Shown here: positions 1-60,274 of the stretch, one piece after another | Layout of the letters: each line of letters begins with the position of its first letter | Numbering within the stretch: position 1 is the first letter of the stretch | From: Escherichia phage phiG7 | Sequence record: OQ791410.1 | Length of the DNA stretch: 60,274 nucleotides | Reading direction: 5' to 3' (one strand) | The notes under the pieces: generated by a model | The model's database searches: none | What the model saw: the letters and a program-made list of their open reading frames with translations, nothing else | What the model was told of the DNA's origin: nothing | Made by a program: the position numbers and the translations under genes

Positions 1-127
1 TAAACCGCGTTTTGCTAACTTTATGCATTTCCGCGATGAAACTGATCAGGCTTTAGATTAAAAAGTAATTGAGGGTTCAAAGTATATTACGTTACAATGA
101 GCACGAACTTAAAAGAGAGGCGTTAAA
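1..127. repeat. 127-bp exact duplicate of window end (60148..60274); positions 1..61 are the 3' end of the DNA ligase CDS
   Basis: Positions 1-127 are identical to 60148-60274 by direct comparison; consistent with circular contig overlap or terminal redundancy. Confidence 0.9.
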
Positions 128-855
128 TGGCCATTGAAATTAAAATGTCTTCACAAGTAGTGCAAGACACAGGCGTTAAAATTCTGGTTTACGGTGAAGC
201 TGGTATGGGTAAAACCAGCCTTGTAGCCACACTACCTAAACCAATTTTGATCAGCGCAGAGTCCGGTCTGTTATCTATTGCAGCGGAAAACCTTAATCGC
301 GTTTATGGTAACATGGGATTGCCGATCGTTTATGACATTCCTGTTATCGAAGTTAAATGTCTGGAGGACGTTGAAGCTGCTTATCAGTGGTGTGTAACTC
401 CAGCTAACCAGCAGTATTTCGATTCTATTGCGCTTGACAGCTTGAGCGAAATTGCTGAACAATGTTTAAACAATGCGAAAAAAGGAACAAAAGATCCTCG
501 TCAAGCTTATGGTACTTTGCTTGAAAAGATGCAAGATCTGATCCGTAAATTTCGCGATATTCCTGGCAAACATGTTTATATGTCTGCTAAAATGGGCAAA
601 GACAAAGATGAAGTCTCCGGTGTTACCGCGTATGCTCCATCTATGCCTGGGTCCAAATTGGGGCAAATGCTCCCTTACTTCTTCGACGAAGTGTTTCGTC
701 TGAATGTAAATAAGGATCAGCAAGGTAACTCATATCGTTACTTGCAAACTCAACCGGACTTTAATACAATCGCTAAGGATCGTTCGGGACGTTTAGATGC
801 GGTTGAAGTCCCACACTTAGGTTCTGTTATCAACAAAATGAAAGGTATCAACTAA
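127..855 (+). CDS. Sak4-like RecA-family ATPase (single-strand annealing/recombination ATPase)
   Basis: Walker A GEAGMGKTS near N-terminus; RBS AGAGAGG upstream; adjacent to SSB-like gene. Confidence 0.6.
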   Translation: MAIEIKMSSQVVQDTGVKILVYGEAGMGKTSLVATLPKPILISAESGLLSIAAENLNRVYGNMGLPIVYDIPVIEVKCLEDVEAAYQWCVTPANQQYFDSIALDSLSEIAEQCLNNAKKGTKDPRQAYGTLLEKMQDLIRKFRDIPGKHVYMSAKMGKDKDEVSGVTAYAPSMPGSKLGQMLPYFFDEVFRLNVNKDQQGNSYRYLQTQPDFNTIAKDRSGRLDAVEVPHLGSVINKMKGIN

Positions 856-1736
856 TGACTATGCCAACTAATTTCCACTTTGACGCGAGCAGTTATCAAG
901 CACCTTCTTACGGCGCATTGCCGAAAGGTTGGTATAAAGCAGTAATTCAAGAATCTGAATTTAAACCGACCAAAAATGGCGGTATGGCGATCCAGGTAAC
1001 GTTCAGCATCATTGACGGTTTTGCTAAAGGTCGTAAAATCTTTGCTCGCTACAACGTCATCAATGACAATGAAGATACTGTGCGTATCGCTTACGAGCAA
1101 TTGGGCGCTCTGTCTCATGCAGTTGGTGTAATTCGCTGGGATACTCCTGCTCAACTGCATAACATTCCGCTGAACCTTCGTCTGAAAGTTCGTTCTCAGG
1201 AAGGTTATGAAGACAGCAACGAGCCGAACGGTTACGCTAACATCAACGATCCGGTTAAGTATGCAGAAAAAGCAGCAGAGGCTCCATCAATGGGCGCTCC
1301 AGCAGTAGCTAACCCGTTTGGTGCAGGTGCTCCAGCACAGCAGCCAGCATTCCCGGGCGCAGCACCACAGCAGCCAGCAGCTAACCCGTTTGCTCAGCAA
1401 CAGCAAGCACCTGTACAACAGCAAGCTCCGGTGCAGCAACAGCAGCCAGTTCAGCAGCCTGTGCAGCAACCAGCACCGCAGCAGGGCGCAGCAGCGCAAC
1501 CGTGGCAGAACGCCGCACCGCAGCCGTGGGATAATCCTGCTCAAAACGCAGCACCACAGCAGCCAGTTCAGCAATCTCCGGTACAACAGCCAGTAGCACC
1601 GGAAGCAGCTCAGCAGCCGTGGGCGCAGCAGGTAGCACAGCCGGGCCAGGCAGCAGCACCGCAACAGCAAGCGCAGCCACAGCAGCAAGCTGAACCGCAT
1701 CCGGCACAAGCAGCAGTCCCGCCGTGGCAGCAGTAA
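855..1736 (+). CDS. putative ssDNA-binding protein (DUF669-like) with Q/P/A-rich low-complexity C-terminal tail
   Basis: ATGA start/stop overlap with upstream ATPase; globular N-domain then repetitive QQPAxQQ tail; followed by terminator. Confidence 0.45.
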   Translation: MTMPTNFHFDASSYQAPSYGALPKGWYKAVIQESEFKPTKNGGMAIQVTFSIIDGFAKGRKIFARYNVINDNEDTVRIAYEQLGALSHAVGVIRWDTPAQLHNIPLNLRLKVRSQEGYEDSNEPNGYANINDPVKYAEKAAEAPSMGAPAVANPFGAGAPAQQPAFPGAAPQQPAANPFAQQQQAPVQQQAPVQQQQPVQQPVQQPAPQQGAAAQPWQNAAPQPWDNPAQNAAPQQPVQQSPVQQPVAPEAAQQPWAQQVAQPGQAAAPQQQAQPQQQAEPHPAQAAVPPWQQ

Positions 1737-1762
1737 GTTAACCCTCCCTCTGTAGTGTCCCT

Positions 1763-1790
1763 AAGCCGTCGAAAGACGGCTTATTTTTCT
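1763..1790 (+). terminator. rho-independent terminator
   Basis: Hairpin AAGCCGTC-GAAA-GACGGCTT followed by ATTTTTCT. Confidence 0.7.
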
Positions 1791-1801
1791 AAGGTACTCC
1801 A

Positions 1802-2710
1802 ATGGCTATTTATATTGCAGAAAAAACACTTCAAGCAATCAATGACGGTGTGCAAAAAGATCAGGGTGGGACTTACCGTAAGTATCTTGGCGTAGTCATT
1901 CCCACAATTGAAGACGCATATCGCCCCGAAAGCGGAAACCGCAGCCACTTAGGCGCTTCCCTTATTGGACAACAATGTGCTCGCAAGCTGTTCTACGGAT
2001 ATCGCTGGGCTACGCGTAAAGAGTTCGATGGACGCCAGCTCCGCCTATTTAACCGCGGACATCTGGAAGAAGCGCGTTTCATTGCTATGCTTCTTGCGGC
2101 AGGTATGCAGGTCTACCAGCAGGATGAAAACGGACACCAGTTCCGCATCAGCGAAGCGGGTGGACACTTTGGCGGTTCCTGCGATGGTGTGGTTATAGGT
2201 TGTCCGGACGTTCAGCCTGGAATGCCTGTGCTTACTGAAATGAAGACCCACAACGATAAGTCTTTCAAGAAGCTGAAAGCTAAAGGTGTCAAAGAAGCTA
2301 AACCTGAGCACTATGTGCAGATGAACGTGTACATGCGAAAGCTTGGACTTGGTGCAGCGTTATATCTTGCTGTAAACAAGAACGATGATGAAGTTTACGC
2401 AGAAATTATTCCATTTGATCCTGTCACTGCGGATATGTATATTGATCGTGGTGTGCAGATTGCTATTGCTACGGATATTCCTGACCGTGCATTCAAAGAC
2501 TCTACCTTCTTCGAATGCAAATGGTGCGACCACTCCTCATTGTGCTGGCGTAAAACTATGCCGGAAGTAAACTGTCGCACATGTCAATTTCTTGAGCCAA
2601 AAGATGATGGAACATGGTATTGCAATTTCCATTCCGTTGCAGTAGATACGCAGGGTCAAAAAGTTGGTTGTCAAAACTATCAAGTAGCTAACTATTACGG
2701 GAAAGATTGA
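1802..2710 (+). CDS. PD-(D/E)xK exonuclease, Cas4/RecB-like with C-terminal Cys cluster
   Basis: Motif D...EMK (CDGVV...LTEMKTH) and four C-terminal cysteines (CKWCDHSSLC...CRTC). Confidence 0.55.
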   Translation: MAIYIAEKTLQAINDGVQKDQGGTYRKYLGVVIPTIEDAYRPESGNRSHLGASLIGQQCARKLFYGYRWATRKEFDGRQLRLFNRGHLEEARFIAMLLAAGMQVYQQDENGHQFRISEAGGHFGGSCDGVVIGCPDVQPGMPVLTEMKTHNDKSFKKLKAKGVKEAKPEHYVQMNVYMRKLGLGAALYLAVNKNDDEVYAEIIPFDPVTADMYIDRGVQIAIATDIPDRAFKDSTFFECKWCDHSSLCWRKTMPEVNCRTCQFLEPKDDGTWYCNFHSVAVDTQGQKVGCQNYQVANYYGKD

Positions 2711-2712
2711 TT

Positions 2713-4689
2713 ATGCAGCTCCGCGATTATCAACAGGAAGCAGTTTATAGCGTATTCCGCTATTTTGATGCTGAAAAGGGTAACGCGGGGAACCCTTTGA
2801 TCCTGTTACCAACAGGGACAGGAAAATCGCTCGTTATCGCGGGGTTCCTCGATCTGCTTTATAAATGGTATCCAAACCAGCGCGTAATGATGTTAACTCA
2901 CGTCAAAGAGTTAATTGCACAAAACTATGATAAATTAATGAAAGTCTGGCCGGAAGCGCCAGCAGGTATTTACAGCGCAGGTTTGAAGCGTAAAGAAGTT
3001 TATAATCTTATCACATTTGCGGGGATTGCATCTGTTGCTAAGCATCCTAAAAAGTTTGGCAAGGTTGATCTAATCTTTGTGGATGAAGCGCACCTTATTA
3101 GTCCGCGTGATGCAACAATGTATAAGAAGTTCTTTGCAGCATTGCGTGAAGTTAACCCGTATTTAAAAATTATCGGTCTTACCGCTACACCTTATCGACT
3201 GGGTTACGGCTCAATTGTTAAGGAAAACGAAGACGATGATGCTTTATTTGATAAAGTAACGTTTGATGCGACTACCCCTGAAGCCTTTAACTGGTTCCTG
3301 GAGCAAGGTTATTTGCTTCCGGTTGTGCCAAAGCGTACAAAGATGGAACTGGACCTCAATGGTGTAGGGAAACGCGGTGGTGAGTTTATTCAAAGTGAGC
3401 TGCAAAGTGCGGTGAACCGCGACGACGCAACACTCCGCGCACTTGAGGAAGCCATTGAATGTGGTGAAGACCGTCAAAGCTGGCTTATATTTTGTTCTGG
3501 TATTGAACACGCTAAAGATGCGTGTGATATGCTGAACGATATGGGTATTAGTTGCGGATGTATTCACTCAAAGCTTGATGCAAAAGAGCGTGATGAAATT
3601 ATTGAAAAATTCAAGCGTGGAGAGTTTCGAGCGCTGACGAACAACAACGTCTTAACCACAGGTTTCGACCATCCGATGCTTGATCTAATTATCATGCTTC
3701 GCCCCACTGCCTCGGCGGTGCTATGGGTTCAGATGTTGGGTCGCGGTACGCGTCCGGTATATGCGGAGGGCTTTGATCTTTCCACGCAGGAAGGTCGCTT
3801 GCAAGCTATTGCAGCAAGCCCTAAGCAGAACTGCCTTGTACTGGATTTCAGCGGTAATACGCGTCGTTTGGGCCCTATTAACGACCCTGTTAAACCCAAG
3901 CGACCGGGCGAAAAAGGTGCTGGTACTGCTCCGGTTAAAGAATGCGATGTGTGCGGGTCGTATAATCATGCATCTGCTCGCTATTGCGGTGGCTTTGCAC
4001 CAATTCCTATGGACAGCGTTACACAGGAACAAGTTCAACAATTATATTTGAAGGGATTCAGACTACGTGGAACGGATTATGTTAAAGAAGGATTTTGCGG
4101 TCATGAGTTTAAGTTCCAGACGAAACTTAAAAAGGCAGCAAGTACCGAAGCACTGATCAAACAGGACATTCCGGTAGTTGAAGACTTCAAAGTTACGCAT
4201 GTGACTTATGCGAAGCACACTAAACGCAATGACAGCTCCAAACCTCCAACAATGAAGGTGACTTATTATTGCGGTAGTAAAATATTCAGCGAATGGGTAG
4301 CTCTACTTCATGGTGACTGGGCAGGTCGTAAAGCGGTTGCATGGTGGAAGAAAAGGACGCATCTTCCTTTACCACAAACTATTGAAGAAGCTCTTGATGT
4401 TGCTGCAATGCTTAAAACACCGAAATACATCAAAGTTCATACCAATAAGAAATGGCCTGAGATATTGAACTATGATTATGATGGTACGTGTTTCGGTAAG
4501 TTTGAAGCACCGCAGGACGACGAAGCTATTCAAGTTAAAGTATACGGGCAGGATGGAACAACCGAAGGTCCAAGCTATAACGATGATGTGAGCTGGGATG
4601 ATATTGTTTCGCAGAATACGCAAGGTATAACGGTGAACAATGTGGTTAATCCTGTGCAAGTAGATGATCCGGATTACGTTCCGTTCTAA
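2713..4689 (+). CDS. SF2 DEAH-box DNA helicase with C-terminal zinc-ribbon extension
   Basis: Walker A PTGTGKS, DEAH box (FVDEAHL), LTATP motif; CDVCGSYNHASARYC downstream; ATG at 2713 preferred over TTG at 2707. Confidence 0.7.
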   Translation: MQLRDYQQEAVYSVFRYFDAEKGNAGNPLILLPTGTGKSLVIAGFLDLLYKWYPNQRVMMLTHVKELIAQNYDKLMKVWPEAPAGIYSAGLKRKEVYNLITFAGIASVAKHPKKFGKVDLIFVDEAHLISPRDATMYKKFFAALREVNPYLKIIGLTATPYRLGYGSIVKENEDDDALFDKVTFDATTPEAFNWFLEQGYLLPVVPKRTKMELDLNGVGKRGGEFIQSELQSAVNRDDATLRALEEAIECGEDRQSWLIFCSGIEHAKDACDMLNDMGISCGCIHSKLDAKERDEIIEKFKRGEFRALTNNNVLTTGFDHPMLDLIIMLRPTASAVLWVQMLGRGTRPVYAEGFDLSTQEGRLQAIAASPKQNCLVLDFSGNTRRLGPINDPVKPKRPGEKGAGTAPVKECDVCGSYNHASARYCGGFAPIPMDSVTQEQVQQLYLKGFRLRGTDYVKEGFCGHEFKFQTKLKKAASTEALIKQDIPVVEDFKVTHVTYAKHTKRNDSSKPPTMKVTYYCGSKIFSEWVALLHGDWAGRKAVAWWKKRTHLPLPQTIEEALDVAAMLKTPKYIKVHTNKKWPEILNYDYDGTCFGKFEAPQDDEAIQVKVYGQDGTTEGPSYNDDVSWDDIVSQNTQGITVNNVVNPVQVDDPDYVPF

Positions 4690-4704
4690 TTGACTTCAAC
4701 ATCT

Positions 4705-4740
4705 AATGCCCCTACTATTGGGGCATTACTTATTTATAGG
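4705..4740 (+). terminator. rho-independent terminator
   Basis: Hairpin AATGCCCC-TACTATT-GGGGCATT followed by T-rich tract. Confidence 0.65.
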
Positions 4741-4748
4741 GGATTGCA

Positions 4749-5252
4749 ATGTACGTCCTAATTGATACAGATAAATTTGAACTCTTGGCAAAGCATCCCA
4801 ATTGGCTGACACTACACCAACTTGGAATTATTTGTTGCCCTGAGTCAACACTGGTAACACCAGTAGACGATTTACACGATCTTGAAGATGTTGATCTTCA
4901 AATGCTTTATATTAACTTGACAGAAAACTTAGGAGCTGCACCTTATGAACGGGAAATCGTTGAGCGCATTTTGTTTGATTACTTTACGCAACTTCCAGAA
5001 ACAATCATGGATCACGCCCAAATCAGCGCACAAGCCGAATTCTGTGTGGAATACGATATCCAAGGCTTTTGCTCACCTCAAATTGGGCAATACGTTCCGT
5101 CAATGGATGAAGGACTTTGGAAACCTGTCCGTGTCAAATACGATGCTGAACGGGAGGGTGGTATTATTTCCGGTGCCAGGGTCGTTTGTGAGCGACCCGC
5201 ATTGCAAGCTACATGGACGCCGGGCAGAGGGCAAAGAGCTAGTAAGTTCTAA
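4749..5252 (+). CDS. hypothetical protein
   Basis: 167-aa ORF with RBS AGGGGA upstream; no recognisable motif. Confidence 0.4.
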   Translation: MYVLIDTDKFELLAKHPNWLTLHQLGIICCPESTLVTPVDDLHDLEDVDLQMLYINLTENLGAAPYEREIVERILFDYFTQLPETIMDHAQISAQAEFCVEYDIQGFCSPQIGQYVPSMDEGLWKPVRVKYDAEREGGIISGARVVCERPALQATWTPGRGQRASKF

Positions 5253-5360
5253 GCTTGATCAAAAATATTTTTAAAAATGTTCAGATAAGGGGTTGCGTGT
5301 CACAAAATCCTTTGGTACATTTAACCCCGTTGGTAACAAACGAACCCATAACAATTCGGA

Positions 5361-6173
5361 GTGAAGAGAATGAGCAACATTGAAGACAAAAAAGCCGCTG
5401 CCGCTGCTGCCGCTGCTGCCGCTGCAAAATCTGCTAAACCTGCAAAGAAAGAAGCTACTGTGAATGATGCAGAAGCTAAGAAAGCCGCTGCTGCTGAAGC
5501 TGCACGCGTAGCAAAAGAGAAAAAAGAAGCAGAGAAAAAAGCTGCCGCTGAAAAGAAACAAGCTGAAATCCGCACTGAAGCGGAAAACAAATTTAATGCG
5601 ATTGCTAACGCTGCTGAAATCCTGAAAAACTCTTTGGCTACCGTCACCGACGAAAGTACTGTTGAACAAATCACGGAAGCAGAAACTCAGGGATCTGCAA
5701 ACCTGAAGACCATTAAAGAAGCTCTGAAAGAGCTGAAAGCTGTCGTTAAGAAGTCTAAAGGTGAAGACCTGTCCGGTGCTGTAACTTCTGCCCAGGGTCT
5801 GGTGGATGGTCTGGAAGCTACTATTAAAGGCTTCAAAGACAAGATCCGTGCTGCAAAACAGGCAGAAAAAGAAGCGGAAAAAGCACGCGCTAAAGAGCTT
5901 CGTGAGAAAGAAAAAGAAGCTAACCGTATGCCGGAACAGAACGGTGTTCGCCGTCCGCAACCGGAAACTTCCTGCGGTCGTGCCTGGGCTCTGATGGACC
6001 AGATTAGCGCTACGCTGGGTCAGCCTGCTCCGATCTCTTATGTTCTGAACCTGGCTGGTCGACATGGTCTGAACGAAGATACCGTTAAAACCCAGTATGC
6101 ACGCTGGAAGAAATTTAATGGTGTGACTGGTCGCGTACCTGTACCAGTACCGGAAGCCCTGAACGGCTTGTAA
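5361..6173 (+). CDS. Ala/Lys-rich coiled-coil protein with poly-Ala run (histone H1-like composition)
   Basis: RBS GGAG upstream; 12 consecutive Ala encoded by GCCGCTGCT-type 9-bp repeats; AEKKAAAEKK repeats; followed by terminator. Confidence 0.5.
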   Translation: MKRMSNIEDKKAAAAAAAAAAAKSAKPAKKEATVNDAEAKKAAAAEAARVAKEKKEAEKKAAAEKKQAEIRTEAENKFNAIANAAEILKNSLATVTDESTVEQITEAETQGSANLKTIKEALKELKAVVKKSKGEDLSGAVTSAQGLVDGLEATIKGFKDKIRAAKQAEKEAEKARAKELREKEKEANRMPEQNGVRRPQPETSCGRAWALMDQISATLGQPAPISYVLNLAGRHGLNEDTVKTQYARWKKFNGVTGRVPVPVPEALNGL

Positions 6174-6198
6174 TATCAAAACATATCACGTTATAATG

Positions 6199-6227
6199 AA
6201 AGCGCCCAATGAGGCGCTTTCTTTTTC
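6199..6227 (+). terminator. rho-independent terminator
   Basis: Hairpin AAAGCGCC-CAATGA-GGCGCTTT then CTTTTTC. Confidence 0.7.
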
Positions 6228-6242
6228 ACTGGAGGATTTAAG

Positions 6243-6950
6243 ATGAGTATTAATCAACAAGCTCCCGAGTCTCGTTCTAAAGAAAACGATATGTATTTAG
6301 ACGTGCATTCGGTATTCTCTACCATTCAGGGTGAAGGTCCATTCTGCGGTCAACCTGCGGTATTTGTGCGCCTTGCTGGATGTAACCTGCAATGCCCGGG
6401 CTGCGACACGGATTATACTGTTGGTCGTTCTCTTTATCACATTGTTGATATCATGCGCTTGATTGAAAGCCGCAAACTGGAGTCTGGCAATAACACCTCA
6501 CTTGTGGTTATTACTGGGGGTGAACCATTCCGTCAGCAAATTAACCCGTTTGTTGAACAACTGTTATCACGCGGGTATCTTGTGCAGATTGAAACGAATG
6601 GGTCTATGCCTTTACCTAAGAACTTTTCCCAGCTACCTGTCATTGTATGCAGTCCTAAGACTTCAAAAATTCATCCTACTGTGCTGTACCGAGCAAACGC
6701 ATTTAAATATGTGCTTAAAGCGTGCTGTGTAAACGTGGAAGACGGTTTACCGCTTCAGGCATTAGATCATCAAGCTACGCCATTTATCGCTAGACCTCCG
6801 AAGGGGTTCAAGGGTAAGATATATTTACAGCCAATGGACGAGCAGGATGAAGATCTTAACCACAGTAACATCCAAGCGGTTGTCCAAAGCTGTATGAAAC
6901 ACGGGTACACGTTGCAGCTTCAGGTTCACAAATATATCGGGGTGGAATAA
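6243..6950 (+). CDS. queE: 7-carboxy-7-deazaguanine synthase (radical SAM)
   Basis: Radical-SAM CxxxCxxC motif (GCNLQCPGCDT) and QGEG motif; RBS GGAGG. Confidence 0.75.
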   Translation: MSINQQAPESRSKENDMYLDVHSVFSTIQGEGPFCGQPAVFVRLAGCNLQCPGCDTDYTVGRSLYHIVDIMRLIESRKLESGNNTSLVVITGGEPFRQQINPFVEQLLSRGYLVQIETNGSMPLPKNFSQLPVIVCSPKTSKIHPTVLYRANAFKYVLKACCVNVEDGLPLQALDHQATPFIARPPKGFKGKIYLQPMDEQDEDLNHSNIQAVVQSCMKHGYTLQLQVHKYIGVE

Positions 6951-7249
6951 TGCGTGTATTAAGTCAGGTTGTGCATACTAAAGAAGTTGAATACTTTGGT
7001 AATAAGCTTGATGTCCCTGAATGGGTACGGTGGTTGGCTACGGATCAAGACGGTACAGTTTACGGATTCGAGTATGAGCCAACGTTGATGGACAGTCAAA
7101 CTAAATGGACATCATACTGGGAAGATGATAACTTTTGTGAAATGGCAGAAGTTGACCTTGAAGGTATGGATTATAAACAAACATTAGTGAAGGTGAAAAG
7201 AAATGATCACTTTGGAAGAAGCGAAACAGCATCAGGAAATGATCACTGA
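6950..7249 (+). CDS. hypothetical protein
   Basis: 99-aa ORF, ATGA-type coupling to queE. Confidence 0.35.
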   Translation: MRVLSQVVHTKEVEYFGNKLDVPEWVRWLATDQDGTVYGFEYEPTLMDSQTKWTSYWEDDNFCEMAEVDLEGMDYKQTLVKVKRNDHFGRSETASGNDH

Positions 7250-7415
7250 GCTGGTAGAAAAACTTAATTCTGCAATTGCTCACGCTACTATGCAGGGCGT
7301 GCATGTAGAATTAGATATTAATCACGTTAGTACAATCGGGGCACGCAATCATCCAATTGTGATGTCAAACGTAACAATCAACCCTTGTGATATTAAAGGT
7401 GTAGAAGATGAATGA
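7203..7415 (+). CDS. hypothetical small protein (paralogue of next ORF)
   Basis: RBS AAGGTGA; sequence pattern similar to 7408..7596 product. Confidence 0.35.
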   Translation: MITLEEAKQHQEMITELVEKLNSAIAHATMQGVHVELDINHVSTIGARNHPIVMSNVTINPCDIKGVEDE

Positions 7416-7596
7416 AGAAACTGTAATTCTTATGCAGAAAATTCAACGTTTGCAAGACGAGTTGAATGACGCTATCTGTCGTGCTGCATCCAAGAACATA
7501 CATTCGGAGCTTGAGATTCATAAGCGTCAGATGACATCTGATGATGTAGTTGAACAAGTAGTCGTTAACCTTAATATTAGCCTTAAAGGTTTCTAA
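7408..7596 (+). CDS. hypothetical small protein
   Basis: 62-aa ORF overlapping previous by 8 nt. Confidence 0.35.
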   Translation: MNEETVILMQKIQRLQDELNDAICRAASKNIHSELEIHKRQMTSDDVVEQVVVNLNISLKGF

Positions 7597-7597
7597 A

Positions 7598-8320
7598 ATG
7601 AATAAATTAGATAAACTGGTATTCCCTGTAAAAAATCATAACTCCGCCGTTGTCGTCCTGTCTGGCGGCCAGGACAGCGTAACCTGTTTGGGCCTTGCCC
7701 TTAATAACTATGATAAGGTCTACGCTATTGGTTTTGCATACGGTCAACGTCATAACATTGAGCTGGCTTGTGCTAATCAAATTTGTAAAGAGCACGATGT
7801 CCCATTTGTTGTCTTTGAATTACCTGCTTTGAAACAGATTGGCAATAGCACTTTAATCGGGAACGAAGGTGATGTTAACGAACATCACGAACAGCACAAC
7901 AACCTTCCGGCAAGCTTTGTGCCAAACCGTAATGCGCTTTTCCTGACTACTGCGCACGCCTACGCGCAGAAAGTTGGCGCCAGATATGTGGTTACAGGCG
8001 TGTGTGAAACAGACTATAGCGGTTATCCAGATTGCCGCCAGCAGTTTGTAGACCTGCTTGAAGCTACATTAAACGTTGGATATGAAACTGATATTCATTT
8101 TGTTACACCGCTTATGCGTTTAAACAAAGCGGAAACGTTTGAGCTGGCGGATAAGGTTGGCTTCTTAACCACAGTAATTGAACAGTCCCATACTTGCTAT
8201 AACGGCGTCCGTCGCACTCTGCATGACTGGGGATATGGCTGCGGGGAATGCCCTGCGTGCAAACTTCGTGCTAAAGGGTACAGTGAATTTATGGATAACG
8301 CTTACAGTAAACACGTTTGA
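7598..8320 (+). CDS. queC: 7-cyano-7-deazaguanine (preQ0) synthase
   Basis: PP-loop SGGQDS motif, VTGVCETDYSGYPDC block, C-terminal zinc site CYNG...CGECPAC. Confidence 0.85.
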   Translation: MNKLDKLVFPVKNHNSAVVVLSGGQDSVTCLGLALNNYDKVYAIGFAYGQRHNIELACANQICKEHDVPFVVFELPALKQIGNSTLIGNEGDVNEHHEQHNNLPASFVPNRNALFLTTAHAYAQKVGARYVVTGVCETDYSGYPDCRQQFVDLLEATLNVGYETDIHFVTPLMRLNKAETFELADKVGFLTTVIEQSHTCYNGVRRTLHDWGYGCGECPACKLRAKGYSEFMDNAYSKHV

Positions 8321-8440
8321 TCTTACCGCGAAAACCGCACCGCTAGCGCATTGTTTAGGGTGCGGGAACCCAACTATACTACTAAAGCTTTTAAACCCAA
8401 CAACCAGCGAATACCGCTGTTAAAACTGGAGAACAAAAGT

Positions 8441-8920
8441 ATGAAATTTATCGTCGCTTATTTGGCTGCAATTACATTCGTAAACCTGGGCTTTTCCTAC
8501 CTTCCAATGCTTAACACGCCTCTTGGCGTGGTCCCGATGATGGCTTTCTTTGTAGGTATTATCTTTGTTCTGCGTGATTACGCACAGCGTAACGCTGGCA
8601 AAGGCGTCATCCCTGCAATGATTGTAGGTTGTATCCTTAGCTGGGTGTTCGGAGATCCTGCTGTTGTAGTTGCATCCGTTGCATCCTTTGCTCTTAGCGA
8701 GTTTGCGGATTATGCGGTATACACGATTACTAAGAAGCCTTTCCATCAACGCGTATTTATCAGCTCTTTGGTAGCTGTACCGATTGACTCCATTGTGTTC
8801 TTAAGTATTATAGGTATTGTTAATCCGGGATCAATGGTAGCAATGAGCTTAAGTAAGTTCACAGCATCTGCCATCCTTTGGGTCGTTTACGAAGTTCATT
8901 CACGTACAGCGAGAGCGTAA
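8441..8920 (+). CDS. small multi-pass membrane protein, possibly YhhQ/VUT-family queuosine-precursor transporter-like
   Basis: Several hydrophobic helices; embedded in deazaguanine cluster; start at MKFIV (RBS GGAG) preferred over 8351. Confidence 0.4.
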   Translation: MKFIVAYLAAITFVNLGFSYLPMLNTPLGVVPMMAFFVGIIFVLRDYAQRNAGKGVIPAMIVGCILSWVFGDPAVVVASVASFALSEFADYAVYTITKKPFHQRVFISSLVAVPIDSIVFLSIIGIVNPGSMVAMSLSKFTASAILWVVYEVHSRTARA

Positions 8921-8921
8921 A

Positions 8922-9479
8922 ATGAAAGATAATTTGAATAAAATTTGGCACCAACACGACGGTAAAGGAATGCCTATTTTTCTTCGTAATGAGAAGTTTG
9001 AAGTTCGTTTGCGCAACGGTACACACGTTAAGAATCTATTACATGGATGGGATTGGGCTATAGAAGGGCGTTCAGCTATGGATGAGGATAGCCCTTATAA
9101 AATTCAAGATATTATAGCCTGGCGATATATCGTTGCGGATGATTACGTCAAACAATCTATTGAAGCAAATTTGCCCGATTGGAGAACTGATAAAACCGCA
9201 ATTTTTACCAAATATGAACCATCTAAAATTCCCATGAATAAATATCAGAAAATTATTTATGGTAAAGATCAAAACGGCAATGTTGTAAAATGCATCGTGG
9301 ACGTGTATGATGTCTTGGAAGCTTGGAAAACAACTAACCCAGCTTTACAACATTTAATTAAAAAGGCGTTGCAGCTGGGCGAACGCGGTCATAAAAGTCT
9401 GGTAGAAGATTTGAAAGACATTATTGCGTCCGCACAGCGTGCATTAGAAATTGAACAGTCTAAAGAGGTATCAAAATGA
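8922..9479 (+). CDS. hypothetical protein
   Basis: 185-aa ORF, RBS GAGAG. Confidence 0.4.
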   Translation: MKDNLNKIWHQHDGKGMPIFLRNEKFEVRLRNGTHVKNLLHGWDWAIEGRSAMDEDSPYKIQDIIAWRYIVADDYVKQSIEANLPDWRTDKTAIFTKYEPSKIPMNKYQKIIYGKDQNGNVVKCIVDVYDVLEAWKTTNPALQHLIKKALQLGERGHKSLVEDLKDIIASAQRALEIEQSKEVSK

Positions 9480-9985
9480 GCTATACAGTAATTCGTTCAC
9501 ATGAAATTTGCGCCGGGCATCGTGTTGTAGGTCACGAAAGCAAATGTCGCCACCTCCACGGTCACAACTATAAGTTTCACTTTAAGGTTGCTCCGAAGCA
9601 TGGATGCGGAAAAGTAGTGACACGAGGAAAGCTGATTGAGGACGGTCTGGACAGCGTTGGGCGCGTGATCGACTTTAGTGTGGTTAAAACTACACTCTGC
9701 CAGTGGTTGGAAGATAATTGGGATCATAAATTTTTAGCCTTTGAAAAAGATCCTATGATTAAAGCGTTATATTACGCAACACCAAAGGACATTAATGCAA
9801 CGTTTAACGATATGTATACATTCCAACAATCCGTTGTATTTTTACCTTTCAACCCAACTGCGGAAAACCTAGCTGCATATATGGTTGAAGTAATTGGTCC
9901 GCTACTGCTTGACGAGCATGGTGTTCAACTTGTAGAATGCACCATCGAAGAAACTTCGAAATGTCACGTAAACTATAGCCTGTAA
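9476..9985 (+). CDS. queD: 6-carboxy-5,6,7,8-tetrahydropterin synthase
   Basis: CxxxHxH-type motif (CAGHRVVGHESKCRHLHGHNY) typical of QueD/PTPS. Confidence 0.75.
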   Translation: MSYTVIRSHEICAGHRVVGHESKCRHLHGHNYKFHFKVAPKHGCGKVVTRGKLIEDGLDSVGRVIDFSVVKTTLCQWLEDNWDHKFLAFEKDPMIKALYYATPKDINATFNDMYTFQQSVVFLPFNPTAENLAAYMVEVIGPLLLDEHGVQLVECTIEETSKCHVNYSL

Positions 9986-10021
9986 GTATGACCACATTAA
10001 CAAACAAGGAAACTGCAAACC

Positions 10022-10633
10022 ATGAGTGAATTTACCAAAATGATTAACGATGCGGAAATTAGACACAGCATTGAGAAGATTTTAAAGTTAATTGAAAATG
10101 GAGACACAGATACAGAGTTACGCGAAGGTCTTATCGAAACTCCGGCGCGTGTAGCAAAAGCTTATGCTACATGGTTTGGCGGTTATGGTGTCGATATTGG
10201 CGGGCTGTTTAAAACCTTTGAAGATGGTGCGGAAGGTACGGATGAAATGGTCATTGTCCGTGATATTCCTGTATACAGTCATTGTGAGCATCACATGGCC
10301 CCTATCATCGGTCGTGCTGTTGTGGGTTATGTTCCCAATGGGAAGATCGTTGGGCTTAGTAAACTGTCTCGCGTAGTTGATGCTTTTAGCCGTCGCTTGC
10401 AAGTCCAAGAGCGTCTAACTAACCAGATTGCAGACGCTATCCAGGAGCATTTAAACCCGAAAGCTGTATGCGTTTATATTGACGCCAAACATATGTGCAT
10501 GGAATCGCGCGGAGTTAAGCAGGTATGCGGCAGCTCTACTATTACCAAAGCGTTCCGGGGCGCTACAGAACTGGAGCATGGTAGCGATATTGGTAAAGAA
10601 TGGCGCCGGGAGTTCCTGGAAGCTTGTAAATAA
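10022..10633 (+). CDS. folE: GTP cyclohydrolase I
   Basis: [17 protein letters not shown] and GLSKLSR blocks characteristic of FolE. Confidence 0.8.
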
Positions 10634-10651
10634 TAGATAGCTTTACAGATC

Positions 10652-10690
10652 AAGCCCATATCGGTCATAATACTGGTATGGGCTTTTTAG
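10652..10690 (+). terminator. rho-independent terminator (long loop)
   Basis: AAGCCCATA ... TATGGGCTT stem then TTTAG. Confidence 0.5.
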
Positions 10691-10704
10691 TCATTGGGGG
10701 AAAT

Positions 10705-10911
10705 ATGTCAAGACAACTAATCTTAGAGACAGCATTCTACCAGCTTAAAGCAGGTACTGCGGATGCTTGTTCTGCAATACAGAATGATGCGCCTACAGAT
10801 GTCTTAAAGCAGCAGCTTATTGACGCTAAACATCGCGCGGACGAAGCATTTAATGAAGCGTGGCGTACTTTAGAACTAATTGATCAGTTTGGAGGACCGT
10901 TCCAAAAATGA
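10705..10911 (+). CDS. hypothetical small protein
   Basis: Start at MSRQL preferred; overlaps next gene start. Confidence 0.35.
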   Translation: MSRQLILETAFYQLKAGTADACSAIQNDAPTDVLKQQLIDAKHRADEAFNEAWRTLELIDQFGGPFQK

Positions 10912-11828
10912 ACGTTTTTATGGCAGCAGTTTACACGAACGGATATATGCCTGGACAGCAGCGTTATGAAAAACTGTCCGAGCATGAGAAAAATATCACG
11001 CGCAATCTGCCCCATATTTTGGAATCATATCACTACGTTGGGCGTCAGAAGTATGTTGATCAAATGCGTGCGGACGGGGCTAAAGTGTTTCTCGACTCCG
11101 GTGCATTCTCTGCGCACTCTTTGGGTGCGCACATTGATATTGTTGAATACTGCGAATACATTAAGCGCAACAAAGACATCCTTCGCGTAGAAGATGGTGC
11201 AGTAATGGCCTCGGTGCTTGATGGTATCGGTGATCCACTGCAAACCTACCGTAACCAGCTTGAAATGGAAGCACGCGGTGCTAAACCGTTACCGTGCTTT
11301 CACTTTGGTGAGGACTTCCGCTATCTTGAATATTACATGAAGAACTACGAATATATCACGATTGGTGGCATGGTAGGGCGTTCAACGGACACGCTTAAAA
11401 CTTGGCTGGACCGCATGTGGGACAAATACATTTGCGACGGTAGCGGTCGTCCTAAGATTAAGCTTCATGCATTTGGTATTACGTCCACAACCATTATGGA
11501 GCGTTACCCGTGGTATAGCTGTGACTCATCCTCCTGGATTCAAGCGGCAGCGTTTGGAAGTGTGGTTACTCCTCCGTGGGGCCCAATGCGCGTATCTGAT
11601 AAGTCACCAGACCGTCACCATTTTGGTAAGCATGTTTCAACGCTAACTGAAATTGAACAGGACGCTGTCCTTAAATACCTTGAGCAAAACGGTTTCACTT
11701 ACGAACGTTTATCAACAATCTATGAATCACGTGCCGCCTTCAACTTATGGGCGTATGGTGTAATTGCTGCAAACATTAACGCTACCCATGACGGCACATT
11801 CCGTGATCGTGTAATGGAGTTGTTCTGA
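10908..11828 (+). CDS. dpdA: DpdA-like DNA-guanine transglycosylase (TGT-fold)
   Basis: TGT-like blocks FLDSGAFS, ITIGGMVG, YSCDSSSW; location with queCDE/folE. Confidence 0.6.
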   Translation: MNVFMAAVYTNGYMPGQQRYEKLSEHEKNITRNLPHILESYHYVGRQKYVDQMRADGAKVFLDSGAFSAHSLGAHIDIVEYCEYIKRNKDILRVEDGAVMASVLDGIGDPLQTYRNQLEMEARGAKPLPCFHFGEDFRYLEYYMKNYEYITIGGMVGRSTDTLKTWLDRMWDKYICDGSGRPKIKLHAFGITSTTIMERYPWYSCDSSSWIQAAAFGSVVTPPWGPMRVSDKSPDRHHFGKHVSTLTEIEQDAVLKYLEQNGFTYERLSTIYESRAAFNLWAYGVIAANINATHDGTFRDRVMELF

Positions 11829-12055
11829 TGGCTAACTTAAGAAGACCAAAAGGTAAACGTAAATATACTCACACAGGCGTAAGAATTAATTATTACGGTG
11901 AAAACAGAGTAGTATTCCTCCACAAGACACCTAAGCAGTGGCAGGATCCGTCAGGTACATGGTTTAATGCACAAGGAAAACAAATGGGACTTTATGGATA
12001 CCCTCCTACTTGTGAATTAGATTTAACCACAATTAGAGCAATCGAGGATCGCTAA
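11828..12055 (+). CDS. hypothetical small protein
   Basis: 75-aa ORF, translationally coupled. Confidence 0.3.
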   Translation: MANLRRPKGKRKYTHTGVRINYYGENRVVFLHKTPKQWQDPSGTWFNAQGKQMGLYGYPPTCELDLTTIRAIEDR

Positions 12056-12291
12056 TGATACCAGTGTGTGAAGAATATATTACTTCCCAATCTAAAGCTG
12101 GGGGTAAAGCGGTAGGTCGTGTTGCTATCGCTAAGTTAACAAACGCGGGCTATGTACCAAAAGTTACCCCACCACCCCCTGAGCCCTGGATATGGGAGAA
12201 AAACGAGGGCCGTATTATGGCCATTACATCGTATATGGGACCTTTTAGATTAAAGATTGAGTATCTTGTAGACTTAGATGGGGACTCCTAA
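12055..12291 (+). CDS. hypothetical small protein
   Basis: 78-aa ORF, translationally coupled. Confidence 0.3.
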   Translation: MIPVCEEYITSQSKAGGKAVGRVAIAKLTNAGYVPKVTPPPPEPWIWEKNEGRIMAITSYMGPFRLKIEYLVDLDGDS

Positions 12292-13244
12292 TGCTTAACG
12301 CTCTTAAATTCGTTCAAGGCTCCGTTGCTAAAAAGGAACTGGTAGAAGGGCTTACCAGTTTTCTTATTCGTGACGGACAGGTACAAGGCTTTAACGGTGT
12401 TATTGCACTGGGCAGCCCTATTGAGCTGGATATTGATTGCAAGCCTGAAGCCGGTCCAATGATCAAGGCTATTTCAAACTGTGATGAAACAGTGCAGTTA
12501 ACAATGATGGCTAACGGTAAGCTGAATATTAAGTCAGGTCCGTTTCGTGTCGCTATACGCTGCATCGATAAAGAAACTCCGCATGTATTCCCTGAAGGGG
12601 ATCTGTATGAAATAGATGGTGCTCGCTTCGTTCATGGTGTGAAGTCAGTTGCTCCATTTGTAGGCTCGGATGCTTCCCGTCCGTGGGCTTGCGGTATTCT
12701 GATTAATAACGGTAGCCTGTTTGCTACAAATAACGTCACCATTGCGGAATACTGGTTTGGTAATCAGTTCCCTATCGATTGCATAATACCTTCCGTCGCA
12801 ATTAAAGAAATACTGCGTATTAAAGCTAACCCGACGCATATTCAGGTTAGTAAAAATAACGTAACGTTTCATTATCCGGAAGGTCGCTGGTTGCGGACAC
12901 AGCTTATTGATGCAGAGTGGCCCGATATACGTCGTATTTTAAATGTTCAATGTAATGCACATCCTGTTGATCCAGGTCTTTTCGAAGGCTTGCATAAAAT
13001 CAAACCTTTCGCTGAAGACAGACCTCGTGTATATATTGAAAACGGTCTAGCCCGTACTCACTACGATGATGCGGAAGGCGCAAGCTTCGTATTGCAGGAC
13101 CGGACAATTACGGGAGTGTACAATATTGATATCCTGCTATTGCTTGAAAATGTGGTTAAGACTGCGGACTTTAGTTTGTATCCGCAACCTTGCGCATTCT
13201 TTGGGGAAAATCTTCGCGGTGTATTAATTGGAGAACGTGTTTAA
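12291..13244 (+). CDS. DnaN-like DNA polymerase sliding clamp (beta clamp)
   Basis: Blocks resembling E. coli DnaN by eye: LIDAEWPDIRRIL vs LVDGRFPDYRRVL, IIPSVAIKEILRI vs VIVPRKGVIELMRM. Confidence 0.55.
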   Translation: MLNALKFVQGSVAKKELVEGLTSFLIRDGQVQGFNGVIALGSPIELDIDCKPEAGPMIKAISNCDETVQLTMMANGKLNIKSGPFRVAIRCIDKETPHVFPEGDLYEIDGARFVHGVKSVAPFVGSDASRPWACGILINNGSLFATNNVTIAEYWFGNQFPIDCIIPSVAIKEILRIKANPTHIQVSKNNVTFHYPEGRWLRTQLIDAEWPDIRRILNVQCNAHPVDPGLFEGLHKIKPFAEDRPRVYIENGLARTHYDDAEGASFVLQDRTITGVYNIDILLLLENVVKTADFSLYPQPCAFFGENLRGVLIGERV

Positions 13245-13836
13245 TGAAATTTTTGATTGACGGTCATCGTGACCGTATAGCTTTCCGTAAGACCCAATGG
13301 CCGGAAGGCGTTGTTGGACAATTATTAACACCATTGACCAGATATACTCGCGGTGAACCTGTATTTGCAATTGATAACGGCGCATACAGCGGGTTTCGTG
13401 AGAAAGAGTTTATTTCTCTTCTTAAACGAGAATATCATGTTAAAGAGCAATGCTTATTTGTCTGCGTTCCAGATAAAGTTGGGGATCATAAGGCTACTCT
13501 TGAAATGTGGGGCAATACAACCATCTAGCGGACGGTTGGAAGAAAGCATTTGTAGCCCAAGACGGTTGTGATAGTATTCCAAATGAAGCGGATTGTATCT
13601 TTATTGGCGGAACTACGGAGTTTAAAGATTCTGAACATGCTGCGGATATTGTTTTATGGGGATTGGAAAATAATAAGCATGTTCATATTGGACGTGTAAA
13701 CGGACCTGAGCGTTTTGCTAAATTTCACGTACTTGGCGCACATACTTGCGACGGTAGTGGTGTCAGTCGTTATGACCATATGATTCTAGCAATTAAAGAA
13801 GCAATGGAGCGGATTAAATGCGAACCGATGCTATAG
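13244..13836 (+). pseudogene. second, shorter DpdA/TGT-like paralogue interrupted by a frameshift at a G4 run (13509-13512)
   Basis: ORFs 13244..13528 and 13507..13836 in different frames; one extra G fuses them (..LEMW|GQYNHLAD..); blocks AIDNGAYSGF, IFIGGTTEF, HTCDGSGV parallel the DpdA gene. Confidence 0.5.
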
Positions 13837-15803
13837 GTTTCTTTTGGCAGGACTTACCGCCTGAGCCAAAAGCAAAGAAAGAAAAGATCAAACGTTTACC
13901 GCCGGAGCGGACTTGGGAGCGCCCGGATTATTTGCCTAACCTTGAGGAAGCGCGGAACTTCCAATACAACCTGTATACGCAGGACGAACTTATTCAAGCA
14001 TGGATTAACCGCGAACCGCTTGTATACGATATTGAATGTTATCCAAACTATTTCTTAATCGCGTTTCGCGGAGTACGGACTAAGAAAGTTGTCTACTTCG
14101 AAATGTATCACGGTTGTAGTTTGAATTGCTTGTTACTTAACTGGATAATGACAAACTTCCTTATCGTAAGCTTTAACGGTAACGGGTACGATATGCCAAT
14201 TGCTACGCTTGCGCTTAACGGCTGCTCTAATGCTCAGCTTAAAGATGCAACCGATAAGATAATCGTGGAAGACTGGCGTCCTTCCGATGTGTTGAAGAGT
14301 TACCGCCTTAAGCGTATGCAGAACGTTAACCACATTGATATTATGGAAGTTCTGCCTGGATCTGGTGGTTTGAAACAATATGGCGGACGTGTACATACTC
14401 GCCGTATGCAGGATTTACCGTTCAAGCCAAATACAATGTTGACGCAGGACCAGATGTTAATTGTACGCTGGTACTGTATTAACGACCTTGTACAGACAGA
14501 AGAATGTTTTATTGCATTACAAGAACCTTTGCACCTTCGTGAAATTATGTCGCAAGAATACGGTGTGGATCTGCGTTCACGTTCTGATGCGCAGATTGCA
14601 GAAGACGTAATTAAACACGAAATTCAAGCATTAACTGGTGTGCGTCCCCAGCGTCCCCAAGTTTATCCTGGAACAAAGTATGCGTATAACATACCGGACT
14701 TTATTCGTTTTCAAACACCTCTGATGAATAGTGTTTTGGATATTGTTCGGGACTGCCGTTTTGTTGTTAGCGATAACGGTGGCGTTAGCTTGCCCCCAGC
14801 GTTAACAGGTCTTGAAATCAAGATTGCGGACGGTGTCTACCGTATGGGTATTGGCGGTTTGCATAGCTCCGAAGAGTGTGCTGGTCACGGTAAAGAGCCT
14901 GGTATTAAGAAGCGGGACATTGACGTAACGTCTTATTACCCTTCAATTATTCTTAATCAGGGATTATACCCTGAGCAGTTGGGACCAGCGTTCCTTCGTG
15001 TTTATAAAAGTATTGTAGATCGCCGTATTGCAGCTAAGCACTCAGGGGACAAGAACACAGCCAACACGCTGAAGATCGTAATCAACGGATCGTTCGGTAA
15101 GTTAGGGTCTATGTGGTCCGTACTGTACGCGCCGCAATTATTGATACAGGTAACTATCACAGGGCAACTATCACTGTTAATGCTTATTGAAGCATTTGAG
15201 CTGAACGGTGTTAAAGTAATTTCAGCGAATACCGATGGTATTGTGGTTAAGTATCCCGACCACATGCAGGACTTCGTTGATAACATGATCAAGTGGTGGG
15301 AATCCGTCACAGGTTTTGAAATGGAATCCACTTATTATGACAAGCTATATAGCGCGAACGTTAACAACTATGTAGCTGTCAAAGAACCTGATGCAGAAGG
15401 TAACGTTGAAGTTAAGCGTAAGGGCTGGTTTGCCAAGACAGGACTTCAAAAGAACTGTACTGGTGAAATTATTATGGAAGCTGTATGTGAATGTTTGGCC
15501 CACGGTACGCCTGTTTCTCGTACTATACGCAATTGCAACGATATTAAAAAATTCATTATCCTACGTGCGGTGAAAGGTGGCGCGGTATGGAATGGCGAAT
15601 TTTTGGGTAAGGTTGTACGCTGGTATTTAAGCACCAATGAAGAAACCCCTGAAATAATCTATGCTAACTCGGGCAACCGTGTAGCTGGTAGCGCGGGAGG
15701 TGTCCCAATCATGACGCTACCGGATAAAATACCGGACGACATAGATTATGATGCTTATATAGCTAAAGCAGAGAAGTATCTCGAAGACATGGGATACGCC
15801 TAA
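13818..15803 (+). CDS. family B DNA polymerase with 3'-5' exonuclease domain
   Basis: Exo motifs YDIE, FNGNGYD, YCINDL; polymerase motifs DVTSYYPSII, KIVINGSFGKLG, NTDG. Confidence 0.75.
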   Translation: MRTDAIGFFWQDLPPEPKAKKEKIKRLPPERTWERPDYLPNLEEARNFQYNLYTQDELIQAWINREPLVYDIECYPNYFLIAFRGVRTKKVVYFEMYHGCSLNCLLLNWIMTNFLIVSFNGNGYDMPIATLALNGCSNAQLKDATDKIIVEDWRPSDVLKSYRLKRMQNVNHIDIMEVLPGSGGLKQYGGRVHTRRMQDLPFKPNTMLTQDQMLIVRWYCINDLVQTEECFIALQEPLHLREIMSQEYGVDLRSRSDAQIAEDVIKHEIQALTGVRPQRPQVYPGTKYAYNIPDFIRFQTPLMNSVLDIVRDCRFVVSDNGGVSLPPALTGLEIKIADGVYRMGIGGLHSSEECAGHGKEPGIKKRDIDVTSYYPSIILNQGLYPEQLGPAFLRVYKSIVDRRIAAKHSGDKNTANTLKIVINGSFGKLGSMWSVLYAPQLLIQVTITGQLSLLMLIEAFELNGVKVISANTDGIVVKYPDHMQDFVDNMIKWWESVTGFEMESTYYDKLYSANVNNYVAVKEPDAEGNVEVKRKGWFAKTGLQKNCTGEIIMEAVCECLAHGTPVSRTIRNCNDIKKFIILRAVKGGAVWNGEFLGKVVRWYLSTNEETPEIIYANSGNRVAGSAGGVPIMTLPDKIPDDIDYDAYIAKAEKYLEDMGYA

Positions 15804-15812
15804 TTCTACCTG

Positions 15813-15838
15813 CAGACCCTTCGCGGGTCTGTTTTAAT
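15813..15838 (+). terminator. rho-independent terminator
   Basis: CAGACCC-TTCGC-GGGTCTG then TTTTAAT. Confidence 0.7.
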
Positions 15839-15866
15839 ATATGCATACAACAAGAGGAGATGCAAA

Positions 15867-16151
15867 ATGAGCTTAGTAGACGATTACAACAAAGGTAAAA
15901 TCGACGCGGTGGAACTTAACCGTCAGCTTAATAAACAAAATGAAGAACGCAAACAAGGTAAATACCTTACAATGATTGTTGCGCTTATCTTCACTGTTAT
16001 TGGGGGATGTGTTTACGGCTACATTAACCACACTGTTGAAGTTGGCAACGAATGTCGCGCTAAATATCCAATTCACGTTGGTGTAACTCCACAGGAAGAC
16101 ATTGATGCGCTTCTGGAACTTCAAGCCTTATGTCGTAAAGGGAAAGCATAA
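15867..16151 (+). CDS. small membrane protein
   Basis: RBS AGGAG; one predicted TM helix. Confidence 0.4.
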   Translation: MSLVDDYNKGKIDAVELNRQLNKQNEERKQGKYLTMIVALIFTVIGGCVYGYINHTVEVGNECRAKYPIHVGVTPQEDIDALLELQALCRKGKA

Positions 16152-16444
16152 TGAAACGTTTATTACTCGTAGCTTTGCTGATAGCGCCTGGCGTCCAAGC
16201 TGTGGATTTAAAGGATGCAGCAAAGAAACTATGCCAAGACCATCCTATTAAGTTACAATGTGAAGAACTTGTATCAAGCATGTTAACCCATTCTTACGTG
16301 ATGGGCCAAACGCAGCTTGGATGTGAGTTAGGTATTATTGATGCGTGCAAAGCAGCGCGCACCAATAAACATTTTGAAAAGAACGCACGTTGGCTGGAGC
16401 AGCGCATTAGAACCCTTGATCATAGGGGTACTTTTGGGGGCTAG
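16151..16444 (+). CDS. small secreted Cys-containing protein
   Basis: N-terminal signal-peptide-like MKRLLLVALLIAPGVQA; six Cys. Confidence 0.4.
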   Translation: MKRLLLVALLIAPGVQAVDLKDAAKKLCQDHPIKLQCEELVSSMLTHSYVMGQTQLGCELGIIDACKAARTNKHFEKNARWLEQRIRTLDHRGTFGG

Positions 16445-16476
16445 CCGCGTGTAAAACCTTAAAGGGGTATATTAGC

Positions 16477-16683
16477 ATGGCTGGTAAAGAAAAGAGCGTA
16501 GCAAGCGATTTAGGTGTGGATGTAGTAAGTCGCGAACCGTGGCAACATGGGGATAAACCAGTAGTTTACATTCATGTCTATTACTGGAATAATATGACCG
16601 CTGAGCAACAAGAAGCGTTAAAGGTTTTAGCCGACGTTATTGTTGTTCCAGATGAGCCAACTCCGGAATCACCGGAAGCGTAA
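16477..16683 (+). CDS. hypothetical small protein
   Basis: 68-aa ORF, followed by terminator. Confidence 0.35.
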   Translation: MAGKEKSVASDLGVDVVSREPWQHGDKPVVYIHVYYWNNMTAEQQEALKVLADVIVVPDEPTPESPEA

Positions 16684-16690
16684 TAAAATA

Positions 16691-16716
16691 ATACCCGCGT
16701 TCGCGCGGGTATTTTA
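16691..16716 (+). terminator. rho-independent terminator
   Basis: ATACCCGCG-TTCG-CGCGGGTAT then TTTAAGG. Confidence 0.7.
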
Positions 16717-16720
16717 AGGA

Positions 16721-16909
16721 GTGAATATGGCTAGAGCAGCAAAAGGTTACAGACAGACTTTTAAGCTAATTGGGGGACCGTGGGACGGACAAAAAGTTCA
16801 ATTATATAGCGCGGGAACTTTAGAATTTTCCGTTGCAAGTTTTGATCCTCGCCCTGGGCGTTATGTACCATCAAGCTATCGTAATACTTTAGAATGGGAG
16901 TTTACTTAA
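16721..16909 (+). CDS. hypothetical small protein
   Basis: 62-aa ORF, RBS AGGAG. Confidence 0.35.
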   Translation: MNMARAAKGYRQTFKLIGGPWDGQKVQLYSAGTLEFSVASFDPRPGRYVPSSYRNTLEWEFT

Positions 16910-17115
16910 TGAATGAATATGTAGTTATTTATTTCATTATTGGTGCTGTGATTGCAGCAATGACTTATTTCTTTTGTTGGAATAATTATGATTATGCGCT
17001 AGCTCATAAGAAACGTTGGGAGAAAATTGTGAGTCTTCTATGCATACTTGTTTGCTGGCCAGTCGCTATTATTGCGACTACTTATGATCAATACATGTAC
17101 AGGAGAAGACGTTGA
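16894..17115 (+). CDS. small membrane protein
   Basis: Two hydrophobic helices. Confidence 0.4.
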   Translation: MGVYLMNEYVVIYFIIGAVIAAMTYFFCWNNYDYALAHKKRWEKIVSLLCILVCWPVAIIATTYDQYMYRRRR

Positions 17116-17393
17116 TGGAATACTTGCTAGTAATTGTTGCGCTGTTTCTTATTATTGTGGTTATAATGACAGGAGACAGTAACGAGAAAGGTTTCACAGC
17201 AATGAGCAGGGCGTTATTACGTGCCCTTGCTGTCGCACTGCTTGGAACCAGCTTTGCTATGGCGTTTGGGATTGTGGAGATCCCTAGCACCTATTACGGT
17301 TTTGTTAAAGTTCAACATCAACTCACTTATGCTACCGTCGTCGGATTGGGTGCTGTAACACTTGCAATCCTGTCAGCTTTTCATAAGCGTTAA
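17112..17393 (+). CDS. small membrane protein
   Basis: Three hydrophobic segments; last gene of plus arm. Confidence 0.4.
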   Translation: MMEYLLVIVALFLIIVVIMTGDSNEKGFTAMSRALLRALAVALLGTSFAMAFGIVEIPSTYYGFVKVQHQLTYATVVGLGAVTLAILSAFHKR

Positions 17394-17395
17394 AG

Positions 17396-17420
17396 AAAGG
17401 GGCGTTTGCCCCTTTTCTCT
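17396..17420. terminator. bidirectional rho-independent terminator at convergence of the two arms
   Basis: AAA-GGGGC-GTTT-GCCCC-TTTT, A-tract and T-tract on either side. Confidence 0.7.
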
Positions 17421-17595
17421 TCTTAGAATATACGAAAGAAAGCACCGTATGGGTATACGCCAAAAGTATTGAAAACAGGCGGTGCAAAAGCATTCACAAA
17501 CACCGGAGTTGGCGCTACTGGTTGAAACGTCTTGCAATTACACGCTGCTTGAGCCAATTGCCCCTGAAGTATACCTGCTTGTGTTGCAGGACTGC

Positions 17596-17867
17596 CTAAA
17601 CAGTCAGGTTAGTACCGTTCTGCCCCTGAATGGTCTGAAGAGTACCGTTGTTAATGGCTTGCAGAATTGCGTTGGTGTCAACAGAAGCTTGAACTTCCAC
17701 CGGACCAGCGAAGTTACCGCGACCACCCCAACCACCATTGCCACCCCAACCGTTACCGATCCAGGAACCAATCAAACCACCGATCGCACCACCAATACCA
17801 GCCGCACCAGCTTCACCGCCGAAACCGTGCCACCGAGATTAGTAGGTAAAAGAGTCATGTCAGACAT
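17596..17867 (-). pseudogene. glycine-zipper, microcin-like small protein (possible double-glycine leader MSDMTLLPTNLGG), reading frame broken after the GG motif
   Basis: RBS GGAG 8 nt before ATG at 17867; frame 1 stops after 31 aa; the adjacent frame is open for 81 codons rich in GxxxG (AGAAGIGGAIGGLIGSWIGNGWGG); one extra G in ACGG would fuse leader and core. Confidence 0.4.
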
Positions 17868-17993
17868 AGGAAAATCTCCATATATGGATTTGTTAAGCGG
17901 ATGTAACCAACTGGTTACGAAGTAAAGCATACCCATTAACATGCTTTTTACAATGATCCATATGTAAAGATTTTGTAAATTAGGATTGACAGC

Positions 17994-18022
17994 CAATAAA
18001 AAGCGCGCCCGGAGACGCGCTG
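17994..18022 (-). terminator. rho-independent terminator after tail fibre gene (minus strand)
   Basis: AGCGCG-8 nt loop-CGCGCT followed on minus strand by TTTTATT. Confidence 0.65.
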
Positions 18023-18038
18023 AGGAAGTTAGATGTGG

Positions 18039-19799
18039 TTATGGAAGGTTAGTTTGCTGTGAACCATTCGCTTCTTTTAGTGCAGCTAATTCCGCTTCTA
18101 GGTTCTCCACCTTTTCCATCAAAGCAAGAATTGCTTCATGGTGCAATGCCGCAGCTATACCGGAAGTGTTTACAGACTTCACATCACTCACGGATGAACC
18201 ATTGCGTAAGGTAACAGGAGAGAACTTTGTTTCGGATACTGCTTCAGGGAAATCCTTCTCTACATCCTGAGCAATAAATCCATACCCAACTGACCCATTT
18301 GTTTCCAATGTCCATTTAACGCCTTTAATGTTCCGCATCTTGGACAGTGGATCGTTTATACGCTCAATATTACTTTTAATGCGTTTGTCGGATAAACTTC
18401 TCCATTCTTGGCATTTTGCTATACCGTCCGACCCAAAAAGATAAGATGCAGCTCCTCCGCTTCCGTCATAGACGTTAAGCTGCATCCTATCTAACAACGT
18501 ACTATCGGAGCGAATACCACCAAGAATCCAGCTTCCATCATACCAATCGCCGCTTATAGTGTTTACAAAATACCCTTCTCCAACATTGGCGTAGTTTATC
18601 ATCCTTATGGCGTTTCTTTCTATGGCGCTAACTCCAACGGAGTTTAATGGCTGTGCAAGGAAGTCTTTTGCTCGTACATATGCGTCAACCTGTATTGCCC
18701 CATCACTTCTCAGTGTCCCGATCTGTGACTCTGCGTTTGGAAGGCGCAATGTACCATCCTGACCAAATGCCCATTCCTGAACACCATTTGATAACACCGC
18801 CCCTGATTCGCTGCTCAATCCATCAATCTTTCCGTAAGATTGCAAATACGCTTGATGTGTGGTAGTCGTACCTATCTTGTATTCTGATTTTACACTACCC
18901 CCTCTTACAATTGTTCCAGAAGAAGGTTTGACAGCGTCAGCGTTTATTACACTCCATGCTGTATTTGCCGCAACGAAACCACCTGACGCACGGATTACCC
19001 ACACACCGACAAAGTTTCGTGTAAGAATTTCATCAGTTGATTGTCCGTAAATTGGACTTGAAATTGAGGCATTGAAATCACAGGTGTTATAACGCCCAGC
19101 GAGCACCGCTGGGCCTGGGGGTATACCATCTCCTTTTCCTTCCGGAAATGCATTATTATTTGCGGTAAAACAACCACCTGTATGACCTAATACCTGGCCG
19201 TAAGTTTGAGCGGAATATGTGGTGAAAAAACCTGTAATATTTGGCGCAGCGGATTCGAACAGTTGCCCATTTGCAGAGGAGTTTCCACCATCACCTCGAC
19301 CATAAAGTGCGCGAATGGACCCCTCTTGAACACCGTTTTTATCTGGTACGCGGAAAGTTGTTACTCCGTCGCCAGAGGAATATCTGCCGCGTTTAAATTT
19401 ATTAGACAGCCATTCACTATCATCTATAAGCCCGACCATTTGAGCGTAATTCCATAATTCAGGCCAGTCTGCACGGTTAAGTAATTGCCCGTCCGATGTA
19501 ACCTCATAAGGTTGAACGTAAGCGCGACTATCCCGGAGATGGAAATCCCCTACCCCGTAATTCATTACCCCGTTCATTGTTGGACCAACTGTACCTGTGT
19601 TGATTAAGTTCTCAACCCAACGTTTAGTTGCTGCATCATAATCGCTAACTGGGTCCCCAGCTAATGGCGTAGACCCAATTGGTCGAACGTTTAACCACGC
19701 GGCAGCGCGGTCCGCAAGATCAGATAAATTATTACTTTTATCCATCTTTTCGTCTTTAAGTTTTGTAATGTCCTGAGGGATATTAGTATAAGTAGTCAT
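18039..19799 (-). CDS. tail fibre protein with C-terminal intramolecular chaperone (peptidase S74-like) domain
   Basis: C-terminal SDKRIKSNIE motif and coiled coil typical of self-cleaving chaperone domains. Confidence 0.6.
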   Translation of the reverse strand: MTTYTNIPQDITKLKDEKMDKSNNLSDLADRAAAWLNVRPIGSTPLAGDPVSDYDAATKRWVENLINTGTVGPTMNGVMNYGVGDFHLRDSRAYVQPYEVTSDGQLLNRADWPELWNYAQMVGLIDDSEWLSNKFKRGRYSSGDGVTTFRVPDKNGVQEGSIRALYGRGDGGNSSANGQLFESAAPNITGFFTTYSAQTYGQVLGHTGGCFTANNNAFPEGKGDGIPPGPAVLAGRYNTCDFNASISSPIYGQSTDEILTRNFVGVWVIRASGGFVAANTAWSVINADAVKPSSGTIVRGGSVKSEYKIGTTTTHQAYLQSYGKIDGLSSESGAVLSNGVQEWAFGQDGTLRLPNAESQIGTLRSDGAIQVDAYVRAKDFLAQPLNSVGVSAIERNAIRMINYANVGEGYFVNTISGDWYDGSWILGGIRSDSTLLDRMQLNVYDGSGGAASYLFGSDGIAKCQEWRSLSDKRIKSNIERINDPLSKMRNIKGVKWTLETNGSVGYGFIAQDVEKDFPEAVSETKFSPVTLRNGSSVSDVKSVNTSGIAAALHHEAILALMEKVENLEAELAALKEANGSQQTNLP

Positions 19800-19809
19800 T
19801 GATCACCTC

Positions 19810-20076
19810 TTATGCCCATTTACGTACACAGGGATTCTTAATAATGAATTGTTCAAGCTCTAACAAGTCTACATTGTTATCTATTATTCTTATGTTTATA
19901 TAATAACCCTCTTTGCCAATGACAACTGGAGTCCTACTTTTCGGGTCATCTACTATGAGGACAAAACCAATTTCATCTACAAACACTTTACCGTAGTTTG
20001 TCTTAAGCCAGTTACTATTAATGACAACATCCCGATAATGTTTTTCGTCTTTAAATTGCAAATGAATATCTTTCAT
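19810..20076 (-). CDS. hypothetical small protein between tail fibre genes
   Basis: 88-aa ORF. Confidence 0.35.
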   Translation of the reverse strand: MKDIHLQFKDEKHYRDVVINSNWLKTNYGKVFVDEIGFVLIVDDPKSRTPVVIGKEGYYINIRIIDNNVDLLELEQFIIKNPCVRKWA

Positions 20077-20077
20077 T

Positions 20078-22186
20078 TTAAACTTTCTCCCTCATTTGAC
20101 TATCCGTTAATACTCGATTCCATATTCTAAGATTACGAATATGACCATACAATTTAGTTGGATCTGAAGGTCTACCACCTATCTCCAGCAAGGAATCCGG
20201 AGATAGTCCTTCCCACGTTGAACCGGAGGATGTTACATTCTTAAAACCATTCAAAAACGATGTTACATCCCCGTTTTTTGTATGTATAAAACCCCATATG
20301 GAGGGGATGCCAACACCACTAAATGAAGCTCCGTTTGAGCCTGTAGAACGTCCAGTTTCCTTATTTAAAAAGTAAACGCTAGGCACTCTTGTAGCTATAA
20401 GCATCTCCGATACAAAAGATTCCCCTGCTATATTATATTTACTGTTATCCATTATCATCGGGTACGTATTAACTAATTCAAAGCTATCCCAGTTAATACT
20501 TACCTCAGCAAGGAATGAAATATTCGTCCCTGAGAAATTATTTCTTGCAGGTATGGTAACATAATCCAGAGCCCTTGTTGCAGGCGTGCTTCCCGTAATA
20601 ATGAAGGAGGATGCACAAAAACCCTTTTCAAATTGCGGAGTACAAAATGATATTGTATCCCCAACTTGCAAGTTATCCCCGTTAGAGCCGCGAGCATAGT
20701 TAATACTCCCAATCATGGCACCTGCAATAGCAGAAAATTTACATGTTATTTCAACTTTCAGCCATCCATTATCTTCTTTGATGATTCTGTGTGTTACAGT
20801 TCCTCTAGCTTCAAGTTTAGATGTCACCTCCCCTGTGTCGCACGACACTATAGATCTTACAACAAGAATAAGGGCATTATCTTCTCCTAACGCATAGAAT
20901 TGAGGAATTATGGAAATATTAGTTGCTTTCACTCTAATAGATAAGGTTGCGTATTCGTTCTGTTCACAATATATGTTGTTATTGTATTCGCAATAAAATA
21001 GTGATGGTGTATCACCTTGACCGTTTTCATTTGCAGTTGCGGTAGTATATGTAAATCCATATTTATCAACGCCGTGGGTAACGTCGCTACGATACTTATC
21101 ACTATTCAATGAAGCTGGGTCATTGCTGTAAGTTATGTGGTTTGTCCTCTGGCCTTCAATCAAGAGTCCTTGCTTTTCAAATCTAGGTTCATCGATATTG
21201 GCAATGCAAAATTCACCATGTTTATTTATGTATGTTGCATTTGACGCACGCGAGAAACTAACAACCTTATCAGAAGGCATTGTAATAACATCTTCACCAA
21301 CTGTTATTTTCTTATACCCGGGCGAGTAACCTGCAATCATATCAAGCGAGTCATTAAATGGAATCCATACGTCAGGGAATGGCTGAAGATCCGGAGCCCT
21401 GTTAGCTGCAACTTCCGCACGATCTGCTTCTGCCTTTGCACGGTCCGCGTCGCCCTTAGCGCTATTTGCGCTACCAGCAGCGTTACCAGCTTGTTGTCCC
21501 GCTTCGGTAGCACTATTACTTGCTTGTGCGGCTGAAGCAGCGGCAGCGTCTTTTAGCGTGGTAGTTTCCGTTACTGCGCTGTCCTTAATACCCTGTGTGT
21601 CTGTTTTTAACTGCTCAACATCAGATTTTAGACCTTGAATTGTGGTCACAGCTTGTGATGCAGTATTAGCGGAACCAGCAGCGCCAGCCTGTGCTTGTTT
21701 AGCAGCGTCTTCGCTAGCTTTAGCATCATTTTTATAGACAAGTGCATCCGAAGCAGATTGAGCAGCCGAAGCCTTACTATTGCGAGCGTCCGTAGCATCT
21801 GCGTTTGCCGCCGCAGCAGAGCGACCAGCTTGCAAAGCATATTCTTCAGAGTTAGCTACAAGTTGTTGGACTTGTTTAATAACGTTCGGAGTTAATTCTT
21901 CTGGTGCCCAGTTAATTAAATAACCGTTCAGCGAACCTTCAGGGCTGTCGGAATAAATGACGATCTCACCAGCTTTATAAGGCTCAAGACCCTGCGGCCC
22001 AATAATTACTTTGTAATGCCCTGCTTGTACAGTTACATTATAAGCACCTTCACCATCTGTACGAAATACAGCCTCGCTACCATTAAGAACGGTAATTGTG
22101 TTCCCTTTTGCTAAAAGGGCAACAGTAGCGTTAACAATCGGTTTATTTAAACCATCTGTCAAAATACCATATAAACGAGTTGCCAT
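20078..22186 (-). CDS. side tail fibre protein with Ala-rich central region and LamG-like C-terminal domain
   Basis: Start at MATRLYG with RBS AGAGG; Ala-rich region; C-terminal LRIWNRVLTDSQM resembles LamG/ConA-like domain end. Confidence 0.5.
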   Translation of the reverse strand: MATRLYGILTDGLNKPIVNATVALLAKGNTITVLNGSEAVFRTDGEGAYNVTVQAGHYKVIIGPQGLEPYKAGEIVIYSDSPEGSLNGYLINWAPEELTPNVIKQVQQLVANSEEYALQAGRSAAAANADATDARNSKASAAQSASDALVYKNDAKASEDAAKQAQAGAAGSANTASQAVTTIQGLKSDVEQLKTDTQGIKDSAVTETTTLKDAAAASAAQASNSATEAGQQAGNAAGSANSAKGDADRAKAEADRAEVAANRAPDLQPFPDVWIPFNDSLDMIAGYSPGYKKITVGEDVITMPSDKVVSFSRASNATYINKHGEFCIANIDEPRFEKQGLLIEGQRTNHITYSNDPASLNSDKYRSDVTHGVDKYGFTYTTATANENGQGDTPSLFYCEYNNNIYCEQNEYATLSIRVKATNISIIPQFYALGEDNALILVVRSIVSCDTGEVTSKLEARGTVTHRIIKEDNGWLKVEITCKFSAIAGAMIGSINYARGSNGDNLQVGDTISFCTPQFEKGFCASSFIITGSTPATRALDYVTIPARNNFSGTNISFLAEVSINWDSFELVNTYPMIMDNSKYNIAGESFVSEMLIATRVPSVYFLNKETGRSTGSNGASFSGVGIPSIWGFIHTKNGDVTSFLNGFKNVTSSGSTWEGLSPDSLLEIGGRPSDPTKLYGHIRNLRIWNRVLTDSQMREKV

Positions 22187-22310
22187 TTTTACCTCTTGTT
22201 TCGCAGAGTTGATCAATTAATGGATGCACTATGGCATACAAATATGGTAAATTAAATTAGAATATAAAACAATATTGTCTACCATCTTTAACCACATTGT
22301 TGGAGTAATT

Positions 22311-23276
22311 ATGCCAGAGGGTATTTATATAAACTACAATGACGGCAGACCTGCAATGCAAATAACAGCAGGATTACGCGCTCCGTCTTTCTGCGCCAAC
22401 TTCAATCAACGCTGTCAATCCGATAAGACGCTAACCATCAATACACCTCTGACGCCAGGATCGCAGCTTGTCGTTATTATGACTAACCCAGTTGAAGTAC
22501 TGGAAGTATTTGATCAGACGCTAGTTATCCCCGATCCAATGTATGTAACGTCCGTAACCCGAAACGGGGACGGTGGAGTTACGTTGCGAGGTGCGGACGG
22601 ACTGGGTGCCTATAGGGGACTGCCGCAATGGGCAGGGGTGATTATGGAACTGCTACCTGTAGGAACGCGAAACGAGGGTCTATTTGCGGCTAACTCCACG
22701 GACTTCACAGCAATATCCAACGCAGCCTTTCTCATGACTTGTCAGTATTCCCAGTACGTATGGGTTAACGGCAGTATGCCATTACCTGTCGGTGGTGTTC
22801 CGTTTGCTCGCTGGAACGACCCTAACGTGTCAGTAGGTTTTGATGGTTCGAATATTATCGTTCGTAACGCAGCATATGGTGGAATTGATGACGTAGCGGC
22901 TTCTGTTGGAATGGAATTAGTAATATTTAACAATACTCCCCCACAGCCTGGTGATGGTATTACCATGACGAACAGCGCGGGGCAGGTTACGTTCTCCACG
23001 GTTAAGAAGCCTTTTGTATTCAACGGAACAGTAGATCTTAGCGCAGGCTGGCAAAATATTGGTAACAGCTTAATACAACTTGCATACACAGGCACGCTTA
23101 TTGAGAACAACGGAGGTTATAATCATATTCGCATGAACGGGATTCGCATGGCAGATAATGTGGTAGGTGCTGCAAGAAACCGCGTGGTAGGCAACTACTC
23201 GCGACAACAATTCCAAATGCCCGGTCGTAACGTGGTGATCTCAACACCGCTCATAGCTATACCAAATATGTATTAA
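22311..23276 (+). CDS. hypothetical protein on the opposite strand inside the tail module
   Basis: 321-aa ORF, RBS GGAG, AT-rich upstream region, terminator directly downstream. Confidence 0.45.
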   Translation: MPEGIYINYNDGRPAMQITAGLRAPSFCANFNQRCQSDKTLTINTPLTPGSQLVVIMTNPVEVLEVFDQTLVIPDPMYVTSVTRNGDGGVTLRGADGLGAYRGLPQWAGVIMELLPVGTRNEGLFAANSTDFTAISNAAFLMTCQYSQYVWVNGSMPLPVGGVPFARWNDPNVSVGFDGSNIIVRNAAYGGIDDVAASVGMELVIFNNTPPQPGDGITMTNSAGQVTFSTVKKPFVFNGTVDLSAGWQNIGNSLIQLAYTGTLIENNGGYNHIRMNGIRMADNVVGAARNRVVGNYSRQQFQMPGRNVVISTPLIAIPNMY

Positions 23277-23277
23277 T

Positions 23278-23299
23278 AAACGGGGCATGGGCCCCGTTT
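23278..23299. terminator. bidirectional terminator
   Basis: AAACGGGGC-ATGG-GCCCCGTTT. Confidence 0.65.
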
Positions 23300-23309
23300 G
23301 AATGTTTAA

Positions 23310-25961
23310 TTACCAGCGTCCTACTATGACAACACCACCGCCGGATAACGGAACGCGAATACCGTTACTATCAATTGTAATACCTCCATTTCCGTTGAAA
23401 CCAAATTGACCAGCGTTAGCGACGACCGTCCCTCTGACGGTAACGTTATTAAATACGCAATAACCGTCTTTTGTAATTGCCCAACCTTGATCGTTACCAT
23501 TCCAGTTATTGGACTGAATAACATTACCAATCTTGGCATTGGTGATTGAGCCATTCTCAATAAAGGCTTCTTGTAAGAAACTTTGACCGTTTTTAATAGC
23601 AAAAGCAAGCTGTGCTGCTCCAGCTACAGGATTATAAATAGCAAAGTTGTCCGCACTCACCATGAAGTAAGACTGGAATTGTCCTCCGCTACCTTCAATA
23701 CCTAACTGCATACCTGCAACGTATTTGTTACCATTATTGTCTATTTGAACCTTTTGGCCCCATTGAGCGGAAAGTTTGCCGTTAAGGTCTGCTAGTGCCT
23801 GTGACTGTTCTTGCACGGTGACAACAACATCACTCACTCTGGTCTGAACAGAATCTATCTTTGTAGCCTGTCCTTCAACTACTTTGGACAATTCCGTTAC
23901 ACCGTCATCAACCTTTTGCACAGTCTCCATGAGGTTTTTGAAAGTCTCAGTTTCTTGAAACTCTTTATCCATGATTTCTATAATCTGTGCGGTTTCTGCC
24001 CATACACGAGCTTCAACTTCCACAAACGCGGACGAGCCAAAGGCGTTGATTGTTCTTATATACCAGTAATAAGTGTGGTCATTGAGTAAGTTATTTTTCT
24101 GCCATATAGTTCCCATACCTTCACGGGTAGCATCACGCTCGACAACATCTGTATTAGCAGATGGCAGTTTTGTTTCACCAGATGTCCAGAAATCAAATTG
24201 TGTGCTAACACTAGTCAGCTCTGCAATCTTTGGTATAAGAGTTAAAGAAAAATAACCGTTCTGTATCTCAACAGATGAAGGTGGCGGTGGAGCTTGAATA
24301 TTAAACTCCAGATAAGCTTCTGGTGATATTGCACCGCTGTGAGATACAGCTTGAACGTGTGCGGTATACGCCCCACGCAGCAACCCAGTAACGCGGACGC
24401 TTTGGCCAGGGACTTGTGCGGTCCAAATAGTAACGCCTCCCTGTCGCACAGCTACGCGGTTATATGCGACTTGCCCCATGTTTGTCCAGGATAATACCCC
24501 CTGTACCACATCACTGATTTGCAATATCTGGTATTGAAGATTTTGAGGTTGAGCAACACCACCACTTGGCAAGTCTACAAGATCCGGTCTGTCCATAGGT
24601 TTACCAATTGCATCGTCCCACATTTCCAGGAAATCTTGACGTAATGTAAGGTTAACACCACCTTTAGGGTTAAAAGACCATTTGGTAACGCGCATTTCAA
24701 CATTCTTCATGCCAATCTGCGTAATGGTAACTTTTACATACATTCCTGGACGGAACTTATAACCCTTCATGTTACAAGGGATTTCAATTGTACGTCCAAC
24801 ACGTTTACGACGTAGAATAATATTAGACAAACGTTGTGCCTGATATTCACTAGTTACAAAACGAAAATCCATGTCCTGAGTTATTTCCCCGCCATCCTTT
24901 TCCACCCATTCCTTAACCACAACTGGGGGGAAGTCTGCTTCAACGTAGTTCTGCTTCGGATCAATAAATGTCCCTGTGATGGTGTTTGTGCGCTCCTTAT
25001 AAGAAGTCTCTGGAACAATCTTAATATCCCCAGCAATACAACTTTCGTCCAGCGTCATTGTTGCTGGACCGTAATATGCGCCAACCAGAAGACCGTGTTT
25101 ACCCGCCACATACGTTAGCTCGCCACCACAAGCTTGCAACATAGCATCCAGAATTTTGGAGGGGGCTTCATCTACTTCAAATTCACCGTTAATTTTATAA
25201 CGGCGCTCTGTAGAACCATCAGCGTTATTGACGTATTCATCACAGATGTTAGCAGCTTCTTTGAACTGGTCCCAGTTAATATCTTCATCTTTTCGCTTTA
25301 AATACGTGCGGAAGTAATCAAGTATTACTAAAGCTGCATTATCGCTAAATATGGTATAGCCAGAACGAGGATCATATACACGGCGTCCTCTTTTAAGAAG
25401 CTTAATGTTTGGCAAACCAGAAGGGAATTTTTCTGCATTAAATTTAAAGCTAATGCGAAGCCATGCAATCCCTTTCCCAATCATATCCTCTTTCCAGGAA
25501 GGGCAATTGCTTAACATGAATGGATCTACAGTCTGACGGTCGTTATGAAATTCCCAAGTAACATACTGTTCGAAAGTCTGTACAAGATCATCCCCAAGCC
25601 AAATATCACCAATCCCCTCCAATGGATGTGAAGCTACAACAAGCGCCATATGCAGGAGTTCGTCTTCGTCTTGATCACCAGGCTGCTCCTCGGCAAACGT
25701 CATAACACCGGAAGCAACCGTTGTCCCGTATACTACTGTTCGGGACGCTGCGGCTGCTCGTAAAACCTGCTTACGCTCTTGTTGACCTTTATAAGCATTA
25801 AAGTTCATATTAGGTGTCTTAGTTAAAAGAGCACCTGCCGCAGTTGCAGCCATACCAATAGCTAAAGCTACACCCGTAGCAATCCACCCCGCCGCAGCGG
25901 CAGCGGAAGCGCCTAAAGCTATTGCTGCTCCAATTATTGCTGGTGGCATTAGACCCTCCAA
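23310..25961 (-). CDS. central tail fibre / host-specificity protein (lambda gpJ-like)
   Basis: C-terminal region resembles lambda J by eye (GYFSLTLIP...FDFWTSGE...YYWYIRTINAFGSSAFVE vs GYFQITATP...FEFWFSEK...YYFYIRSVNTVGKSAFVE). Confidence 0.65.
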   Translation of the reverse strand: MEGLMPPAIIGAAIALGASAAAAAGWIATGVALAIGMAATAAGALLTKTPNMNFNAYKGQQERKQVLRAAAASRTVVYGTTVASGVMTFAEEQPGDQDEDELLHMALVVASHPLEGIGDIWLGDDLVQTFEQYVTWEFHNDRQTVDPFMLSNCPSWKEDMIGKGIAWLRISFKFNAEKFPSGLPNIKLLKRGRRVYDPRSGYTIFSDNAALVILDYFRTYLKRKDEDINWDQFKEAANICDEYVNNADGSTERRYKINGEFEVDEAPSKILDAMLQACGGELTYVAGKHGLLVGAYYGPATMTLDESCIAGDIKIVPETSYKERTNTITGTFIDPKQNYVEADFPPVVVKEWVEKDGGEITQDMDFRFVTSEYQAQRLSNIILRRKRVGRTIEIPCNMKGYKFRPGMYVKVTITQIGMKNVEMRVTKWSFNPKGGVNLTLRQDFLEMWDDAIGKPMDRPDLVDLPSGGVAQPQNLQYQILQISDVVQGVLSWTNMGQVAYNRVAVRQGGVTIWTAQVPGQSVRVTGLLRGAYTAHVQAVSHSGAISPEAYLEFNIQAPPPPSSVEIQNGYFSLTLIPKIAELTSVSTQFDFWTSGETKLPSANTDVVERDATREGMGTIWQKNNLLNDHTYYWYIRTINAFGSSAFVEVEARVWAETAQIIEIMDKEFQETETFKNLMETVQKVDDGVTELSKVVEGQATKIDSVQTRVSDVVVTVQEQSQALADLNGKLSAQWGQKVQIDNNGNKYVAGMQLGIEGSGGQFQSYFMVSADNFAIYNPVAGAAQLAFAIKNGQSFLQEAFIENGSITNAKIGNVIQSNNWNGNDQGWAITKDGYCVFNNVTVRGTVVANAGQFGFNGNGGITIDSNGIRVPLSGGGVVIVGRW

Positions 25962-26365
25962 ATATCCGTAATTTCGATCTTATTAAGCGGGAACGTTTCC
26001 ACACCGTTTGGGCCCATGGCCCATACATATCCCGTCCATAATATGCCAGCAGTTAAGCCTAAAGCTCCCTTAAATGTAACCACATCGCCTCTTTGCGCAT
26101 AATTTTTATCAACACGCTCACTCAGGTAAGCATCCAGCAAGGTTGGAAGATAAGCTGTTCCGACTTTTTCAATTGAAAATCGCTTGCTTCCAAGCTCTGT
26201 GCTATATTTACCTGCTATCTGATTATAAATATTTGTGTTGTATTGTGCATCAACACATTTAGCGGCAAACGTACAGCAATCGTTTTCGCCCCAAGAAAAA
26301 GGAGTCGATGCTAACTCCTTTACTGTGGTTAATAAACGTGTCTGCCATCCTGGCATTTTACTCAT
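25949..26365 (-). CDS. tail assembly protein, NlpC/P60-like (gpK-like)
   Basis: Position between minor tail protein and J-like gene; Cys-containing GENDCC block; start moved to MSKMPGW to avoid 175-bp overlap. Confidence 0.4.
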   Translation of the reverse strand: MSKMPGWQTRLLTTVKELASTPFSWGENDCCTFAAKCVDAQYNTNIYNQIAGKYSTELGSKRFSIEKVGTAYLPTLLDAYLSERVDKNYAQRGDVVTFKGALGLTAGILWTGYVWAMGPNGVETFPLNKIEITDIWRV

Positions 26366-26942
26366 ACGTGAATCCTGGCGCATCTTTTTTACTCCCCCAA
26401 AAGATTGAACGTTCAGCCATTTGCGCAACATATCTAAAGAACCGATCACCCGGATGTAAACGTTGCTGACTTTCATCCGTATAGCGATCCGGTAAACCCT
26501 GCGACCAACGCTCAAAGACATTGGCAATAACATAACTCAACGCATTCTGTTGCCCTGCTTGTAAAGCAGTGTCTGTGATAAACCCTTCAAATAATACGTT
26601 TGCACCAGTGACAACGCCTTGATCGTTCATAACCGCAAGATAGCAAATAACATTGCGACCAATAACTTCTTCGTTTAACGTTTCTCCTACAAGACTCATA
26701 TCCAGACCGCTAAGTGCCATGGACATAGTGCTTGAGCTTGTGCTGTTTTCTTCTGTAACCGATCCAACATCCCCTAGAGTGCCTACACCAAGAAAAGTCT
26801 GACCATTGATAATAACAGTTCCTGTTCCAGTATGAACGCGGGTTATACCGGAAGGGAAGTCTATTTCCGCTGCCAACACTAGCGCAACGTTTGGTTGCTC
26901 CATTGCGCTAAGAAGGCTGTCGCTAAACGGACTGAATAACAT
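26358..26942 (-). CDS. minor tail protein
   Basis: Position in tail module between tape measure and J-like genes. Confidence 0.4.
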   Translation of the reverse strand: MLFSPFSDSLLSAMEQPNVALVLAAEIDFPSGITRVHTGTGTVIINGQTFLGVGTLGDVGSVTEENSTSSSTMSMALSGLDMSLVGETLNEEVIGRNVICYLAVMNDQGVVTGANVLFEGFITDTALQAGQQNALSYVIANVFERWSQGLPDRYTDESQQRLHPGDRFFRYVAQMAERSIFWGSKKDAPGFTYE

Positions 26943-27526
26943 TAAAATGCCTCCGAGAATTTTAAAGTAAAGGAGTTATTAAAAGCAGGCTGACGTTTAA
27001 CTCCATTTGTGTTTTCGGCTAAACGGAAAGATCCTTGTGGTTTCTGAGTTTCAATCTTTGCACCGTTTGGAGGGATGCTTCTTAACATCGGGGCAATATT
27101 TAAAATCACGTTACCAGAAGAATCACTCCAAGCATCTTCTGTTATTAATTTTAATTCATTGTTCACTGCGATGTAGTCCCCTTCCCATAATACCTTACGG
27201 TCAGGAGTCCAGCCCTTAGTTGACAAAGTTGTCCCAGTGTTATTTGCCCCATTAACCACAGGTGATCCCATTGGAGGTCGACCCCAGCGACCAAAATCCT
27301 GAAGCATAATCCGACCAGCTTTACCATCAAGTTTGGCTAACGTTGATTCAAGCTTTCTAGACTGCCAATCATTTAAATTGCTGAATGTTAGCGTAGCTTC
27401 CCATCGCGATCCAGGATAGGACACAGTTTGGGAAGCCCCATTGAAGGGGCTTGTAAATTCTACAGCGTTTGAGACTAGATACCATTCCATTTCCGATGGT
27501 CTAAGCTCTTCGGGCCAAGTGAGCAT
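26942..27526 (-). CDS. minor/distal tail protein
   Basis: Position immediately downstream of tape measure gene. Confidence 0.4.
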   Translation of the reverse strand: MLTWPEELRPSEMEWYLVSNAVEFTSPFNGASQTVSYPGSRWEATLTFSNLNDWQSRKLESTLAKLDGKAGRIMLQDFGRWGRPPMGSPVVNGANNTGTTLSTKGWTPDRKVLWEGDYIAVNNELKLITEDAWSDSSGNVILNIAPMLRSIPPNGAKIETQKPQGSFRLAENTNGVKRQPAFNNSFTLKFSEAF

Positions 27527-27529
27527 ATA

Positions 27530-30500
27530 TTACCCCATTGCAGTTCTACGAATTGTTCCTCGGGATGCAAAGTCAGTAAGAACTTTATTATATCCCTGCT
27601 CCGCACCATCACGAGCTGCTTGCTGCATGGCTTGCGTGAGCGCAGCATCGCCATTTCCTTGCACCGTGATATACTGAACAATGCTAACACCACCGGACAT
27701 ATTCACGCCACCTTGTTGTGAAGATTGACTATCCAGGAAGCGGTTTAACTTGTCATTAGACGGGGCATTAAGTACACGTTCACCTTTATCCAATAACCAT
27801 GTACCTTCGCGCGGAACATTATCAATACCGTCATGCGCCATACCAGCGATTGCTAAGCCACCCACAGTAGCAGCAGACGCATAACCCATAGCTTTCACTA
27901 TACCAGCCATAGCTGCGCCCATTGTAGCACCGCCTTGCTGTGTACCCCACGCAAGCGCCGCTGATGCCGCTGTCTCCGTGTTAGCAAGGATTGATGGGAT
28001 TTGCATTGCTTTCTGTGCGGCAAACATTGCCTTATAAATAAAGTTCTGTTTACTAACACCTTCTTCCAGCCCTGACAGTATAATACCCAACGATTCCTGA
28101 GAAAAGGATATCATTCGGTTCATAAGAACTTTATCCAGATTTTCCCTTTCCATGCTCGCTTTCTTCAAGACTTGGGTTTTAGCATCTTCGTAAAGCTGAT
28201 AGTAAGCTAGATCATCGGCTCGTTGTTTTGCATTAAGCTCTGCAATCTTTGTATTTTGCTCGTACGCGATTTTTTCATAGTCTGTCATACCTTCATCTAA
28301 CAGACCCTGAGCAAACTTACGATTCTTCTTACGCTCGTCCAGTTTCTTTTGAGCTTCTTCTGCATCGTAAATTGCAGCAGCAAGACTAACGACTTCTGCT
28401 TTTTCCGCAGCCGTTGCAGACGCATTGAGCTTATTAAGTGCCACCGCTTGCGCTTTCGCTTTGGCGTTTTCCTTAACCCCCGTGGTTACTTCGTTAAGCT
28501 TGTTTCGTAAATCGTCAATAACCTTAGCGTTTTGTTGATCCGCCTTAATAGCGTCTTTTGTAGCTTTAGTCCGGTTTCTCTCTGCTTCTTCAAGATCATA
28601 GTTTTTGCCAAGAGCTTGGGCTAAATCTTGAGCATATTTAACAAGCTCTTTAGCGGATTCGCTTGTTGCCTCTGAGCTAACGTCCTGACCCATAGCTACT
28701 TTGCGAATAAGACTTCCGTATGTATCCGCATCCTTGCCCAGCGTCTGATACAGTCCACTAAGGATTGCAGCTTGGCGAGCATTGCCAGCACCCTTAACCG
28801 TGTTAACATCAATCTCACGGTTAACGTCCCCGAGTTGACCTTTAAAGCGATCCAATACTTTTTCGTCAATTAACGGACCGGATTTAATGCTAAGGACAGC
28901 CTTCATATCCGCAGCAAGCTGACGCGCTAGAGGGATTATTTTCTCTATAGCGGGGCTTGTCATTTCAAGCACATTGTTATATCGACGTTGTGCGTCTTCC
29001 GCGCGTTCAGCAGCTAGCTTGACGTTATCCGTAGCAATCTGTAAGTTCTTTTCCGCACTAGCAGTATCACGACCGGACGCAGCACGGCGTTTTAATTGTG
29101 CTTCATAGAACTTCTGTGTTTCTGTAGCAGATTTTAAAGCGGTCTGTTCCCGCTTCATTTGCTCTTCAAGTTCAGGAAGAATTGCTCTAGCTTTGACCGC
29201 GTTAGCTGCCAACTGAGCTTCAGTCATTTGCATCAGTTTTTCGCGTACACTGTCAACACTATCTGCAAATTGATTATTTTCAGCACGACCTGCTTCCAGC
29301 GACGCTTTATAGGAGTAAATTGCACCCGCTGCCAGCATTGCTACACCAACAGGACCGCCAATTAACCCCATAGCACCGCGCAGCACGCTCATTGCTGTAG
29401 CTGCCCGGCTTGCGGCTGGTACAGTTGCATTAAGAGCAGCATTGAGCGCTTGCCGCGCTTGTACGTCCGCCATAATTGCCGCAGAGTGAGCACGGGTAGC
29501 ATTGATAAGCGCAAGGCGAGCACCCGCTTCCGCTGCCGTACCCTTAGCAACCGCTAACGCACCGCGTGCAACCTGCAAAGATGCAAGGGAAGCAGCACGG
29601 TCCGCAGCCGCTTTTTGTGCAGTAACGCCAATGGAGCTTTGCATCACCGCCGTAGTTGCCGCAGTTTGTGCAGCTTCCATCTGAGATGCTTTTGCAGCAG
29701 CTATAGACGCTTTAGTCTTAGCAAGCATTGCCGTAATGATACGGGCGGTGATCACTGTGGCTAAAGCTGAACCAACCGTTACAACCGTTCCTAAGTTTTC
29801 GGATAATGCAACAAACGTCTGTCCCAATGCAGCGACCGCACCTTGAGTCTTTTGGGATTCGCCCATAAACTTAGTCAGGTTGTTTGTTGCAACTGTCCAT
29901 TGCTGGTTGAACGTTGGCATAGTGCGGCTAAATTCTTTATCAATTGTATCCGCAGCACCAGACAACGATTTGATAACCACATCTGATGTTAACTTTCCGC
30001 TGTACGCCAGCTCACGCAATTGTCCAATGGTAACGCCTAACGAATCGGACATGATTTGAGTTAAGCGCGGTGCCTGTTCTGCAACAGATCGGAATTCATC
30101 CCCGCGCAAAACACCGGATGCCATCGCTTGCGAAAACTGAATAAGAGCAGCACTTGCTTCATGGGATGTTGCACCGGAAACAATCATTGCTTTGTTAATT
30201 GTTTCCGTGATACGTCCAAGCTCCATACCAGTCATACCAGTATTCTTCATCGCACGCTGGAGACGGGAGTACAGAGTTGCAGTCGCTTCCAAGCTTGTAC
30301 GTGACCGCTGGGCAATATCAAACACGCGTTGCTGCGCATCCGCAACGGTTTCATTACCCGTACGAGCCAGTTCAAGTTTGTTGGTGAGGATAGTCCAGGA
30401 GTCCGATAGCGAAATAACACGGCTAATAGTGTCAACGCTAATCATTCCTACAATTGCAGCATCCAAACGACTTGTGACAGTTGCAAGTTCGTTAGATGTG

Positions 30501-30646
30501 TTAGACAATGTTTTATAGCTGGAGGTAACACGTTGAGCAGACCGCTCCGCTGTGTCACCTGTACGCGCTAAGTTCCGCAACATGGAGTCCGCGGTACTAA
30601 TCCCTCTCGCGTCAACTCTGATTACTAGCGAAGCGGTTTCGGCCAT
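27530..30646 (-). CDS. tail tape measure protein
   Basis: 1038 aa, Ala/coiled-coil rich, directly downstream of G/GT chaperone genes. Confidence 0.8.
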   Translation of the reverse strand: MAETASLVIRVDARGISTADSMLRNLARTGDTAERSAQRVTSSYKTLSNTSNELATVTSRLDAAIVGMISVDTISRVISLSDSWTILTNKLELARTGNETVADAQQRVFDIAQRSRTSLEATATLYSRLQRAMKNTGMTGMELGRITETINKAMIVSGATSHEASAALIQFSQAMASGVLRGDEFRSVAEQAPRLTQIMSDSLGVTIGQLRELAYSGKLTSDVVIKSLSGAADTIDKEFSRTMPTFNQQWTVATNNLTKFMGESQKTQGAVAALGQTFVALSENLGTVVTVGSALATVITARIITAMLAKTKASIAAAKASQMEAAQTAATTAVMQSSIGVTAQKAAADRAASLASLQVARGALAVAKGTAAEAGARLALINATRAHSAAIMADVQARQALNAALNATVPAASRAATAMSVLRGAMGLIGGPVGVAMLAAGAIYSYKASLEAGRAENNQFADSVDSVREKLMQMTEAQLAANAVKARAILPELEEQMKREQTALKSATETQKFYEAQLKRRAASGRDTASAEKNLQIATDNVKLAAERAEDAQRRYNNVLEMTSPAIEKIIPLARQLAADMKAVLSIKSGPLIDEKVLDRFKGQLGDVNREIDVNTVKGAGNARQAAILSGLYQTLGKDADTYGSLIRKVAMGQDVSSEATSESAKELVKYAQDLAQALGKNYDLEEAERNRTKATKDAIKADQQNAKVIDDLRNKLNEVTTGVKENAKAKAQAVALNKLNASATAAEKAEVVSLAAAIYDAEEAQKKLDERKKNRKFAQGLLDEGMTDYEKIAYEQNTKIAELNAKQRADDLAYYQLYEDAKTQVLKKASMERENLDKVLMNRMISFSQESLGIILSGLEEGVSKQNFIYKAMFAAQKAMQIPSILANTETAASAALAWGTQQGGATMGAAMAGIVKAMGYASAATVGGLAIAGMAHDGIDNVPREGTWLLDKGERVLNAPSNDKLNRFLDSQSSQQGGVNMSGGVSIVQYITVQGNGDAALTQAMQQAARDGAEQGYNKVLTDFASRGTIRRTAMG

Positions 30647-31451
30647 TATCTTCTCCTTTTTCTTCTACCTTTATTTTGATTTTGCATTTGACTTTCCATG
30701 AGTTTAGCATTTTGTTCAGCTTCTGACACGCGCTTTTCAAGCCATAGCTGCCGCAGTATTTCGCATTCGTACGGTTGAAGACGTAAGCCCATTGTCACTT
30801 GATAGCTGTGCAATTCTGTATAACTAAAATCTCCTCCAGTGTAGATATCATCAAATAAAGTAGATAGATATTCGAAGCAAAGCGGTATTTCCTTTTCCCG
30901 ATATTCTTTAAGCTTAGGTGGCGTCTTACCAGACTGTTCCTCAACCTTTTGCAGTTGCGATAATAAAGAAGATCCCCCGCCGGGGACTTTGCTATTTAGT
31001 TCCCATTGGAGGATCTTCTTATCAATTAACTGTCTGCGCGCTTTTAGAAAAAATTACTATCTTTAGCGGCAAATACGTTAAGGTCTTCTCGGACAGTTGG
31101 GTTCTCCGTTAAGAACTCAAACACGTTATCAACAGTCGGTGGCTCGTCAAAAGTCCAACCTGCTACAAGGTTACACAGTGAACGGGTAAGGATATCTTCC
31201 TTCATAGCATCCGTTACTTCACCGTCTTTACCCTGCATAAGCGCCAACAGTTGACGCTGTGCTTTCAATTCTGCGTCACGATACTCTGTGCAGTAGCGGC
31301 TACGAATGTAGAGTTTTTCGCCAGTGTCGCCTACACCAGGAATAACCACATTCATTGGCTTAGTGTTTGCCGGGTCATTTGCCCGGCTCACAGTTTTAAA
31401 ATCACGGAAGCTTTTAGCTACTGCAACTTTGGCTTTTTTGGTGTCGGTCAT
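30646..31451 (-). CDS. tail assembly chaperone GT fusion via -1 programmed ribosomal frameshift
   Basis: Slippery heptamer T_TTT_TTC at 31047-31053 (minus strand) just before G stop; -1 frame open for about 125 codons ending in TAATG overlap with tape measure start. Confidence 0.7.
31044..31451 (-). CDS. tail assembly chaperone (gpG-like)
   Basis: 135-aa ORF between major tail protein and tape measure genes. Confidence 0.65.
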   Translation of the reverse strand: MTDTKKAKVAVAKSFRDFKTVSRANDPANTKPMNVVIPGVGDTGEKLYIRSRYCTEYRDAELKAQRQLLALMQGKDGEVTDAMKEDILTRSLCNLVAGWTFDEPPTVDNVFEFLTENPTVREDLNVFAAKDSNFF

Positions 31452-31460
31452 TTCTTATCC

Positions 31461-32384
31461 TTATGCTTCCGCTAAAACGCGGGTAATTTTGATGGAACTT
31501 GCGGTTGTTGGGTCCAGCAATCCGCGGTAGCCCATATTAAGCATGATATCGCCTTCACCGTCAATAGGACGCGGAGCCTCTGTGAATTTCACGCGAGGGA
31601 TTTCCACGGTGTATTTTTGTTGCGGATTGCTTGGGTCAATCAGATCAAACTTGATTGAAGTTTCCACTTCATCCAGATACTTCTTACGCAGTTTGTTATC
31701 CAGGAAGTAAACGTTAGCTGTACCAGTTACAGCACGGCGACCAGCAGACGGTTCAATGGAGAACTTCGAGCCAACAACGAAGCGCGGGGAGATATCGTTT
31801 TCAACGGTAAGACCGATTTCCGTAATAACGCTAATTTCCTGACCGCCTTCCAGCAAGCGACCGGAGAAGCCGTCCATCGGTGAAGAAGTTGTACGAGCTT
31901 TAATGGAAGCACCGGCAGGAAGTGATTCAGCAATTTCCATGGAGCGACCAACAATACCAAACTCTACTGTGGTCATGTTTTCAGCTGACAATGCGAAAGT
32001 CATGCTGTTAACTTCACAACCGCGATAGATTGTGTATTTACCTGATGGCAGATCTGCGTTATAGTCTACAAAAGTAAATGACTGGCGAACAATACCACCT
32101 TTAAGGACGTTCTCCTGCCATTCACCGCGCAGCGCTGCCGCAATGAGGTCGTCAAACGTACCGAAGGACATTTCGCCCGTTACCGTACCTTCAACGCTTC
32201 GAGCGCCAAGACGGAAGTCTGCGGTTTCTGCGTCATCACGCAGTTCTTCAGACTCCAGCGTCGCGATGTTAATATCCAGACCGGAACTCGTCACACGAAA
32301 CGGGGTAAACTTTGCGTTCGCTGGAGTTGTGTTGCTCACATCTTCTTTGACGTAATAACACGAATAACGTGAACCTGTAGCCAT
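31461..32384 (-). CDS. major tail protein
   Basis: 307-aa ORF directly upstream of chaperone G/GT. Confidence 0.55.
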   Translation of the reverse strand: MATGSRYSCYYVKEDVSNTTPANAKFTPFRVTSSGLDINIATLESEELRDDAETADFRLGARSVEGTVTGEMSFGTFDDLIAAALRGEWQENVLKGGIVRQSFTFVDYNADLPSGKYTIYRGCEVNSMTFALSAENMTTVEFGIVGRSMEIAESLPAGASIKARTTSSPMDGFSGRLLEGGQEISVITEIGLTVENDISPRFVVGSKFSIEPSAGRRAVTGTANVYFLDNKLRKKYLDEVETSIKFDLIDPSNPQQKYTVEIPRVKFTEAPRPIDGEGDIMLNMGYRGLLDPTTASSIKITRVLAEA

Positions 32385-32398
32385 ATTTAGATCCTCAC

Positions 32399-32848
32399 TT
32401 ACCTCGGCTCACGAGCCGACCAATAGATTGTAATAAAGTTAACGTCCCAGTTGTCTTCAACCCCGCCTTTGGTAAAATCATTGAGCGAAGTTTGTCCACC
32501 CTGCGAAAAGTCTAAGCTGACAATTCGTATCGTGTGGTCATCCGGGCACGGGATACGCAAGCCCAGTTTAAACTTTTTCCGAATGGAATCCAAGATTTGA
32601 TTCTGTTTAGACGTTCCAGTGTTTAACGGACTGTACACTGTGACTTGATAGAATCCTGGAATTTCATTCAGACCGTTGTCACCTAGCGTTGCCGCGTATG
32701 TGGATGCAGGTGCATTGATTGCCTTTAACCACATCTGATTCGCTTTGGGTGTAAACTTCTTGTTCTTCCAAGCTATACCGATATCCGGTCCAACGGCTTC
32801 ACGTAGCATCTTATTAAATGCGTCATTGATAAAATCGTATCCCAGCAT
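32399..32848 (-). CDS. tail terminator / tail completion protein
   Basis: Position upstream of major tail gene. Confidence 0.35.
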   Translation of the reverse strand: MLGYDFINDAFNKMLREAVGPDIGIAWKNKKFTPKANQMWLKAINAPASTYAATLGDNGLNEIPGFYQVTVYSPLNTGTSKQNQILDSIRKKFKLGLRIPCPDDHTIRIVSLDFSQGGQTSLNDFTKGGVEDNWDVNFITIYWSAREPR

Positions 32849-33255
32849 TATAGTTTTCCTTCTACAATAGCTTGGCGTATCAACATTGGTAGCTTCGCTA
32901 CGTTAATACGCACCATGCCATTTGGCGCTTGCTGCGACCAACCAAGATATTCAAGTTTCGGAGCATACGGGGTTAAGTTGCTAAAGTAGAAAGTCCAGTC
33001 TTTATCATCTGGCAACTGTCTTACGATAACCCTAGCTTCCGCTTTAGCTAATTCCCCAGTAGGATCGAGGCGGATAGTTTCCGTCGCATATGGTGCACCA
33101 ATGGATGAACGCCAACCGCCTTTTGTACGTCCGGTCTTAACAGGAGTATCCTGAATTACATTCTCCGTGAACTTGACAACAACCTTCTTGGCTTGCTCCC
33201 CAGTCTGGACAAGCACCTTTTGACTTGCACGCCGTATATCCGCCCCGAATCCCAT
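32848..33255 (-). CDS. head-tail joining / tail completion protein
   Basis: Position in head-tail connector block. Confidence 0.35.
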   Translation of the reverse strand: MGFGADIRRASQKVLVQTGEQAKKVVVKFTENVIQDTPVKTGRTKGGWRSSIGAPYATETIRLDPTGELAKAEARVIVRQLPDDKDWTFYFSNLTPYAPKLEYLGWSQQAPNGMVRINVAKLPMLIRQAIVEGKL

Positions 33256-33635
33256 TATCGCGTCACCTTGAAAGTATAAAGAACAGAAACATTAGCAGGT
33301 CTTGTATCAACAAACTCGTTAATTGTCCATACTTCCAACTCACCATCAGGAGACATACGCTCAATGCGTGCAGTTATTGCTTTATCTCGTGTCAATGGTG
33401 GATTCATTGGATAGGTTAAGACTTTCAATTCGCCAGTAGCAACAAGGCTCCCACCGATCATTTTTTCCTTCGGAGAAAGAAAAGCTCCGATAAATGGGTA
33501 GCGTTTTTCAACACTAGGATCGTCCCACTCATCTTGACCTTCACCTTTTTCCATGACCACAAGGGTACAGTTCACGCCAGCGTCGTTGATCATTTGCTTT
33601 GCAGCTTCAACTAACTGCTCATAAGGAAAGCTCAT
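33255..33635 (-). CDS. head closure / head-tail adaptor protein
   Basis: Position in head-tail connector block. Confidence 0.35.
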   Translation of the reverse strand: MSFPYEQLVEAAKQMINDAGVNCTLVVMEKGEGQDEWDDPSVEKRYPFIGAFLSPKEKMIGGSLVATGELKVLTYPMNPPLTRDKAITARIERMSPDGELEVWTINEFVDTRPANVSVLYTFKVTR

Positions 33636-33638
33636 AAA

Positions 33639-34145
33639 TCACCGTATTAATCTGTTACCCATTTGATAACCCAGCAAAGGTGATAAAAACGTCATAGCTT
33701 TATCATATGTTTTTGCTGGACCTGACTGTGCTGTGCTACCAGTTGCATATTCAATCTCAAGACCTTCTACTTTAGTTCTTTTGACTGCATATGCAGTAGT
33801 TTTCCCATTAAGAGGACCGCCAGTAGCTGAGTCCGCTGTAAGCTGGCAAACAGCGTTTATAAGCGCCTTTGGTAAGGGGCTTTGGGGTAGCTCGAACCCA
33901 TCCACAAACACCCCGTAGCGTGGCCAATTTAGCGGTTGCTGTGGGTCCATTTTATAACCCTTAAACCGTTGACCGTACCCTTCCACAAAATCCATAGCAT
34001 CGAAGATCTTTGTCTTTAAATCTTCATCATCACTTGGAAGAACAATACCTCGCATTGCGGCATACATGCGGACTTGTTCAATGGTCACATAACTGTTGGC
34101 GTCCGGTACACCAGTACCATCTTCAACTATCAGTGGAATCTCCAT
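33639..34145 (-). CDS. head-tail connector protein (gp6-like)
   Basis: N-terminal pattern (TIEQVRMYAAMRG...SDDEDL...IFDAMDFVE) typical of gp6-like connector family. Confidence 0.45.
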   Translation of the reverse strand: MEIPLIVEDGTGVPDANSYVTIEQVRMYAAMRGIVLPSDDEDLKTKIFDAMDFVEGYGQRFKGYKMDPQQPLNWPRYGVFVDGFELPQSPLPKALINAVCQLTADSATGGPLNGKTTAYAVKRTKVEGLEIEYATGSTAQSGPAKTYDKAMTFLSPLLGYQMGNRLIR

Positions 34146-34283
34146 CTTTCTTCCTCATTGCGATGGTTGTAGGGATAAGTGGCGGGAGCTCTTCTTCAGG
34201 AACAGAAACGGCGTCTTCTTGACGCCGTTTTCTATTACGTCGGAGGAGCCACAACACATATTGTCTATGGCTCATTTCCATGA

Positions 34284-34937
34284 TTAACCTCGACGCATCA
34301 CATTACGTGCAACCATACGGGCGACCGGATCGTCAATAGGGTTCTGGAAGCGATGGTCAGAAAGCATGTCTTCCGGTTTACGTTTTTTCTGCGCTTCAAG
34401 ATACATCTGAGTTGCAGTAAGACCGGACTTAGGACGACGACTTTCCTGCTCAACGATAATCTTATCCAGATCCGCTTGAACGTCGGCAATAGCAAGCTCC
34501 AGAGCGTGCTTAGTGTGGGCAATCTCTTTAACCACATCGCTAAGCTTTTCACGCTTCGCTTTTAGCTCTTCATCGCTTAGGCTGGAAGTGTCACCGATTT
34601 TTTCCGGCTCCAGAAGAGCACGCAGTGCTTCGCTAATCTTAACTTCGATTTGCATCGTTGCAACCGCGACTTTCTTTTGTTCTTCATGAGCTTTCTCCTG
34701 TTTGACAGCTTCATGTAAAACTGGATCAGCAGATTTAACAGGTTCCACTGGCTCTGGCTCTTCCAGCACGCGGTTATCGCGGGTAAACAGCGGAGCAGCA
34801 GTTGTAATATCGTCGCGGGTTAAAGACGGGTTAGCAGTAGCGAAACGCAGAGCGTCAACTTTAGGTAGACCGTCGCTAGTCCAATGATTCGGGTTATCCG
34901 GATCAAGTTCTAACAATGCTTCAATTAATGTCTTCAT
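34284..34937 (-). CDS. hypothetical structural-module protein
   Basis: 217-aa ORF between capsid and connector genes. Confidence 0.35.
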   Translation of the reverse strand: MKTLIEALLELDPDNPNHWTSDGLPKVDALRFATANPSLTRDDITTAAPLFTRDNRVLEEPEPVEPVKSADPVLHEAVKQEKAHEEQKKVAVATMQIEVKISEALRALLEPEKIGDTSSLSDEELKAKREKLSDVVKEIAHTKHALELAIADVQADLDKIIVEQESRRPKSGLTATQMYLEAQKKRKPEDMLSDHRFQNPIDDPVARMVARNVMRRG

Positions 34938-34954
34938 TGTTTAATCCTTATTTT

Positions 34955-35278
34955 TTAGGTCACATTAATAACACATGTACCAGTAACACTATCCTTTGCC
35001 TTGGACCTTACTGTCAAGTTTGAAGTACCACTGCTTGCGGTTGTGGTCACGGTAATTGTACCGTCCCCGTTGTCTTTAATTGTAGCAGAGGAACCGTCAA
35101 CTGACGCGCTATACGCTTTGTTTGTAGTTCCGCCTGGGACAAAGTTTATTTTAACAGTAACCGTCTTTACTTCTGAAGTTGTGGTGTCAATCTTAGCAGG
35201 ATCGAGAGTAATCGAAATTGGCTCCACCTGCAACGATTTTTCCATCAAGTCATGTCGTTCATAACGTTGATAACGCAT
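34955..35278 (-). CDS. Ig-like domain protein (possible capsid decoration)
   Basis: Beta-rich T/S/V composition typical of Ig-like domains; immediately downstream of capsid gene. Confidence 0.4.
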   Translation of the reverse strand: MRYQRYERHDLMEKSLQVEPISITLDPAKIDTTTSEVKTVTVKINFVPGGTTNKAYSASVDGSSATIKDNGDGTITVTTTASSGTSNLTVRSKAKDSVTGTCVINVT

Positions 35279-35347
35279 GGTTGTTCTCCTAAAAAAGAGG
35301 GGACATAAATGTCCCCAAAATACTACAGCGCGGCGTTGAGTGAAGCC

Positions 35348-36409
35348 TTAGGAACCCTGATACTCACGAGTGATCAGGCGTGCGACTTTAAGCTGCTTGC
35401 GCTCAGGGAACGCACGACGCCAGGAATCTTCATGGGCCAGGTTGTTAGTGGTAGCAGCGTTAGACGGACCACCTTTAGCAGTTTGGGCAGCAGCCCAAGC
35501 ATGACCGACCGGATGCAGAATCCATTCAACACGGTTGTGAAGAACTTCTTCACCAGCGCCATTGTTAGCAGCTTCGTCACGAACCACAGCAGTCGGAACT
35601 TTTGGTGAACCAGCACCCATTGCAGTCGCGCCCGGACCGAACAGCCAGCTTTCGAAGACACCAGTAGCCGGATCATGTGGCATGGAGTCGTCTTCGATAA
35701 TGCGCAGGCCCTGATAATACTCAAACTGAGTTTCACCGCGAGCATCTGGAATGAAGTCGATCAGGTTCAGCTGACGCATACGGTTACGGACGGTAGAGTG
35801 TACCATAATCATGGTCAGACCACGAGCAGCATCACCCATCGTTGCCGTTGCGTTGATGAAGTTAGACGCGGTAAAGTTGGTCTGGTTGTTTACAAACGAA
35901 GAACCGGAAATATCGAAAGTCAAATCGTCGTTATGGGATTTCTTCGCATTAGCAAATACACCTTTCCAGGTTGCGATGTATGCAGCTTGCAGACGGCGAA
36001 CCCACCACGCAGACACGCGGTTGCCGATAGCGGTCATTGGGTCGTTACCGATCAAAGCTGATACCAGATCCGCAGAACCCCAGGATTTCGAACGACTCAT
36101 ACGAACCTGAACTTCAGAACCGGTAGTGATGTTTGACGGTTTGGACGGAGCACCTTTATCGATCGCAATATCTTCGTCTTCGTCTTTCAGGTCATTATAG
36201 AACGGCTCGTTAAAAGTCAAACCTGCACCAGCAAGGTTAGCAGATAAACGCTCGTCCATTACAACCGCACCGGATTGGATCAGGGCAGAAAGTTCAGCGG
36301 TCTGCGTCTGCACATAACCAGTGAAGATCTCAGGGACAATGACATCCTTCAAACGAGTCAGGTCAGTTTCGCCACGACCAAATGGTAGAATAATTTTAGA
36401 TTTAGACAT
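35348..36409 (-). CDS. major capsid protein
   Basis: 353-aa ORF downstream of portal/scaffold; RBS GGAGA. Confidence 0.6.
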   Translation of the reverse strand: MSKSKIILPFGRGETDLTRLKDVIVPEIFTGYVQTQTAELSALIQSGAVVMDERLSANLAGAGLTFNEPFYNDLKDEDEDIAIDKGAPSKPSNITTGSEVQVRMSRSKSWGSADLVSALIGNDPMTAIGNRVSAWWVRRLQAAYIATWKGVFANAKKSHNDDLTFDISGSSFVNNQTNFTASNFINATATMGDAARGLTMIMVHSTVRNRMRQLNLIDFIPDARGETQFEYYQGLRIIEDDSMPHDPATGVFESWLFGPGATAMGAGSPKVPTAVVRDEAANNGAGEEVLHNRVEWILHPVGHAWAAAQTAKGGPSNAATTNNLAHEDSWRRAFPERKQLKVARLITREYQGS

Positions 36410-36484
36410 ACTTGTCTCCAGGAAAAGGATTGATTTGTTTACTGTTGGTAGCCTTTCCCCGTGGAAGGCTGTTTAGGAACCCGT

Positions 36485-36517
36485 GTCCCTGATGTGTTGA
36501 AACTTAACATCAGGGAC
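36485..36517. promoter_or_regulatory. perfect 11-bp inverted repeat (stem-loop) between scaffold and capsid genes
   Basis: GTCCCTGATGT-11 nt loop-ACATCAGGGAC; not followed by a U-tract. Confidence 0.5.
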
Positions 36518-36531
36518 GTCGGGATGTCAAC

Positions 36532-37404
36532 TTATTTCTTAGCAGGACGTACAGGCTTCAGCGGATCTACGCCATTCTTTTCAGCTAAGCGTTTAGCTAA
36601 AGATTGATTAGTTTTCCAGAGATTCATCTGCTTAGAGATGTTCCAACCGTCGTGACTGTATGGATCTTCACCGTGATGGCCACCCGCGCCCGGACCAGAT
36701 GCACCACCACCAGCAGATCCTTCAACCCAGTGCGGACGTTTCGGAAGGATTTCGTTCAGCCAGTCAGCCGGAGTTAGGTAAGGAGTTACACCAGCCCCAT
36801 CTTTCGTAACCACATTACCGTTCTCGTCGACAGTCATTTGCAACTGCGCATAAGTTACAGCGTCTTCGATAGCAGATGGACGCAATTTAGCACCAGAAGC
36901 AGCGGCAATAACTGCATCTTTAATCTTCGCTTTAGTTTCGCGAGCGCGGTAGCCTTCAATTTCCTGCTTAACCGTGTCACGCTCGGTGATAACAGTTTGC
37001 AATTGGCGCTCAAGCGGAGCAAGACGGGCTTTGACCATCTTCTCAATGTCTTCCGGATTGCCTTTACCGCTAGCAGCAGCTTCCAGCTCAGGAATACGAT
37101 CCAAATCCGCCAGGACTTCTTCAACCGGACGCCCCAGTGCGCTAATTTGTTGTTTCACCTGACGATGATCGTTACGCTCTTTTGCTAACGCACTTTCCAG
37201 ACGACGAACGCTATCAGCAGGTGCTACACCTTTGACTTTTGCAAGAACGTATTTACCACCCTGCTCTGCGTAAAGAGTTGCAAATTCCGCTGGGATTTCT
37301 TCCGCAGATGCATACTCGTATTGCAATTCCACATCACCTTCACCGCGAGCGCGTGGATTAATTAGAGCAAAACCAACACTAATAGCTACAGAACTCTTTT
37401 TCAT
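36532..37404 (-). CDS. putative scaffolding protein
   Basis: Position between portal and capsid; coiled-coil-like central region. Confidence 0.4.
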   Translation of the reverse strand: MKKSSVAISVGFALINPRARGEGDVELQYEYASAEEIPAEFATLYAEQGGKYVLAKVKGVAPADSVRRLESALAKERNDHRQVKQQISALGRPVEEVLADLDRIPELEAAASGKGNPEDIEKMVKARLAPLERQLQTVITERDTVKQEIEGYRARETKAKIKDAVIAAASGAKLRPSAIEDAVTYAQLQMTVDENGNVVTKDGAGVTPYLTPADWLNEILPKRPHWVEGSAGGGASGPGAGGHHGEDPYSHDGWNISKQMNLWKTNQSLAKRLAEKNGVDPLKPVRPAKK

Positions 37405-37499
37405 TTCTTATCTCCGTTGTCACCCGTGTGACGTTTTTGGGGCTGAGCCGTCCCAGCCCCGTGTTCGTTAATATAAACCAATCAATTTGGAAGTTGCAA

Positions 37500-38996
37500 C
37501 TATTCTTTATCGGAAGCGTCGTCTTCCTTAGGATCTTTGTTTACTTGCTGCTCTGCGTTTAAATCCGCTTTAGCATCATCGGGCAGAGGCCACTTCTTAA
37601 GCTCTTCTTCAAGAATTGCCATTTCTTCTTCAAAGCTTAATGTGGTTAAGCCCTGATCAACAAGCCATCCATGAATAGACTGCAAGCTGATCGGGGCCTT
37701 AAGGTTGCGTGCAGTAATAATTTGAACAAAGTCCTGACCGTTAAACATGCTCTTGGTAAATTCAAGATTAGGCTTAACCACAACTTTCTCTGGATCAGCA
37801 CCCATCCATTTAGCGCAGACCTTCAGCAAGTTTTCCAAACCTGCCGCACCAGTATACGCAATTCGAATCAGGCTAGCGGTACGCGCAGCAATACGCGTTT
37901 TCATAGCTTCGCCTGACTCCTGCGTGCTCTTGGTGTTGTTCACCATCTGCCCGGCTTTAATCTGAGCTTCTTGTTTATCCGCTGCTAGTGCAAGGCGTTG
38001 CTCGGACAAACCGTCACCGCTAACGCCTACATATTTAGCGTCACCCCCAAGAGCAACGTTAATGACCGCTCCAGGACCGATGCGCTGAGGGGCTTTATCT
38101 CCATTCTCACCCGAGCCACCAACAACAACTAACGTGTCCTGACCCTGCATATGCAGACTTTGACGGTAATCAGCGTCGCTTCGGTACATGCTTAGGCAGA
38201 TGTTAGCTAGCCCCAACAATGGAGGCGCTTCCGGTGCTGGTGTAATATCTGTTGTATTGACAAACTGGAAAGGTATTTCGTCCAGCGTGTTACCTTTATA
38301 ATAAGGAGCAATCATTTGCCCTTCATCATAATTAGTATTGTTGATAAATAAATGCTGGGAGTAGACCGCCCCACCTGCAACTTCATCTGTGTCCATCGGA
38401 CCTAATTGCAGGACGCGATAACGCTTCTCTTCTTTCCAGTCAAACTGATTGACACGTACAGGACCGCTTTCATCCAGTACAACCATGTTCAAGTTGATAT
38501 TACCCAGTTCATCTTTACCATCATCCCAGTTGATAATGGATAAAGCATCATAAACGCTAATATACGGTCTGTTATTTACATCCTCACCTTTTGGCAAGTC
38601 CAGAAGCAGGCCCAAACGTCCATTTTTTAACTGCATTTCGTTGATGCGACGTAGCAGAGCAATAATGTCTTCACCATCCGCAGTACACAGCTCCCGCATG
38701 TACTCCATTTCAGGAGGAAGCTGGATTGTAGGGGGCTTCTGGTGCAACAGACCTAAATTATTTGTGACAGCACTTGAATAATCGTCAGGGAAGTTAGCAC
38801 GCAGACGATAAGCGAGCCAACGTTGAAAGCCCAAATCATTAGGATTATTCATCCCATCAATAATCATGGAAGCTAAAGGTGGCAGATATTTAACACCTTC
38901 TTCCTTAATTTTATCTTCACCCTCATAGCAGTCGTTGCACTTAACCCATGCATCCTTCCACTTGTCATATAGCGGGTGAGTTGCATCAATACCCAT
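37500..38996 (-). CDS. portal protein
   Basis: 498-aa ORF immediately downstream of terminase large subunit. Confidence 0.65.
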   Translation of the reverse strand: MGIDATHPLYDKWKDAWVKCNDCYEGEDKIKEEGVKYLPPLASMIIDGMNNPNDLGFQRWLAYRLRANFPDDYSSAVTNNLGLLHQKPPTIQLPPEMEYMRELCTADGEDIIALLRRINEMQLKNGRLGLLLDLPKGEDVNNRPYISVYDALSIINWDDGKDELGNINLNMVVLDESGPVRVNQFDWKEEKRYRVLQLGPMDTDEVAGGAVYSQHLFINNTNYDEGQMIAPYYKGNTLDEIPFQFVNTTDITPAPEAPPLLGLANICLSMYRSDADYRQSLHMQGQDTLVVVGGSGENGDKAPQRIGPGAVINVALGGDAKYVGVSGDGLSEQRLALAADKQEAQIKAGQMVNNTKSTQESGEAMKTRIAARTASLIRIAYTGAAGLENLLKVCAKWMGADPEKVVVKPNLEFTKSMFNGQDFVQIITARNLKAPISLQSIHGWLVDQGLTTLSFEEEMAILEEELKKWPLPDDAKADLNAEQQVNKDPKEDDASDKE

Positions 38997-39007
38997 ATAC
39001 CCTCCAG

Positions 39008-40567
39008 TTAAATACCGATAGTTTTACCGACACCTGTATAAACAGCTTGATCCAGAACCATATAACGTACTTCATCGCCCATATGGTCTTCACATTCCGT
39101 ATCAACGTCGTCCTGATCTACTTCATCGCGCGGAAGACTTGGAACCAGTTCAAAGAAATAATTACAGTTATCGAAAACATACATTGCTGGATTTTCACGC
39201 GGTCCCGGCAAAGGTTTACCGTTTGCATCTTCCCGCAATGCAGCTTTAAGAAACTCACGCATTTTCTGCCATCCGCGTTTACGCGACCCAGCAGATTTAT
39301 CACTTCTCTTCCAATGGATACCGTTATACAGCTTACCGTTAAGACGGATTTTCTTCGCCATTGTTGCGGCGGTGGAGTTATTGTTCTCCAGATCCCAAAT
39401 AGAATTATCCGCAGGTCCAGGAACTACACGGTCGTGTATACCCCAGGCCAATTCCCGCTCCAGTATACCGCTTGCAATCTCTGAGTCCAGCAAATGTAGA
39501 CCTTCGTTTGTTTTACCGTTAGTGCCGTACCATTCGTTAATACGGAACAAGTCACCGCGAACAGTAGAGAAGGTAGTACCATCTTCACGTACAACATCCG
39601 AACCGTCACTAATAGCCCACCAGCCAACGGAGAATGGTTTTGAAGAACCCCAGTCGAAAGAACGTGTAATCTTCCAGCTTGATGGGATTGGGAATGGGCG
39701 TATTTTATGAACAGTGCTACGCCACAGATCATCGAACATACCGCCGGAGGTGATATCCCAGCTACCGCCTAACCATGCAGCTCGTTTGTTCGGGTCTGTG
39801 ATGGACATAAGCTCTGCAATATATTTCGGGCTCAGGTTTTTGTTCTCACGATAAGATCCGAAGATATGGCATTGCGTCGTAACCACATCTTCCTCTTTCT
39901 GCGTCCGCGGGTTAAACACTCGCGTAGTTTTCCTGAGTATCTTACCCATCGGTGCAGCGTCAATGAAGCGTTTCTTAACCCAGTTATGCCCCGCACCAAA
40001 CGGGTTACTGGTAGCAAACACTTCCAGAGGAATGTCTGGTAAATATGTAACAGTACCGTCCGGATTGATGATTGGATTATCTTCGGGTAGGAATGATGAA
40101 CGGTTACAGGACATCATTGCTTCAAACAAACGCCCGTCCGGATACTTTGTTAATTCGTTCCATCCGATAAACGGGTATTCGTGACCATGATAAGACCAAT
40201 AATCCTTTTCTTTGCAAGCAACACGGAACAGCAATTCTTCCCCAGTAGGCCAAACCCATTTATAATCAGACTTGGAACTAAGGAATTTAGCACCGTCTTT
40301 AAATTCAGGAAACCAACGCTGTGACTTAGTTACAAGGTCATCAAGGTTTTTATATTCACGGTCGAATATAATACCCTTCCAAAATTTACCGTACCCTACG
40401 CCAACATTCTTACGGAAACGCATAAGCTGGCAGTCTGTTTTTCCAGGACCGCGAGTTCCGTGGTATAAGATAATATCAGCAGGGCAGGATAGAGCGAGTG
40501 TCTGTGAACCTGGATGTGGCTTCCAGACTACTCGCGGCATGTTATCAGGTTGTCGGTTTAGCTCCAT
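39008..40567 (-). CDS. terminase large subunit
   Basis: Walker A-like HGTRGPGKT; size and position. Confidence 0.75.
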   Translation of the reverse strand: MELNRQPDNMPRVVWKPHPGSQTLALSCPADIILYHGTRGPGKTDCQLMRFRKNVGVGYGKFWKGIIFDREYKNLDDLVTKSQRWFPEFKDGAKFLSSKSDYKWVWPTGEELLFRVACKEKDYWSYHGHEYPFIGWNELTKYPDGRLFEAMMSCNRSSFLPEDNPIINPDGTVTYLPDIPLEVFATSNPFGAGHNWVKKRFIDAAPMGKILRKTTRVFNPRTQKEEDVVTTQCHIFGSYRENKNLSPKYIAELMSITDPNKRAAWLGGSWDITSGGMFDDLWRSTVHKIRPFPIPSSWKITRSFDWGSSKPFSVGWWAISDGSDVVREDGTTFSTVRGDLFRINEWYGTNGKTNEGLHLLDSEIASGILERELAWGIHDRVVPGPADNSIWDLENNNSTAATMAKKIRLNGKLYNGIHWKRSDKSAGSRKRGWQKMREFLKAALREDANGKPLPGPRENPAMYVFDNCNYFFELVPSLPRDEVDQDDVDTECEDHMGDEVRYMVLDQAVYTGVGKTIGI

Positions 40568-41102
40568 CTTCAGTCTCTTTAACTAGTCGTTGTTGAGACT
40601 CGGATGCAGTTTTTTCCCATTCGTCAATATTTGCTACAGCAGGGACTATCATTACGCCGCCTCTGTTAGTAACATCAATTTTAGCCTTCTTGGGCGCATC
40701 CAAATCATAAATTTGTGCAAGCTTGCCCAATGCAGCTACTCTAGCAGCTTGAGAAGATCCCGGTCCTGTATAATGAGCTTCACGTTTTAATGCTTCAATG
40801 ATATGCTGACGCTCTAGGTCTGCTTCAATGTTAGCTTGCTCAGAAGTACGTTGAACACGGGATCTTTCAATCTCCTTGAGCTTCCATCGAACGTAACAGT
40901 CCGTGGCAAAGCGTTGGCCAAGCTCCTGTGCAAACATAGCATTGAACCCGCATCTCATGCAAGCGTTAGTCCAATTGTAGTCGAACATATACTCAGCAAC
41001 AACTTTGTCACGTATTGCCATCTCGTCAGCGGACAAGCTATTTGCATACTGGATATAGTTCGTCCAGTCACGATCATATTGCTCTTGACTTGCCCCGTTC
41101 AT
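40545..41102 (-). CDS. putative terminase small subunit
   Basis: Position immediately upstream of large subunit. Confidence 0.45.
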   Translation of the reverse strand: MNGASQEQYDRDWTNYIQYANSLSADEMAIRDKVVAEYMFDYNWTNACMRCGFNAMFAQELGQRFATDCYVRWKLKEIERSRVQRTSEQANIEADLERQHIIEALKREAHYTGPGSSQAARVAALGKLAQIYDLDAPKKAKIDVTNRGGVMIVPAVANIDEWEKTASESQQRLVKETEDGAKPTT

Positions 41103-41122
41103 GGAAGCTCCCCTTCTTATTG

Positions 41123-41428
41123 CTATTTAGGCTGAATATAATTGCTTGATCCTACAAAATCAAGCGAAACATTTTCAGCTTCATAGCGTATGATTTCCTT
41201 AACCCTTAGCTTACATTCAGTCAGAGCAGTTTCTGTATCCTGTAAACGTCGGATAATATCTCTTGTGTAAACCAAAGGAATTTTCTCAACTTCCCGACAT
41301 TCCACCAGTAGATGCGCGGGTAGTCTTACCTTCACTATCTGTGGAGCTGGAGGAGGTTGAGTCTGCGTCGAGCAACCTGCGCAAATCATCAGGAATACGC
41401 TCGTTAAGATAAGCTTTGACGTCAGCAT
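41123..41428 (-). CDS. o-spanin (Rz1-like lipoprotein)
   Basis: Signal peptide with Cys cluster (LMICAGC), Pro-rich mature region; overlaps i-spanin in another frame. Confidence 0.5.
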   Translation of the reverse strand: MLTSKLILTSVFLMICAGCSTQTQPPPAPQIVKVRLPAHLLVECREVEKIPLVYTRDIIRRLQDTETALTECKLRVKEIIRYEAENVSLDFVGSSNYIQPK

Positions 41429-41762
41429 TGCTTTTCTCCAGTGTCTGCAACTTGTCCTGAAGCAACTTGTGGTTATGTTGTTCATCTTGAATTACAGAAG
41501 TTAGTTTCTTGAAAGAGTCCGTGTCCTTCTCCCTTTGTGCAGCAAGAAATACAACAGCCTCGCCCAGCTTTGCATTGTCTTTCTCCACAACGGTTAAACG
41601 TTCTTCAGCCAAACTTAAATTTGATTTGTTAAGCTCGTTCTGTGACCACAGGTAGGCGGCCACCCCGCATAAAAACACTACCGCGCCGATCATCAAATAC
41701 TCGATAAACAGACGCGGTTTAGCTTTTATAAAGCCGAAGAAGTTATTTAGAATCATTTTCAT
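41286..41762 (-). CDS. i-spanin (Rz-like)
   Basis: N-terminal TM helix, coiled-coil periplasmic domain. Confidence 0.55.
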   Translation of the reverse strand: MKMILNNFFGFIKAKPRLFIEYLMIGAVVFLCGVAAYLWSQNELNKSNLSLAEERLTVVEKDNAKLGEAVVFLAAQREKDTDSFKKLTSVIQDEQHNHKLLQDKLQTLEKSNADVKAYLNERIPDDLRRLLDADSTSSSSTDSEGKTTRASTGGMSGS

Positions 41763-42087
41763 GTTTGCAGTCCTCTGAGTCGAGTTTGATCCCTGTCCGC
41801 GATGCTAGAAGCGACTTTAGAGCTTTTAGCGTAGCACGTGAACCCGCCCAAGCGAATAGGCCAGCAAGGCCAAAAGCGAACCAAAGGCTGATATTAAACT
41901 CCCTGTAGATTGCATACATTATAACGCCAAAGAACGCGGCGGATAAGCCTTCAAGACATGCAATGCTTATCCGTACCTTCTTACCAGCGTCAATTGTACG
42001 CATGACGTAACCGAGAGCTCCCCCAATGAGGGAAATCAGAGCAAACCCCGCTAGAACTGCCCAATGTTCGTTCGATGAGTTGAACAT
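41743..42087 (-). CDS. holin
   Basis: Small protein with multiple TM helices and charged C-terminus; strong RBS GGAGGG before ATG at 42087. Confidence 0.55.
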   Translation of the reverse strand: MFNSSNEHWAVLAGFALISLIGGALGYVMRTIDAGKKVRISIACLEGLSAAFFGVIMYAIYREFNISLWFAFGLAGLFAWAGSRATLKALKSLLASRTGIKLDSEDCKHENDSK

Positions 42088-42096
42088 GTTCCCTCC

Positions 42097-42118
42097 AATA
42101 AAAAGGGGCTGACGCCCC
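42097..42118 (-). terminator. terminator-like hairpin between endolysin-like and holin genes
   Basis: GGGGC-GTCA-GCCCC followed on minus strand by TTTTTATT. Confidence 0.5.
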
Positions 42119-42123
42119 ATCAG

Positions 42124-42561
42124 TTAAATTACCATTGCAATAGCGCGGTTGATTACGTCGTCCGTGTAAGGCATCATGCCATTTTCATGACGAATGATTG
42201 CTTTTACCAAACCTGACATTATCGTCTTGTCGAAGACATTGATTGGATCGTTAGGTTCAACACCAATTGCTTTGGCAACAGAACGGATATACGCTTCCGT
42301 ATCGTTTTCGTTAGGTGGGGCCCAGCGAGCGATAATTTCACGTACAGTGTCGATGTTTTTCTTACCCACATTGGGCAAGCCTTCGCGTTTGGTGTAGTTG
42401 GTCAGGACTTTAGCTAGAGCACGGATGCCGTAAATCGGTTGCGTGAACTGTGCAAAAGATTTGTCGGTCCGCTTATCAACAGGGACCAATCCCTGCCAAT
42501 TATCACCCCAGCGAATGTTACCTGGATTGTTGTTACGAATACCACGAGGTTGAAGCGCCAT
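42124..42561 (-). CDS. putative endolysin (peptidoglycan hydrolase, family not assigned)
   Basis: Position immediately upstream of holin and spanins; IRNNNPGNIR motif; start at MALQPRG chosen. Confidence 0.35.
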   Translation of the reverse strand: MALQPRGIRNNNPGNIRWGDNWQGLVPVDKRTDKSFAQFTQPIYGIRALAKVLTNYTKREGLPNVGKKNIDTVREIIARWAPPNENDTEAYIRSVAKAIGVEPNDPINVFDKTIMSGLVKAIIRHENGMMPYTDDVINRAIAMVI

Positions 42562-42643
42562 ATCGAGTTCCTCCGCTTGACATGAACCACTGAAGGGTAA
42601 CAGAGAAACTTGATACGGCGCAAGGAGAATTGATCTAAGAAGA

Positions 42644-42904
42644 TTACCCGTCAAACCACTCGCTAATGTACCAGCTAACAAGACCTTTTCCACCTTTATC
42701 GACCCCGTAGCTGGAGTAAAAAGTGAAGTTATCGGGTTCGTGTTGCAGGATAACCATAAAGTCATGCTGAGTGCTGTCAATAATTGCAATGGCGATTTCC
42801 TCGTTATCTGTGATAAAGATTTCGCCACCAATTACAACATGCGTCCCGTGGTCAACTACCTTGCTGTGATAAGCAGGTGGGATCAGGTGACTGAATGTAG
42901 TCAT
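42644..42904 (-). CDS. hypothetical protein
   Basis: 86-aa ORF. Confidence 0.35.
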   Translation of the reverse strand: MTTFSHLIPPAYHSKVVDHGTHVVIGGEIFITDNEEIAIAIIDSTQHDFMVILQHEPDNFTFYSSYGVDKGGKGLVSWYISEWFDG

Positions 42905-43366
42905 TTAAAAACCCTCAAACGATATTGTATCAACGCCAAGAAATGCACATGTAGTATGCTTGATTGCTAGCTCGATAGCTTCGCGTGCGCTTGCACCAGC
43001 AGCTAGAGCACCCGCAGCAAACACGCAGCCACTGCCATCCGACCCCCATCCATCCAGCATGGGTTCGCTCAAAGTACCATCATTATAAATAAAATGGCAA
43101 GTACCTTCCGGAGTAACCGCAAGACCGCAAGTTTGCCCGTAATCATCTTTGCTGTAAAGTTTAATATCAGGGAACTTAACAGGCTCAGGACTATTAAAAT
43201 AACGCAGCACTTGGTCAGTGAATGCAGTCAAACCGCACAAGCCCAGTAAAAACCGTCCACGATGTCCATTTACACTATGAACTTTCTTATAAGCAGTCAC
43301 AGCTTCCCCGCGCATAACTCCACGGTCCGCAGCTAATACTTTTCCATCGTAAGCAATGGTTGTCAT
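42905..43366 (-). CDS. HslV/proteasome-like Ntn-hydrolase family protein
   Basis: N-terminal MTTIA (Thr nucleophile after Met), GDG-like and GSDGSG...SAREAIELAI blocks resembling E. coli HslV by eye. Confidence 0.55.
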   Translation of the reverse strand: MTTIAYDGKVLAADRGVMRGEAVTAYKKVHSVNGHRGRFLLGLCGLTAFTDQVLRYFNSPEPVKFPDIKLYSKDDYGQTCGLAVTPEGTCHFIYNDGTLSEPMLDGWGSDGSGCVFAAGALAAGASAREAIELAIKHTTCAFLGVDTISFEGF

Positions 43367-43548
43367 TTAATTTTCCTTTGGTCTTGGATAATAACAATAC
43401 ATAAAACAAACAGAATAAGACAGATGCACAGTCCTGTACTTGCAAAGATTCGGATAACCGTGGAAGGTTGTTCGACTACTGTATAGGTATAAAGCCCAGC
43501 GAACATTAACGTCGCAAATAAAAACAATTCGGCGTATAGTTTGGTCAT
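43363..43548 (-). CDS. small membrane protein
   Basis: 61-aa ORF with hydrophobic helices. Confidence 0.35.
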   Translation of the reverse strand: MTKLYAELFLFATLMFAGLYTYTVVEQPSTVIRIFASTGLCICLILFVLCIVIIQDQRKIK

Positions 43549-43610
43549 TGTGTACCCCTCTTATTCGATGGGTACACAATACAATGAAGGGTTATCTGAT
43601 AGCAAGGTTT

Positions 43611-44033
43611 TTAATTAAGCACAATCTCAACGTCTTTAACCCAAGTATGAATGATAAATGCTCCTGGCTGTTCAGGATCTTGATCCGGGCCAACGTAGAA
43701 CTTTTTACCTTCCCAACCTTTAATTGGGTCATGTACAATAAACTTGTGATTAGTTGTATCGATCACAACCTGATGCAGTGCTCCAGGAACATTGAGACTT
43801 GGGACAGTGCACAAAAACAAACCACCCATGTATATAGTTTCACGCCCACCGCCTACAGAACAGATGTGGTCAACATTGTTTTGTACTAGATATTCGGAAA
43901 TTGTTATTTCCCAATTGTTGTAATATCGATCATGAAATTCCGCAATTACTTCTTCTACAGGTCTATTAAGGATCATTGCCAGACACGCAGAAACGCATGT
44001 ATTCAATGTTGGTTGCTTGACATGTTTAATCAT
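43611..44033 (-). CDS. C39-like (papain-fold) cysteine peptidase
   Basis: Cys motif QPTLNTCVSACLAMIL and His/Asp motif HQVVID...IVHDP as in bacteriocin-processing C39 domains. Confidence 0.55.
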   Translation of the reverse strand: MIKHVKQPTLNTCVSACLAMILNRPVEEVIAEFHDRYYNNWEITISEYLVQNNVDHICSVGGGRETIYMGGLFLCTVPSLNVPGALHQVVIDTTNHKFIVHDPIKGWEGKKFYVGPDQDPEQPGAFIIHTWVKDVEIVLN

Positions 44034-44034
44034 T

Positions 44035-44505
44035 TTACGCCTCGTATATAACTTCCGGCTCGTTATTATAAGGACGCAGCAGCAAACGCGCTACCAGCGC
44101 CGTACGCTCGCTTAACCCTTGCGGATGCACAAACCCAACAAACTGGTAGTGACAACCGCGCAGGTGGTGCAAGCTCTTAGCACAATGACACGCTTCCAAA
44201 CGAAGTGTCTCGCCCGACTGCCATTTAACCACAATGGTAGAGCTCGCGGTCATGTTAATTTCTACATCACCGATTTCAACCTGAAGACGCAGAACATCTT
44301 CTACAACGTTGCGGACATATAGCAGGATCTGCGATGTAGGCATAACAATGAGCCCATTCCAGTCCTTCCCGCGACCCAATCCGCAATAACGCGCAAAGTT
44401 GGCTATCAACTGCGTTTCTGTAACCTGTTTTACTTCAAACGACTTCTTCAGTTGGCAGTCTTTGGATTCGTCCATTGCATCAACAATAGTTTTAACGTCA
44501 GCCAT
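44035..44505 (-). CDS. hypothetical protein
   Basis: 156-aa ORF. Confidence 0.35.
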   Translation of the reverse strand: MADVKTIVDAMDESKDCQLKKSFEVKQVTETQLIANFARYCGLGRGKDWNGLIVMPTSQILLYVRNVVEDVLRLQVEIGDVEINMTASSTIVVKWQSGETLRLEACHCAKSLHHLRGCHYQFVGFVHPQGLSERTALVARLLLRPYNNEPEVIYEA

Positions 44506-44508
44506 TAT

Positions 44509-44901
44509 TTACTCCGCTAATGTGTAAGGAATACCGGATGCTTTAATCCGTCTGTACATGTCCATAGTACCAGCTCCGCCTGGAAACACAATAGCGTGAT
44601 CTGGTTTGGGATCAGTATCCAGCATTAATTGATTGCGGTAAGCGCCCGCTTGTGCATTATAAGCACCTCTGGCGTTATACCGTATCTTTGTATTCGGTAA
44701 GGAAAGATTGTTCCACGGCGCAGGAAACGCCTCCGTCTTAATACCGTTTCGCTCCGCCCAATGTGCGCAAATGCGGTCAACACCGTCAGCGTCACCGTGG
44801 CGAAGTGTGGTTATCCTTCTTTGCATATGCAGCTTATCCAATTGAGCGTAAATATACTCCACATGCTTAAAATCTCGACCTCCGGTGACGACTAATAGCA
44901 T
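44509..44901 (-). CDS. possible SLOG/DUF2493-like protein
   Basis: N-terminal LLVVTGGRDF motif. Confidence 0.3.
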   Translation of the reverse strand: MLLVVTGGRDFKHVEYIYAQLDKLHMQRRITTLRHGDADGVDRICAHWAERNGIKTEAFPAPWNNLSLPNTKIRYNARGAYNAQAGAYRNQLMLDTDPKPDHAIVFPGGAGTMDMYRRIKASGIPYTLAE

Positions 44902-44964
44902 TATTTCTTCTCCAATGGTTTTAACATTTCGTCAATGAAGCCTTTCCAATATTTGATATTCTCT

Positions 44965-45237
44965 TCAATCACCAATAATCTCCTTAAAACGATTATACAA
45001 ATCACGATAGAACAAAGGACCATATTTATTACGACGCAGGAAGTCCTTTGCTACAGATTCCAGGGCATCCGCCCGTTTAGCTTTTTCTTGTAAATCAAGA
45101 ATCTTCTGAGCAACATCTTCAGCTTCTTCTCTTTCTCCTTGAAATATATAAAGCTCTTGCCCAAAAGCGCGAATCAAAGGTGCATCAGAACCAACATAAA
45201 ACTTCACCATACGTTTAGCAGCTTCAGTGACGTTCAT
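44965..45237 (-). CDS. hypothetical small protein
   Basis: 90-aa ORF. Confidence 0.3.
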   Translation of the reverse strand: MNVTEAAKRMVKFYVGSDAPLIRAFGQELYIFQGEREEAEDVAQKILDLQEKAKRADALESVAKDFLRRNKYGPLFYRDLYNRFKEIIGD

Positions 45238-45523
45238 ATGTAGTAATCTCCTTCAATGTACCGCGCCAGTCACTACCTTCAAGGTCAACTTCACCGCAGT
45301 AGCGAACTCGCCAACCATCAAAGTTTATCAACCATTGTTTCTCCGCTTCATAGAAAGCAGGTTTTTCGTCATAGCAATGTACTTTACCGTCTGCATCTAC
45401 AGCGATAAAGTTAGCCCACGGCTCAACAGGGATAGCAGACCCGTAATAGTCTGTAAATACTTGCGTTTCTTTGTTAACAGAAGGAATTGCGTGTCCTGTT
45501 TCATCCATTCCTAAATACAACAT
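45224..45523 (-). CDS. hypothetical small protein
   Basis: 99-aa ORF. Confidence 0.3.
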   Translation of the reverse strand: MLYLGMDETGHAIPSVNKETQVFTDYYGSAIPVEPWANFIAVDADGKVHCYDEKPAFYEAEKQWLINFDGWRVRYCGEVDLEGSDWRGTLKEITTYERH

Positions 45524-45525
45524 AG

Positions 45526-45768
45526 TCAGTACCCTTTAAGTTTACGGCATTCATTGCAGCGCCAGCGCCCTTTGCGGTATACCCGTTCGTGCCCGCGCTT
45601 GCATCTGTTTGTTACTAAGGACAACTTTAGCCTACTTGCTTTGATATGTACAGATTCAACGTCTCTTCTAAGATAGTAAGCTATTTCTTCCGCCGAAATC
45701 TTGCCAGCGTTGACCTTTAGCAAAGCAAGATCCCTTGCGGTCCACTTTAAACCATTCCGCGGAAACAC
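45526..45768 (-). CDS. small DNA-binding-like protein with C-terminal zinc ribbon
   Basis: CKRGH...CNEC Cys/His cluster; basic residues. Confidence 0.3.
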   Translation of the reverse strand: MFPRNGLKWTARDLALLKVNAGKISAEEIAYYLRRDVESVHIKASRLKLSLVTNRCKRGHERVYRKGRWRCNECRKLKGY

Positions 45769-45818
45769 ATCTCCTCCAGATAATTAAGGGCTCCGTAGAG
45801 CCCATTATAGATTGATAA

Positions 45819-46097
45819 TTATACTTCTTCCAGGAAATTGGCGCCTACAAGACCAGTATAACTGATTTCGTAAGCACCCTCTTCTTCATCGTATTCATCG
45901 CCACCCTGGCTAACAATTACAGTATGCTTCCACTGCCCGAAAAGGATATGCAGATCAAACACCACCTTATTTACAGTGACAATAGAACCGGCTTTCAGTT
46001 CTCCGAACACCGTACCATCGCCCGGAGTATAGCCTACAGCGCCAATATCTGTGGTTAAACGATACTCTTTACCTTCAACAATCTCTTCTACAAGCAT
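45819..46097 (-). CDS. hypothetical small protein
   Basis: 92-aa ORF. Confidence 0.3.
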   Translation of the reverse strand: MLVEEIVEGKEYRLTTDIGAVGYTPGDGTVFGELKAGSIVTVNKVVFDLHILFGQWKHTVIVSQGGDEYDEEEGAYEISYTGLVGANFLEEV

Positions 46098-46349
46098 TTA
46101 AGCCTCCGAACTAACATTAACTAAAGAATTTACCCAACGACCTTCTTCGAAAGGAAACTTGCAGATATATTCGGATTTACCCATATCCTCATACCATTTG
46201 TCGTAATCGTCGCATTCGTCTATATAAGGTTCCTTTTCATATGCGTATAGATCTTCGCATTTATCAACTGCAAGCCAGTTTGCCCAGGCAGGTACTACAA
46301 CCTGAGTCCCAAAATAGTTAACAATCTTTTTCCCCTCTTCTATACGCAT
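46098..46349 (-). CDS. hypothetical small protein
   Basis: 83-aa ORF. Confidence 0.3.
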   Translation of the reverse strand: MRIEEGKKIVNYFGTQVVVPAWANWLAVDKCEDLYAYEKEPYIDECDDYDKWYEDMGKSEYICKFPFEEGRWVNSLVNVSSEA

Positions 46350-46525
46350 TCTTCTTGCTCCTCTACATATTTAGTGACACATTTTTGAAAATTAAGAACG
46401 ATATTTTTCTCTTTTACACTATGAAATGTAAAACGATCCGGTGTAATCAGCCAACCTTCAAACCTTTTAGTTTCATCATTCCAAAAAGCCCGACCATAAT
46501 AACCAAGATAAGGTCCAAGTCTCAC
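46340..46525 (-). CDS. hypothetical small protein
   Basis: 61-aa ORF. Confidence 0.3.
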   Translation of the reverse strand: MRLGPYLGYYGRAFWNDETKRFEGWLITPDRFTFHSVKEKNIVLNFQKCVTKYVEEQEECV

Positions 46526-46544
46526 AATTTCCTCCGCTTAACCA

Positions 46545-47018
46545 TCATTTACCGTGGTTTTCGTGGAAATTATACAGCAATTCCGCTTCCTTTCGTACCT
46601 TAACTGCTTCATCAAATTTGTCAAAACGACCTAAAAATACATTCTTTTTATTCGCTCTTATAGTTACAAACCATTTTAAATTCTTTCTGTCCCAACTTAC
46701 ACCAGTAACTCCGCTTGTGTTACTGATATATTTTCCTTTATTTTGACAGTTTACTACAGCACTAACTAAACGTAAATTTTCAATTCGGTCATTTTGTCGG
46801 TCATGGTCAATGTGATCAATTTCCATACCTTCCGGAATAGTTCTTCCGTGCATTAACCACACAATGCGGTGCCGTAGGTATTGCTTACCTTCAAATACTA
46901 TTCTCGTGTATCCATCCTCTTGAACACATCCTGCTCTGCTACCTGCGTTTATACATCGTCTACTTACTTTCCAATAAAGGACTCCGTCCCTATATTCAAA
47001 TATATCGTTCCAGTTCAT
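46545..47018 (-). CDS. HNH endonuclease with AP2-type DNA-binding domain
   Basis: HNH motif EIDHIDHDRQNDRIENLRLV; AP2-like GVSWDRKNLKWFVTIRANKKNVFLGRFD. Confidence 0.65.
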   Translation of the reverse strand: MNWNDIFEYRDGVLYWKVSRRCINAGSRAGCVQEDGYTRIVFEGKQYLRHRIVWLMHGRTIPEGMEIDHIDHDRQNDRIENLRLVSAVVNCQNKGKYISNTSGVTGVSWDRKNLKWFVTIRANKKNVFLGRFDKFDEAVKVRKEAELLYNFHENHGK

Positions 47019-47038
47019 ATCAATACCTTGTCACCAGA

Positions 47039-47134
47039 CTAATTTCGCATTGCCAGTACAACAATTAGCACCATTAACATTGCTCCAGCTACCATACCGA
47101 GCACAAATGCACTAGCTAATCCAATTAAACTCAT
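47039..47134 (-). CDS. 31-aa hydrophobic peptide
   Basis: RBS GGAG 8 nt upstream; single TM-like helix; below ORF-track threshold. Confidence 0.25.
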   Translation of the reverse strand: MSLIGLASAFVLGMVAGAMLMVLIVVLAMRN

Positions 47135-47228
47135 TTCAATATCTCCGATCAGTTTTATGTCATCAATATTTTAGCAATAACCCCCAAATTTTCAATGATG
47201 AATATGTTGATAGGGGTAGTTTCTAAGG

Positions 47229-47520
47229 TGGGTCGGGTCCATCTTCGCATGTAGGTGGATATTAAAATGACAGGTGTGTATGTGGGCAACAACATAGTTG
47301 ACGAGTTAGATTTTCAAACAAGGATACTATCAGGATGGACAGGGCACTCCCCAGCGCTCCAAGTACCTGGAAAAGGATGGGTCGGGTCGCGCGGCTGGGC
47401 CTGCGTGGGTCGGTGTGCGCTGTGCGAGCTGTGCGCGACGCTGTGCGCCTGTTTCGCCCGAGCTAATGCATTACCATTACCTATGTGCATTAGCTCGCTA
47501 GCGTGGCGCTGTGTGCGTTA
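47229..47520. repeat. GC-rich short direct repeats (TGTGCG x5, GGGTCGGGTC x2) plus 9-bp inverted repeat GCTAATGCA/TGCATTAGC
   Basis: Read directly; the only plus ORF here (47255..47560) gives a Cys-rich product that looks like a repeat artefact. Confidence 0.6.
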
Positions 47521-47676
47521 TAGCACCGCTCCTCCTTTACGGGCTTTACGAGCTGCATAACGCTGTTCCATTACTTCGTTGTATTTGCGATCCCATTTAG
47601 CATCCATTACTTCGGTCACGATCAGTGCTACCAGTGGACCTACTACTGCGACGACCATCATTATTAAGATTAACAT
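47518..47676 (-). CDS. 52-aa small membrane protein
   Basis: RBS GGAG; N-terminal hydrophobic helix then basic tail. Confidence 0.3.
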   Translation of the reverse strand: MLILIMMVVAVVGPLVALIVTEVMDAKWDRKYNEVMEQRYAARKARKGGAVL

Positions 47677-47888
47677 TTTGTTTTCTCCGTTGTTTGGTTG
47701 ATGTGTGTAGTATCAGGTATCCAAGCGAAGTTGATTAGGCCAATTGTGCTATTTGCACAATTCAGCATATATACTTTTACCGCGTATCATGGCGCTATAC
47801 CAGCCGTGAGCCGCATACTCTTCACGCATAGCTGCAATCAATAACGCGTGCTGTGCGCGTGTAAGCGAGTATTTGCGTGTCATAGTAG

Positions 47889-48173
47889 TTACCCCTTAAT
47901 CGCAATGAAGAACGTGATGCCGAGCGCTTTGTGCATGATTTCGCGTGCTGCGCGGATACCTTTATTCTTCGCAGCATGAGCAGCTTGCAACGCTGTATCG
48001 TGAACGATATTTTTAGCTGTGGTGTTGTCCACGTTAAGGCGGAAAGCAAAATCGGTTAGCGCGATGCATTGGCGGTTAGCATTGCGTGCAACGACAGACC
48101 CTTTTTGCAGGTTAACGATGATTTGTTTTTCGTTATTGCAATGGTCGAAGAACGACATAGTAACGATGGACAT
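47889..48173 (-). CDS. hypothetical protein, first gene of minus arm
   Basis: RBS AAAGGGG; 94-aa ORF. Confidence 0.35.
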   Translation of the reverse strand: MSIVTMSFFDHCNNEKQIIVNLQKGSVVARNANRQCIALTDFAFRLNVDNTTAKNIVHDTALQAAHAAKNKGIRAAREIMHKALGITFFIAIKG

Positions 48174-48435
48174 GATGTAAACCCCTTTAAGTTAATTTGT
48201 AGTACCCTTGCGGTATGTGTATATAGTAGTGCTAGACCGATCATGTGTCTACACCTTTTTGCATCTTTTTATAAAAATATTTTTGGCAGCTTTATATGTA
48301 TGTGTGCGCCCGCGCGAATACTCCAGATGATGTGATGTTAGTTAGGCCGTTTGTGCTAAACATGCAAGGCAAGCATAATTTTCACTAGATGCAAAACAAT
48401 ATCAAAATAGCACTTTTGGCCTATTCAATATCACG
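48174..48435. promoter_or_regulatory. AT-rich divergent intergenic region (probable divergent promoters)
   Basis: No credible ORF; flanked by divergently oriented genes. Confidence 0.45.
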
Positions 48436-48648
48436 ATGCAAGGCTATTATTACTTCAACAAAGCAATACTGCTTAACCACATCAAGGGTTGCATCATGGA
48501 ATTCAAATTAGTGGAACTCGCGTCCGGTAAAATAGCTGGTTATGTATCTGCTCCAAGTTGGGAGGAGGCCGAAATCTTCTTAATGGGTCAGTTCGATATG
48601 TACATTAGCGAAATTTACAAGGAATACAATTTGGTACAAATTAAGTGA
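48436..48648 (+). CDS. hypothetical small protein (possible start at MEFKL, 48496)
   Basis: First plus-arm ORF. Confidence 0.3.
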   Translation: MQGYYYFNKAILLNHIKGCIMEFKLVELASGKIAGYVSAPSWEEAEIFLMGQFDMYISEIYKEYNLVQIK

Positions 48649-48716
48649 TTTATATCTTTCCTAGTTGATCTGACTGGGCAATAATAAGTCAACTTAAACA
48701 AAACGAGGATTACATC

Positions 48717-48965
48717 ATGGCTACTTCTATCATCACCAAATTTTTGGCACCAACTAACACCAAAGGCGCACGCATTGCAGTTAAAGGTTTTGGCAAGCGC
48801 AAAGTCTATAGCTGGGACTATGCTATCGACGTAACGCTTAACCATAAAGCAGCAGTACAGCAGTTCCTCAAAGCGTTTAACGCCGAAAACGACACCGACT
48901 ATGGCATCGTTGCTTTCGCAAGCATGGATATCGCAACCGCCGATTTCGTAGCAATCGTGCAATAA
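48717..48965 (+). CDS. hypothetical protein
   Basis: RBS GAGGA; 82 aa. Confidence 0.4.
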   Translation: MATSIITKFLAPTNTKGARIAVKGFGKRKVYSWDYAIDVTLNHKAAVQQFLKAFNAENDTDYGIVAFASMDIATADFVAIVQ

Positions 48966-49038
48966 GTTTTCTTATACCTTGCCTACTATCACGGTAGGCA
49001 ATAATAAGCAAACTAACTTTAACGAAAGGAGCTATACC

Positions 49039-49653
49039 ATGTCTAAAGTAACTCACCGCGAACAGGACAAAATGCGTTACACCATGAAAACGAATGCACG
49101 CCGCGCTCTTAAGACCCGCTGGGGCCAGGTTGCACGCGACGCACACGAACAGTTAATCCATCAGGACGACATTGGTTTTTACATTATCGAGAAGGAAGTC
49201 CTTCAGGTGCTGCGCGAGCACGAAAAAGCTCAAAAGCCCGAGCAGAAAGTCCCCGCACCGACCGCCGCGCCAGCTGCTAGCGTCTCGGTACTGCGCCCGA
49301 TGGTAAATCCGGAAATTGTCAAAAGCTGCCTCGAAGCTTTGGAGCAGGAGGAAGAGAAAGATATGAAACACGCAAAAGCTGCCACGCAGGTTTCTGAAAT
49401 CAAAATTGAAGAGCCAAAAGCTGCCGCGCCAAAACAAAATGCAAAAGCTGCTCGCTGCGATTTCAAAAATGGCGCTCGCAAGCCGCTTAAAGGGAAAACT
49501 GCCGAAGTGTGGGCAATGGGTGACAAGCTTCTGAAGGAACTGGGCCTCACGCCGGAGCTGAAAGAGATGAAAGCTGCAATGCCTTCTTACAACGGGACAA
49601 CGGTCGCCATTCAGTTCTACGCCTGGCGCAAATACAACGGACTGGAGGGTTAA
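49039..49653 (+). CDS. hypothetical protein
   Basis: RBS AAAGGAG before ATG at 49039. Confidence 0.4.
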   Translation: MSKVTHREQDKMRYTMKTNARRALKTRWGQVARDAHEQLIHQDDIGFYIIEKEVLQVLREHEKAQKPEQKVPAPTAAPAASVSVLRPMVNPEIVKSCLEALEQEEEKDMKHAKAATQVSEIKIEEPKAAAPKQNAKAARCDFKNGARKPLKGKTAEVWAMGDKLLKELGLTPELKEMKAAMPSYNGTTVAIQFYAWRKYNGLEG

Positions 49654-50004
49654 TTAAATGCAAGCGCTCATTCAATTCTGGCTGGACTATAATGATTTTC
49701 TGGTTGTTATACCTGTATGTAAAATTATCGCAGCAAATCAAAAATTAAAAGCAAGGTATTCACTGGCATAATCTATAACCACACTGTTCACTGACGGGCT
49801 TCTGCGGGAGCCCTAAGGATAAGAAAATGCAATTAGATAGCTTCGCAACTCAATACTTAAAAGACCTTCAACGTCGTGTAAATGAAGCTCGCGCCAAAGA
49901 AGGCCTTAAACCTCTAAACCAGTCCCAGCTTGTTGGCGAATTAATCGAGCAAGCTGCTACTCAGTCAACATTATTTGTTGGCTCTGTATTCGTCCGCAAA
50001 TAAA

Positions 50005-50677
50005 TTCTAACTTCTCCGGGCCAGCCCTCCTACTGGTCCGGTTAACCGCGCAATAAAGTCCTCCTCCAATATCCCGCGATTAAGCGCATTATAGCTTGAT
50101 ATACCTTCCGATCACAATAGTTCAATAAATTTCCCTCAAAAGCACTTGACTTCTCATTTTTGATCTGCATCCGTTCAGGTTTATGAAGTTTTATATGGTT
50201 TATATAATGACCATAAACTCGTCAAATAATACCAATAGGTAATATATGCATTAATAATAAATCCTTATTTTATATATATTTATAGTTATTATTTACTATT
50301 AGTTTAATTATATTTGTTTTAGTTAGTTGACTGAAAGTTTATAAGTTTATAGGGAGCGAGCCAACCGAGATTTCATAAAATGCATAGTATAGTGGTATAG
50401 TGACATTCACTATGTTTCACTACTACTACTAATTCTTTGTTTGAAAACGGGGTAATAAGGGGAAAACCGTAAACTTATAAACTTTGCTCTGTGTCAAAAA
50501 TAAAAATTAGTGAATAGTGAAATAGTGGTTTATAGTGGCAAACTTTTACAAAGCCAGTAACGGCGCACTATACACATTTTGCCCACTATGTACGCCACTA
50601 AGCACTATATTAAAACAATCCTTGCAAATAGCTAATGTCTGTTTTATAGTGGCTTCACCAGTTGACTAGGAGGATTT
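50005..50677. repeat. AT-rich intergenic region with at least 8 TATAGTG(G) copies in both orientations and a 16-bp inverted repeat pair (50334-50349 / 50470-50485)
   Basis: Direct reading; no ORF of 60 aa or more. Confidence 0.7.
50622..50650 (+). promoter_or_regulatory. sigma70-like promoter candidate
   Basis: -35 TTGCAA, 17-bp spacer, -10 TATAGT, about 27 bp upstream of RBS AGGAGG of the 50678 gene. Confidence 0.45.
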
Positions 50678-51421
50678 ATGAGCGAAGAAACTATCACATC
50701 CGCACCATTAACATCTAAAACTGTGGTTAAAGATTTGTGTTTTGCTGCGTGGGTTGTGCAAGCTTGCTCGCAGTTGCGCGGTGCGCCAACCAAATCACAG
50801 GCGCTTGCTATGGTGGAGGATTACTTCAACGAAGATGTGGAACAGCCTGTTAAAAAAGCTGTAAGACAAAAAGCGGGAAAGCTGGATGCAGAACGGGCGG
50901 CTTTCCTTGCATGGGTTAGCGATAAGCTAGGACATGATCTGGATGCCAAAGAGCTTCGCAGCTATACGGGCAAATTCAATTACCACATGGGCAAGGGTAA
51001 CGACCCATATGAAGAAGCATTTAAGGTAAAAGAAGATAAGGGTAAGGCGGGGCGCAAGGAAAACGTCGATCTTAAAGCATGGATAGAGCGCCAAGCCTTG
51101 CTCAAAGGAGATCCTTTGACAGATAAGGAAGCGGATAAATTGACACATCGTTGGTACAGGATGCGCCGGAGCGGCGATGTTCGGGACTGGGATAATCGCG
51201 GTCGCTGGCCTACCTGTTCCCTGCACCATTATGAAACCGCTACTGCTATCCGTGTCAAGCTCGGCGCTCATTGGGTAGACCTTGCACTATACAGGGATGC
51301 TGAGCAGGCTAAAAATATTCTTCCGAACATTGATAATTGGCTTATTAGCTTAAGACAGGGAAGGGAGCCGCAGGACGTTATGTTAGAAGTTAGTAACCAT
51401 ATTATCACAACTCCGCAATAA
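50678..51421 (+). CDS. hypothetical protein (first gene downstream of iteron region)
   Basis: Strong RBS AGGAGG; 247 aa. Confidence 0.45.
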   Translation: MSEETITSAPLTSKTVVKDLCFAAWVVQACSQLRGAPTKSQALAMVEDYFNEDVEQPVKKAVRQKAGKLDAERAAFLAWVSDKLGHDLDAKELRSYTGKFNYHMGKGNDPYEEAFKVKEDKGKAGRKENVDLKAWIERQALLKGDPLTDKEADKLTHRWYRMRRSGDVRDWDNRGRWPTCSLHHYETATAIRVKLGAHWVDLALYRDAEQAKNILPNIDNWLISLRQGREPQDVMLEVSNHIITTPQ

Positions 51422-51485
51422 TGCAAAATAGTTGCAAAGTAAGGCTTTACTGTGTATTGTGTGGACGGTTGTAACGGAGGGTATT

Positions 51486-51689
51486 ATGGATCACGAATCG
51501 GAATTTGATTTGAACTACATAACGGCGGCGGAAATCGAAGACCGTTATGGCATATCTAAGTTTAAGATGTCGCGCATACGTGACAGCATCCCGGGCGCTA
51601 TCAGAATTGCTAACCAGTACATCTACAAACGCTCCTTAGCAGTGCCCGCTCTGGAAAAGATGCAAGGCGATAAGCGTCGGAGGTCATGA
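51486..51689 (+). CDS. small DNA-binding (HTH-like) protein
   Basis: Start at MDHESEF with RBS GGAGGG; ITAAEIEDRYGISKFKMSRIR resembles a helix-turn-helix. Confidence 0.35.
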   Translation: MDHESEFDLNYITAAEIEDRYGISKFKMSRIRDSIPGAIRIANQYIYKRSLAVPALEKMQGDKRRRS

Positions 51690-51901
51690 TGGTACTTTAT
51701 GAATTTGGTCAAACTAAGCTTCGGGAACAGGGTTGGTTTATTGGGCATTACATGCATTACCGCACAGCTTATATTATGGTTGCAGACGCTATCGTTTACC
51801 TTGGACATTATGAGAGCTATCTGGATGCCGAGAAAGCCATTAACAAGACTAAGGAATGTTTATTAGCTGCGGTTGGTCGTGCAATGGTTGGTTCTCTGTA
51901 A
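51686..51901 (+). CDS. hypothetical small protein
   Basis: 71-aa ORF. Confidence 0.3.
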   Translation: MMVLYEFGQTKLREQGWFIGHYMHYRTAYIMVADAIVYLGHYESYLDAEKAINKTKECLLAAVGRAMVGSL

Positions 51902-51912
51902 AAGGATAAGTC

Positions 51913-54255
51913 ATGGAACTATTTCCCGCTGAAATTAAAGCTTTCCCACAATGGGCGGTCGCCGATGCAGATAAAAAGCCGCTTGTATGGGATAACGATA
52001 TCGGACGTTTGATGGCGGCGGACGTTACCGATCCGGATATGCTAATGACGTTTGAAGCTGCCAAAGGTTGCGCCGCTCATTTCAATAAACCTTACATCGG
52101 CTTCGTGCTTACTGCACAAGACCCGTTCACCTGCATCGACCTGGATGTGAAGAACGCAACCAACGAACCGGATCCCAAGAAGCACACAACGCCAGAACAG
52201 TTGCGCCGCTTCGAACAGATCATGACCGCGTTCGATACTTACACCGAAGTAAGTCGCTCAGGCTTGGGCGTCCACCTGTGGTTAAGAGGGAACATCGGTA
52301 AAGGTCGTCGACGTGATGGTGTCGAGGTTTATAGTCAGGAGCGTTTTATTATTTGCACGGGCAATCCTGTTTATAACAAACCAGTTGCCGAACGTAATCA
52401 TTACCTTACTATGCTTGTGAATGAAATTGATCTTCAGCGCAAGACATATGAAATTGAACTGGTAGAAAAAGATCCGGTAGAAGACGATGCGACTATTCAC
52501 CAGCGCGCACTTGAAGCGGACAACGGGGATAAGTATGCACGCCTATTCAATGGCGAATGGGTTGAAATGGGATTCCCTTCCCAGTCTGAAGCAGATCTTG
52601 CTCTTATTTCTATGTATGCATTTTACACAGAAAGTAATGAGCAATGCCGCCGTCTGTTCCGTTATAGTGCACTGGGCAAACGTGAGAAGGCTAATAAGAA
52701 CAATGTTCATATTGACCGTTGTTTGCGTATGTGTCGCGGTCGTATGGAGCGTGAGCGCATTGCTCAGGAAAACGTAGCGGCGCTGGCGCGGGATTACGCT
52801 GCTCGTATGCAAGCCGCACACAGTGCAATTCAGCAGGTAACGGAAATGCCTGTAATTGTCGAAACAACACAGGGGCAGACAGTAGTTGCGGAAAGTACAT
52901 CCATTGATGCAACAGCTATTGACTGGCCACCGGGACTCGCTGGGGAGCTTGCGAAGTACATCTACAAAGCATCCGTCCGACCAGTAAAAGAAATCTCTAT
53001 TGTGACCGCGCTCGGCTTTATGGCTGGGGTATGCGGGAAAGTATGGCAGATCCCGCAATCCGGTCTTAATGGCTATTTTGTCTTAATTGCTCGTTCTGGT
53101 GTTGGTAAAGAGACGTTGAACAGCGGGCTGTCTAATATAGTTAGCCAGATTCAGGACAAGTTTCCGCAGATTCATAGCTTTGTATCTTTTGATAGATGCG
53201 CTTCTGGATCTGCACTGCGTAAATCTTTTGCAGACAAACAATCTTTTATCAACCTGAATGGTGAGTTCGGTAAGATTATCAAAGCAATGGCAACGGCTCC
53301 AGCAGGCTCGCCGATGCAAAGTTTCAAGAATGATCTTACCGATGTTTATCAAAAGTCCGGTCAGATGTCTATTGTTGGTGGTATGTCTTATTCTGATAAG
53401 GCTAATAATACTGAAGCTCAACAAGGTGTGGCATATAGCATCATGGGTGAAACGACACCGGATACGTTCTTTGAAGCATTAACCCGAGAAATGATGGAGG
53501 ATGGATTCTTATCCCGTTTCCATGTTGTACGCTATGAAGGTGATCGACCACCTTTAAACAAAAATCAGCAGACTACAATGGATCAGCATTTGAAGGACAT
53601 GGTGTGCCATCTTGTTAACCACACTTTAGTAACCATGGCAAAGCATCAGAGTATTGAAGTACAGTTTAGCCCGGATGCGGAAGCATTATGCGATCAGTTT
53701 AACGATGAATGTGATCGCAATATTAACGCAACCAAAGACGAAGCGATCCGTCAGCCGTGGAACCGTGCTCACCTAAAGGTCTTGCGACTTTCTGCCTTGT
53801 TAGCTGTTGGTGAGAACTGGATCAATCCGGTGGTACAAACCTATCATGTGCAATGGGCTTTGGACTTCGTGCGTCATGGGCAGGATATTATTATGAAGGA
53901 ATGGCATAGCGGAGGCATTGGGACTAATGATGAAGCTCGTATCCGTACTATGTGTCAGGTCTGTGTGAATTATCTAACTAAAGACTGGGTGAAAGTTAAA
54001 CGTGTAGATTTGCGCAAAGAAGGTATTATCACGCGGGGTGATATTACTACGCGTCTTGCAAGTAAGTCCGCGTTTAAAAACTATCATCACGGATTATCCG
54101 CTGCAATCGAGTCTACAATCAAGGAGATGGTTGCTATGGGTGCACTTGTTCCGGTAACACGGGAGGAGACTATTAAACTGGGATTTACTGGGGCAGCTTG
54201 GCGCATTACGCAAGATGTTGAAGGAATTATGGCAAACTTAGGTGAAGAGGAATAA
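51913..54255 (+). CDS. primase-helicase (AEP-type prim-pol domain fused to P-loop helicase)
   Basis: Prim-pol motifs CIDLDV and SRSGLGVHLW; Walker A ARSGVGKET. Confidence 0.65.
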   Translation: MELFPAEIKAFPQWAVADADKKPLVWDNDIGRLMAADVTDPDMLMTFEAAKGCAAHFNKPYIGFVLTAQDPFTCIDLDVKNATNEPDPKKHTTPEQLRRFEQIMTAFDTYTEVSRSGLGVHLWLRGNIGKGRRRDGVEVYSQERFIICTGNPVYNKPVAERNHYLTMLVNEIDLQRKTYEIELVEKDPVEDDATIHQRALEADNGDKYARLFNGEWVEMGFPSQSEADLALISMYAFYTESNEQCRRLFRYSALGKREKANKNNVHIDRCLRMCRGRMERERIAQENVAALARDYAARMQAAHSAIQQVTEMPVIVETTQGQTVVAESTSIDATAIDWPPGLAGELAKYIYKASVRPVKEISIVTALGFMAGVCGKVWQIPQSGLNGYFVLIARSGVGKETLNSGLSNIVSQIQDKFPQIHSFVSFDRCASGSALRKSFADKQSFINLNGEFGKIIKAMATAPAGSPMQSFKNDLTDVYQKSGQMSIVGGMSYSDKANNTEAQQGVAYSIMGETTPDTFFEALTREMMEDGFLSRFHVVRYEGDRPPLNKNQQTTMDQHLKDMVCHLVNHTLVTMAKHQSIEVQFSPDAEALCDQFNDECDRNINATKDEAIRQPWNRAHLKVLRLSALLAVGENWINPVVQTYHVQWALDFVRHGQDIIMKEWHSGGIGTNDEARIRTMCQVCVNYLTKDWVKVKRVDLRKEGIITRGDITTRLASKSAFKNYHHGLSAAIESTIKEMVAMGALVPVTREETIKLGFTGAAWRITQDVEGIMANLGEEE

Positions 54256-54280
54256 ATAAAGGACCTTTCGGCCCTTTATT
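54256..54280. terminator. bidirectional terminator-like hairpin
   Basis: AAAGGACC-TTTC-GGCCCTTT (one mismatch) with flanking A/T tracts. Confidence 0.45.
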
Positions 54281-54281
54281 G

Positions 54282-54506
54282 TTAGTTGAGATAGTAATCA
54301 TCGACGTCGTACCTTGCCATAATTTCGGATGCTTCCGCCGCACTTTCCGCTTCTTCATAGGCTTGCTCAGCGTCGTCATAAGTACCGTAATACATCCAAC
54401 CTTCACCCATTGGACGGATATATGCTTCAAATTTGCCAGTACGCGGGTGACGTACAACTTTATAATCCGCGCCCATTGTGCTATATACTTTATTCAGCAT
54501 GACCAT
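54282..54506 (-). CDS. small acidic protein on the opposite strand within the replication arm
   Basis: RBS GGAGG; promoter-like TTTACA-17 bp-TACTAT upstream on minus strand. Confidence 0.45.
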   Translation of the reverse strand: MVMLNKVYSTMGADYKVVRHPRTGKFEAYIRPMGEGWMYYGTYDDAEQAYEEAESAAEASEIMARYDVDDYYLN

Positions 54507-54747
54507 TTTGTAATCCTCCGCTCTGTTTATGGGTTAATAGTACAGTTAGACTGATCAGATGTAAAGGCAAATCGTGCTATTTTATAGATGCATTTCAAGT
54601 CTAAAGTTGTTGCATACATCGCAAGTCCTGCTATACTTACAGCATAAAGTTAACGGAGGGAACAATGTTCGAGCTTTTAAAATTATTTGCGGGTGCTATT
54701 TTCGTAGCTGGTTATTTCTGGTTTATGTATATTCTGTGAGGTGTAAG

Positions 54748-54975
54748 ATGAAAATTGAATTAGAAGTTATTGAAGGTCAGGCTCCGGTTGATGAATTTGG
54801 TCACATTGACAATGATGTAATTATTATCGGATTAGACGGTTCTTTACATGCTGTAGGTAATCAAAATGTAATGGGAGGTCTTTGTAATTGTTGCAGTGAT
54901 AATTTTCCAAAACACAATCGATATATTCTCATCCCTAAAAATATCAAAGACTGTGAGGTGTGTGATGAACATTAA
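54748..54975 (+). CDS. hypothetical small Cys-containing protein
   Basis: RBS GAGGTG; CNCC and CEVC pairs. Confidence 0.35.
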   Translation: MKIELEVIEGQAPVDEFGHIDNDVIIIGLDGSLHAVGNQNVMGGLCNCCSDNFPKHNRYILIPKNIKDCEVCDEH

Positions 54976-55219
54976 AGATTTTCCTGTGTTACCTAGAGTG
55001 ATACCGCCTAAGTCTACTAGCACATATTTCAGAATAGGATTTATCTTAGAATACCAATTAAATCTTCTCGGCCATTTAACAAAAGAGTTAGAAAAACTGA
55101 AAATTAATAATATTGGGCAATTGCGCAAAAAGCTCAGGGTTAAACTCCGTATAAGTGAATTGAATAAATGTATTGCACAGCTTTCTAGATATAGAACAGT
55201 AGTCAAGTTTAAGCTGTAA
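54965..55219 (+). CDS. hypothetical small protein
   Basis: ATG overlapping upstream stop. Confidence 0.3.
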   Translation: MNIKDFPVLPRVIPPKSTSTYFRIGFILEYQLNLLGHLTKELEKLKINNIGQLRKKLRVKLRISELNKCIAQLSRYRTVVKFKL

Positions 55220-55267
55220 GTATTAACTAACTTATACAATGTATTAACGAAACAGAAAAGGTGGACT

Positions 55268-55585
55268 GTGATGAGTATTGTAAACACTATCTGTGAAGCA
55301 ATTTATGCGGAGCTTATTCGTATTGAAACTAATCTGCATAAAGAAGGGCGAAAAGAAATCAAAAGAATTCTTGTAGATTTCCCAACGGCAATGGATATTC
55401 GAAGAGATGGTCATTTATACTATTGGGGTAGTGAATACATCGACGAATGTGATGGGGGGCATTGTATCCACATGGCTATTATGAATTACCCTATTGTTCC
55501 AACCGATCAAGTAACAGGTTTTGAGTTGATGTTAAATGATGGTACTTTAGCACCAAAAGCGGCAAAGGGAACCGCGCAAAATTGA
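55268..55585 (+). CDS. hypothetical protein
   Basis: RBS AAGGTGG; 105 aa. Confidence 0.4.
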   Translation: MMSIVNTICEAIYAELIRIETNLHKEGRKEIKRILVDFPTAMDIRRDGHLYYWGSEYIDECDGGHCIHMAIMNYPIVPTDQVTGFELMLNDGTLAPKAAKGTAQN

Positions 55586-55897
55586 AGCTTGCCATTCAAG
55601 ACTGCATCCTTTAAGATAACCACAGTTAACGAGGTTTAACAATTTAACAACATTAACTTAGTGAACGATGCTTAACTCAAGCCCTTGAAAGCGGTAGCTG
55701 TACCTCCTTACAGCAACTACTTTCGCTGGGCTTCCTGGAGCGGACAGGATAAACCCGCAACTTACTGAACGATGTGAACGATGTTTAACGCGACGGCGCC
55801 AGATGTACCAAACCGTCACCAGCCTTTGGCGAGGCTGTACAAGTAGGCCAGGATAGACGAAGACGGCAGTCAAAGTAAGCTATCCGACAATCAAGAG

Positions 55898-55930
55898 AGC
55901 CCAGGAATCCTTATGCCTGGGCTTTTTTGT
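55898..55930 (+). terminator. strong rho-independent terminator
   Basis: AGCCCAGG-10 nt loop-CCTGGGCT followed by TTTTTTGTT. Confidence 0.8.
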
Positions 55931-56002
55931 TCCTTGAGATCAACAGAACTTCAATATAAAATTCTTTATGAAGTGTTTTACATTAAAGTTATGGAGACAA
56001 AC

Positions 56003-56470
56003 ATGGCAGTAAATATTCGCGCTAAAGGTCAACGCGGTGAGCGGGAAGTATGCGATTTCTTTAATGCAATTTATGCCGAAATCTACGCAGAGCTGGGGAT
56101 GCAGTTACCGGAAAAACCTATTGCTCAGCGTAACCAGAATCAAAGTGCGGTCGGTGGTTGCGATATTAGCAATACATGCCACCATGCGGTTGAAGTAAAA
56201 AACCATGCTACGCCACAGGTGAACACATGGTGGAAGCAGACTGTTCAATCCGCTAAAGAGCTTGGCAGATATCCAGTTCTGATGTATAAAATAGAACGTA
56301 AAGGATGGAAGGTTGTTCTACCACTCAATCCAGTTGTCTTTAGCAATGGCGAGTGGCAGTGGTACGAAGTTAAAGATTCCATCCGCGCGGAGATTAGTCT
56401 TGATGACTACCGCATTATTTTTAAAGCGCACGCGAAACAATGGTTGATTGATCGCGGTTCAATCCAATAA
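56003..56470 (+). CDS. PD-(D/E)xK nuclease, Hjc/RecU-like Holliday junction resolvase candidate
   Basis: KGQRGEREV N-terminal motif and D...EVK catalytic motif (GGCDIS...AVEVKN). Confidence 0.45.
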   Translation: MAVNIRAKGQRGEREVCDFFNAIYAEIYAELGMQLPEKPIAQRNQNQSAVGGCDISNTCHHAVEVKNHATPQVNTWWKQTVQSAKELGRYPVLMYKIERKGWKVVLPLNPVVFSNGEWQWYEVKDSIRAEISLDDYRIIFKAHAKQWLIDRGSIQ

Positions 56471-56479
56471 GGTGAAATT

Positions 56480-57073
56480 ATGACTGACGTATTAAATAAC
56501 ACGCACACTATTTCTATAACTAATTCTAGCGTAACTGCTACATCCTTTGCGCCAACTCTTCTCGGGGTGAAGCGGTTAACTGATACGGCAATTCTACCAG
56601 CGTTCGCTACTGCTGGGGCAGCTTGCTTTGACCTGCACGCGGATCTCAAAAGTGAAGACGGTTGTGAACAAATCATTTTCTCATACGAGCACGTATTCCG
56701 TACAGGGTTAGCATTTGATATCCCTAAAGGATATGCGCTTATGGTCTATTCCCGGAGTGGGCATGGATTCAAAAATGACGTGCGTTTGGCAAACTGCGTG
56801 GGCGTTATTGATAGCGATTACACTGGCGAAGTTAAAGTTAAGCTCACTATTGATAATGATGGTAGTTTTATAGTCAGTCATGGCGACCGTATTGCGCAAG
56901 CTATGCTTATTAAGGTGCCTTGCGTGCAACTGGTAGAAGTAGACGAGCTCAAAACTACTGAGCGCGGTGCTAATGGCTTTGGGTCCACTGGCACGTCTGC
57001 CAATGTGGTTACATCAGAGGAAGAAGCTGCTACGCATCCGATCATGACTTCACGTCATTTAGATAAAAAATAA
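56480..57073 (+). CDS. dut: dUTP diphosphatase (dUTPase)
   Basis: Motifs RSGHGFK, GVIDSDYTGEV, GDRIAQ, RGANGFGSTG. Confidence 0.85.
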   Translation: MTDVLNNTHTISITNSSVTATSFAPTLLGVKRLTDTAILPAFATAGAACFDLHADLKSEDGCEQIIFSYEHVFRTGLAFDIPKGYALMVYSRSGHGFKNDVRLANCVGVIDSDYTGEVKVKLTIDNDGSFIVSHGDRIAQAMLIKVPCVQLVEVDELKTTERGANGFGSTGTSANVVTSEEEAATHPIMTSRHLDKK

Positions 57074-57136
57074 GTCTTGCCTAAGCACATGGATGTGCTA
57101 TTATACATACATCGAAACACAACAGAGGACAGAAAA

Positions 57137-57547
57137 ATGTTCGACGCAGATAAAGCAGTACAAGCAACAGAAGCAGATGTAATTGAGTGGTATAAAACTA
57201 AAGCGGAATTGCAGAAGCTGCAAGCTCGTGAGCGAGCACTCCGTGATAAGATTATTAAGTCCTATTTCCCAGCGCCGTCTGAGGGGACTAATAAAGTTGA
57301 AATTACTGGCGGGGTTATGAAAATGACCCACAAGATTGATCGTAAGATTGATCTTCCAAGTCTTAACGGAATCCTGGGCGATCTGATTAAAGTTGGTGTT
57401 AACGTTGATCAGCTTGTGGAAAATAAACCTGTATTGAAAGTTGCGGCTTGGCGTAAACTTACAGCGGAGCAAGCCGCAGTCTTCAACCAGTGTGTTGAAT
57501 CTAAAGTTGGATCTGCATCACTGGAAATCGTTCCAAATAAAGCTTAA
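57137..57547 (+). CDS. hypothetical protein
   Basis: RBS GAGGA before ATG at 57137. Confidence 0.4.
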   Translation: MFDADKAVQATEADVIEWYKTKAELQKLQARERALRDKIIKSYFPAPSEGTNKVEITGGVMKMTHKIDRKIDLPSLNGILGDLIKVGVNVDQLVENKPVLKVAAWRKLTAEQAAVFNQCVESKVGSASLEIVPNKA

Positions 57548-57589
57548 CTACATTAACGGGCGGTCAATCCGCCCAAGAGGAAACTAAAA

Positions 57590-58381
57590 ATGCGTAAAGA
57601 ATTTCAGAAAGCTTATCATGCCCTGTTAAAAGGTGTTGTAACTGTCAAAGTTAAGTTTGAAGCAGGTGGTCGTCTTTATACCTACCGTGCCCTGGAAAGC
57701 GACGAACTACAACCGGGCGATACTGTTGTTATTCAATATAACGGCAAGTTCTTTACTACGGAAGTAGTAGAAGTGGATCAGTATCCGGACTTCAGCAAGG
57801 ATGTTGAATATAAATGGATTGTGTGCAAAGTGGACGAAGAACGCTATGCCCACTTCCTGGAACAGGAACACATGTTCGAACAACAGATGTTAGCTCTGTC
57901 TGCAAATAAAGAAGCAGAAGCGACCAAGAAAGAACTGATCGAGTTGTACGGTGAAGAAAATGTTGGTTATTTGGCAGGTATTGCCCAGGGCAAAGTGACG
58001 GTTCCAACATTGAATGACGTTATTGAAACTATGCTACACAACTTTGCGGATGGTGCAGATCTTAACGGTAGTGTTGTTGAGTTTAAAACCGGACCGTATA
58101 ATAGCGAAGCTGTACAACGTCAGAAAGATTTATATGTACAGGTGCTTGGGCGCGGTTTACGCAAGATGGAAGGTCCGCGTGTGGACTGGGAAAGTCGTTA
58201 CAATAAACACATCGCTAAGATGCATAATCTGAACGGTTTTACATGGCGTGATTTTATGGCACCGGGCGCAAGTAAAGAGAGCGGCGAAGACGTAGAATCT
58301 GCTAAAATCTTGTTTGATCGTTTCAAGCGCAAGCAGTATCCGATCGAGCAATATATCGAAGAGTTCAAAGACAAATTATAA
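57590..58381 (+). CDS. hypothetical protein
   Basis: 263-aa ORF, RBS AGAGGA. Confidence 0.4.
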   Translation: MRKEFQKAYHALLKGVVTVKVKFEAGGRLYTYRALESDELQPGDTVVIQYNGKFFTTEVVEVDQYPDFSKDVEYKWIVCKVDEERYAHFLEQEHMFEQQMLALSANKEAEATKKELIELYGEENVGYLAGIAQGKVTVPTLNDVIETMLHNFADGADLNGSVVEFKTGPYNSEAVQRQKDLYVQVLGRGLRKMEGPRVDWESRYNKHIAKMHNLNGFTWRDFMAPGASKESGEDVESAKILFDRFKRKQYPIEQYIEEFKDKL

Positions 58382-58393
58382 ACGGGGGGAATA

Positions 58394-58624
58394 ATGGCTG
58401 TAAGAAAGATCAAAGCGACAGATGCGCTTCCTGGAATGATTTACCGTGACTTTTACGGTAACGAAATGAAAGTAGAAAGTATCTGTCATTACGAGCAGGA
58501 TAATACGATAGCCCTTACCTTTGCTTTCGGGCGCCCAGGAGATGGTTTCCGTCTAACCTTCCAAAATGAAGAAGAGATTGAAATCGTGATCCCTGAAGAA
58601 CCGGAAGAATCTATTCCTGCATAA
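58394..58624 (+). CDS. hypothetical small protein
   Basis: 76-aa ORF. Confidence 0.35.
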   Translation: MAVRKIKATDALPGMIYRDFYGNEMKVESICHYEQDNTIALTFAFGRPGDGFRLTFQNEEEIEIVIPEEPEESIPA

Positions 58625-58668
58625 CTTACAAGGGAGTCTTTCGACCCCCTTTTTATTAAGGAAAAACA

Positions 58669-59292
58669 ATGAGAGTAACAATTATTTCTGATGCAAGTTT
58701 TTGCCCAAATACAAAAGCCGCGGGATATGGTGGATGGGTAGTCTGTAACCGTGGAAATAATGCTAACGGTGGTCCATTACGCGGTGCTCAGGATAACAAT
58801 GCAGCCGAAACAATGGCAATTTGTAATGTCATTTGGGAAGGATTGAAAGCTAATTTAATTCAATCGGGTGATCATTTAATTGTGCAAACAGATTGTTCAA
58901 CAGCTATTAAAGTGTATAAAGAGGCAAGCTGGAAAAGCGAACAGGAAGGTACAGCTTTCAAATGGTTGAACGATCAACTTCGTAAATATAACCTTACTAT
59001 TGAGTTTCGCCACGTTAAAGGTCATACAAGTAATCAGGACCAGCGTAGCAAAGCTCAAAGATTTTGTGATGAACGTGCGCGTTCTGCTATGCGATTGGAA
59101 AGAAGTAAGATCCGTTTGCAGGAATGCAAAGAGCTTATTTCCGAAGCAAAGAAAAAGGAAAATAGACCTAAAAAGGGTAGCGGACATTTACGTCGTAATA
59201 CCCGTATGAAAGAGAAAGCTGATATGCTTACTAAACGTGAGCGTGAACAGCATTATACAGAAGCTGACTATCAAACTTGGATGAGGTTGTAG
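58669..59292 (+). CDS. ribonuclease H-like protein
   Basis: RNase H blocks DAS...GYGGW, NNAAETMAI, TDCSTAI, VKGHTSN. Confidence 0.55.
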   Translation: MRVTIISDASFCPNTKAAGYGGWVVCNRGNNANGGPLRGAQDNNAAETMAICNVIWEGLKANLIQSGDHLIVQTDCSTAIKVYKEASWKSEQEGTAFKWLNDQLRKYNLTIEFRHVKGHTSNQDQRSKAQRFCDERARSAMRLERSKIRLQECKELISEAKKKENRPKKGSGHLRRNTRMKEKADMLTKREREQHYTEADYQTWMRL

Positions 59293-59293
59293 T

Positions 59294-60208
59294 ATGTCTT
59301 TTAAACCACATTTAGCAACTGACGCGGTTGAAGAAAAGATTAAGTTTCCGTGCTGCATACTGCCTAAAATTGACGGTGTACGCGGTTTAAATCCGGATGG
59401 GCAAATAGTAGGGCGTAGCTTAAAGTTGTTTAAAAACCGCCATACAAGCGCAATTTTCAGCGGTCCCCAGTACATGGGCTATGACGGTGAACTTGCAGCA
59501 GGGGTGGAGACAGATCCGGACCTGTGCCGTAAAACAACCAGTGCGGTAAACACAATTGAAGGTGAACCGTTCCTGAAATGGCACATCTTTGATCTGTGCG
59601 CTGAAAGTGTTGCAGGGATGGGCTATGAAGCACGCTACAACATGATGAAAGATTTCATAACCACACAGCACGCGAAAGGTGAACTGCTCGATTTGCAAGT
59701 TGTGCCCATGTATGTGGTTAAGTCTTTAGAAGAGCTGCTCTACTGGGAAAACATCTGGCTTGATATGGGTTATGAAGGTATTATTATCCGTGATCCAAAC
59801 AAGCCTTACAAACATGGGCGCGGTACAGTTCGAGAAGGCGGATACCTTCGTATTAAACGCTTTATTCAGGAAGATGCTATTGTCCTCGATATTATTGAGG
59901 GTGAAACTAATCTTAATGAAGCCACTGTTAACGAGCTGGGAAGGACTACACGATCTTCACATCAGGAAAATAAAGTTCCTAACGGTATGATCGGGACGCT
60001 TGTTTGTAAAGACGTTAAGACTGGCAATACAATCAACGTTAGTCCTGGTAAACTAACACAAGAGGATAAGATTTATTATTGGAATAACCCTGACAAGATT
60101 AAAGGTCGGACTATTTCATATAAACACTTTCCTCATGGCGTTAAAGATAAACCGCGTTTTGCTAACTTTATGCATTTCCGCGATGAAACTGATCAGGCTT
60201 TAGATTAA
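59294..60208 (+). CDS. ATP-dependent DNA ligase
   Basis: Adenylation motif KIDGVRG, motif EGIIIR, C-terminal OB-like region. Confidence 0.75.
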   Translation: MSFKPHLATDAVEEKIKFPCCILPKIDGVRGLNPDGQIVGRSLKLFKNRHTSAIFSGPQYMGYDGELAAGVETDPDLCRKTTSAVNTIEGEPFLKWHIFDLCAESVAGMGYEARYNMMKDFITTQHAKGELLDLQVVPMYVVKSLEELLYWENIWLDMGYEGIIIRDPNKPYKHGRGTVREGGYLRIKRFIQEDAIVLDIIEGETNLNEATVNELGRTTRSSHQENKVPNGMIGTLVCKDVKTGNTINVSPGKLTQEDKIYYWNNPDKIKGRTISYKHFPHGVKDKPRFANFMHFRDETDQALD

Positions 60209-60274
60209 AAAGTAATTGAGGGTTCAAAGTATATTACGTTACAATGAGCACGAACTTAAAAGAGAGGCGTTAAA

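What the first reader, a model, noticed from the sequence alone, without database searches (positions are those of the whole stretch)
30646..31451. Canonical G/GT tail-chaperone -1 programmed frameshift at T_TTT_TTC
The gpG-like ORF ends ...AAT TTT TTC TAA. The heptamer T_TTT_TTC (31047-31053, minus strand) is a textbook X_XXY_YYZ slippery site sitting just before the stop. The -1 frame stays open for about 125 codons and ends in a TAATG overlap with the tape-measure start. This gives a high-confidence recoding site and an internal positive control for frame-reading in this window.
Basis: partly seen in the sequence, partly recalled or inferred. Interest (0 to 1): 0.45.

Follow-up and report, generated by a model that had tools for sequence, protein, structure and literature searches.

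The report
Phage tail-chaperone programmed -1 frameshift site
This is the usual programmed ribosomal slip by which long-tailed phages make a longer version of their tail-assembly chaperone; it is real and well supported here, but it is ordinary and already annotated at the identical site in sister phages.

Summary
On the minus strand a 135-codon ORF (31451..31044) ends AAT TTT TTC TAA. The heptamer T_TTT_TTC lies at 31053..31047. The -1 frame is closed by TAG TAA just before the heptamer, then stays open for 133 codons (not ~125). It ends in a TAATG overlap with the tape-measure start at 30646.

- The genes lie between the tail tube gene and the tape-measure gene.
- The -1 segment is a Pfam Phage_TAC_18 protein and has no start codon for 80 codons.
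- Its variation among relatives falls at third codon positions of the -1 frame.
- All 15 GenBank and 63 IMG/VR relatives place the T homologue in the -1 frame. Most keep T_TTT_TTC or T_TTT_TTA in phase.

The window is a Seuratvirus. GenBank records of phages Seurat and SA80RD already carry a joined CDS with "ribosomal slippage" at this site, so the finding is already known.

One addition: a ~105-nt stretch (31064..30959) shows almost no synonymous variation. It runs from just before the heptamer through a stable hairpin that starts 22 nt downstream. The role of that hairpin is unresolved.

The parts
31461..32384 (-). Tail tube (major tail) gene, 307 aa, directly upstream of G
   Evidence: Pfam PF18906 Phage_tube_2, E=4.9e-43
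31044..31451 (-). G-like tail assembly chaperone ORF (135 aa), the product of standard decoding
   Evidence: ORF list and translation. PHROG 569 E=2.8e-26 and PHROG 313 'tail assembly chaperone' E=3.2e-11. Pfam Phage_TAC_4 is below threshold, E=0.048.
31054..31059 (-). TAG TAA stops in the -1 frame that close it immediately 5' of the heptamer
   Evidence: Translation of the -1 frame reads R**FFLKARR.... The overlap of the two ORFs is 10 nt.
31047..31053 (-). Slippery heptamer T_TTT_TTC (codons AAT TTT TTC), followed directly by the 0-frame TAA
   Evidence: Identical in 11 other Seuratvirus genomes. Conserved in phase in distant relatives.
30646..31047 (-). T extension in the -1 frame: 133 sense codons plus TAA (30648..30646)
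   Evidence: Pfam PF23812 Phage_TAC_18, 37.9 bits against a cut-off of 27. PHROG 569 profile positions 130-256, E=2.5e-46. Variable sites by codon position are 8/6/34. The first ATG/GTG/TTG in the open -1 frame is its 81st codon (79th after the slip).
30646..31451 (-). Predicted GT fusion coding region (268 aa; one base read twice at the heptamer)
   Evidence: Same span as the joined CDS in Seurat KM236243 and SA80RD OL960575
30961..31024 (-). Stable imperfect hairpin inside the T coding region, starting 22 nt 3' of the heptamer
   Evidence: MFE -33.7 kcal/mol, z=-4.45, 0 of 200 shuffles as stable. It is the 17th most stable non-overlapping 70-nt window on this strand. The stems are invariant in 12 Seuratvirus genomes.
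30959..31064 (-). Zone of suppressed synonymous variation covering the heptamer, the spacer and the hairpin
   Evidence: Among 12 Seuratvirus genomes the only variable sites between alignment positions 637 and 742 are two in the upper part of the hairpin (an internal loop and the minor inner stem), not in the main stem. Third-position variability is 2/30 for T codons 1-30 and 37/103 for the rest, p=0.001. Against yong3, 17/19 versus 19/44 codons are identical, p=0.0005.
30653..30657 (-). AGGAG ribosome-binding site for the tape-measure gene, inside the 3' end of T
   Evidence: Read from the sequence. Seurat annotates an RBS at the same place.
27530..30646 (-). Tape measure protein gene (1038 aa); its ATG overlaps the T stop as TAATG
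   Evidence: Pfam PF20155 TMP_3, E=8.5e-60

Best explanation
The window is a Seuratvirus (Queuovirinae) phage genome. Its tail-assembly chaperone is made in two forms from one start codon. Most ribosomes read the 135-codon G ORF and stop at TAA (31046..31044). A minority slip back one base when tRNA-Phe occupies both the P site (UUU) and the A site (UUC) of U_UUU_UUC. Both tRNAs re-pair to UUU by normal wobble. The ribosome then reads CUA AAA GCG ... for 133 more codons. This gives a 268-aa GT fusion (...DSNFF-LKARRQ...) that ends one base into the tape-measure ATG. By analogy with lambda G/GT (inferred, not shown here), the G part binds the tape-measure protein and the T part recruits the tube protein. 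The slip frequency would set the G:GT ratio. Shown here: the ORF geometry, the heptamer, coding constraint in the -1 frame, family membership and conservation. Inferred: that the slip is ribosomal, its frequency, and the assembly role.
For: 1. Geometry. The -1 ORF opens at the heptamer and the 0-frame ORF closes right after it, so the frame change can only occur there.
2. No independent start. The first start codon of the open -1 frame is its 81st codon, a TTG, whereas tblastn matches to 9g-like phages begin at residue 1 of T and the PHROG 569 match begins at residue 6.
3. The two halves match adjacent parts of one PHROG 569 profile, positions 11-126 and 130-256. T is Pfam Phage_TAC_18.
4. Gene order is tail terminator, tube, G, T, tape measure.
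5. Purifying selection acts in the -1 frame: variable sites by codon position are 8/6/34.
6. T is in the -1 frame behind a G-like ORF in all 15 GenBank relatives examined and all 63 IMG/VR loci. These span Seuratvirus, Nonagvirus, Vidquintavirus, Craquatrovirus, Amoyvirus and Abidjanvirus.
7. The in-phase heptamer is T_TTT_TTC in 14 of the 16 sequences tabulated (the window plus 15 relatives) and T_TTT_TTA in 2. It is T_TTT_TTC in 31 of 63 IMG/VR loci and T_TTT_TTA in 4. The heptamer is kept although the distance to the G stop varies from 0 to 93 nt, and the final C is kept although the -1 codon it starts encodes L, Q or R.
8. U_UU.U_UU.C belongs to the efficient class of E. coli heptamers, and U_UUC is the second-best A-site tetramer (PMC4066793).
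9. Seurat and SA80RD annotate the same join with 'ribosomal slippage'.
Against: No experimental evidence was found for any Seuratvirus; the GenBank joins are computational annotations. No stimulatory element lies at the usual 5-9 nt spacing. The only strong structure begins 22 nt downstream. The G half reaches only a sub-threshold Pfam chaperone match, and no solved structure is related. One extra U inserted by RNA polymerase in the T6 run would give exactly the same protein.
Confidence: 0.88

Rival explanations
1. Single-tRNA 'shifty stop' slippage. The shift happens one codon later, when tRNA-Phe on UUC is in the P site and the slowly decoded UAA is in the A site. The P-site tRNA slips to UUU and CUA is then read. 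The product is the same.
For: The 0-frame stop directly follows the heptamer in the window and in Seurat, Skure, yong3, 9g and Kpn2-P2.
Against: In other relatives the same heptamer lies 3 to 93 nt before the G stop (Vid5, K4PH164, PSTCR4, PaMx11, Bhz54) and is still conserved as a full X_XXY_YYZ heptamer. The -1 A-site codon CUA is a rare E. coli codon (from general knowledge), which would not favour this route.
Confidence: 0.08
2. Transcriptional slippage. RNA polymerase adds one U in the T6 run, so a fraction of mRNAs carry G and T in one frame.
For: There is a run of six T (seven in 9g, PaMx11 and others). The protein would be identical (...NFFLK...), so the protein-level evidence does not separate the two mechanisms.
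Against: Known bacterial slippage sites use longer runs, about 9 or more (from general knowledge; the review PMC5009743, covers transcriptional slippage). In the window and the 15 GenBank relatives the run is always in the X_XXY_YYZ phase and ends in C, or in A in two cases.
Confidence: 0.03
3. T is a separate small gene started internally, as annotated in several records (48 aa from ATG, or 70 aa from TTG), and there is no fusion.
For: WildeMaa, KurtStettler, CSP1C and Greed annotate a 48-aa ORF, and Skure a 70-aa TTG ORF.
Against: Protein conservation and third-position variation cover the whole 133 codons from the heptamer on. The Pfam Phage_TAC_18 match spans T residues 35-104, upstream of those starts. 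The positions of the called starts differ between relatives.
Confidence: 0.01

Closest known systems
Phage lambda G/GT tail assembly chaperones, and the conserved tail-gene frameshift described by Levin, Hendrix and Casjens 1993 and Xu, Hendrix and Duda 2004 (as reviewed in PMC5009743)
   Same: Two overlapping ORFs lie between the major tail gene and the tape-measure gene. A -1 slip at an X_XXY_YYZ heptamer near the end of the first ORF extends it by about its own length. No stimulator lies at the usual spacing.
   Different: The heptamer is U_UUU_UUC, not G_GGA_AAG. Neither half gave a listed Pfam match (E<=1) other than Phage_TAC_4/Metallophos_3 and Phage_TAC_18/GST_C_3. The overlap is reduced to the bare 10 nt. 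A constrained hairpin lies 22 nt downstream.
Escherichia phage Seurat CPT_Seurat13/14 (KM236243) and SA80RD_14/15 (OL960575), annotated 'tape measure chaperone' with ribosomal slippage
   Same: The heptamer and its flanks are identical in sequence. The 806-nt joined CDS has the same span. The region is 97-98% identical in DNA.
   Different: Nothing of substance differs. The window is another isolate of the same genus. Other records (CAjan, slur01, SLUR25, SLUR76) leave the T region unannotated.
E. coli -1 frameshift signals with a nearby stimulator (dnaX, IS3/IS911 family)
   Same: Tandem slippage on a homopolymeric heptamer. U_UU.U_UU.C is used by some IS elements (PMC4066793).
   Different: From general knowledge, those signals have a hairpin or pseudoknot 5-9 nt downstream and often an upstream Shine-Dalgarno-like element. 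Here the structure starts 22 nt downstream, and no upstream Shine-Dalgarno-like element is evident by eye in the sequence.

Membership tests
Tail assembly chaperone pair expressed by -1 programmed frameshift (lambda G/GT type, functional class) | Located between the major tail/tube gene and the tape-measure gene | tested here: met
   Tube PF18906 at 31461..32384 and tape measure PF20155 at 27530..30646
Tail assembly chaperone pair expressed by -1 programmed frameshift (lambda G/GT type, functional class) | The second ORF is in the -1 frame, overlaps the end of the first, and lacks its own start | tested here: met
   10-nt overlap. The first start codon of the open -1 frame is its 81st codon.
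Tail assembly chaperone pair expressed by -1 programmed frameshift (lambda G/GT type, functional class) | In-phase X_XXY_YYZ slippery heptamer inside the overlap | tested here: met
   T_TTT_TTC at 31053..31047, the only possible in-phase position. Background rate is 0.32%.
Tail assembly chaperone pair expressed by -1 programmed frameshift (lambda G/GT type, functional class) | The arrangement is conserved among homologues that have diverged in sequence | tested here: met
   15 of 15 GenBank relatives and 63 of 63 IMG/VR loci have T in the -1 frame. A perfect heptamer is present in 15/15 and 51/63.
Tail assembly chaperone pair expressed by -1 programmed frameshift (lambda G/GT type, functional class) | A GT fusion is made at a low fixed ratio to G; both are needed for tail assembly and absent from virions | not testable with these tools
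   Needs protein analysis of infected cells and genetics
Lambda gpG and gpT sequence families (Pfam Phage_TAC_2 and Phage_tail_T; names recalled from memory) | A significant match to those profiles | tested here: not met
   The Pfam scan at E<=1 returned only Phage_TAC_4 (E=0.048, below cut-off) for G and Phage_TAC_18 for T
Pfam PF23812 Phage_TAC_18 | Score above the gathering threshold | tested here: met
   T residues 35-104, 37.9 bits against 27
PHROG 569 | Both halves match one profile in order | tested here: met
   G matches profile positions 11-126 (E=2.8e-26) and T matches 130-256 (E=2.5e-46)
Frameshift signal with an adjacent stimulatory RNA structure (dnaX or IS3 type) | A stable hairpin or pseudoknot beginning 5-9 nt after the heptamer | tested here: not met
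   The stable stem begins 22 nt downstream. Distant relatives Bhz54, PaMx11, ZQG1 and R7M do have stems at 5-7 nt.

The most novel reading that the evidence does not exclude
The heptamer is part of a ~105-nt constrained cassette. The hairpin 22 nt downstream, too far away to act as a classical stimulator, would tune the relative output of G, GT and tape-measure protein. It could do so as an unusual long-spacer frameshift modulator, or as a partial transcription terminator or RNA-stability element sitting just after the point where most ribosomes leave the message.
Probability: 0.25. Interest if true: 0.35.

Novelty: already known. Interest (0 to 1): 0.12.

Why it matters
The finding gives a correct 268-aa GT annotation for this genome. 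It shows that many public Seuratvirus and Nonagvirus records mis-annotate or omit the T part. It is also a sound internal control for frame reading in this window. It does not change what is known about recoding. The only open point is the constrained distal hairpin. If that hairpin affects slippage or downstream expression, it would be a modest addition to what is known about how phages set tail-protein ratios.

Tried and rejected
- A consensus fold of seven lineages found no hairpin in a common register: 4 pairs, -0.75 kcal/mol. Covariation therefore cannot be claimed, and the hairpin evidence rests on per-sequence stability and synonymous constraint.
- The Rfam scan gave only sub-threshold matches on the opposite strand (mir-1002 and RAGATH-25, E of 0.03-0.05, far below the gathering scores), taken as chance.
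- The sequence search of solved structures with GT found nothing relevant.
- Ribosome collision was considered: a ribosome paused at the hairpin holding the next one on the heptamer. It was rejected because most ribosomes terminate at the TAA, 19 nt before the hairpin, so few ever reach it (inference).
- The conserved GCGCGC five nt after the heptamer in Seurat, yong3 and Vid5 was considered as a stimulator. No conserved pairing partner was found. GCG and CGC are also common E. coli codons (general knowledge), so it was not pursued.
- The outer helix in the MFE fold (CAGUU/AACUG) is broken in Skure and was dropped.
- The large protein-database searches and structure prediction were not run, because they could not change the verdict.

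Full report
**What is in the sequence**

- On the minus strand a 135-codon ORF runs from ATG 31451 to TAA 31046..31044 and ends ...GAT AGT AAT TTT TTC TAA.
It is in the phase NNT TTT TTC, which is X_XXY_YYZ.
- Translation of the -1 frame gives R**FFLKARRQ.... Two stops, TAG TAA at 31059..31054, close that frame directly before the heptamer.
- The 0 and -1 ORFs therefore overlap by 10 nt only. The heptamer fills the single in-phase position at which a -1 shift could join them.
- They end at TAA 30648..30646, which overlaps the ATG (30646..30644) of a 1038-aa ORF as TAATG. An AGGAG lies 6 nt before that ATG.

**Is it more than chance?**

- Only 3 of 20000 shuffles of the 399-nt segment lack a stop in that frame.
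- In-phase X_XXY_YYZ heptamers occur at 0.32% of codon positions in the long ORFs of this window.

**What the genes are**

- The upstream 307-aa ORF is a tail tube protein (PF18906, E=5e-43). The gene before it is a tail terminator (PF13554). The 1038-aa ORF is a tape-measure protein (PF20155, E=9e-60).
- The 135-aa protein matches PHROG 569 (E=3e-26) and PHROG 313 'tail assembly chaperone' (E=3e-11). It matches Pfam Phage_TAC_4 only below threshold.
- The -1 segment is Pfam PF23812 Phage_TAC_18 (37.9 bits, cut-off 27).
- The -1 segment matches positions 130-256 of the same PHROG 569 profile whose positions 11-126 match the G half. That profile therefore treats the two halves as one protein.
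- No solved structure is related by sequence.

**Where the window comes from, and what is already annotated**

- The region is 95-98% identical to 31 E. coli phages of the genus Seuratvirus (Queuovirinae), including Seurat, CAjan and KS_A8.
- The GenBank record of Seurat (KM236243) carries a two-piece joined CDS, 'tape measure chaperone', over the same 806-nt span.
- SA80RD (OL960575) has the same annotation.
- The Seurat genome announcement lists a tape measure chaperone among the morphogenesis genes (PMC4342423).
- Other records are inconsistent:
  - WildeMaa, KurtStettler, CSP1C and Greed call a 48-aa ORF.
  - Skure calls a 70-aa TTG ORF.
  - CAjan, slur01, SLUR25 and SLUR76 leave about 400 nt unannotated.

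**Evidence that the -1 frame is translated from the heptamer onward**

- The first ATG, GTG or TTG of the open -1 frame is its 81st codon (79th after the slip).
- Yet tblastn matches to 9g-like phages start at residue 1 of the T segment.
- The protein alignment of 12 lineages is collinear from the two Phe codons of the heptamer.
- Among four close relatives, variable sites fall 8/6/34 on codon positions 1/2/3 of the -1 frame.

**Comparative test**

- In all 15 GenBank relatives examined, the T homologue lies in the -1 frame relative to a G-like ORF. These are Seuratvirus, Nonagvirus 9g, Vid5, PSTCR4, R7M, PaMx11, Lucjan, ZQG1, Bhz54, PMBT28 and others, with T identity down to about 21%.
- Counting the window, the overlap contains an in-phase T_TTT_TTC in 14 of 16 sequences and T_TTT_TTA in the other 2.
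- A scan of IMG/VR gave 63 loci, a few of which duplicate GenBank phages. All have T in the -1 frame behind an ORF of at least 128 codons.

| Heptamer in the 63 IMG/VR loci | Loci |
|---|---|
| T_TTT_TTC | 31 |
| T_TTT_TTA | 4 |
| A_AAT_TTT only (a distinct lineage) | 16 |
| No perfect heptamer, near-motif CCA ATT TTA | 12 |

- The heptamer is kept although its distance to the G stop ranges from 0 to 93 nt.
- Its last base stays C although the -1 codon it starts encodes Leu, Gln or Arg. This points to selection on the nucleotide pattern itself.
- In E. coli, U_UU.U_UU.C falls in the efficient heptamer class (H_HH.U_UU.Y). U_UU.C is the second-best A-site tetramer after A_AA.G (PMC4066793).

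**Most likely mechanism**

- This is tandem -1 slippage of two tRNA-Phe from UUU-UUC to UUU-UUU, followed by decoding of CUA AAA GCG...
- The result is a 268-aa GT fusion made alongside the predominant 135-aa G.
- The assembly role is inferred from lambda (review PMC5009743) and is not tested here. In that model G binds the tape measure, T recruits the tube protein, and the ratio is set by the slip frequency.

**Rivals**

- Single-tRNA slippage at the adjacent stop gives the same product. It is disfavoured because relatives keep the full heptamer far from their G stops.
- Insertion of one U by RNA polymerase gives the same protein. It is disfavoured by the short T run and its constant phase.
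- Independent initiation of T is excluded in practice by the conserved, start-less N-terminal 78 codons.

**An addition not in the original finding: a constrained downstream hairpin**

- The 104 nt from the heptamer fold at -33.7 kcal/mol (z=-4.45; 0 of 200 shuffles as stable). The long imperfect hairpin spans 31024..30961 and starts 22 nt after the heptamer.
- It is the 17th most stable non-overlapping 70-nt window on this strand of the 60-kb window.
- Across 12 Seuratvirus genomes, no site varies between 31064 and 30959 except two in the upper part of the hairpin (an internal loop and the minor inner stem, not the main stem).
- Third-position variability is 2/30 for T codons 1-30 against 37/103 for the rest (p=0.001).
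- Skure differs at 108 of 803 G+T positions but at none from 28 nt before the heptamer to 94 nt after it.
- Hafnia phage yong3 (52% T identity in the protein alignment) keeps 17/19 identical codons there against 19/44 elsewhere (p=0.0005). It has the same hairpin arms.
- K4PH164, Vid5, 9g and Kpn2-P2 have different hairpins at 28-35 nt. Bhz54, PaMx11, ZQG1 and R7M have stems at the classical 5-7 nt.
- No common register exists, so covariation cannot be shown.
- The inner GC stem plus a T-rich tail also matches a simple terminator pattern (30987..30972).
- The role of the hairpin remains open. It could be a frameshift modulator, a transcription attenuator or an RNA-stability element.

**Verdict**

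The feature is a textbook tail-chaperone frameshift already annotated at the identical site in sister phages. Interest is low.

Noticed in passing
window 30959..31064 (- strand): Synonymous variation is almost absent from 11 nt before the heptamer through a stable hairpin (31024..30961) that starts 22 nt downstream. The only two variable sites among 12 Seuratvirus genomes are in the upper part of the hairpin, outside the main stem.
   Followed up: yes
window 30972..30987 (- strand; also the + strand at 30973..30986): The GC-rich core of the hairpin followed by CTTCTTTATT matches a simple intrinsic-terminator pattern inside the T coding region. That is just after the point where most ribosomes leave the mRNA. 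It could lower tape-measure transcript levels, but this is untested.
   Followed up: partly
L005-L018 (relatives), first 104 nt after each heptamer: There are two classes of downstream structure. Seuratvirus, Nonagvirus, Vid5 and K4PH164-type phages have hairpins starting 21-35 nt after the heptamer. Bhz54, PaMx11, ZQG1 and R7M have stems at the classical 5-7 nt. PMBT28 and PSTCR4 show nothing significant.
   Followed up: partly
GenBank records L002, L003, L004, L082-L087: Public annotation of this locus is inconsistent. Several records call a 48- or 70-aa fragment of T, and others leave about 400 nt between G and the tape-measure gene unannotated. RefSeq names G 'tail length tape measure protein'.
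   Followed up: yes
L046-L081 (IMG/VR loci): A distant branch of the same chaperone family uses A_AAT_TTT instead of T_TTT_TTC. Twelve loci have only a near-motif (CCA ATT TTA TC) in the overlap, which suggests slippage on a tetramer or an imperfect heptamer.
   Followed up: partly
window 30658..30745 (- strand): A second stretch of low third-position variability lies at the 3' end of T, just upstream of and including the tape-measure ribosome-binding site.
   Followed up: no
L012 (MT713136 Aeromonas phage AP1, 240650..240919): A 254-kb Straboviridae record has a 35%-identical tblastn match to the T segment. The match overlaps an annotated hypothetical gene on the opposite strand (locus 935-1720) and has no annotation of its own. 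Also, 'Aeromonas phage SD04' is 97.6% identical to E. coli Seuratviruses. Both look odd for their stated hosts or taxa.
   Followed up: no
window, whole: One other in-phase TTTTTTC lies within a long open (stop-to-stop) reading frame somewhere in the window. TTTTTTC also occurs at 19230, 5540, 5525, 1826 and 483 on the minus strand, and at 28270, 33461, 34383, 34598 and 40610 on the plus strand. Which of these is the in-phase one was not determined.
   Followed up: no

Follow-up and report, generated by a model that had tools for sequence, protein, structure and literature searches.

A phage-encoded PPH-family homologue of HslV and proteasome beta subunits in Escherichia phage phiG7

The gene located on the minus strand at positions 42905 to 43366 of the window, i.e. 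the whole stretch of 60,274 nucleotides of Escherichia phage phiG7 (record OQ791410.1) that was analysed here, is a member of the PPH family of phage mini-proteasome homologues and represents its Seuratvirus orthologue, with published PPH compared by description. As judged from its sequence, the gene product is a predicted small N-terminal threonine peptidase of the HslV/proteasome type, and its active site is intact. The open reading frame consists of 153 codons followed by a TAA stop, and the protein begins with MTTIAYDGKVLAADRG. A first-pass annotation had proposed that this ORF encodes an Ntn hydrolase of the HslV/20S-beta type, and the strong profile and structural similarities presented below confirm both the ORF and its identity. 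PPH was described by Fuchs et al. in 2021 (PMC8665760) as a protein of about 140 residues from tailed phages and prophages that belongs to group I (HslV/BPH-like), and has neither a propeptide nor helix H2 nor the S12/H5 elements at the C terminus. The orthologues of phages Seurat, CAjan and slur01 carry the RefSeq label "peptidase HslV family" (the GenBank record of CAjan reads "putative protease"), and a tblastn search with a distant PPH member revealed homologues in 569 cultured-phage records, more than 1% of the collection searched. Given the 2021 description, the RefSeq labels and these phage records, the finding correctly rediscovers a family that was known and had already been annotated.

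When analysed as a single sequence, the phiG7 protein scored 16.7 bits against Pfam Proteasome (PF00227), below the gathering threshold of 22.4 bits; a match to this Pfam family at E < 0.01 was obtained with just 7 of 18 family members, and a phmmer search of the PDB with the PPH protein alone gave no match. The sub-threshold Pfam score notwithstanding, homology to the proteasome-beta/HslV superfamily (MEROPS T1) is established at the profile level. The alignment of the 18 family sequences, which reach down to about 25-30% identity, yielded a profile that matched solved HslV (E 1e-9), BPH (1e-7) and 20S beta subunits (about 1e-6), and all 60 listed matches, out of 190 at E <= 1, were proteasome-family chains. 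In addition, hhalign aligned PPH with E. coli HslV at a probability of 96.9%. The protein also matched PHROG 1040, "peptidase HslV family", with an E value of 8e-33, a match that is an indirect proxy for PPH, the cluster look-up of the ten top matches having shown no link to the PPH reference WP_042125023.1.

The confident AlphaFold2 model of PPH (pLDDT 94.2, pTM 0.88) displays the alpha-beta-beta-alpha sandwich that characterizes proteasome subunits, and hence the relationship to Ntn hydrolases is apparent in both HMM and structural comparisons. In the model, a helix formed by residues 46-57 is followed by a 20-residue loop, strands, helices at residues 113-121 (H3) and 126-134 (H4), and a final strand with which the chain ends. 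HslV has two helices at the place of the single one at 46-57, and neither H5 nor the C-terminal S12/H5 segment is present in PPH. The gaps in the hhalign alignment with HslV fall in the H2 region and in the connection between H3 and H4.

The catalytic residues of HslV all have counterparts in the phiG7 protein, and the hhalign pairs are Thr2/Thr1, Asp14/Asp17, Lys28/Lys33 and Gly45/Gly45 (PPH/HslV). Thr2 (codon at 43361..43363, minus strand, as are all the features of phiG7 given here), the predicted N-terminal nucleophile after removal of the methionine, is accompanied by Asp14 (GAC, 43325..43327) and Lys28 (AAA, 43283..43285), which correspond to Asp17 and Lys33 of HslV and the proteasome, and by the oxyanion-hole residue Gly45 (43232..43234), equivalent to Gly45 of HslV and Gly47 of the proteasome. 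The stretch GSDGSG...SAREAIELAI, whose resemblance to the GSGG region of HslV had been noticed by eye, is placed there by the alignment as well, with Gly111-Ser112-Gly113 (GGC AGT GGC, 43028..43036) opposite the HslV GSGG block that contains Ser124 and opposite Ser129-Gly130 of the proteasome. Conservation of these positions was analysed in 166 family representatives retrieved without N-terminal seeding; a second set of loci, seeded on MTTIAWD(G) and thus biased toward this N terminus, was left out of the Thr count. The position of the nucleophile is occupied by Thr in 156 and by Ser in the other 10 of the 166 sequences, so that the threonine directly after the initiator methionine to which the first-pass annotation had drawn attention is indeed a conserved feature. 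Asp14 and Lys28 are invariant (166/166 each), Gly45 is kept in 165 of 166, and within the Gly-Ser-Gly block both glycines are invariant (166/166) and the serine is found in 145 sequences. These data indicate that the active site of the PPH family is under strict purifying selection. PPH has no propeptide, and the profile matches begin at residue 1 in nearly all family members.

The region that contains the gene is 91-97% identical to those of CSP1, ECP2304, CAjan, Greed and WildeMaa, and phiG7 is a Seuratvirus-type E. coli siphophage (Queuovirinae). A Shine-Dalgarno sequence, AAGGA (43374..43378), was read 7 nt 5' of the PPH ATG. The preceding ORF (43363..43548; phrog_22841, function unassigned) codes for a hydrophobic, probably two-TM membrane protein of 61 amino acids, and its TGA overlaps the PPH start codon (ATGA); the PPH stop codon in turn abuts the ATG of the next ORF (TAAATG), which encodes an 86-aa protein (42644..42904; phrog_23528, E 3e-50, function unassigned). 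Both junctions suggest translational coupling, so that the three genes are probably co-translated. The 61-aa and 86-aa proteins are confined to Seuratvirus-like phages, and no homologue of either was found at other PPH loci. The co-directional gene block starts at a strand switch, a divergent intergenic region at about 48174-48435, some 4.8 kb upstream of PPH, which is roughly its sixteenth gene; this block of small genes continues into the lysis and packaging genes. The gene order 3' of PPH on the same strand is endolysin, holin, spanins, TerS, TerL, portal, scaffolding protein and major capsid protein, in agreement with the earlier placement of the gene just upstream of the lysis cassette. 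Promoter and terminator scans around PPH gave counts no better than those of shuffled sequence and did not define an operon. A GC-rich hairpin (GGGGCGTCAGCCCC) with a T-run was observed at 42095-42118, directly behind the endolysin gene and ahead of the likely start of the holin gene; its function may be to separate the two as a terminator or attenuator, the regional terminator count being no higher than in shuffled sequence.

Several other genes of the block deserve mention. Two genes upstream of PPH, the ORF at 43611..44033 encodes a 140-aa C39-like papain-fold cysteine peptidase. This gene was considered as an obligate partner of PPH and rejected as such: it adjoins PPH in phiG7 and at locus L006, but no PPH is encoded within 5 kb of four distant homologues; it is an occasional neighbour. 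The adjacent ORF (44035-44505) encodes a 156-aa protein (phrog_25149) whose BLASTP similarity to the phiG7 TerL (39008-40567) is weak (E 6e-5, 27% identity over 97 aa) and lies in the N-terminal Walker-A region of the latter, with GLGRGKDWNG facing GVGYGKFWKG; an iterated HMM also recruited TerL-sized proteins from other loci, and by sequence the 156-aa protein may be a fragment derived from the TerL N-domain. Farther upstream, the gene at 44509-44901 encodes a YAcAr protein of the SLOG superfamily (PF10686, E 4e-18). A PF10686 gene is also located immediately downstream of PPH in the unrelated Mu-like contig L003 (4637-5185), but in none of the other lineages of the 71 surveyed, and it was accordingly dismissed as a partner and regarded as an occasional co-passenger. 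The same contig encodes, at 10388-11722 in its head-gene region, a 444-aa protein with a Pfam match to Acb1 (PF23474, an anti-CBASS nuclease family).

The PPH family is large and widespread. An exhaustive profile search against 1.84 billion cluster representatives retrieved 442 clusters (50% identity) at E < 1e-30, mostly of 140-150 aa, and PPH was found at 129 IMG/VR loci. The cultured phages that carry the gene include Jerseyvirus, Kagunavirus, phiCbK-like phages, and Xanthomonas and Erwinia jumbo phages; in rV5-like phages, a longer form was matched in part. Nearly all the PPH-bearing phages and genomes found are proteobacterial, with scattered matches in MAGs of Acidobacteria and Bacteroidetes. 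Among proteasome homologues, PPH alone is primarily viral, and it is common in phages and present in hundreds of metagenomic clusters. The earlier statement that such a peptidase is not a standard phage function holds in the sense that the gene is not a core one, but not in the sense of novelty, since PPH (2021) and PHROG 1040 already stand for a described and widespread family. As to the longer form, the rV5-like Phapecoctavirus iGC_PHA_EC001 encodes a 230-aa "peptidase HslV family" protein (3770-4462) that matches just the C-terminal half of PPH (residues 68-135), and its gene adjoins PhoH and lies two genes from the endolysin; this protein may come from a different proteasome-like family, e.g. 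AAH or RPC.

The neighbourhood of PPH was surveyed at 80 viral loci plus phiG7 and three contigs (about 85 loci), which were grouped into 71 lineages whose PPH proteins share less than 80% identity. ORF clustering revealed no AAA+ or HslU-like partner among the neighbours in these 71 viral lineages or in 39 genomic loci, which extends the earlier observation, borne out in the phiG7 window and its relatives, that no HslU-like ATPase is nearby. The existence of a conserved partner gene of any kind was rejected on the same grounds, because clustering of all ORFs in the 71 lineages gave just non-homologous terminase and portal genes; the neighbour families shared by more than a handful of lineages belong only to non-homologous packaging modules, namely three TerL types, TerS, P22-, T7- and DUF4055-type portals, and Mu F. 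Within 4 kb downstream of PPH, 44 of 56 lineages have the start of an ORF of 400 aa or more on the same strand, and 23 of 45 have one upstream. When the two nearest downstream genes were inspected in 64 metagenomic lineages, terminase subunits dominated, and a lysozyme was found once among the 128 genes. In 2 of these 64 lineages, one of the two downstream genes belongs to the Cpn10/GroES family (PF00166, best E 9e-14), which hints at a link to proteostasis, although the numbers are too small to interpret.

Some PPH genes are located in quite different surroundings. In Xanthomonas phage L522 the gene, whose product starts with MTTIAYDG... and conserves the Asp, Gly and GSG positions, belongs to an early leftward operon on the strand opposite to the head genes, and in Klebsiella phage KLPPOU148 it is found among small minus-strand genes that interrupt the structural region. 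Moreover, about 23 Acetobacteraceae genomes or species (Roseomonas, Falsiroseomonas and others) harbor a PPH about 50% identical to P0010, surrounded by variable metabolic genes (TctC, aspartate carbamoyltransferase, enolase-superfamily, amidase, PlsY) and with no phage context. Fuchs et al. reported non-prophage exceptions in Pseudoalteromonas and Mesorhizobium, beside which the Acetobacteraceae constitute an added clade. Taken together, the placements in L522, Acetobacteraceae and KLPPOU148 indicate that PPH behaves as a mobile accessory gene rather than as a core morphogenetic enzyme.

The most likely function of PPH, to which we assign a probability of roughly 0.7, is that of an accessory peptidase which uses an N-terminal threonine, needs no ATPase and finds its substrates in the cytoplasm; fold and catalytic residues were computed, and catalysis would follow the scheme of its relatives. 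E. coli HslV, whose first residues, MTTI, are identical to those of PPH, is activated simply by removal of Met1. This is consistent with PMC7468587. The same route is therefore envisaged for PPH, whose Met1 would be removed by the host methionine aminopeptidase to leave a free N-terminal Thr. The amino group and the hydroxyl of this Thr would act as base and nucleophile, respectively, with the assistance of Lys28 and Asp14, and Gly45 and the Gly-Ser-Gly loop would shape the oxyanion hole and the active site. As in all close relatives that have been characterised, activity probably depends on self-assembly into rings, and the loss of H2 could alter or abolish such assembly; Fuchs et al. (PMC8665760) considered that unprecedented quaternary structures are possible for PPH. 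The enzyme most likely works without an ATPase, given that none of the lineages surveyed encodes an unfoldase next to PPH and that H2, the helix facing HslU, is missing. Its substrates would be peptides or loosely folded proteins in the cytoplasm of the infected cell; biologically, PPH is an accessory gene in a small-gene block and lies outside the head-assembly machinery.

Of the two roles that the first-pass annotation had suggested, prohead maturation and the targeting of host proteins, the data do not favor the former. According to that proposal, PPH would be incorporated into proheads or act on them and cleave the scaffold or the capsid protein in place of a missing head protease, and no canonical prohead protease is indeed encoded between the portal (37500-38996) and the major capsid protein (35348-36409) of phiG7. 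The PPH-bearing Jerseyvirus SETP7 is likewise without an annotated canonical head protease, and many lineages have PPH just upstream of same-strand terminase and portal genes. However, phiG7 encodes a dedicated scaffolding protein between portal and capsid (phrog_206, E 7e-44), and assembly of the scaffold-only type does without a protease. Such protease-free assembly is established for P22, T7, phi29 and SPP1, and many PPH lineages have P22-type or T7-type portals, that is, assembly systems that are protease-free. A prohead protease would be expected within the head module as the sole candidate, a description that does not fit PPH, which the lysis cassette and both terminase subunits separate from the head genes. 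In phage L522, whose PPH is in the early operon, a verified ClpP-family protease (PF00574, 106 bits) is moreover encoded between the portal and the major capsid protein, and the Acetobacteraceae copies reside amid metabolic genes. Head-module content, L522 and the chromosomal copies led us to reject the proposal, which we consider hardly credible; an action against host proteins is more plausible. A function in lysis, with PPH processing or degrading a component of the lysis cassette or the co-translated 61-aa membrane protein and thereby timing lysis, would accommodate the ATGA overlap with the hydrophobic ORF, the longer HslV-family gene near the Phapecoctavirus endolysin, and the location of PPH immediately upstream of lysis genes in two unrelated genera, Seuratvirus and Jerseyvirus, whose PPHs (those of Seuratvirus and SETP7) share just about 23% identity. 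In SETP7, PPH (gp56, 38804-39238) is the last in a block of small genes whose start is a divergent intergenic region, and is immediately followed by holin, holin, HNH, endolysin and then terminase, the same slot as in phiG7; the adjacency is explained by the fact that both genera put their lysis genes between the accessory block and the terminase. As a general rule, the linkage fails across the 64 metagenomic lineages, where terminase subunits and not lysozyme follow PPH; in L522, PPH and the lysis genes are on different strands and about 17 kb apart, the 61-aa and 86-aa proteins occur in Seuratvirus only, and the chromosomal copies have no lysis context, all of which makes a role in lysis very unlikely.

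The mode of action can also be questioned. PPH rings might dock on the host HslU (ClpY), replacing or competing with HslV and retargeting ATP-dependent degradation for the benefit of the phage. HslUV is common in proteobacteria, to which nearly all PPH carriers belong; HslV is the closest solved relative of PPH, the MTTI N terminus is shared, and a phage-encoded ATPase is absent. Nevertheless, the surface that HslV turns towards HslU carries two apical helices, and the loss of one of these, H2, in PPH (PMC8665760) argues against canonical docking on the host HslU, as does an identity to HslV of just about 20-24%; the scattered matches in Acidobacteria and Bacteroidetes MAGs also misfit a narrow dependence on a host partner, and we regard this docking as decidedly unlikely. 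A broader proposal, that PPH is a dedicated counter-defence or host-takeover protease rather than a peptidase of the housekeeping type, is unlikely as well, and has two versions: PPH assembled on the host HslU would redirect ATP-dependent degradation, or, in Seuratvirus, PPH together with the C39-like peptidase and the 61-aa membrane protein would act as a module of two proteases and, before lysis, destroy immune or stress proteins of the host. If true, either version would be the first function assigned to any viral homologue of the proteasome. Finally, the same fold can work as a ligase instead of a protease in connectase, and PPH might accordingly join peptides, as a ligase or transpeptidase of the connectase type, or be an amidohydrolase whose substrate is an amide other than a protein, which we judge highly improbable. 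The accessory, ATPase-independent peptidase thus remains our preferred interpretation. The searchable literature contains no biochemical or genetic study of any PPH member, the CRISPRi-ART fitness screens, with PTXU04 as their non-model phage, yielded nothing on PPH, and a Seuratvirus growing on E. coli K-12 would offer a convenient system for a first functional test.

When compared with known systems, PPH differs from HslV (ClpQ) in being about 23 residues shorter (153 aa versus about 175), in having lost both apical helix H2 and the long connection between H3 and H4, in showing about 20-24% identity to it, in the absence of hslU alongside, and in falling, when taken alone, below the Pfam Proteasome threshold; of the traits of HslV sensu stricto, a dodecamer of two hexameric rings, the HslU partner alongside, the pair of apical helices (H1 and H2) that forms the docking face for HslU and the length of about 175 aa do not apply to PPH. 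BPH (PDB 5OVS, 5OVT and 5OVU) measures about 185-200 aa, retains H2, possesses a long acidic pore loop and is chromosomal, whereas PPH is phage-borne. The prohead proteases (ClpP/S49-like, HK97 gp4-like S78 and T4 gp21-like S77) resemble PPH only in being phage-encoded peptidases; their folds and catalytic types are unrelated, and their genes lie between portal and capsid. In contrast, the phiG7 protein and published PPH belong to the same length class (153 versus about 140 aa; the family analysed here has a median of 148 and a 5-95% range of 141-200), and they share carriage by tailed phages or prophages, a Thr after the Met, the conserved catalytic Thr, Asp and Lys plus Gly, the missing H2, the lack of a C-terminal S12/H5, HslV and BPH as closest relatives, and the lack of an associated ATPase. 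The phiG7 protein is slightly longer than the average PPH, and nothing substantive distinguishes the two.

Follow-up and report, generated by a model that had tools for sequence, protein, structure and literature searches.

A minus-strand gene of Escherichia phage phiG7 encodes a stand-alone, C39-like cysteine peptidase whose papain-type active site is intact and strongly constrained; the protein consists of a single domain and is cytoplasmic. The gene lies in the 60,274-nucleotide sequence OQ791410.1, the whole stretch of DNA that we analyzed and that we call the window. The peptidase is probably active, working in the cytoplasm as an endopeptidase on a host or a phage protein. On balance we favor a more specific reading, in which a stand-alone endopeptidase of the papain superfamily (clan CA) would be active in the cytoplasm and would cleave one or a few proteins of the infected cell, more probably of the host, at a Gly-Gly-type site. 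The enzyme class itself is already known; what is apparently undescribed is a large, phage-specific, single-domain branch of it that has an intact active site and occurs in many well-studied phage genera.

The reading frame at 43611..44033 starts with ATG on the minus strand and specifies exactly 140 amino acids. It is a real gene and not a chance ORF, because its product matches phrog_4049 (listed in PHROGs with function unknown) over the full length, with E=1e-55 and residues 1-139 on profile positions 2-140 of 145, and because it has 21 close homologues and a family of 930 cluster representatives. The window is in essence a complete genome of a Seuratvirus coliphage (CAjan-like, Queuovirinae), and over the 4 kb surrounding the gene it shares 91-96% identity with Escherichia phages CSP1C, ECP2304, CAjan and others. 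The protein, which is small and likely soluble, is 100% identical to the CSP1C and ECP2304 versions and about 85% identical to CAjan gp84. The gene and its surroundings comprise the following features:

44509-44901, minus strand: YAcAr/SLOG-family protein, upstream of the 156-aa gene
44035-44505, minus strand: 156-aa protein (phrog_25149), directly upstream of the peptidase gene
44040..44043, minus strand: Shine-Dalgarno sequence GAGG, 6 nt upstream of the peptidase ATG, read directly from the sequence
44035-44037, minus strand: TAA stop of the upstream 156-aa gene, 1 nt from the peptidase ATG, from the sequence and the ORF coordinates
43611..44033, minus strand: CDS of the stand-alone C39-like cysteine peptidase, 140 aa (phrog_4049; homologue of CAjan gp84)
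43363-43548, minus strand: membrane protein of 61 aa, directly downstream of the peptidase gene
42905-43366, minus strand: HslV-like peptidase, downstream of the gene for the 61-aa membrane protein

The position of the upstream TAA places the peptidase gene in a tight, co-directional array and makes it probable that its translation is coupled to that of the 156-aa gene. Several small ORFs precede the YAcAr/SLOG gene on the minus strand, and the HslV-like peptidase gene is followed by an 86-aa ORF, the endolysin gene and then the holin gene. Scans for promoters and terminators around the peptidase gene turned up no more candidates than shuffled sequence would give and were thus uninformative.

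We examined the conservation of the putative active site in two alignments. Across 66 diverse homologues (28-62% identity), the invariant positions are solely Q7, C13, H87, D102 and P103; in a set of 16 homologues, reaching down to 32% identity, these five as well as S15 and C17 are among the invariant positions. The preliminary description had quoted two motifs, both of which are present (KQPTLNTCVSACLAMIL at residues 6-22, around the catalytic Cys, and LHQVVID...FIVHDP at residues 86-103), and had read the catalytic His and Asp from the second. This assignment holds for H87 and D102 and fails for H101 of 'VHDP', which varies among homologues. The catalytic His is therefore H87, the invariant one of the two. 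The positions of interest are encoded as follows:

44013..44015, minus strand: codon of Gln7, six residues ahead of the nucleophile and predicted to form the oxyanion hole; invariant in the 66 homologues
43995..43997, minus strand: codon of Cys13, which starts helix 13-22 and is the predicted catalytic nucleophile; invariant
43791..43805, minus strand: codons of V77-P78-S79-L80-N81, a family-specific motif before the catalytic His; at least 90% conserved in the 66-homologue alignment
43773..43775, minus strand: codon of His87, the predicted catalytic base; invariant, aligned with the catalytic His of LahT, ComA and PCAT1
43725..43730, minus strand: codons of Asp102-Pro103, a 'DP' motif that supplies the predicted third catalytic residue; invariant

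The same residues are found in the C39 peptidases. In an alignment of LahT150, ComA-PEP and PCAT1, with sequences drawn from the PDB by means of a CvaB-like bait, Q, C, H and D-P are invariant, and hhalign of the phage family against this trio gave E=5e-5 over 102 columns with Q7, C13, H87 and D102-P103 in register. Gln7 aligns with the conserved Gln of LahT, ComA and PCAT1 and also with that of the toxins Cpe1 and StbD, the StbD counterpart, Gln177, touching the substrate. Cys13 falls on the catalytic Cys of the C39 enzymes, and Asp102-Pro103 on the invariant D-P of C39 domains and the 'YDP' of Cpe1 and StbD. The VPSLN motif has no equivalent in the C39 sequences aligned (LahT, ComA, PCAT1) and is probably part of the substrate cleft. 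On this reading, Cys13 would serve as the nucleophile and His87 as the base, Asp102 would orient His87, and Gln7 would form the oxyanion hole. The nucleophile sits at residue 13 inside the first helix, leaving no room for a signal peptide, and we therefore regard the protein as cytoplasmic.

The predicted structure agrees with this reading of the active site. AlphaFold2, run on a 16-sequence alignment, returned a model with a pLDDT of 93.9 and a pTM of 0.89, in which three N-terminal helices, the first beginning at Cys13, are followed by a beta-sheet; this is the papain-like alpha+beta fold of C39 type. Compared with solved structures, the model scored highest against PCAT1 (9.7), LahT150 and ComA-PEP (both 9.4), then against the pseudomurein endoisopeptidase PeiR and the putative C39-like peptidase 3erv (both 9.1), Staphopain C (8.2) and the StbD/CdiA-CT toxin (8.0 for 8ssm and 7.8 for 8ssk, at 19-20% identity), with Josephins, UfSPs, AvrRpt2 and the C39-like domain of HlyB at 6.5-7.3. 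Foldseek against the whole PDB also placed PCAT1 first, weakly (E 2.9e-3, TM 0.52), and in BFVD the matches were uncharacterised phage proteins with, lower down, one Bacillus phage 'Peptidase C39 domain-containing protein'. Thus the nearest solved relatives are C39 domains, and the model supports a solid assignment of the predicted fold to clan CA, nearest to C39.

Sequence profiles place the protein outside C39 proper. The sole Pfam match is to Peptidase_C39, around Cys13 (residues 3-24), and at 13.7 bits it falls short of the cut-off of 22 (E=0.058). When 66 diverse relatives were scanned, Peptidase_C39 was the only recurrent Pfam family, found in 5 of the 66 at E<0.01, and none of the 66 reached the gathering score. 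There was no NCBIfam match for the peptidase, and PDB sequence searches with the single protein or with the 66-sequence profile yielded nothing meaningful and no C39 chain. Given the sub-threshold Pfam score and the empty PDB profile search, the link to C39 rests on the fold and the motif register. The C39 peptidase signature claimed at the outset consequently stands for the fold and the order of Q, C, H and D and falls for Pfam membership: 'C39-like' is the right label and 'C39' the wrong one. Neither a missing C39/papain-fold match nor a variable catalytic Cys or His, either of which would have overturned the proposal, was encountered. We regard the phage family as a branch distinct by sequence, a remote sister of the C39 double-glycine peptidases.

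The family is large. A word-indexed search found 21 homologues, and an HMM search run exhaustively over 1.84 billion representatives yielded 930 clusters (counted at 50% identity) at E<=1e-3, 594 of them at E<=1e-10. Nearly all of the best 150 of the 930 representatives are 120-190 aa long. Longer relatives are fusions to unrelated accessory proteins (MazG-like, YunG-like, a zinc ribbon, unknown PHROGs), none of which recurs informatively, and the fused relatives likewise match phrog_4049. The public names of the members seen are 'hypothetical protein' with the single exception of 'T3SS chaperone', and one distant member bears a precomputed PF03412 label. From these comparisons, phrog_4049 appears to be a separate, phage-specific branch consisting almost wholly of single-domain proteins.

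By tblastn, the family occurs in 196 phage records, chiefly of Vibrio (53), Escherichia (45), Salmonella (34) and Pseudomonas (18) phages, with Erwinia, Klebsiella, Providencia and others among the further hosts; the named hosts among the phage matches listed are all Gammaproteobacteria. A scan of bacterial genomes with a narrower alignment added seven Pseudomonas loci and one locus in a Methylophaga MAG. The Pseudomonas locus that we examined closely, one of these eight, is a prophage-like nin-type region in which the gene lies between Rha/replication genes and NinB-NinG.

The genomic context of the gene varies. Phage 9g (Nonagvirus) keeps the order of peptidase, HslV-like remnant and lysis genes, and in the Kuttervirus Maynard the homologue is located between the genes for the large and medium subunits of a T4-type topoisomerase II. 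In Pseudomonas phage SM1, Vibrio phage J2, Vequintavirinae and Halocynthia phage JM-2012 the gene stands amid small hypothetical early genes, and in metagenomic phage contigs it stands amid genes for DNA polymerase, dUTPase, ligase and exonuclease. Neighbours thus differ by lineage, and the gene occupies early or accessory regions with no conserved partner gene across the lineages examined; a partner-gene search by tblastn of 12 window neighbours against the collected loci found neighbours common to Queuovirinae only. The absence of a conserved neighbour counts toward a host target only as negative evidence. Neither the genes listed for CAjan, the reference Seuratvirus, nor any of the related loci examined includes an ABC transporter, and the earlier view of a 140-aa stand-alone protein without a transporter is borne out, the protein consisting of a single domain.

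Together these observations suggest an enzyme that would act alone and in trans, without an ABC transporter, a secretion or delivery domain, an immunity gene or a conserved partner. It would be the product of an accessory gene that many lytic phages carry in regions of early or replication type and that Pseudomonas prophages carry in a nin-type region. Most likely it would cut one or a few proteins of the infected cell at a specific site, a host protein being likelier than a phage protein, and this site would be of the small-residue, Gly-Gly type.

Two transporter-independent toxins, known since 2025-2026, show what an enzyme of this fold can cut. Cpe1 (an E. coli T6SS effector) and StbD-CT (from a CdiA-like toxin of Citrobacter rodentium) are C39-fold proteins that cleave GyrB and ParE without a transporter, between Gly101 and Gly102 of GyrB and between Gly97 and Gly98 of ParE, in the HAGG/K loop of the ATPase domains. 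We compared the phage family with both by hhalign, taking the Cpe1 sequence from the ATCC 11775 genome and that of StbD from the PDB. The catalytic register was kept in each case, with E 0.011 for the Cpe1 toxin domain and 0.0045 for the StbD peptidase domain. Against single transporter sequences the values were 3.3e-4 for LahT and 0.054 for PCAT1, both alignments spanning only the N-terminal Gln/Cys segment. Because its distances to the transporter clade and the toxin clade are about equal, the phage family would form a third branch, as far as these alignments can place it.

We considered whether the phage enzyme shares the substrate of these toxins. It might be an early host-takeover or counter-defence protease, a viral counterpart of Cpe1 and StbD that makes a Gly-Gly cut in a host protein, possibly GyrB or ParE. 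We hold this composite reading to be unlikely; under it, a GyrB/ParE target would explain the placement of the Kuttervirus gene inside that phage's own topoisomerase II operon, whose product lacks the Gly-Gly pair. The narrower proposal, in which the enzyme cuts the HAGG/K loop of host GyrB or ParE and so stops supercoiling and chromosome segregation, is in our judgment distinctly unlikely. In its favor, Cpe1 and StbD establish that a cytoplasmic substrate of this kind is open to enzymes of the C39 fold, the HAGGK loop is conserved across gammaproteobacterial hosts, and such hosts are the ones named among the phage matches listed. The Maynard homologue is flanked by two phage type II topoisomerase subunit genes, and the Maynard topoisomerase reads SLYAGSNFND where GyrB reads VLHAGGKFDD. 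However, YAGSN is typical of T4-type topoisomerase II, so that the missing Gly-Gly pair need not be a specific adaptation. Of the loci examined, only that of Maynard shows the adjacency, which is missing from Vequintavirinae, JM-2012, Queuovirinae, VP2-like phages and prophages. Moreover, hhalign places Cpe1 (E 0.011) and StbD (0.0045) no nearer to the phage family than it places LahT (3.3e-4) or the PCAT trio (5e-5), and the contacts that StbD and Cpe1 make with GyrB are mostly main-chain or hydrophobic-surface contacts, which at about 20% identity precludes mapping them onto the phage family. Seuratviruses, judged by the CAjan gene list, have no topoisomerase of their own, and the loss of gyrase might harm the phage. 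With adjacency in one Kuttervirus locus and Seuratviruses devoid of a topoisomerase, we treat GyrB/ParE as a lead and not as a conclusion.

Alternatively, a counter-defence isopeptidase would remove or clip bacterial ubiquitin-like (Ubl) modifiers at the bond formed by their C-terminal Gly, as a DUB, UfSP or Josephin does. Ubl-conjugation defence systems exist in these hosts, and candidates for such an activity are Bil conjugation onto phage tail proteins and Cap2 priming of CBASS cyclases. The accessory or early position of the gene is typical of anti-defence genes, and PeiR, Josephin and UfSP are among the structural neighbours. We nevertheless consider this role improbable: the DUB-type folds rank below the C39 domains, PADLOC defence profiles gave no match for the peptidase or for three of its neighbours, the literature search revealed no link, and the sequence carries no sign of Ubl binding, which leaves the proposal pure inference.

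Little credence, in our view, is due to a non-proteolytic function, in which the same Cys-His-Asp site would deamidate, acylate or transglutaminate a host protein, since the top four or five structural neighbours and the sole sequence-profile signal are true peptidases and since the conserved oxyanion Gln and the DP motif are exactly those of a C39 peptidase.

The location of the gene in Seuratvirus and Nonagvirus, just upstream of the genes for the HslV-like peptidase and the endolysin and holin, might suggest the processing of a structural protein, or a cell-wall amidase or isopeptidase belonging to the adjacent lysis cassette. The CAjan annotation contains no prohead protease, and PeiR, a close structural neighbour, is a pseudomurein endoisopeptidase. 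But only Queuovirinae have the gene next to lysis genes; elsewhere it lies among early or replication genes or in the prophage nin-type region. The peptidase lacks a signal peptide and a transmembrane segment, and no structural-gene partner co-varies with it, which makes both roles very improbable.

The preliminary description had also proposed that the peptidase processes a GG-leader candidate at 17.6-17.9 kb, and C39 enzymes classically cleave after GG leaders. The candidate ORF begins with MSDMTLLPTNLGG at about position 17866 on the minus strand and continues with a Gly-rich stretch. Its counterpart in ECP2304 is a 235-aa protein encoded directly downstream of the tail-fibre gene, which passes from a Gly-rich into a coiled-coil-like and then a Cys-rich part. 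Compared with ECP2304, the window copy has a 1-nt deletion right after the GG codons (GGTGGC-ACGG versus GGTGGCGACGG) and a GAG-to-TAG stop at 17596, beyond which similarity is lost. The Gly-rich ORF of the window is thus a frameshifted, truncated remnant of the 235-aa gene, or possibly reflects a sequencing error. The 235-aa family, annotated as 'lateral tail fiber chaperone' in one record, occurs in 220 phage records that include T1-like, T5-like and Yersinia phages, none of them on the peptidase list, and the Vibrio, Pseudomonas and Kuttervirus carriers of the peptidase are absent from its match list.

Maturation of the Gly-rich product after the MSDMTLLPTNLGG leader is thus hardly credible, for the candidate gene is broken while the peptidase gene is undamaged, with 100% identity to its ECP2304 counterpart, the complete product of the candidate gene is a 235-aa tail-fibre-adjacent protein and not a small secreted peptide, there is no exporter, the two genes are 26 kb apart, and their families differ in phage range. 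As the 235-aa gene is broken in the window and does not co-vary with the peptidase gene, we rejected the Gly-rich ORF as its substrate. Bacteriocin-leader processing, a lysis enzyme and a prohead protease were rejected more generally, on the decay of the leader gene, the lack of an export signal and the variable gene context.

We return to the reading that we favor, an endopeptidase acting in trans within the infected cell. With an intact C39-type site and neither transporter nor partner, an anonymous gene becomes a directly testable enzyme, and the value of the finding lies in this testability and not in any surprise about the fold. The family concerned spans 930 clusters and 196 sequenced phages, including phages of Salmonella, Vibrio cholerae, Pseudomonas and E. 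coli. To our knowledge, few phage-encoded site-specific proteases act on host proteins, and little is known about them. Should a defined host target emerge, the family would represent a new way to shut off the host or evade its immunity and would also provide a compact sequence-specific protease; should the enzyme merely trim a phage protein, the finding would be routine. Literature searches on phage C39 or papain-like anti-defence proteases, on Seuratvirus peptidases and on stand-alone phage C39 enzymes returned nothing on the phrog_4049 family, and a search on 'P210 lyase', a structural neighbour, also found nothing. As phrog_4049 is unannotated in PHROGs, the peptidase assignment is information that neither PHROGs nor the GenBank records contain.

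Among known systems, the phage enzyme may first be compared with the C39 domains of PCAT/AMS ABC transporters (PCAT1, LahT, ComA, CvaB; PF03412, MEROPS C39). It shares with them the order and spacing of Gln, Cys, His and Asp, but has Cys-Val-Ser where C39 domains have Cys-Gly, adds the EFH and VPSLN motifs, and is neither fused to nor located near an ABC transporter. Unlike the PCAT systems it is phage-encoded and is not accompanied by a GG-leader substrate gene, the only candidate being a gene remnant.

As to other stand-alone clan CA enzymes, the window protein has no Pfam match to the families of 3erv (Peptidase_C39_2 type), PeiR/PeiW (C71), the staphopains or Josephin/UfSP, the DUB-type folds among these giving lower structural scores against the phage model than the C39 domains do, and it carries no cell-wall-binding repeats, pro-region or signal peptide. 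The export signal or cell-wall module of PeiW/PeiR, CHAP and NlpC/P60 hydrolases is likewise absent, again with no Pfam match to them.

The toxins Cpe1 and StbD form the C-terminal part of PAAR, Rhs or CdiA delivery proteins, are auto-processed and are paired with an immunity gene; at the Cpe1 locus, PAAR-like, DUF2169 and VgrG genes are accompanied by an immunity gene downstream. The phage peptidase, in contrast, lacks a delivery fusion, an N-terminal extension, auto-processing and an immunity gene. As C39-fold enzymes that work in the cytoplasm independently of a transporter, Cpe1 and StbD are nonetheless its closest functional precedent.

The C39-like peptidase gene (43611-44033, minus strand) has the following features on either side, all on the minus strand:

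44509-44901, minus strand: gene for a 130-aa YAcAr (YspA/cpYpsA-related SLOG) family protein (Pfam E=4e-18).
44035-44505, minus strand: gene for a 156-aa protein (phrog_25149, a family that carries no functional annotation).
43546-43581, minus strand: stable RNA hairpin after the stop codon of the peptidase gene, before the gene for a 61-aa membrane protein.
42905-43366, minus strand: gene for an HslV-like Ntn-hydrolase (phrog_1040, E=8e-33).

The YAcAr domain is a predicted nucleotide-ligand-binding domain, and GenBank labels for this protein vary between 'GTP-binding domain' and 'DNA processing protein DprA'. The 156-aa gene is probably translationally coupled to the peptidase gene. By tblastn its product weakly matched a protein annotated as large terminase in the Nonagvirus phage 9g, in the N-terminal region (29.5% across 122 aa; the E-value of 5e-7 refers to a small database), and its match to DpdG was insignificant.

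On the 3' side of the peptidase gene, the hairpin has a 12-bp stem and a folding energy of -20.1 kcal/mol (z -3.3), and none of 200 shuffled sequences folded equally well. In the predicted fold the AUG of the downstream membrane-protein gene (43363-43548) is sequestered, as its Shine-Dalgarno sequence probably is too. Because no T-run directly follows the stem, a terminator is disfavoured, and the hairpin looks like a translational control element.

The HslV-like gene lies two genes 3' of the C39-like peptidase gene and is a second stand-alone peptidase gene. The Pfam Proteasome match of its product was weak, and the annotation of the related Seuratvirus phage CAjan lists no HslU partner. The gene is kept across Seuratvirus; phage 9g matched solely as two separate tblastn segments, a split which suggests that the gene may be disrupted there.

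The open reading frame proposed in the preliminary description as a GG-leader substrate appears to be a gene remnant:

17596-17866, minus strand: remnant of a 235-aa Gly-rich gene, adjoining the tail-fibre gene (18039-19799, minus strand).

Sequence comparison identified the intact 235-aa counterpart in phages ECP2304 and CAjan (gp21); the remnant carries a 1-nt deletion past the 'LGG' codons and a premature TAG. The C-terminus of the 586-aa tail fibre presumably resembles an intramolecular-chaperone (S74-type) domain; if so, this phage may be able to do without a chaperone encoded by a gene of its own.

Many carriers of the peptidase family among the phage records matched by tblastn are presumably phages with non-canonical DNA: 7-deazaguanines in Queuovirinae, hypermodified thymidine in Kuttervirus and 2-aminoadenine in VP2/phiVC8-related phages. 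Que genes are present in the gene list of CAjan (Queuovirinae). This overlap may simply reflect sampling.

A distant homologue lies in the Kuttervirus Salmonella phage Maynard:

L003 (Maynard locus) 3980-4429: peptidase homologue between topoisomerase II subunit genes.

The flanking genes encode the T4-type large (gp39-like) and medium (gp52-like) subunits, and both overlap the ends of the homologue. The HAGGK loop of bacterial GyrB is the cut site of the C39-fold toxins Cpe1 and StbD, whereas the Maynard large subunit has YAGSN in its place.

Follow-up and report, generated by a model that had tools for sequence, protein, structure and literature searches.

A predicted terminase cut site at the inner boundary of a ~3.1-kb direct terminal repeat in the Seuratvirus phage phiG7

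The GC-rich region within positions 47140–47520 of the genome of Escherichia phage phiG7 probably (probability of about 0.8, from comparison with relatives whose ends are mapped) holds the site at which terminase cuts to make one end of the virion chromosome; this end would be the inner boundary of a direct terminal repeat (DTR) of ~3.1 kb. The window that we analyzed (OQ791410.1; 60,274 nt) is a complete, circularly assembled genome in which the first 127 bases recur at the end; its unique length is 60,147 bp. The circular assembly was collapsed with this 127-bp overlap, so the terminal repeat of phiG7 itself is invisible in the record. The phage belongs to Seuratvirus (Queuovirinae), with SD04, Skure, WildeMaa, CAjan, and Seurat as its nearest relatives. 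Our search of the literature found nothing that deals directly with the termini of Seuratvirus, nor a paper on the relative ECP2304; the lead was the paper on the Nonagvirus phage 9g (vide infra).

The core of the element is formed by the motifs X1, Y, and X2, all read on the plus strand. X1 (47229–47239) is the G-rich 11-mer TGGGTCGGGTC and is located outside the predicted repeat, ~100 nt from the predicted cut; X2 (47378–47388), the second copy of TGGGTCGGGTC, is located inside the repeat, and the predicted cut is 39 nt away from the start of its core, GGTCGGGT. When both strands of the 60-kb genome are searched, TGGGTCGGGTC occurs only these two times. Y (TACTATCAGGATGGAC; 47325–47340) is the predicted terminase cleavage motif; it occurs once in the window and was found in all 23 of the 23 distinct copies of the element that we collected. 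The end is predicted between 47340 and 47341, with the virion DNA extending rightwards. The nearby motif AGATTT (47308–47313; plus strand) is invariant in the Seuratvirus alignment, and its homologue in Nonagvirus, AGATCT, directly precedes a mapped cut.

Two Seuratvirus records in GenBank contain exact direct terminal repeats. In ECP2304 the repeat is 3,695 bp and its inner boundary lies directly after TACTATCAGGATGGAT (in a longer form, after TTACTATCAGGATGGAT and before AAGG); in the Hafnia phage yong3, whose record is labelled circular, the repeat is 3,424 bp and its inner boundary lies directly after TACTATCAGGATGGAC (in a longer form, after GATACTATCAGGATGGAC and before ATCC). Both boundaries fall after the same nucleotide of a conserved motif, TACTATCAGGATGGA[C/T], that corresponds to the junction between 47340 and 47341 in the window. 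The length of the yong3 repeat had been predicted beforehand from the ECP2304 boundary as 3,424 bp, exactly the length in the record.

The homologous position is also an end in Nonagvirus. In 9g, sequencing reads start at a hotspot at 28,243 (91 starts in one orientation) in the intergenic region between the two arms of the genome; other reads cross this position, which indicates terminal redundancy, and the authors, with a single hotspot and an odd 1.5-fold step in coverage, were unable to derive the length of the repeat (Kulikov et al., 2014; PMC4276943). The RefSeq record for 9g retains the published numbering. Using the 9g coordinate, we predicted a repeat of 3,363 bp for HdSG1, and the over-long record for this phage (Korf et al., 2019; PMC6563267) contains a repeat of exactly 3,363 bp; the record for HdK1, from the same source, is also over-long and contains a repeat of 3,367 bp. 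The inner boundaries of both repeats coincide exactly with the hotspot nucleotide in 9g, and all three phages read AGATCTAA before the cut and GAGCC after it. In the orientation of the window, the 9g end reads X1, AGATCTAA, the cut, GAGCC, GTTACTATAACG, and X2, that is, the Nonagvirus end lies within a homologous element with X1 and AGATCT before the cut and TTACTAT and X2 after it.

The cut is 39 nt from X2 in ECP2304 and 38 nt from it in yong3, and the three Nonagvirus phages (9g, HdSG1, and HdK1) all have 40 nt; in contrast, the position of the cut relative to TACTAT differs by genus: in Nonagvirus the cut precedes TTACTAT by 15 nt, and in Seuratvirus it falls 16 nt past the start of TACTAT. 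The polarity is the same in five of five cases: the head of the late arm is outside, followed by the end and then by the repeat that leads into the early arm. The repeats have defined outer boundaries as well (within 3 nt of each other in HdSG1 and HdK1; marked in ECP2304 and yong3 by ATGGGTAG 20–21 nt outside the boundary), which argues for site-specific ends. In iggy, a DTR of 1,091 bp was mapped with Nanopore reads (PMC10484667) and has this polarity too; its record starts with CTCATAGTAAGG followed by TAACGCCCG, with TAACGCCCG located 22 nt from the end (23 nt in 9g). For another related phage, S0112, the PhageTerm score was ‘T5-like’ (PMC6893657).

The relatives provide a physical end at the site (ECP2304 and yong3; 9g, HdSG1, and HdK1), the same sequence at both ends with a defined second boundary (four records, with repeats of 3,695, 3,424, 3,363, and 3,367 bp), and a conserved sequence around the cut (Y in every copy; Y-to-X2 spacing of 53–56 nt; cut-to-X2 spacing of 38–40 nt across two genera), as is expected for a direct terminal repeat. 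A cos site was rejected, the relatives carrying direct repeats of 1.1–3.7 kb and the 9g reads crossing the end.

Because Y in the window is identical to the boundary motif of yong3 (16 of 16 positions), the end in phiG7 is predicted between 47340 and 47341; we consider it likely, by this comparison, that the virion end lies within ~30 nt of 47341. Mapping the outer junction of ECP2304 onto the window places the first DTR base at ~50,401; the predicted repeat (47341–50400, plus strand; ~3.06 kb) takes its inner end from ECP2304 and yong3, and its outer end, in an AT-rich noncoding stretch that is rich in TATAGTG repeats, is approximate. For comparison, the repeats in HdSG1, HdK1, ECP2304, and yong3 range from 3,363 to 3,695 bp. 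The predicted repeat contains the GC-rich block, three small minus-strand ORFs (48173–47889, 47883–47749, and 47676–47518), the divergent early promoter region, and the first genes of the plus arm. The interval 47140–47520 is flanked by minus-strand ORFs (for hydrophobic peptides of 31 and 52 aa), with an HNH_3 endonuclease farther to the left; the original prediction had placed the region at the head of the minus arm, but the three small ORFs lie upstream of it.

In an alignment of eight Seuratvirus relatives (types A and B, vide infra), the conserved unit is sharply bounded at 47325–47521, with X1 at 47229 in addition; the left half of the interval that was first noticed (47140–47320) varies between relatives, and the gene in the right flank differs among phages. 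The block is found in ~35 phage records, with identities of 93–98% in ~26 of these, and both of its flanks are mosaic. In all of the aligned phages, the block terminates at, or a few nucleotides before, the stop codon of the upstream minus-strand gene; its right edge, GCTGTGTGCGTTAT (47508–47521, plus strand), is present in eight of the eight aligned sequences, both type A and type B, and abuts or overlaps the stop codon of whichever gene is upstream (in the window, TTA at 47518–47520 is the TAA stop of the minus-strand ORF 47676–47518). Scans with two-motif patterns identified 13 further true loci in metagenomic and viral sequences, most of them near-identical; a 15-mer scan of viral contigs was too unspecific. 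The occurrence of X twice and of Y once in 60 kb, together with a noncoding block that is a genus core between mosaic flanks, counted for the terminus reading.

The same layout, that is, a G-rich X, Y (TACTAT..ATGG), and a second G-rich X, recurs at the syntenic position in the AT-rich Providencia phage PSTCR7, with the Y-to-X2 spacing of 53–56 nt holding for Seuratvirus and PSTCR7; its recurrence even in this phage pointed to a site that acts at the level of DNA. X-like motifs (GGTGGGGT, GTGGGGTG, and GGTGAGGTG) are found on the X1 side of the cut in Skure, yong3, PSTCR7, and 9g. Simple patterns detected no clear X or Y motifs in the syntenic regions of Vid5 and BRET; the terminus region of BRET was later matched by a query with the 9g terminus.

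The GC-rich noncoding block (47341–47521, plus strand; ~61–63% GC) would form the terminal 181 bp of the repeat. As the original prediction had stated, it is GC-rich in an AT-leaning genome: 47325–47521 is 61% GC vs 44.4% for the genome, in the top 0.5% among windows of 197 nt. The block contains a TGTGCG array (47414–47447, plus strand) with copies starting at 47414, 47421, 47430, and 47442, that is, four copies in 34 bp, exactly as first described; three of the copies have the longer form GCTGTGCG. A fifth copy is also present, although it starts at 47512 and not at 47509. Five of the 20 plus-strand copies of TGTGCG in the genome fall in the block. The largest cluster per 34 bp was one or two copies in 300 first-order Markov genomes vs the four observed, and none of 5,000 sequences simulated with the block's own composition reached the observed five copies per 197 nt. 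CTGTK repeats are also strand-specific: within the first 260 nt of the repeat, six lie on the plus strand and the minus strand has none. They are enriched in type A, STP-SP5, and yong3 and weak in type B, Nonagvirus, and iggy. In PSTCR7, a dense TGTTAT array is located where the window has its TGTGCG array.

To the right of the array is a perfect 12-bp inverted repeat (47459–47497), with arms CGAGCTAATGCA (47459–47470) and TGCATTAGCTCG (47486–47497) and a loop of 15 nt that on the minus strand contains GGTAATGGTAAT; it had first been seen as a 9-bp repeat at 47462–47494. Similarly, the pair of GGGTCGGGTC that had been noticed at 47229 and 47379 exists, with starts at 47230 and 47379, but the real repeat is the 11-mer TGGGTCGGGTC (starts at 47229 and 47378) of which it is a part. 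The TGGGTCGGGTC pair, the TGTGCG cluster, and the 12-bp hairpin are all far beyond chance. STP-SP5 retains the hairpin at the homologous position with a different inner stem (GAGCTAGCC/GGCTAGCTC), and its left arm is absent from type B. All of the features that were first listed exist, displaced by no more than 1–3 nt from their stated positions; the cut motif TACTATCAGGATGGAC was not among them.

The block occurs as two alleles. Type A, to which the window belongs, is 197 bp, GC-rich, and contains the TGTGCG array; type B, found in Skure, SHIN8, SA126VB, and ECP2304, is 335 bp and 44% GC and contains hairpins. Common to both types are ~95 nt at the start and 58 nt at the end, and nothing else. 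Divergent type-A-like copies are found in STP-SP5 (71% identity) and yong3, that of yong3 so strongly diverged that only about one third is alignable by blastn; both have the TGTGCG array, whereas in the type-B phages the array is replaced. Because the array and the high GC content are absent from type-B phages that have the same mapped end, they are not required for cutting. The terminus reading leaves the TGTGCG array and the high GC content unexplained.

With these comparisons, the proposal that the region is a terminase recognition site is retained as regards cleavage, which the ends of the relatives support, and recast as regards its form, the exact direct repeats of 3.4–3.7 kb favoring a repeat boundary over a cos site and, in all probability, over a pac site. 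Among the features on which it had relied, only the GGGTCGGGTC pair (X1 and X2, on either side of the cut) belongs to the core that is shared across genera; the TGTGCG array and the GC-rich sequence are located 75–180 bp inside the repeat and are absent from type B. The original prediction was to be given up if the genome termini mapped elsewhere and the repeats were not conserved in relatives; the termini of the relatives map to the site, and the repeats are conserved in some relatives and replaced in others.

In the mechanism that we propose, terminase would cut concatemeric DNA directly after TACTATCAGGATGGAC, and the packaged DNA would run to the right across the GC-rich block, the small leftward genes, and the divergent early promoters and into the first early genes. 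Y would be the cleavage motif, and X1 and X2, which bracket it, would be recognition sites, presumably for the small subunit of terminase; X2, 39 nt inside the repeat, may set the distance at which cutting occurs, with X1 ~100 nt outside. The TGTGCG/CTGTK array, the hairpin, and GCTGTGTGCGTTAT with the last 58 nt would be accessory features on the first-packaged side, dispensable for the cut; they might provide added binding of terminase or a host factor (as in lambda cosB), control of leftward transcription, or protection of the end. Packaging would duplicate the repeat, as it does in other phages whose terminal repeats are exact. Our confidence in these roles of X and Y, assigned from motif placement, is far below that in the position of the end.

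The two alleles suggest another reading of the block. Two unrelated sequences lie between an invariant Y/X2 and an invariant last 58 nt, and the terminal 180 bp may be a separate, exchangeable cassette at the tip of the chromosome and not a set of terminase sites; we regard this as unlikely. Possible functions of such a cassette include end protection (anti-exonuclease), a decoy against host defense, or a switch that blocks leftward early transcription into the late genes in one copy of the repeat only.

A role in RNA is rather unlikely to be the main function of the block, although it is compatible with a terminus: the leftward early transcript would be structured here or would contain a Rho-utilization or terminator region that keeps early transcription out of the late genes. 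In every phage, the stop codon of the upstream gene is immediately followed by the block on the strand that is transcribed, and the minus-strand transcript is C-rich. Kulikov et al. (PMC4276943) noted that the divergent promoters are inside the repeat, which calls for some added control. The hairpin has a compensated inner stem in STP-SP5 as well as G-to-A changes that remain paired only as G–U on the minus strand, and the annotators of SA80RD label it a terminator; however, no U-tract follows it on either strand, so an intrinsic terminator was rejected, its left arm is lost in type B, and the G content is high for a rut site. Folding energies are no better than those of shuffled controls on either strand (z = −0.66 and −0.93), no Rfam match was obtained with gathering or E-value thresholds, and the RNAalifold covariation term is unfavorable (+2.45), with double changes in three of 42 pairs and many pairs broken in the divergent copies. 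Compensatory changes combined with stability, by which a structured noncoding RNA would be recognized, were not found, the one compensated variant being confined to the local hairpin. The hints as to strand are contradictory: the G–U asymmetry of the 3′ hairpin favors the minus strand, and a 5′ hairpin that is common to types A and B, with swapped helices, favors the plus strand in type B, although the 5′ helix is broken in STP-SP5. ARAGORN found no tRNA or tmRNA, and CsrA-like GGA motifs and a plus-strand G-quadruplex were dropped as candidates, neither being conserved in type B.

Headful packaging from a pac site is a quite improbable alternative. It would require one specific cut at Y and heads filled to ~105–106%, with the ‘repeats’ in the records representing the redundancy of the first headful. 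The single, one-orientation hotspot and the coverage step in 9g are the pattern expected of pac phages, repeats of 3.4–3.7 kb are 5.6–6.2% of the genome, typical of headful redundancy, and the related phage Vid5 was reported to be circularly permuted (PMC6266253). Headful ends would be ragged, however, and would not assemble into exact repeats, whereas the outer ends are sharp and agree between phages (HdSG1 and HdK1 within 3 nt; a common motif at a fixed distance in ECP2304 and yong3), and the repeat in iggy, mapped by long reads, is just 1,091 bp. The large subunit of terminase has a weak, generic Pfam match (Terminase_6N, E = 5e-6) that gives no indication of the packaging type.

We likewise give little credence to the TGTGCG repeats as iterons of a replication origin or as sites at which a phage regulator (activator or repressor) acts on an adjacent leftward promoter. 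Short, one-stranded repeats are present in the block, PSTCR7 has its dense TGTTAT array at the equivalent place, the genome-wide minimum of the cumulative GC skew is at 47,193, and there is a promoter-like site at 47195–47168. However, the minimum belongs to a flat plateau (47.2–50 kb), with gene orientation as a confounder, type-B phages have another sequence in place of the array, the array is different in Nonagvirus, no AT-rich unwinding element adjoins it, and the AT-rich TATAGTG region at 50.2–50.7 kb is a better iteron-like candidate. The promoter-like site (47168–47195, minus strand; TTGAAA, 16-nt spacer, and TAAAAT, with TG) is a sigma-70-like sequence identified by a 10/12 match to the consensus only and is outside the repeat; transcription from it would cover the 31-aa ORF, the HNH gene, and the remainder of the minus arm. 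A sigma-70 promoter with TACTAT as its −10 element was rejected, the sole −35-like hexamer, TTGACG, being 21 nt away. A minus-strand extended −10 sequence, TGATAGTAT, overlaps Y. The observations speak neither for nor against the promoter or activator array that had been suggested for the region.

It is very improbable that the block encodes a small minus-strand protein (the 58-aa ORF at 47490–47314, with homology to the N-terminal portion of CAjan gp75 and Seurat gp70 and probably not a gene): most type-A phages keep the ORF open, several records annotate it (CAjan gp75, 92 aa; Seurat gp70, 126 aa), and the spacing between TGTGCG copies is a multiple of 3 in two cases, but indels or stops break the frame in STP-SP5, yong3, and every type-B phage, with islands of nucleotide conservation remaining, SD04 has a 1-nt insertion, the C-terminal length (58 to 126 aa) is set by the first stop in an unrelated flank, and the opposite strand is just as open, as expected of GC-rich DNA. 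A six-frame comparison of 12 homologues found no conserved reading frame, and a coding gene was rejected.

Equally hard to credit is the suggestion that the block is the recognition or cleavage target of the neighboring HNH homing endonuclease (46545–47018, minus strand; Pfam HNH_3, E = 3e-17), which is context and not part of the element. The block is ~320 bp from this gene, and HNH genes are also found near the repeat boundaries in HdK1, yong3, and ECP2304. Only a few phages that bear the element have the gene (Skure, WildeMaa, SA80RD, and Dru_SM1); it is absent at the locus in CAjan, Seurat, slur01, and SD04, and most phages with the element lack it there. A homing target is normally found in genomes without the endonuclease and is disrupted or altered in those that carry it, but this element is intact both with and without the HNH gene; a better explanation for the clustering of HNH genes near the ends is that genome ends are hotspots of recombination. 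In HK97-type, HNH-assisted packaging, the HNH gene is reportedly conserved beside the terminase genes in all members; such a module was rejected, the HNH gene here being sporadic, 5.4 kb from terS, and absent at the locus in most relatives with the same end.

A direct terminal repeat cut at Y is a known kind of element that is newly placed for Seuratvirus; it is not a new biological principle. The physical end and terminal repeat are assigned to a common coliphage genus in which most records (including the type species Seurat, CAjan, and the BASEL members) are arbitrarily opened circles that start at terS; several records annotate a hypothetical protein across the terminus, and the element is unannotated, or mis-annotated as a gene, in most relatives. 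The end and its ~3-kb repeat bear on the correct genome length and on gene dosage, on early transcription (both divergent early promoters lie within the repeat), and on the engineering of dpreQ0-modified phages, in which edits within the repeat would be needed in both copies. They also provide a testable recognition architecture, X1, Y, and X2 with a cut-to-X2 distance of 38–40 nt, that is common to two genera; we did not find this architecture with its fixed distance in the searchable literature.

Among known systems, lambda cos (cosQ-cosN-cosB) offers an analogy in which the cleavage site is bracketed by recognition elements and multi-site binding occurs on the first-packaged side, as might also be the case here; however, lambda has 12-nt cohesive ends without terminal redundancy, whereas the relatives of phiG7 have kilobase direct repeats. 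The pac sites of P1 and SPP1 also have short repeated motifs on both sides of the cut, theirs being bound by the small subunit of terminase, but these phages package by headful and have permuted genomes, and their pac sites are in or beside terS, in contrast to ~6 kb from terS (41102–40545) in the window. T5 and SPO1 share a kilobase repeat that holds the earliest-expressed genes; their repeats are longer (10–13 kb), and their cleavage signals are not homologous. At the concatemer junction of T7 and T3, an exact terminal repeat is reportedly flanked by the short-repeat arrays SRL and SRR; like the element predicted here, these phages have exact, sequence-defined ends, a repeat that is duplicated in packaging, one-stranded short repeats by the boundary, and early promoters near the end, but the T7 repeat is 160 bp (vs ~3 kb with genes here), a common terminase family is not demonstrable, and there is no sequence similarity. 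In Nonagvirus (9g, HdSG1, and HdK1), the element is alignable only in islands of motifs, without the GC-rich block or the TGTGCG array, and the start of the repeat instead contains TTACTAT five times and GTTACCTGGTAT three times; nevertheless, a homologous element is located at the head of the late arm with the same polarity, flanking G-rich X motifs, AGATYT, TTACTAT, and a cut ~40 nt from X2, and the 3.36-kb repeat that it bounds also contains divergent early promoters.

In the phiG7 record, nucleotides 1-127 of the window are identical to nucleotides 60148-60274; an overlap of this length matches an assembler k-mer, which makes the window a circularised contig (unique length, 60,147 bp) whose record ends are not physical ends. 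The predicted virion DNA end (the terminus) is located at 47340|47341, the inner boundary of a predicted direct terminal repeat. The terminal segment of this repeat occurs as two alleles in a single genus, that is, type A in the window (47325-47521; 197 bp, 61% GC) vs type B in Skure (2151-2485 of its stretch, L004; 335 bp, 44% GC) and in two other relatives' stretches (L130 and L131). The two types share no more than ~95 nt at their start and 58 nt at their end; type B has hairpins of its own (ACGAAT..ATTCGT and GGCCGTACG..CGTACAGCC).

In reference genomes, the terminus and the GC-rich block are overlain by annotated hypothetical proteins of 71-126 aa, that is, CAjan gp75 (L001 2397-2675), Seurat gp70 (L002 2286-2666) and WildeMaa bas23_0080 (L005 2106-2321; each stretch has its own numbering). 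Their reading frame is not conserved; these annotations are therefore probably artefacts, produced by the scarcity of stop codons in GC-rich DNA.

The predicted repeat contains three small minus-strand ORFs (window 47518-48173) whose GC skew is neutral to positive, whereas it is strongly negative in every other minus-arm (leftward) gene; therefore, the global cumulative-skew minimum (47,193) adjoins the terminus and is not found at the gene-orientation switch (~48.3 kb).

A candidate for the second terminus is an AT-rich non-coding stretch in the plus arm (window 50170-50680; ~500 bp, ~30% GC). The outer repeat boundary of ECP2304, a Seuratvirus relative with exact terminal repeats in its record, maps inside this stretch (~50,400), and the similarity between the window and ECP2304 stops at that boundary. 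TATAGTG/CACTAT repeats are dense here in both orientations, and the stretch is possibly also an origin or a regulatory array.

HNH homing-endonuclease genes recur 0.2-1.1 kb from the terminal-repeat boundaries of different Queuovirinae, at positions that are non-homologous between phages (window 46545-47018; HdK1, L154 3536-4015; yong3, L157 1-512; ECP2304, L149 750-1274). Genome ends may act as hotspots where these genes insert or recombine.

In the Providencia phage PSTCR7, the region syntenic to the window's terminus region is an unannotated gap of 640 bp (L144 1890-2535). Two copies of TAGTGGGGTG, 111 nt apart, lie on either side of TTACTATGTAAAATGG and are followed by a dense array of TGTTATT repeats with ~15-bp spacing; the gap is a predicted and probable Craquatrovirus counterpart of this terminus region.
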